20,000 bases of DNA from the NCBI GenBank assembly GCA_000442015.1, contig KE561038.1, positions 55,421 through 75,420 on the forward strand, in the 5' to 3' direction. Position numbers and translations under genes: made by a program. Source of the stretch: Rozella allomycis CSF55. Lineage: Eukaryota. This document shows, one piece after another, positions 1 through 20,000 of the stretch. The notes beneath the pieces were generated by a model. It was not told the origin of the DNA and ran no database searches. It worked only from the letters and a program-made list of their open reading frames with translations. Every line of letters begins with the position of its first letter. The stretch's first letter is position 1.

Positions 1-214
1 ATCCAAGGCACCTAAATCTTATGTTCAAACAATCACGAAATTGTCAATTAGTGATTGTTATTATTGGATTATATGTATTAGACTCTGACTTTCAATATTT
101 TTTATTTTTACAAGATTAATAATTGAATCCATTGTTCCATATTTTTTTGAAAATTTGGTCTAGATCCAGGCATTGAAAATTGAAATCACAAGGATAAATT
201 GACTTCGCCACCTG

Positions 215-1675
215 ATGAACTGGTCACGAATTCTTTCATTATGCTCTATATTGCTCAGCATAGTTGCCACTTATAATTTTACCGTACATGAAAGAGCAGC
301 TTTAAGAAGAGTAACAGGTAATGCTGTCTTGAGGTCGTTTGCTATGGCTTTACCACTAGCACCTATTGCTACTCTAACTTTTGCGTTACTCACTATTTAT
401 TATCCTATAAAGTCACTGAGATCGGCTATAGATGGGGATTTATTAGCTTCACGGCGGCATCTTATCATGGGAGGGCAAAATTTTCTTCAAATGATGGTTA
501 GCCCATTGTTACCTATAATGGTTCCGACTATAACAGGAATAAGGACTTACGTATCATCCAGAGAAGTTTTGTTGAGTGAAAAATATAAAATTACAGTCAA
601 TATAAGAAGAGATGATAAAGATCAAATTCTGCGAGTAGGATTACAAATATTTCAGAGAAACACTATTGAATCTTTAAAAATGGCAAGATTTCATGTAAAT
701 TTTGAAGATGAATTCGGTTCCGATCATGGGGGACTTTCAAGGGAATATTTTTTTCTTTTCGCCAAGTATCTCTTTGAGGGAGAAAATTCGTTCATTAAAT
801 TCGATAAAACTTTGGGCTATTATCGCTTCAAAACTTCACTTCCCGAGCCGAAGGAAATATTTGCAATCTTAGGGAAGATAATTGGATTCTACACTTTCAA
901 ATCGATGCCGATAGGGGTTCCATTCGTTCCATCATTCTACAAAATACTTTTAGATATCCCATTAAAAGCCACAGATTATGAGAATGATGATCCTCAAACT
1001 TATCTCAATTTAATTTCATTGAAGGGCATGAGGGATAGCGAACTGGATGGCATGGAATTATACTTTCCAAACAATAAAGAAAGAAAAGTCACCATAGAAA
1101 ACGTTGATGATTATATAAAGTAATTTCTAAAATTCAATTTAAATAGTGAAAACGCAATCTATTTGATGCATGGGTTTGCGGAAACCGAATTCAGCATTAT
1201 CAAGGATAATTTTAAACAATTCGTTAAAACAAACAAATGGAATCCAACCTCACTTAAAGTAAATACTATTTATCAAATTAAGATTTAAGAAACTTCTAAC
1301 GGGCGAAATGGATTACGCAAACATTAAGCGAGTTTTACAAAATAGCGTGAGACTCGATAAATATGATAAGAGTGATTCAACCATAAAACATCTATTCCGG
1401 TATTTAGATGAAGCATCAGATGAAATACTACGGCATTTTTGGATTTTCATAAGTGGGACAGAGTACATTCCAGAGAATCCTGATTGGAAAGTAATAAAAT
1501 GTTGTAGTAACGAACTTCACTTGCTACCACAAGCACATACATGGTAATTAAAAGGTCTTTGATTTTAAACTATAGTTTCAATATATTGGAATTGCCACCT
1601 TACCCAACGTACAAAGTGCTTAAACAAAAAATAGACATCGCTATTGAGTTTGCTCACCATTATGGATTTATTTAA
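215..1675 (+). CDS. Minimal HECT-domain E3 ubiquitin ligase with N-terminal signal peptide/hydrophobic segments; 4 exons
   Basis: HECT motifs FEDEFGSDHGGLSREYF, LGKIIG, FYKILL and FWIFISG. Introns 1120-1146, 1259-1289, 1544-1575. Splicing the last one rebuilds the catalytic Cys codon (TG|T), giving LPQAHTCFNILELPPY...HYGFI*; TAA at 1673-1675. Confidence 0.9.
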
Positions 1676-1698
1676 TAAACACACTTTAGATAAATTGT

Positions 1699-1738
1699 CT
1701 ACAACAAAGCTCTACAACAAAACACTACAACAAAACAC
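1699..1738. repeat. Three-copy 13-bp-period tandem repeat (core CTACAACAAA)
   Basis: CTACAACAAA at 1699, 1712 and 1725. Confidence 0.85.
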
Positions 1739-1787
1739 ATAATTCCGTCTGTTAAAGACGTGTTGCGCTCTGAAACTTTACCCATAA

Positions 1788-1793
1788 GCGAAC

Positions 1794-1835
<42 letters not shown>

Positions 1836-1860
1836 TCGTGTTCGATCCACGATGTTCGCA
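1788..1860 (+). tRNA. tRNA-Phe (GAA), intronless
   Basis: Acceptor GCGAACA/TGTTCGC, D arm GCTC/GAGC, anticodon stem TCAGA/TCTGA with GAA at 1821-1823, T arm TCGTG-TTCGATC-CACGA, discriminator A. Confidence 0.98.
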
Positions 1861-1865
1861 CTCTT

Positions 1866-1947
1866 GGTTGGGTGGCCGAGCGGTCCAAGGCGTGAGTTTA
1901 AGGCACTCATCTCTTCGGAGGCAAGGGTTCGAATCCCTTCCCAATCA
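1866..1947 (+). tRNA. tRNA-Leu (AAG), long variable arm, intronless
   Basis: Acceptor GGTTGGG/CCCAATC, anticodon stem TGAGT/ACTCA with loop TT-AAG-GC (AAG at 1900-1902), variable arm CTC-TTCG-GAG, T arm AAGGG-TTCGAAT-CCCTT. Confidence 0.97.
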
Positions 1948-1951
1948 ATCA

Positions 1952-1959
1952 TTTTTTTT
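1952..1959 (+). terminator. RNA polymerase III oligo-T terminator (T8)
   Basis: T8 run 4 nt after tRNA-Leu; no T-run between the two tRNAs. Confidence 0.85.
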
Positions 1960-2092
1960 CGTTTGTCCCTTTTGAAATAATTGTCTGATCGATTCTGATC
2001 TTTAAATTTTCATTTTCCAGGCTCTAAATCTTGTTAATTTTGACTCGATTCTAAACATTGATTTTTCTTTCAAAATTCGTAATTCAATCTTC

Positions 2093-3165
2093 ATGGAAAA
2101 TGTGAACGAATCATTATTTGGTCTTGATGGACTTTTTTGGTCATATGTGCCTTGTTTTATAAGCGATGTATTAGGGTTAAAAAGCTCTGTTTACACTGGT
2201 AAGTATCGTGCTACTCAAATAGCAGATATATTTTTTATCCAAAATCATCCTATTCGATTCGTACATGTCTTAGGTATATTAATAGCCGTAGATAGAAAAT
2301 CTAAATTTACTGTTCTCCACAGTATTAAGCTTCACTTTGCTGAAATAGTTGATGATGGAACTGGTGTCATAGCCTGTGTACTATGGAATGAACAGGAATC
2401 AAAAAGCGCCAGAGAATTTCATCTTGGTTATTGCTATTCACTACAAGGCAAAGTGAATTTCTTTAATGAGCTAAAACAATTAAATGTTCAAAGAATAAGT
2501 ATGATCACTAGCCAAACATTCCTCTAGAAAAAATTGATGATCCGTATTTTGAGATGTATTGGAATTTGCATGTATTAGATATTAAAAAAGGAATTGTCGA
2601 AACTCCTTCTAAGCTGCCTTCTATTGAAGATGCTAAGAAATTGCTACATGAAAATGAGGAAACCGTTGTACTTTTATTTATAGCCTGTCACATGTAGGAA
2701 ACTGTCACATCGTTAGATGCTCTGATCAAAGATTTGAACACAAGATATAAACGCGAATATTCGTACTCGGAACTGAAAGAACTTTTTCACATGGTATTTA
2801 AAAGTTCCATTTAAAAATAGCATGGAATTAGAGAAAATATCGAAATTGGACAAACAATGACTTTATTGCAGTCTGATTGCTTCGTGCGTCTTCTTCCCTC
2901 AGGAAAATATAGAATCTACACAGACGAGGAGTTAATCGAAACAATAAAAGATATAATCATGAATTCAGACACTATTGATATTGTTTCGGGTACCTTATTA
3001 TGTGGTTCTGAATAAGGTGTTAAGATTACTGAAATTATTCAAAAAGTTAAAGACATAAATTTTCTGGCGGGAGTTTCCTTTGGCAGGATTCTAAAAGTGA
3101 TAACAAAAATGATTGATTCATCGATTATTTATGAGATAAACAACAAAGAATACAAATGCCTTTAG
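2093..3165 (+). CDS. STN1: CST complex subunit STN1 (OB fold plus C-terminal winged helix); 7 exons
   Basis: NHPIRFVHVLG, and HIDDGTGVIAC after splicing, are STN1-type OB-fold motifs; C-terminus SIIYEINNKEYKCL* is wHTH-like. Introns 2199-2225 (or 2222), 2322-2348, 2499-2527, 2668-2697, 2794-2820, 2990-3016 give one continuous frame. Confidence 0.8.
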
Positions 3166-3371
3166 AAGAATAAGGCAGTGATCATTGCTGATTCCGCACG
3201 TGTATCACGTTTGATCATTTATGGAATAGTCAAATGTGGATCAAATGCCTTTTAAAATAAATTAAGCGTTTTCTTTATATATCGAGCATCATAAATTTAC
3301 CTTAAAGTTAAATTTAAAGAAATTGGGATCATGCCGCGGAGAATTCCAAATTGGACAAGCCTCTTTTTTTC

Positions 3372-4124
3372 ATGTCCACATTAAGTTGGTTTTCTCAACT
3401 ACCCCATACAGCCCCATTGAATAATCTTTTAATTGGTAACAATTATTAATTGTGTTCATTGATAGAATGGCTCAACCAGAGAGTGCTTAACCTTATACCA
3501 GTTAAAAAATCTTGCCCCTCAATTCTCCCATCTGTAAAAAGCTTTGTAAATATGATTTCAAATCATTCCCGTTGTATTCCTGTTATTCTTCTTATAACTA
3601 TAATATACATTGATCGACTAAGAGCAAGGCTTCCGTCGCATGCTACCGGAAACACTGAAACTCCACATCGTATTGTGCTTGCATCTATGATAATTGCAAC
3701 CAAGCAAATGAATGATAGCCCTCCCAAAAATAAGCACTGGATTTCATTTTCTGGCAGGTATTTCTCTGTTTTTGAAGTGAATATGATGGAACGACAGTTA
3801 TTAGCTTTGCTTGATTATCAAACCAACATTGATGCGAGAGAAATATGCTATTATATCGAGGGTGCTCGTCTAGAGGAGCAAATAATGGCTCAGGCCTACC
3901 TGGTGCCTGTCAGCTTGGGGCTTGGCCGAATAGTAAACAATGACTTTTGTAACTCAACAAATGCATTCAATGAAAACAAACAATTTTTTGAAAGTCATGC
4001 ACCTGAATTTTGCTCAATACTCCCATCTTCGAATTATCAAACAAAATACCTGGATGATTCTATCATGAGCCTTTATGTAAGGCCAGTTTTGAAGCTGTAC
4101 GAAAACCCTAGTGTCTCTGTATAA
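3372..4124 (+). CDS. Pho85-type (PCL1/2-like) cyclin; 2 exons
   Basis: Cyclin box LLITIIYIDRLRARLP...TPHRIVLASMIIATK.MNDSPPKNKHW...EVNMMERQLLALLDY. ATG 3372 plus intron 3436-3465 joins the ORF in frame. Confidence 0.88.
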
Positions 4125-4181
4125 TATAGTCACATTTTCTTTTATCATAAATATCTTTGTTTATTGTTTTGAACTATTTTG

Positions 4182-4817
4182 ATGCAAAAACTGTTAGTGT
4201 TATTTCAATTTCTTCTTTTCCGTATCTCAAGTGGTTCAATTTTTGTATTTCCATCGACAATTTCCTCTACAAGTCTGTTGAATTTAGTTATTCTAAATCG
4301 TGATATTTGCCCATTGTCTAGCCAAAACATAACAAATTTTATTGTTAATGTAGACCCAAGTGTAAATTATTTGGAACTAAAGGCCACAAATAATTCTGGA
4401 TCATTGACTTCATATTCACCAATTCGGTTCAAGCCAATTTTGGCGGGACAGATTTTATCAGAGAGCATTGTTGCGATTGTCGGGGATAAATTTAATGATA
4501 CAAATTTAATATTCAATATGTCATGTGGCAATCAAACCATTCAGAAAGATCTAATGCTAAAGAAGGACGTTGGTGTTATAGCGCAAACCCAGGGCACTGA
4601 AACTGTTCAACCAAGTTATAGTGTTAATGAAAAGACTCTCGCTGTTTCAGTTACTTCCCTAATAGTTTCAATCACGTCATTGATAATGAGTATTGTTTGT
4701 CTAGTGTTTGTCTCAAGGAACCAGCATCCATTAATCCTGAAACCAGTCATTCGTTCGTATGATCACAGATGGTCAGCAACACCCTCAGCAAGATCAAGTG
4801 GTTTCCAAAACTTATAA
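4182..4817 (+). CDS. Hypothetical single-pass type I membrane protein, intronless
   Basis: 211-codon ORF from ATG 4182; signal-like MQKLLVLFQFLLFRISSG, sequons NIT/NNS/NDT/NMS/NQT, C-terminal hydrophobic LAVSVTSLIVSITSLIMSIVCLVFV. Confidence 0.75.
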   Translation: MQKLLVLFQFLLFRISSGSIFVFPSTISSTSLLNLVILNRDICPLSSQNITNFIVNVDPSVNYLELKATNNSGSLTSYSPIRFKPILAGQILSESIVAIVGDKFNDTNLIFNMSCGNQTIQKDLMLKKDVGVIAQTQGTETVQPSYSVNEKTLAVSVTSLIVSITSLIMSIVCLVFVSRNQHPLILKPVIRSYDHRWSATPSARSSGFQNL

Positions 4818-4856
4818 TATTATTAATAATCAATTAAAAATAAATTTAATTATGAA

Positions 4857-7378
4857 TTAATGATCATGAGTGATGGAATTCTTTTCTTCTCTCTGTTCTA
4901 CGTCCTTCTTTGACCATAAAGCGATTCCAAGTTGGTCCATTGGATCAAAAGGTTGTCCCATTTGACGAAAAAATCTCTTTGAAACATGAATAGCCATGTC
5001 TGTAGAAAGGTTGGTGTTTGCTTCTTGAATGCCTTGACAGATCCATTGAGGCAATTTGCTTCGTTTATCTTGTCTGCCATAACGCTATATAAAATTAGTC
5101 GTTGATTTACTTTATCAGCCAACACCATCAAACCGTAATCGTTTTTACCACGAAGTACTCGTCCAAGACATTGGGCAGCATGACGGATAGCATCAAACGT
5201 TAAAAACTCATTTTCTCTAATTCTGAATTGTTCTCTCAGATATTCAAGTCTGGCTTTCAAAATTCTACTCTCTGTGTATTGGTATGGAATTCCGAACATA
5301 ATTACACAGCGGCCATAGTGATGGTCAAAATCAATTCCCTCTGAAACTTTTCCACGCGCCACGCAAATCAAGACCGAACCTCTTCCATTTTCGCAGGCCT
5401 TTCTGTAGTGATCCAAAGCAATGCTGGTTTCTAGCGCATCTGGAGTTTCAACAAAGATTAATTTGTATTTCATAACTTCATTTAATAATCCCTTTTAACG
5501 TTGGAGGATAAATTATTACCATTTTATCCCACTGTGAGACAATTGCCTCCATGTATAGATAACTAGGAAAGAAACAAACGAGTCCATCAGGAGTTATTTT
5601 GACCATTTCTAACAAAATATTACCAAAATTTCTAACAACAGCAGGGTCATTACGGACTTCAAACTTGCTACTAACAGCAACTTGGTCACTTCCCCTGGTA
5701 ATAATCAATGGAGAGAAAGAGTTTCTGCTTAAAGACATTTGAAAGCTCTTCAAAGTTACAGGTTCAAATTTAAGCATTTTGGGATACATTTCTAATGGAG
5801 AAAGTGTTCCAGATGTTATGATTACACTTTGAAATCTATCAAATATAGGTTTCATCGCTATTGATGCATCCATACAGCTTAAATGCAATACTGGATTTGG
5901 AACATCTGACTTATCATCTTCAAAAGGCTCCATGATAATGACAAATCCTGCTATCGAAATCGATTTTATTTGTACCTTGATTGTATGTACCAACCAGGGT
6001 AGCAAAGTAAGCCACCCTCTGCAAAGAAGAAAATTCTTCAATGTTGGTTAATTCTAAAGTTCTAACCAAGGAAGATAATCTTTCGGCACAAAATCGAAGA
6101 GGCTTTTGGTCAATCATGGTTGATTGCTTTAAATCAAACCTGAAAGATAATGGGCTTTCAGAAACAACATGCATTATTTTCAGTTTGGACTTTAAATATT
6201 CAACAAATCTTCTTAAAAGAGAAACAAAATGTTCTGCTTTTCGAATACTTCCAGGGATGGACTCTTTCAGAATGTCATCAGGAAGAACAGGATTGGAAAG
6301 AAATTGGTCAGTTTCTCTATCAGCTTTGGTTTTACGAAGACCCTCCACTAATTTTTTGTATTCGTTCTTCAATTTGTCCGCATCTCTTTCCTTTATTCTA
6401 TTATGGATATGGTGATGAATTACTCTTCGATTCGTTGTGCCAATTTTGAAATACTCTTGGCGCTCGCTTCTACATTTTGTTTTGTCAAATCAACGCTCAT
6501 GCTTTCTATGCAAACGTTATCGATATTGTGGGCTTCATCAAAAACAACAATGCAGTCTTTGCTCATTTCTTTGGAAACCAAGTCTGCAATCTTTGGATCT
6601 AACAAGTAATGATAACTATAAACGATCACATTCGCATTTTGAAGCTATAAATTATAAACGTAAAGTTAAATTACAGTGTAGCGAGAAAGAAAGTAAGGGC
6701 AGTAGCCTTTTGATTTTCCATAATCTTTTAATTCATCCAATGTGTAAACACCACTAGGAAGGCTAACTTTTCTATCTAAATCTTCAATGTTTTCGTAAAA
6801 TTCACACGTTTTTATTTGGCTATCGTTTTTAGCACTATCTCGGATCCACGACGCTGTTAATTCCAAACATCTTGCATCTACAACCTTTCCAAACCTTTCT
6901 TGACTAACCTTTATTTATTTAAACCTTAGTCTTTTACTTTCTCGTGAATGCAAAGATTTTTTCTTGATGACAATCCCAGTCCAAGAAATCCCAACTTCTT
7001 CCCAACTTCTTTTTCAATGTATTTAATCAAATTTCGCAACTCTATAAGCGTCTTTTCTATTTCTGGAACTGTACGACTACAATATATCAGTTTTCTATTG
7101 CCTTGGTTATGCTTATAGTTAAAACAGATTTCAAATCATACCATCTGATATGAAATAATAAAAGACAATAAAGTAACTGTTTTCCCTGTTCCTGAAGGCA
7201 TTTCTAAAGCACAGTGACCCTGTTATTCATAATATTTTATGTTACTTTAGCGTCCAGCGCTTTTTTTAGTTCAACCATGTATTCATATTGTTCTGGGTAA
7301 ATATAATCATAAGGAAAGAACACATCTAAACCACCTATGTTTAGTCTGTTTAAAATGGATCAATTCTCTATACTTCAT
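4857..7378 (-). CDS. RAD3: TFIIH helicase XPD/Rad3; 10 exons
   Basis: [21 protein letters not shown] start, EMPSGTGKT, Fe-S cysteines (LCIH, CEFYE, CPYF), [30 protein letters not shown]. Introns 7346-7373, 7220-7245, 7112-7141, 6909-6937, 6645-6674, 6398-6423, 5948-5975, 5492-5519, 5085-5110. Confidence 0.97.
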
Positions 7379-7514
7379 TTAGGATTTTTCTTAAAAAATT
7401 AGTTCCGCAAATTCATCAATAATAGAGAGGATAATCAAAAATAGGCAATATATTTATTAGTATAGTTGTACCAAAACTCTATATTTATTTTATAATGCAA
7501 AACTCAAAACATAA

Positions 7515-8339
7515 TTATTGATGGATGCCGCGCTTCAATAACCGATTTTGAATAATCGGAGTAAATTTCAACAATTTTGGCAGCACATTCTTGTCTAATT
7601 TGTCGTAAACAAATGTGCCGCTTAAACAGAAACATTGTTCACAGTCATCGTCTCGGTCAGATCTATTCAACGACTGGAGTTGTTTTGATAATGCCTGGCC
7701 TTGGCCATCGGCGATTTCAGTTAACTTTTTATAAACGTCAATACCAAATAAATTGTCTTCCTTTCCATATATTTTCCAAACTATCCGGGAAAATTCCAGA
7801 GCCATCTTGATAGCTAGGCGAACAGATGTGTCCTTTACGTTGAAGATATGGTTCAGTCGGTCGATGGCGCTGACCATAATCTCATTGCTGCTGCAATAAC
7901 AGAGATGGTCTTTCAGTTTTTTGGAATCACGGGTTGCTTTTTGATTTTGATTTTTTGGCAGTAGCCTTTTCTCCTTTTTAAACAATTCAGTTGCAGCCTT
8001 AATATTTTCACGTTTTCTTTTTCGATTTGATAATTCTGGGATTAAAGCCTGCTCAACCTGATAATTATAAACGCCATTATCAGTGACGGTTTTCGACCTG
8101 AAAGTCATTTGGTCATCAGAAATTTCATCGATTTGGATCATAGGCTTGCTATTAACTACTAGAGGCCTCTCAAATGGACATAGTGGATTTAATGCCAAAC
8201 CTGCACTACCATTGATTGTAGGTGTTTGTAACTGGTCTAGATAGGCCCTTTGCGTATTAGTGTAATTATTTAGCGCGAAAAAAAATAATATCGATGCGAA
8301 AAATGCATGAACTGGAAGAGTTTTCCCTACTGAAACCAT
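7515..8339 (-). CDS. Hypothetical secreted or signal-anchored protein with NLS-like motif, intronless
   Basis: 274-codon ORF from ATG 8339; hydrophobic AFFASILFFFAL, basic RKRKR, motifs CYC and CEQCFC; no family recognised. Confidence 0.7.
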   Translation of the reverse strand: MVSVGKTLPVHAFFASILFFFALNNYTNTQRAYLDQLQTPTINGSAGLALNPLCPFERPLVVNSKPMIQIDEISDDQMTFRSKTVTDNGVYNYQVEQALIPELSNRKRKRENIKAATELFKKEKRLLPKNQNQKATRDSKKLKDHLCYCSSNEIMVSAIDRLNHIFNVKDTSVRLAIKMALEFSRIVWKIYGKEDNLFGIDVYKKLTEIADGQGQALSKQLQSLNRSDRDDDCEQCFCLSGTFVYDKLDKNVLPKLLKFTPIIQNRLLKRGIHQ

Positions 8340-8402
8340 TTTCACAAGTGGTGGCTGAATTCACGAGGGTGGCAAAGCAAAAGTATTTTAAGAAGTTTAT
8401 TT

Positions 8403-9360
8403 TTAGTCGTCATCCGGATCACCAAGATGTGATAGATCAATTTTCTTTCTCGTAGGCCTTTGAATTTCCTTTATGTGATTATGCTATCTGATTTACTTTT
8501 TCATCATCGGAAGTAACATTAACATCTTCTTTATCTTTGAACCCTGAGTCTTCTAACTCCTTTAATTCTGAAGCTAAATCTCTCTTTCTTTTGATAGCTT
8601 CGCATTTTTTCAAAGTGGGAGTTCCTTTTACTCCCAAATCTTCAAGCGTTTTTTGAAGCTTCGCTATTTGTTCACCTTTTTTAAGGCCAGCTAAATCGTT
8701 TTTCCTAACTAATCATAGATAATATTCAACTACCATCGTCCCCGTACACCGCAAGCCCTTATGTAATTTTTCAATCTTTCAATTTTCTTATCAGAGGCGG
8801 TCATTGAGTTTTTCTTTGATGTCGCTTCCTAAAATGCGAAAGAATGTGTTTAATTACTTTCTTTTTAGGGCTTTTTGATTTGCCATCCTTTTCAATATTA
8901 ATTTCATTTTCATCGTTTTCTTCGTCGTTAATATCATCAAGATTTTCTTCTTCACGTTCCGCATCCTCCTCCATATCTTCTTGTTCATTGTTTTCATCAA
9001 TTATTTCCTGTGATTCTTTAGAAGCATCATCTTTATTGTTTTCCGTCTCGCCCATGGGAATATTTTCGCTAATATTTTCCTTTTCTTATTTTATTCCTCA
9101 CCATACCTTTTCATCATTGGTTTTCTCCAAAACTGCATCTTTTATACATTCCTTGATGTATTCTTTTATTTCCACTCTTTCGAAAAGGTCTGCATCAAAC
9201 TCTGAAGTCTCTGCCAACTTTCCCCTAATTTGACGCGTTGTCAAAGAACTATTTTTGGTTATATTAGTATATTTTACTCGATATCTCCCTCTGAAACAAT
9301 CTTATTTATGGTTTCTTTCAATTTATCCAAAACTTCTGTTGATGCTATTTCACTCAACAT
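8403..9360 (-). CDS. DEK-C plus HIRIP3/CHZ-like histone chaperone; 6 exons
   Basis: N-terminal DIDSLTTRQIRGKLAE (DEK-C-like), acidic tract, then IERLKNYIRACGVRGRW...LQKTLEDLGVKGTPTLKKCEAIKRKRDLASEL (HIRIP3-like), ending DLSHLGDPDDD*. Introns 9249-9277, 9080-9106, 8829-8857, 8705-8733, 8469-8496. Confidence 0.78.
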
Positions 9361-9444
9361 TGAACTGCCGCAGCAAAGCGGTATGTAGCCTTTAAAAACT
9401 AGCTTATATGGAATGAAGGATATTTAATTTATTTAAATTTATGA

Positions 9445-10222
9445 TTAGAATAAAGATCTAAAGAAGTTTCTAATTTTATGCAGAATCCAAGAGACGACAA
9501 AAAATGCAATGGCTCCACCGAAAATAATAAAGTAATTCCCTGTCACATTTTCGTCTTTCAAATTTAAAAACTTGTAAGGGTAAAATGCTTTTCTAAAATT
9601 TTTCATTGAATTAAGCTTACCCTGTCGCATCGTTATATATTGCACTTCCTATCCACACCAGAAAGAGTTAATAGACTATAAGAATAAGAAACAATGGAAG
9701 AAATATAACACTGAATACCATTTCATTGAAAGTAAACTCGATGATCATCAAGAAAAGGTTTACAGCATGAACAGAAATGTTCAGAAACCATTGAAACCCA
9801 CTGCGACGTAATGCTTGACCTTGAGAATACAGAACGTAGGACCAGTACATTACGGTCACTATCAATGCTGAAGTAAAAGAAAATATGTATATTGCAGTGA
9901 TAACAACTGGTGCTATTCGCTGGTGATCCACGGCACAATCATTGCCCTCTTTTTGGCATTTTACAATCGCATATATCGTGTAAATCAATGCTACCTAGGC
10001 AAAACAATATTTAATATTTACCCAAAAGTAAACTGTGACAAAGATGAAGGAAATAGTAGTAAAGAACAGTATTATTCTACCTTGCCCGAAATGATCTATT
10101 AATGAGGAAATAAGAACAACGGTAGTAAATATGGCGAATAATAGACGTAATAAGAATAGGCATTTCCAGTTTACTAGCCATCCTTCGACAATGCTAGTTG
10201 GTGTAATATGATCCGATCGCAT
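9445..10222 (-). CDS. Multi-pass membrane protein (FAR-17a/AIG1 or rolling-stone-like) with an in-frame TAA at 9668-9670; possible pseudogene or null allele
   Basis: Motifs FFTTISF, IVTVMYW, ISVHAVN...IIEF and YPYKFL. Introns 9995-10021 and 9593-9620; the frame reads LIVY*LFLVWIGSAIYNDATG|KAFYPYKFL. Confidence 0.7.
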
Positions 10223-10271
10223 GAATAGTCAAAGTTTGATCCAAATAATATATATCAATTAAAAAATAAGT

Positions 10272-13200
10272 TTATGAATTTGATTTTTTCGCTTCCAGTG
10301 GCACAAACCAATGATCTGGAACCATGAGAAAGAACTTATCCATAGCATCTCTAAACCTAGTTTTGTACTGTTGAGGTGAAACTATTGTAGGTTCTTTTCC
10401 ATTACCGCCAAGTATTCCTGTTTCCTTCACCCAAGATTCTAATTTCTTATCCCACGTAAAAGTTCGAATATAATCTAGAAACGTGGTAAAATCAAAGTAC
10501 CTATTAATCCAATAGTTAGTTGATGGTTATTTATAGCCACTATCAAAGAGTAATCCATGACGTCCAACTTTGAGAGAAACAAAGTATCGTTCCAGATTGC
10601 TGCTTGAAGGTGAAGTTTTGAGGATTCTTTTAAATAAAGAGGCTTCTGCGATATAACTGCAATTTCATTATAATGAAATATTAATTACATTCGATAAAGT
10701 TTTCATCTTGTAAAACTGAGCCAGCTGTTGGTTGCACATTTCTATTCCGTAATGAGCCTTTAAGATCAAAAATATGATCGTAATGATTGTCGGACAATAA
10801 ATTTTCCATGATTAAAAAGTCAATTTTGGATGTTTTCCCAGTATTTGCATTCTTAACAGCAACGCCATACACACCGACGATGCGAGTTAACAGACTAGGA
10901 AGCTACAATTGAAATCAGATGAAATATTTACACGTTTAAATAAACTTTGGGCTACATAATCAAAATAAAATGGCGCAAACTTTAGAAAGGCATCCATTTC
11001 AGGTTTCATTAATTGCTTTATAACAAATTTGTTGTCTTTTGTTTTAAACAAGAGAATATTACCTTTCGTTTTTAGAAACATTGAGTTTGATTTCCCACCA
11101 TTGTTTGCCCATTTGAAGCAATGGGAAATGCTATTGATAAAGAAAGAATCACACTCCATAATTTTCCTGAGAGAGTCAAACTGTTCAGCAAAGAAAATTC
11201 TACACATGAATTTTGTTTGGTCGTCGTAAAACTGAAATTTGATGTGATTTGCGGTTGGCCTGACAAGAATTGATTCTAAGTCTGGGGCGTCCTTTACAAT
11301 AGAAGCGAACTGGGATCTGTATTGCTGAGAATTTAGCGCGAATGCAATAACAGTGGAAGGTTGATCTTCTCTTACAATAAAATTATTAAAAATGTGAATA
11401 TTTTCAATGCATCTATTTTAAAATCTTGCCTCATTTAATTACGGAGGATATTTCAAGGGTGTAATATTTGTAAATGAACTTGAAAGGAAAATAGACAATG
11501 TTCTTAAAACGGAACTTCTGTGGTCTTCTTTGGCAGAAACTTTTTCAAAAACTTCTGGCAGAACGACAACGTCTCTCGTTGGAGATTCCGCTGACATGAT
11601 TGGCGGTTCAAATAGCGATGTATCACCAAGGCTCCAACTTGAGGTCAGATCGCTATCATTATTTACGCGGTATTTTACCTAATTCTTGCTTCAATTCTAT
11701 CAAATTCACTTAATGACGCAGCTGGAGAGTTTTGAATGCCAGATGATTGTGATTTTCTTGGCGAATCCAACAAATTTGGGAGAATTTGCACTTCATTGTC
11801 TTCTTCAGTGATTTTTGTTGGTTTCCCTTTTTTAATCGTTTTCATGAAATCGCTCCATTCTATTTCCCACTCTGCAACTAATTTTTGCAATTGAGCCAAA
11901 ATTTGGGGAATTTCTTGCAAAATCAAAATTGATATCTTTTGATGCCCCAGTCTAGATTGGAATTCTGCAACTTTTTGATGACAAAATGACAGCAACTCGG
12001 GATTCGTAACGATTTCCAAGTGCAAATTTTTCATTCTAGTTGAAATAGACTCAAAATATTCATTGACTTCTTGAAATATCTGTTCTCTTTCAGTAGTCTC
12101 AATATCAATCGCATCATTTAACGTTAAACTGGCAGAAGAAGTGTTCACACAACTAAATTTTAGTATTTCCTTCTTCATTGATACTAAAACATCGCCGCAT
12201 TGAAAATCAAGATTTGAAAATAGATACTTGCCATTTATTGTTGAAACTAGCTCATAATCCGCATATATAAATAATTCCAGAAATTTCCCAAAAGAAATTG
12301 ATTTTGATTCGTCAGATAAAATTGTCCATTCATCATTTACTTTGATTTTAATCAATGAATAATCATTTTCAAAGTCTGGCAGCCATGACAGGTATATCCT
12401 AATAGCGCAGTCATTGTGTAAGAAAACTTTTGAGTGGAGGATATTCTTTTCCAAACAATACTGACATTTTCGATGAATTGAATCGCAACAATCAAGAATA
12501 AAGCTAGATAATGAAATGTCATTTTCATTGTAGAAATCTATTGATTGCAGTTCTTGAATGCAAGGTGTTGAGAGTTTAATATTCTTATTAAGAAATAGAA
12601 AAGAAAGATTTTGATGCTGACTTGGATGAGGATCAAATTTTAAATTCTCTGGTACATCAAAATAAACGTACGGAGTGATTGAAAAATATTGAGTGTCCTT
12701 TGATATATCCAATCTTTTGGATTTCAAATCGTTTATTAAAAATGATTCCAACTTTAAATGATACGCTGCATAAATAATAAACCTTAAAATGTCTTTAATT
12801 GATTTAGAATTCTTTCCTTTTAATAAAACACTGGCGAACAATTCTCTTGGACATCCATCAAGTTTCATAAAAGTTTTAATTCGATTCATCGTACGATCTG
12901 TAGAAATGTACTCAACGCTAAAACAACCACATTCCCCAAGATTCGGCTCATTTAAAACCAATTTATCAATGGATGGAATTACATCAGCTTTTGTGCATTT
13001 AGAAATTATTTGCATTAATTCAGGCTTTACATTTTTCACTACTGTGATATTCGACTCTAGAAAGAATTCCAATGCCGTCCTTCCAACTGTCGCACTACAA
13101 AAGATTAAATCCACATTCAAGCTTGAAATTACTTTAACTATTCTCTTCAAATATTCTTTTTCTTGTGAAATTAATGCCTCCAAACTAACATACAAAGTAG

Positions 13201-14759
13201 TAGCCCGTTCATATTCAATGGGGAAATCAATCAACAAAATTTTGGGATTTTCAATGGATTGTTTCATCGAACGATGCGAAACATGCTTTGAAAAGAGCAC
13301 TCCGTGATAAATACAACTTTCCACAGGCGATCCTTCTGGAATGGATTTTATCTTTACAGATTCCCTAATATCCATTTCTTCTCCTGGAATGATCTTTTCT
13401 GCAATTCGAATCGCTATTTTCATAATCACAGTTAGCCATTCATCTTTACCTTCAATCCCTTGCTGATTTAGTAAATATTTAATTAATCCTTCCAAATGAA
13501 GAATTGAAATTGCAGAGAGCTCAGATTTTTCTTTATTTCTTTTATGTTTGGAAGAGCCCGATGTAACCGGTATTGGATTCCCTTCACCGCTACTCTCCAG
13601 TGATAAATTTGAATTGTTATTTTTAGCATGAGATTTAGGCAACATTGGCGAGAGTTTTGAATTAGAGCGTGACAAATTTCTACTACCACTTCTTTTCAAT
13701 GAAATCTTTCTCAGTACTTTTTTCGGCGTTTTTTGCTGCCATCCTGTAGTCCAGGCTTCTTCCGCAGTTATTGTTTTCATTTGCTCTTTCATCTTGGTCC
13801 AATCAACATGAAATAGTCTTAAAGGGTCTTCAGGCTCGTTATCTTTTCTATTCTCCCAGTCATCATCTTGCAGAACATTTGAATCATCTTGCGATGTAAA
13901 CCATTCCCTAAAAGATCCAGTCTCTACGTGCCCCACTGATGATGAAACAGTGATTGCATTGGAATGCTCGATTCCCTGTTCCTTCATTTCTAAAACCATT
14001 GTTGTACAATATGTACACATTCTCACTCCGCTAGGATGTCCTTCAATTAAAACTGGTATAAGTTTGCAACAATGGCCACAGAAAATTTGCCCGCAAACTC
14101 TACAATGGTGCTTTCTCCTAAATGTGTTGAAAGGAAGTTTGCATTCATAACATTCCTTGCAAAAGGCATCATTCATCCAGAAATCTCTATTGATAGTTAC
14201 ATCTGACACTAGTAAGCGCAACCTGCTAAAGAAATCAATAAAAGATCCTTTTGTTGCAAATGATGCATGATCTTGATTAAAGGATATAGGCGATTGAATT
14301 CTCATATTAAGAGTTGAAGAAGATGATGACAGTTTCCTTCTGTGTCGTTTGTCTATTATCAAATCAGGTAGGCTAGAAGTCAGTTTCCTTGGAATACTTG
14401 AGAGGGAATCTGTGGGTTCGTTCTCTTCTTTCTCGTCTTTCTCAACTTCCTCAACGGGATACCTGTTACTGTTTTCTTCATTGTCAACGGTGTCCTTGCT
14501 AAAAGTTACAGCTTCTTTCACCAGTCTCCCAAGACTTTTCAAACCAGATGCGATCCTGGANTTTATCAACTTCCTCAGCGGGATCCCTGTTACTGTTTTC
14601 ATTGTCAACGGTGTCCTTGCTAAATGTTACGGCTTCTTTCACCAGTCTCCCAAGACTTTTCAAACCAGATGCGATCCTGGAAGCTTTTGAAAGAACTGAA
14701 GTGGAATCATTATTGTCAGCCGATAGATTGGAATCAGATGGGAAGCTTTCATAAGACAT
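10272..14759 (-). CDS. FAB1: Phosphatidylinositol-3-phosphate 5-kinase Fab1/PIKfyve; 7 exons
   Basis: FYVE domain (FWMND...CYEC...[17 protein letters not shown]), Cpn60/TCP1-like domain and PIP5K domain ([48 protein letters not shown]). Introns 11653-11678, 11413-11442, 11036-11062, 10903-10931, 10657-10688, 10475-10500. Frame broken only by the 'n' at 14561. Confidence 0.95.
14438..14681. repeat. Imperfect tandem duplication (123 and 120 nt) inside FAB1, joined by one 'n'
   Basis: Copies 14438-14560 and 14562-14681 differ by 5 substitutions and a 3-nt indel. Confidence 0.92.
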
Positions 14760-14885
14760 TAAATACACAATTTCCGAATATAACAAAATTTAAAATTTAT
14801 TGAATATTCTTTGCTTGATAATAAATAATTAACACACAACAAACTAACATAAGAGTTGATTCATTAAATTTATACAAAATGAAGA

Positions 14886-14952
14886 TGATCAGTTTTAAAA
14901 AGCTCGATTACAGTCGCTCAAGAATCACGCTGTAAGTAATTTGCATCATTCA
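14886..14952 (-). ncRNA. Box C/D snoRNA, snR47/SNORD36-like, predicted to guide 18S rRNA Am619 (yeast numbering)
   Basis: Box C ATGATGC (14949-14943), box D CTGA (14892-14889), short TGA/TCA terminal stem. The 12-nt guide CGAGCTTTTTAA is complementary to the conserved 18S sequence UUAAAAAGCUCG, and the D+5 rule lands on the first A of the A5 run. Confidence 0.85.
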
Positions 14953-15041
14953 AAAAAACATAAATATTACAGATACTTACCATTTGGTTCTCCAAAGAGG
15001 AAACAAGTTGTGAATACACAACCCGTGACTCTCCATGAAGG

Positions 15042-15273
15042 CCGGCTCACTGCAAGAGTAATCCCCATTGAGTTTCAAGATAAAATCAAGCAACACCATA
15101 ACTATGTTAGGAAGAAAATACTCAGAAATCCACCATGCTCCCAAAAGATCATAGCGATAGACAACGGAGTAGCCTGTATTACACAGGTTGTATTTCTACA
15201 AAGGTCTTCCGGGGACTTTCCCCAAAAATGTTATAAACATCTTCGAGAGGTGTTCTTTGCAAAGTGAACCGGT
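15042..15273 (-). ncRNA. NME1: RNase MRP RNA (about 232 nt)
   Basis: P1 CCGGTTCACT-TTGCAA / TTGCA-GTGAGCCGG; P2 AACACC/GGTGTT; P3 hairpin; CR-I GAAAGTCCCC (15220-15211) pairing in P4 with CR-V AACTCAATGGGGATTACTC (about 15074-15056); P8 TTGTA-GAAA-TACAA; P9 CCTGT-GTAAT-ACAGG; CR-IV ATAGTTA (15105-15099). GGGGAAAGTCCCCGGA also occurs in human RMRP (recalled). Confidence 0.93.
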
Positions 15274-15296
15274 GCTTTTTGCGCCAGGGGCAAAGC

Positions 15297-15325
15297 TTTT
15301 ATATTTTTAGGGGTGACCCTGGTCG
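15297..15325 (-). promoter_or_regulatory. Putative RNase MRP RNA promoter: TATAAAA box plus upstream CGACCAGGGT element
   Basis: TATAAAA at 15303-15297, about 24-30 nt upstream of the predicted 5' end; CGACCAGGGT at 15325-15316. Confidence 0.55.
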
Positions 15326-15619
15326 TAGAGGAAATAGAAATTTACTAAATTCAAAAAGGAATTACTGATGCATAAATTCGAAAATATAACGATCCCGATC
15401 TTTTAAAAAAACATTATATTTACATTAGTGTATTTTAAATACCTAAAGGGCTAATTCTGCGTTTGTACACAATACTTTCATCCTATCTATATTCTCGTGA
15501 CTGACAATGGTCGACGTCGTCAATCATATTCAATAAGGATTAAGGAATGATTAAAATACGCGTCGACGGGCTATTAGAATTGAGATGTCATGGGNGGGGG
15601 CGCAGCGACCAGGGTTTAA

Positions 15620-16489
15620 ATGGTAAAAAGTTGATAGTATTTTAAAGATAGCCTCAAAACGAATATATTGAAGAGGCTATAAAAAAGCATGGGCGTCGTT
15701 TTAATTATGAAGAGAAAAAGTATGATATTTTTCTTTGGATAATAAAGACGTAAAAAAGAAGCGCGTTTGGTACATGAAAGATCTCAGATGGCACAAAAAG
15801 TTCGTGGTCTAAAAGCTAAATTATTAAATAAGAAACGATATGCCGAAAAGATACAGATGAAAAAAGCGTAAGATTCAAAACTGGTGTTTATATAAAGGCT
15901 CAATCAACATCAACAAAAAGAAAAGAAAGAGCGCGGAGAAGCGCCAGTGCAAGAGGGTGCTATTCCAGCATATTTATTGGACAGAGAAAATGAGAATCGT
16001 GCTAAAGTTTTGAGCAATATGGTTAAACAAAAGAGAAAAGAAAAGGCTGGAAAGTGGAATGTACCTTTGCCAAAAGTTAAAGGAGTTGGTGAAGATGAAG
16101 TGTTCAAAGTTTTAAAAACGGGAAAGAATAAAACAAAGGCTTGGAAGAGAATGATCACTAAACCAACCTTTGTCGGTGATGGATTTACAAGAAGACCTCC
16201 AAAATACGAAAGATTTATAAGACCAATGGGATTACGTATGAAAAAAGCACACGTCACACATCCGGAGCTGAAAGCGACCTTTTGCTTACCTATTTTAGGT
16301 GTAAAGAAGAATCCAAATTCTGCTCTTTATACACAGCTTGGAGTTTTGACAAAAGGTACCATTATAGAGGTGAATGTCAGTGAACTTGGTTTGGTGACAA
16401 CAGGTGGAAAAGTTGTTTGGGGAAAATACGCTCAAATTACCAACAATCCTGATTTGGATGGTTGTGTCAATGCTGTTTTATTAGTTTAA
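15620..16489 (+). CDS. NSA2: 60S ribosome biogenesis factor Nsa2; 4 exons
   Basis: [17 protein letters not shown]...[32 protein letters not shown]...[10 protein letters not shown]. Introns 15623-15651 (exon 1 codes only ATG), 15720-15747, 15868-15897. Confidence 0.97.
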
Positions 16490-16511
16490 AATTTATTTAA
16501 TAAATATCATT

Positions 16512-17390
16512 TTATGCAGCCTTTTGTTTTTTCTTTTTTGATGGTGTAGAAAATACGCTTGACATTCCCGATGATTTAGCTTTGACTTCTTTTGCAGGGG
16601 CGAAAGCTTTCTTTTGAATAAAAAAATTAACGAAAGTGACGAGAAACACTATCCAAACAAGAGCTGCCTTGATGTCATCGAATTCTACAGGAAAGGACTT
16701 CCAACTAAATCCTGCAATGTTTGAAAAATAGTCTCTTTTGTATTCTACCGCTACTAATGCAGTAATGGCTGATAAGAAGACACTTACTGAAAAGGATTTA
16801 ATTGAAGCTGGAAAAGAAAATTCAGGCTTTTCCTTGAGTAAACCAAAAGCGTCAGCAATTATTCCACCAAAGCTTCCAGCGATAATTCCGCAAATAATAG
16901 GAGTGAAGAAAGTGGTACTGTCAGTTTGATTTTTCAAAGCCAAAAATACACCGCCATTTAGAACTGCATTAACTTTCGAGACAGCATCGAGAAACGACAT
17001 TGGGATAACAAATGCGAATGAGAATAGATTTAAAATATTAAAGACAGGTGTTATGAATAGAACAAAGAGTGCGACCAGAGAATAACATATGACAACCTTA
17101 TCAGTCAAAAAGAAACCCGGAGTGCGATTAAACAATAGTGCTACTTTTCTCAAAAATAATGCATTACCTGTCAAATTCGTACCGCTAACTGCCAAAATCC
17201 AGACTGTCACGAGAGCTTGTGAGATCGACATTGGGACGTATTTTGGATACCGAAGGCGGATCAACCAGCAAATAGACAAAGCATGTCCTAGTGTAACGAT
17301 ATCTAGAGGATATGGAAGTATATCCAGTTTCGCGACTTCCAGAGGAAGATAAAAGAGAGCCGACAAGTCTTTAATGGTGACGTTTTGCAT
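16512..17390 (-). CDS. TRIC/TMEM38-like ER cation channel; 2 exons
   Basis: Multi-TM protein with twin glycine motifs SGTNLTALLFNRTP (after removing in-frame intron 17141-17167) and GIIAGSFGGIIADAF; C-terminal KQKAA fits a KxKxx ER-retrieval signal. Confidence 0.68.
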   Translation of the reverse strand: MQNVTIKDLSALFYLPLEVAKLDILPYPLDIVTLGHALSICWLIRLRYPKYVPMSISQALVTVWILAVSGTNLTGNALFLRKVALLFNRTPGFFLTDKVVICYSLVALFVLFITPVFNILNLFSFAFVIPMSFLDAVSKVNAVLNGGVFLALKNQTDSTTFFTPIICGIIAGSFGGIIADAFGLLKEKPEFSFPASIKSFSVSVFLSAITALVAVEYKRDYFSNIAGFSWKSFPVEFDDIKAALVWIVFLVTFVNFFIQKKAFAPAKEVKAKSSGMSSVFSTPSKKKKQKAA

Positions 17391-17523
17391 GGGTATTGGA
17401 TCTGAACTTGGGAGAAACAAATATAAAAATAGCCGATTGAATAAAATAATATTTTAAATTTAATTTCAAATTCTATCAAATTCTAAAAGGGCTGCCTATT
17501 AAGTTAACCCTTGTAGCACTTTC

Positions 17524-19422
17524 ATGGAAGACTTTTCCAAGCTAACCGTTCCTAAGCTAAAAGAAAAACTAAAGTCACTTGAACTTGATACCAGTGGATT
17601 AAAGAAAGACTTGGTTGAAAGATTAACAGACTATTACTCAAAGAATAATGAGGGAGAAATAGAAGTAAGCGAAGAAAAAGAGGTGAAACAAGAAAGAAAT
17701 ATTAAGGAAGATTTTGAAAATAAAGAAAGTAAACAGGAAAGGTCTAGGTCTAAAAGTCCTTCAAAAGATGTGACTAAGAGAGAAAGATCCAAGAGTCCAA
17801 AAAAGATGGTTGATAACAATGCTGAATTAGAAAATAAACAATTAAATACCGACTCTTCAACAGAAAAACAAGCAGCCAATAACGTTGATAAGAAAAAGAG
17901 AAGAAGGAAACGAAAGAGGTTTGAACTGAAGAGCAAAATAAATTATGAAATGGATATTGATGAAGATGCACATAATGTTGAAGTTGAATATGTTCCACAA
18001 GCGATAAAAATTGAAGATCCATCGTTGGCTGAATTTGAACATATTTTCAATCATTTTAGACAAAAAGTAAATTTTACTACGAAAAAATATTAGAATGAAG
18101 ATGAAGAAATAGTCCCAGAAGTGGAAGAAGAAAACCATGAAAGCGAAGAAGAGCAAAGTGATGAAGAAAACAAGGGCCTATCAAAGAGAAAGATGAAACA
18201 AATATATCGAATGAGTGTTGCAGAGTTAAAAACTAAAGTGAAAAGGCCTGAAATAGTTGAATGGACTGACGTTACCTCACCAGACCCACTTTTGTTGGTA
18301 GAAATTAAATCACATAAGAACTGCGTCCCTGTCCCTTCACATTGGTCACAGAAAAGAAGGTACTTGCAAGGGAAACGTGGTATTGAAAAACCACCATTTG
18401 AACTTCCAGGTATTCTTAATTTTTACATCTAATTCAGCTTACATTAAAGCCACTGGTATTACTGAACTTAGAGCAGCCGTCAGAGAAAGGGAAGCAGCTC
18501 AAAAGCTAAAGGCAAAGATGCGAGAAAGAGCAAGGCCAAAAATGGGAAAACTCGACATAGATTATCAAAAGCTTCATGATGCCTTTTTCAAATACCAAAC
18601 TAAGCCTGAAAATTTAACAGCGATGGGTGATTTGTATTATGAAGGAAAAGAATACGAATTAAAGTTCAAAAATAAACGCCCGGGTGACTTATCCGATGAA
18701 CTAAAAAATGCTTTAAATATGCCGCCAAATGCACCACCACCTTGGCTGATAAATATGCAGAGATATGGTCCACCACCAACTTATCCTTTTCTAAAAATCC
18801 CTGGATTAAATGCCCCGATCCCTCCTGGATGTCAATGGGTAAGTATTGTAATCTTTGTTGAAATAGGGTTTCCATCCTGGTGGCTGGGGCAAACCTCCTG
18901 TTGATGATTACAATCGCCCTCTTTACGGAGATGTCTTTGGAGTTGTTAATATTCCACGTGATCAAGCCTTACCGTACCATGAGCGTAAATTCTGGGGTGA
19001 AATGCAACAAATTGTTTATGAATATGAGGAAGAAGAAGACGAAGAAGAACAAGAGGAAGAAGAAGGTATGGTTGTCCCTTTTATTTAAATTAGAAATGGA
19101 AATTGATGAAGAAGCTGTTCCAGTTAATGTACAAGACTTTAAGCGACCAGAACCTGTTCCAGTTCCTCAGCCCGTTGAACCTGAAATTGTTATTCCAGAA
19201 CAAATTCAACTAAGAAAAAACAAAGAGGTAGATTTTTCAAATGAACCGAAACAACTTTACCAAGTGATACCTGAAAATAAGTCAGATATAACAGGAATAA
19301 TGAAATCCGAATTCACTTACGATTTGAAGAATTCAAATGATGACGTTGAACTGGAAATTTCAAAAGCACCAAAGGATGAAAAGAAAAAGAAAAAAGAAAA
19401 GAGCAAAGATTTTAAATTTTAA
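17524..19422 (+). CDS. SF3B2: Splicing factor SF3B2/Cus1 with N-terminal SAP domain; 5 exons
   Basis: SAP motif LTVPKLKEKLKSLELDTSGLKKDLVERL; PVPSHWSQKRRYLQGKRGIEKPPFELP, KMGKLDIDYQKLHDAFF, PPPWLINMQRYGPPP, WGFHPGGWGKPP; ends KDFKF*. Introns 18067-18093, 18410-18437, 18839-18866, 19066-19093. Confidence 0.96.
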
Positions 19423-19475
19423 ATAAAATCAATTTTTAATATTCACTTCATTCAATTTAGGATTTTTGTTAAAAT

Positions 19476-20000
19476 ATGACAAGATGCAAAATTGTGAAAA
19501 AGATAGACCTGTTTGAGCTTTTAGATTCTATTCTGTCCGAAAATGTAGCAATATTATAAGTATTTTATGTAGTTCACAACGACAGGAGAAAAAGAGAATA
19601 AGCCAAAGAACATCCCAACACCTCAAAATCCACTATTTTCAAAGATAGATCCAAGGATACTAGCTATAAAACCTAAAATAACATACGACAAGGATGCTTT
19701 TGATTCTAAATTAATTGTAGAAGCACCTGAAACTGTGAGAAAGCAATCATCTCAAAATATGAAGACTTCAATTGAAAGATTGAATGAGAAATTGAAATTA
19801 AAGTTTAAAGAACAGAGAGAGCGAAAAAAGATGGAAAAAATGAGCCAAAGTGAAATGCAGCAGAGCCAAGAGGAAGAAAATGATGACGATGATGATTGTA
19901 AAAAGAGCACTGTTACCAGTTTAAATTTTGATCCGAATATACCTAGCGATGGTTGGTCTTTGCCTGTTACAGATTCACAAGTTTTGAATGAACCGTCGAG
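19476..20000 (+). CDS. 5' part of a hypothetical charged/coiled-coil protein, truncated by the window end (weakly Mrc1/claspin-like)
   Basis: ATG 19476, intron 19545-19572, then an open frame to the window end with LNEKLKLKFKEQRERKK, several SQ dipeptides and an acidic run. Confidence 0.65.

Follow-up and report, generated by a model that had tools for sequence, protein, structure and literature searches.

Tandem genes for a compact RNase MRP RNA and a U36-family box C/D snoRNA in Rozella allomycis

RNase MRP RNA is the RNA core of an endonuclease that cuts pre-rRNA in ITS1. Small guide RNAs of the U36 type occur in different genomic settings, with vertebrate U36 lying within introns of the gene for ribosomal protein L7a and yeast snR47 encoded by a stand-alone gene. 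Another yeast snoRNA, snR66, guides a 25S methylation, and the sites of the yeast enzyme Rnt1 have AGNN loops. Rozella allomycis is a fungal parasite and the free-branching sister of the microsporidia. In Saccharomyces cerevisiae, NME1 (YNCN0013W) and SNR66 (YNCN0014W) appear as same-strand neighbors in the gene table of PMC9731477, and both are reported to be occupied by RNA polymerase II (bioRxiv 10.1101/352906). The small-subunit targets of the U36 family are given as Am668/Am619/Am621, and the family dates back to the last eukaryotic common ancestor (PMC3511168). In Encephalitozoon, RNase MRP/P RNA has been described as having highly reduced P3 and 3' domains, a reduction linked to the absence of Rpp20 (PMC5499648).

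Here, we describe a locus within a window of 20,000 nt from contig KE561038.1 of R. allomycis CSF55 (the window is the whole stretch of DNA that was analyzed). In a protein comparison, the window and an R. allomycis CSF55 protein agree at 229 of 230 aligned residues. The genes and gene-like features of the locus are as follows.

15046–15269, minus strand: RNase MRP RNA gene, 224 nt (Rfam RF00030, full model)
14884–14954, minus strand: box C/D snoRNA of the U36/SNORD36/snR47 family, 71 nt (RF00049 and box-and-guide pattern)
14943–14949, minus strand: C box AUGAUGC (read from the sequence)
14889–14892, minus strand: D box CUGA (sequence and RF00049 alignment)
14893–14909, minus strand: D guide AAUCGAGCUUUUUAAAA (SNORD36 consensus alignment)
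15620–16489, plus strand: NSA2 gene, four exons at 15620–15622, 15652–15719, 15748–15867 and 15898–16489 (spliced model and Pfam)
14941–15267, plus strand: 108-aa open reading frame with a TTG start, antisense to the MRP RNA (overlaps the RF00030 match)

The original prediction held that the region of the 108-aa open reading frame is in reality a full RNase MRP RNA on the minus strand, and the Rfam search bears this out: RF00030 matches 15046–15269 at 89.2 bits (gathering threshold 50; E = 6.6e-24), and the match is not truncated, covering model positions 1–266. The conserved regions CR-I (GGGGAAAGUCCCCGGA), CR-IV (AUAGUUA) and CR-V (AAUGGGGAUUA) are all present. CR-I and CR-V align with upper-case positions of the RF00030 consensus and can form the P4 pseudoknot (GAAAGUCCCC ... 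GGGG), and CR-IV, which conforms to ANAGNNA, is identical to the consensus in the alignment (CAUAGUUAUG). The same alignment represents the P3 arm as a shortened hairpin with 21 consensus P3 positions deleted and no apparent internal loop; the helix-internal loop-helix form of this arm is the Pop6/Pop7 site. The P8 loop is GAAA, one base less than the GAGAG of the aligned consensus, and the P8-loop motif reportedly described by Lopez and colleagues in 2009 is GARAR. The minus strand at 15046–15269 is a genuine, apparently unannotated, compact RNase MRP RNA gene of R. allomycis, and the 108-aa open reading frame is an antisense artifact and not a gene. Like the reduced RNase MRP/P RNAs of microsporidia, the Rozella RNA is short and has a strongly reduced P3 arm; unlike them, going by their description, it still matches the eukaryotic model over its full length. 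The 15-mer of CR-I was also found at 52 loci in viral contigs, none with CR-IV or CR-V downstream, and all 52 were rejected as chance matches.

The snoRNA gene follows on the same strand after a spacer of 91 nt (15045–14955), close to the distance of about 90 nt originally proposed. Rfam RF00049 (SNORD36) matches 14884–14954 at 29.1 bits, 0.9 bit short of the gathering threshold of 30, with an E value of 0.027 over the 1.1 kb searched and 0.5 over 20 kb. In Rfam, the U36/SNORD36/snR47 family corresponds to RF00049 in clan CL00051, and yeast snR47 to RF01203. The C box agrees with RUGAUGA at six of seven positions, the D box is CUGA, and a UGA/UCA terminal stem of 3 bp is present. Guide AAUCGAGCUUUUUAA agrees with the RF00049 consensus at all aligned positions of that stretch (15 nt), and the D guide has the same register as the family consensus. 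A search for the composite pattern TGATG-N32-62-GAGCTTTTTAA-NN-CTGA gave a single occurrence in the window and none in 200 window shuffles. This box-and-guide pattern retrieved 126 metagenome loci; 40 of them were scanned with Rfam, and because 28 of the 40 reach the SNORD36 gathering threshold (32–71 bits; the other 12 fall below it), the pattern marks true members of the family.

Chance similarity, or a dead copy, is a very improbable explanation of the snoRNA-like stretch. A score below gathering, an E value of 0.5 across the window, a noncanonical seventh base in the C box, the lack of a D' box and a terminal stem of just 3 bp would fit it. Against it stand a composite pattern absent from 200 shuffles and a 15-nt guide identical to the consensus. 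In addition, scores below gathering were obtained for 12 of the 40 pattern-selected loci, and 25 of 120 metagenome homologues share the C that follows UGAUG at C-box position 7. The minus strand at 14884–14954 is a genuine, apparently unannotated box C/D snoRNA gene of the U36/SNORD36/snR47 family. Because its guide does not differ from the family consensus, we assign it as an 18S guide, and the 12-nt complementarity to 18S that was originally proposed is likewise predicted from this identity. Counting upstream from the D box, the fifth base is predicted to lie opposite the first A of an 18S A-run, the equivalent of Am619, within the stretch GUUAAAAAGCUCG. In its predicted role, the D guide would direct fibrillarin to 2'-O-methylate the 18S adenosine that corresponds to yeast A619 and human A668. 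This matches the original assignment to an snR47/U36-type 18S guide family, whose target is given as 18S Am619 in yeast and Am668 in human (PMC3511168, PMC5199042).

Like U36/SNORD36 (RF00049), yeast snR47 (RF01203) and plant AtU36, the Rozella snoRNA has C and D boxes and a consensus-identical D guide. Unlike U36/SNORD36/snR47, it scores just below gathering and has no recognizable large-subunit guide (Am3703/Am2218–2220) or D' box. Neither GAAUUUCUU, as a D' guide to large-subunit Am2220/Am3703, nor a CUGA D' box was found in the snoRNA, and only 5 of 120 metagenome homologues have kept the large-subunit guide. The genomic context of the Rozella gene also differs from those of vertebrate U36 and yeast snR47.

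Upstream of the RNA pair, the ATG of NSA2 (15620–15622, plus strand) lies 350 nt from the MRP RNA 5' end and the two genes are divergent, consistent with the original placement of NSA2 about 350 bp away on the opposite strand. Its introns are 29, 28 and 30 nt long, and the 260-aa product has no internal stop. The product is 75% identical to a Mycotypha NSA2-domain protein over its full length (residues 1–260), and the last exon matches Pfam PF01201 (S8e; E = 1.9e-36), the S8e-like family of NSA2/TINP1. Downstream of the snoRNA lies FAB1, identified from its FYVE, Cpn60_TCP1 and PIP5K domains. Extension of the FAB1 frame through a GTAAGT site in the spacer was considered and is excluded by in-frame stops. 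Between the snoRNA and FAB1 is a TATA-like element, which is likely the FAB1 promoter:

14868–14874, minus strand: TATAAAT, 10 nt past the snoRNA, 109–115 nt before the FAB1 ATG at 14759 (sequence)

The following features of the spacer and of the divergent region bear on how the two RNAs are transcribed.

14955–15045, minus strand: spacer, 91 nt, with a long imperfect hairpin at about 15043–14986 (RNAfold)
15026–15003, minus strand: apical 10-bp stem of the hairpin, with a UAUU loop (RNAfold)
14952–14958, minus strand: run of seven T abutting the snoRNA 5' end (sequence)
15296–15303, minus strand: TATAAAAG, candidate core promoter at −34 to −27 of the MRP RNA 5' end (sequence)
15316–15325, minus strand: 10-mer CGACCAGGGT at −56 to −47 of the MRP RNA (inverted repeat)
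15606–15615, plus strand: the other copy of CGACCAGGGT, 4 nt ahead of the NSA2 ATG (inverted repeat)

The spacer is predicted to fold at −27.4 kcal/mol (RNAfold; z = −3.65), and none of 200 shuffles is as stable. The candidate core promoter TATAAAAG is the sole TATAAA in 15270–15620, and GACCAGGGT has two exact copies in the 20 kb. No TATA was found about 30 nt upstream of the snoRNA; the only TATA-like string in the spacer lies 6–15 nt from the snoRNA 5' end. On the sense strand, T runs lie within both genes: the MRP gene has a T5 (15228–15224) and three T4, and the snoRNA has a T5 in its guide. These contrast with the tRNA unit of the window, a tRNA-Leu that is terminated by a 3' run of eight T (1952–1959). 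The tiny introns had suggested Blastocystis as the source, but the Blastocystis motif TGTTTGTT is present twice in the window compared to 1.99 occurrences expected, and this idea was dropped in view of the protein match to Rozella.

We infer, as a plausible but tentative reading, that the MRP RNA and the snoRNA come from one RNA polymerase II transcript, because T runs lie inside both genes, the snoRNA has no separate promoter and the spacer contains a stable hairpin. The polymerase II occupancy of yeast NME1 and its position next to SNR66 also favor this reading. Such a transcript would begin roughly 30 nt downstream of the TATA box (15303–15296). The precursor would then mature like the polycistronic snoRNA units of yeast, through a cut within the spacer hairpin and trimming by exonucleases. 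Like the yeast snR190-U14 and snR78-72 units, the Rozella pair consists of small RNAs on the same strand, separated by a short spacer with a stable stem-loop, and its downstream gene lacks a promoter of its own. Unlike yeast snoRNA units that are cut by RNase III, its upstream partner is a ribozyme RNA and the hairpin loop is UAUU, not AGNN. Observations against co-transcription are the loop sequence, the T7 run placed exactly between the two genes, and the TATA at −30 with a conserved-looking element at −56/−47, a geometry that polymerase III type-3 promoters share.

Two other modes of expression must be weighed against a shared polymerase II precursor. One, which we regard as rather unlikely, is that the genes are independent units: RNA polymerase III would make the MRP RNA from a type-3-like promoter composed of the −56/−47 element and the −34/−27 TATA, and would stop at the T7 run, 88–94 nt past the mature MRP 3' end, the trailer being trimmed and the snoRNA expressed separately. 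The geometry of the two elements resembles that of metazoan and plant U6/MRP promoters. The T7 run at 14958–14952 would terminate polymerase III, and the polymerase III units of the window end in long T runs, as does tRNA-Leu in its T8. However, a polymerase III transcript would have to pass the T5 and three T4 of the MRP gene itself, the 91-nt spacer has no promoter-like element that could serve the snoRNA, and a 3' trailer as long as about 90 nt would be atypical of an MRP RNA. Alternatively, the snoRNA could be encoded in an intron with GTAAGT (14980–14975) as its 5' splice site and one of two AGs, 14845/14844 or 14815/14814, as its acceptor; a non-coding RNA or the FAB1 5' UTR would be its host. 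The GTAAGT is perfect and directly follows an ATG, the layout of the first NSA2 intron; AG acceptors are present downstream of the snoRNA; and intronic snoRNAs are reported as common among fungi (PMC8476143). We nevertheless consider this arrangement distinctly improbable. It needs an intron of 137–167 nt, compared to 27–30 nt in all four introns seen in the window, and no acceptor opens a frame into FAB1, since stops follow in frame after both in-frame acceptors. FAB1 probably has a separate TATAAAT, immediately past the snoRNA, and a single GTAAGT in 91 nt can arise by chance.

The original prediction went further and proposed that three ribosome-biogenesis factors are packed into a possibly co-regulated locus. 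This part was not borne out: a three-gene ribosome-biogenesis module is unproven and so far without support. We consider it improbable that NSA2, the MRP RNA and the snoRNA form a cluster under a shared bidirectional control region that selection has held together. Several features would fit such a cluster, including the divergent arrangement at 350 nt, the exact inverted 10-mer CGACCAGGGT that faces each gene, and established knowledge that all three products work on pre-rRNA. However, the two copies of the 10-mer lie at different distances, −56/−47 of the MRP 5' end compared to 4 nt before the NSA2 ATG, and no PAC or RRPE core motif is present in the 350-nt divergent region (15270–15620). 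No such linkage was found in the metagenome loci compared, none of which comes from a close relative of Rozella: Rfam found RNase MRP RNA beside none of 40 other SNORD36-type snoRNAs, and the MRP motif was absent from all 126 loci with the snoRNA pattern. The yeast NME1 neighborhood, as given in the gene table of PMC9731477, lists no NSA2. By our estimate from gene numbers, a neighbor with a role in ribosome biogenesis would turn up by chance in a few per cent of cases in so dense a genome. The position of NSA2 beside the MRP RNA gene most likely reflects genome compaction. The divergent NSA2, at 350 nt, and the downstream FAB1 would be ordinary compact-genome neighbors and not parts of a dedicated module. 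The whole reading, which we hold with good confidence, is of two genuine minus-strand non-coding RNA genes that may form a polymerase II dicistron, with NSA2 and FAB1 as ordinary neighbors.

The original prediction also regarded the arrangement as one not known from model organisms. For the RNA pair this is mistaken, because yeast NME1–SNR66, with a different snoRNA, provides a precedent for the MRP–snoRNA layout (gene table of PMC9731477). Like NME1–SNR66, the Rozella locus has an MRP RNA gene and then a box C/D snoRNA gene on one strand. Unlike SNR66, the Rozella snoRNA is of the U36/snR47 type and carries a predicted 18S guide, and the neighbors of the yeast pair are SSN8 and KSH1 instead of NSA2 and FAB1. 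The Rozella pair is a useful annotation and not a new type of gene cluster.

A more specific version, in which the Rozella MRP RNA and the U36/snR47 guide come from one polymerase II transcript through an RNase III-type cut at the spacer hairpin, is doubtful. If it is true, the Rozella pair and yeast NME1–SNR66 would together suggest that placing the MRP RNA first among the cistrons of a snoRNA-type unit is a recurrent or ancient practice in fungi. Production of an enzyme that cleaves rRNA would then be linked to that of a guide that modifies rRNA, and the common 10-mer CGACCAGGGT would couple the MRP–snoRNA unit to NSA2.

A literature search found no paper describing the MRP RNA or snoRNAs of Rozella, the snoRNA side being judged by titles and the beginnings of abstracts. 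PMC5499648 names Rozella in its introduction only. With the analysis presented here, the annotation of R. allomycis gains two essential non-coding RNA genes. Because the Rozella MRP RNA is short (224 nt) and its P3 arm is minimal, our findings suggest that the reduction of this RNA seen in microsporidia had already begun when the microsporidian lineage split off. The tandem layout, together with yeast NME1–SNR66, offers a concrete and cheap test of whether an MRP RNA can belong to a snoRNA-type polycistron.

A full-length RNase MRP RNA lies on the minus strand of the window, followed by a SNORD36-type C/D snoRNA and divergent from NSA2. Across the 20 kb, three Rfam matches reached the gathering threshold, namely this RNase MRP RNA and two tRNAs. 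The SNORD36 match came from a permissive Rfam scan of 14600-15700, with an E value of 0.027 for that interval and 0.5 over the whole window. The features of the locus are as follows.

14759, minus strand: ATG of FAB1/PIKfyve, downstream of the snoRNA (FYVE, Cpn60_TCP1 and PIP5K domains)
14884-14954, minus strand: SNORD36 (RF00049) snoRNA, 29.1 bits against a gathering threshold of 30
14892-14889, minus strand: D box CUGA of the snoRNA, read from the sequence
14949-14943, minus strand: C box AUGAUGC of the snoRNA, read from the sequence
15046-15269, minus strand: RNase MRP RNA (RF00030), 89.2 bits against a gathering threshold of 50, E = 6.6e-24, model positions 1-266, untruncated
15620-15622, plus strand: ATG of NSA2, divergent from and upstream of the MRP RNA (260 aa, no internal stop)
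15623-15651, 15720-15747 and 15868-15897, plus strand: NSA2 introns of 29, 28 and 30 nt

The full RNase MRP RNA of the original prediction was borne out by the Rfam match, and the RF00030 alignment contains the universal blocks CR-I GGGGAAAGUCCCCGGA, CR-IV CAUAGUUAUG and CR-V AAUGGGGAUUA. The RNA is short (224 nt compared to the 266-position model); in the same alignment, P3 lacks 21 consensus positions and is reduced to a plain hairpin, and the P8 loop is GAAA compared to a five-base consensus. The P3 and 3' domains are similarly reduced in the MRP and P RNAs of Encephalitozoon, as described in an excerpt of PMC5499648, which also places Rozella allomycis, which parasitizes the water mould Allomyces, in the sister lineage of microsporidia. 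The 108-aa ORF noted previously exists as a string (14941-15267, plus strand, TTG start) but does not stand as a gene: its position antisense to the MRP RNA accounts for it, and nothing more needs explaining.

The snoRNA has a terminal stem of 3 bp, read from the sequence. Its D guide, AAUCGAGCUUUUUAAAA, agrees with the family consensus throughout the aligned positions of AAUCGAGCUUUUUAA and has the same register relative to the D box as that consensus. The window contains a single instance of the composite pattern TGATG, 32-62 nt, GAGCTTTTTAA, NN, CTGA, and none of 200 dinucleotide shuffles contained it, which, together with the near-threshold Rfam score, upholds the predicted C/D snoRNA. An excerpt of PMC3511168 equates human U36 (RF00049), yeast snR47 (RF01203) and plant AtU36, with small-subunit targets Am668, Am619 and Am621 and large-subunit targets Am3703, Am2218 and Am2210, respectively; the snR47 entries excerpted from PMC5199042 are Am619 and Am2220. 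A composite-pattern scan of metagenome contigs gave at least 126 loci, and Rfam was run on 40 of the 49 listed loci in which 1 kb or more of sequence precedes the match. SNORD36 was at or above the gathering threshold in 28 of these 40 (32-71 bits) and below it, like the window's snoRNA, in 12. Among the 120 distinct metagenome matches listed, 25 share its C after UGAUG and 21 its AA preceding the D box, ATC is the most frequent triplet ahead of GAGC (26 matches), as in the window, and only five keep the large-subunit D' guide GAAUUUCUU. Based on these homologue scores and shared features, the window's snoRNA is an ordinary, somewhat divergent family member with a predicted 18S guide only.

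Some metagenome contigs carry SNORD36 in same-strand C/D snoRNA clusters, with Z101, Z157 and U49 in locus L027 (1995-3271) and with SNORD24 and snR60/Z15 in locus L069 (381-1812), and its genomic context thus varies widely between eukaryotes. The MRP CR-I motif was found in none of the 126 SNORD36-type metagenome loci, among the matches listed, and RF00030 in none of the 40 scanned with Rfam. No close relative of Rozella is apparent among these loci, and the result therefore shows that MRP RNA-SNORD36 linkage is not general among eukaryotes; its absence from Rozellomycota does not follow.

We tentatively favor co-transcription of the MRP RNA and snoRNA on one polymerase II transcript. On the sense strand, the MRP gene contains T5 at 15228-15224 and three T4 runs, and the snoRNA guide contains T5; the window's polymerase III unit, tRNA-Phe/tRNA-Leu, stops at T8. 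The sole TATAAA of the divergent region (15270-15620) is positioned at -34/-27 relative to the MRP 5' end, and sequence inspection revealed no promoter-like element approximately 30 nt before the snoRNA. The 91-nt spacer (15045-14955, minus strand) is predicted to form a long hairpin (-27.4 kcal/mol, z -3.65), and 0 of 200 shuffles were as stable. RNase III separates yeast polycistronic snoRNAs at hairpins of this kind; however, the loop here is UAUU, not AGNN. A shared transcript is further disfavored by a T7 run adjoining the snoRNA (14958-14952), which would stop polymerase III, and by the TATA at -30 plus the element at -56/-47, which also fit the layout of a type-3 Pol III promoter, a TATA at -30 with an upstream element. 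That the two RNAs are independent units is conceivable, but we consider it rather unlikely. In yeast, NME1, the MRP RNA gene, is Pol II-occupied according to excerpted text of bioRxiv 10.1101/352906, consistent with a shared polymerase II transcript.

It is improbable that the snoRNA instead resides in an intron opening at ATG/GTAAGT (14980). Such an intron would be 137-167 nt long, whereas the four introns seen measure 27-30 nt; both in-frame acceptors are followed by in-frame stops, and FAB1 has its own TATAAAT (14874-14868). Introns appear to be very short in the Rozella allomycis genome. One comes immediately after the NSA2 start codon, and another, of 27 nt, corresponds to a 9-residue gap in a 292-aa ORF (16512-17390, minus strand). 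This ORF has one match in a collection of 5.8 billion sequences, a hypothetical protein of Rozella allomycis CSF55, with which it otherwise shares 229 of 230 aligned residues, identifying the window as Rozella allomycis.

The 5' part of FAB1 contains an 84-nt direct repeat (98% identical, spacing 121 nt, 14477-14681), interrupted by an N at 14561, which is either a real coding-region tandem duplication or an assembly artefact. Elsewhere in the window, tRNA-Phe(GAA) and tRNA-Leu(AAG) are arranged head to tail with a gap of 3-5 nt (1788-1959, plus strand), with a single T8 terminator 4 nt past tRNA-Leu(AAG), and look like a dimeric tRNA gene forming one Pol III unit.

NSA2, predicted about 350 bp away on the opposite strand, begins 350 nt from the MRP RNA 5' end; its product shares 75% identity along its full extent with an NSA2-domain protein of Mycotypha africana, and the last exon matches Pfam S8e (E = 1.9e-36). 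A motif search found no PAC or RRPE core in the divergent region. The 10-mer CGACCAGGGT forms an exact inverted repeat there, with one copy facing the MRP RNA gene at 47-56 nt from its 5' end (15316-15325, minus strand) and the other facing NSA2, 4 nt before the ATG (15606-15615, plus strand), and these are the only two exact copies of GACCAGGGT in the 20 kb. Given their very different distances from the genes, a common role for the two copies is unproven. This otherwise AT-rich region also contains GC-rich palindromic CpG motifs at 15507-15524 and 15559-15570, GTCGACGTCG and ACGCGTCGACGG, the latter including ACGCGT, which may be transcription-factor sites. A second N lies at 15595, close to the NSA2 start.

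The original prediction did not recall this arrangement from model organisms, but the layout of the RNA pair is already known from budding yeast. In Saccharomyces cerevisiae, NME1 (YNCN0013W) is followed on the same strand by the C/D snoRNA gene SNR66 (YNCN0014W), as in Rozella, although the yeast snoRNA differs from the U36/SNORD36/snR47-type one here; the genes around NME1 named in the excerpt of PMC9731477 are SSN8, SNR66 and KSH1, and do not include NSA2. We found no description of the two Rozella genes in the Rozella literature on RNase MRP or snoRNA. The juxtaposition of the predicted MRP RNA and snoRNA is suggestive, and we would class them as two additions to known RNA families, in a genome that is under-annotated.
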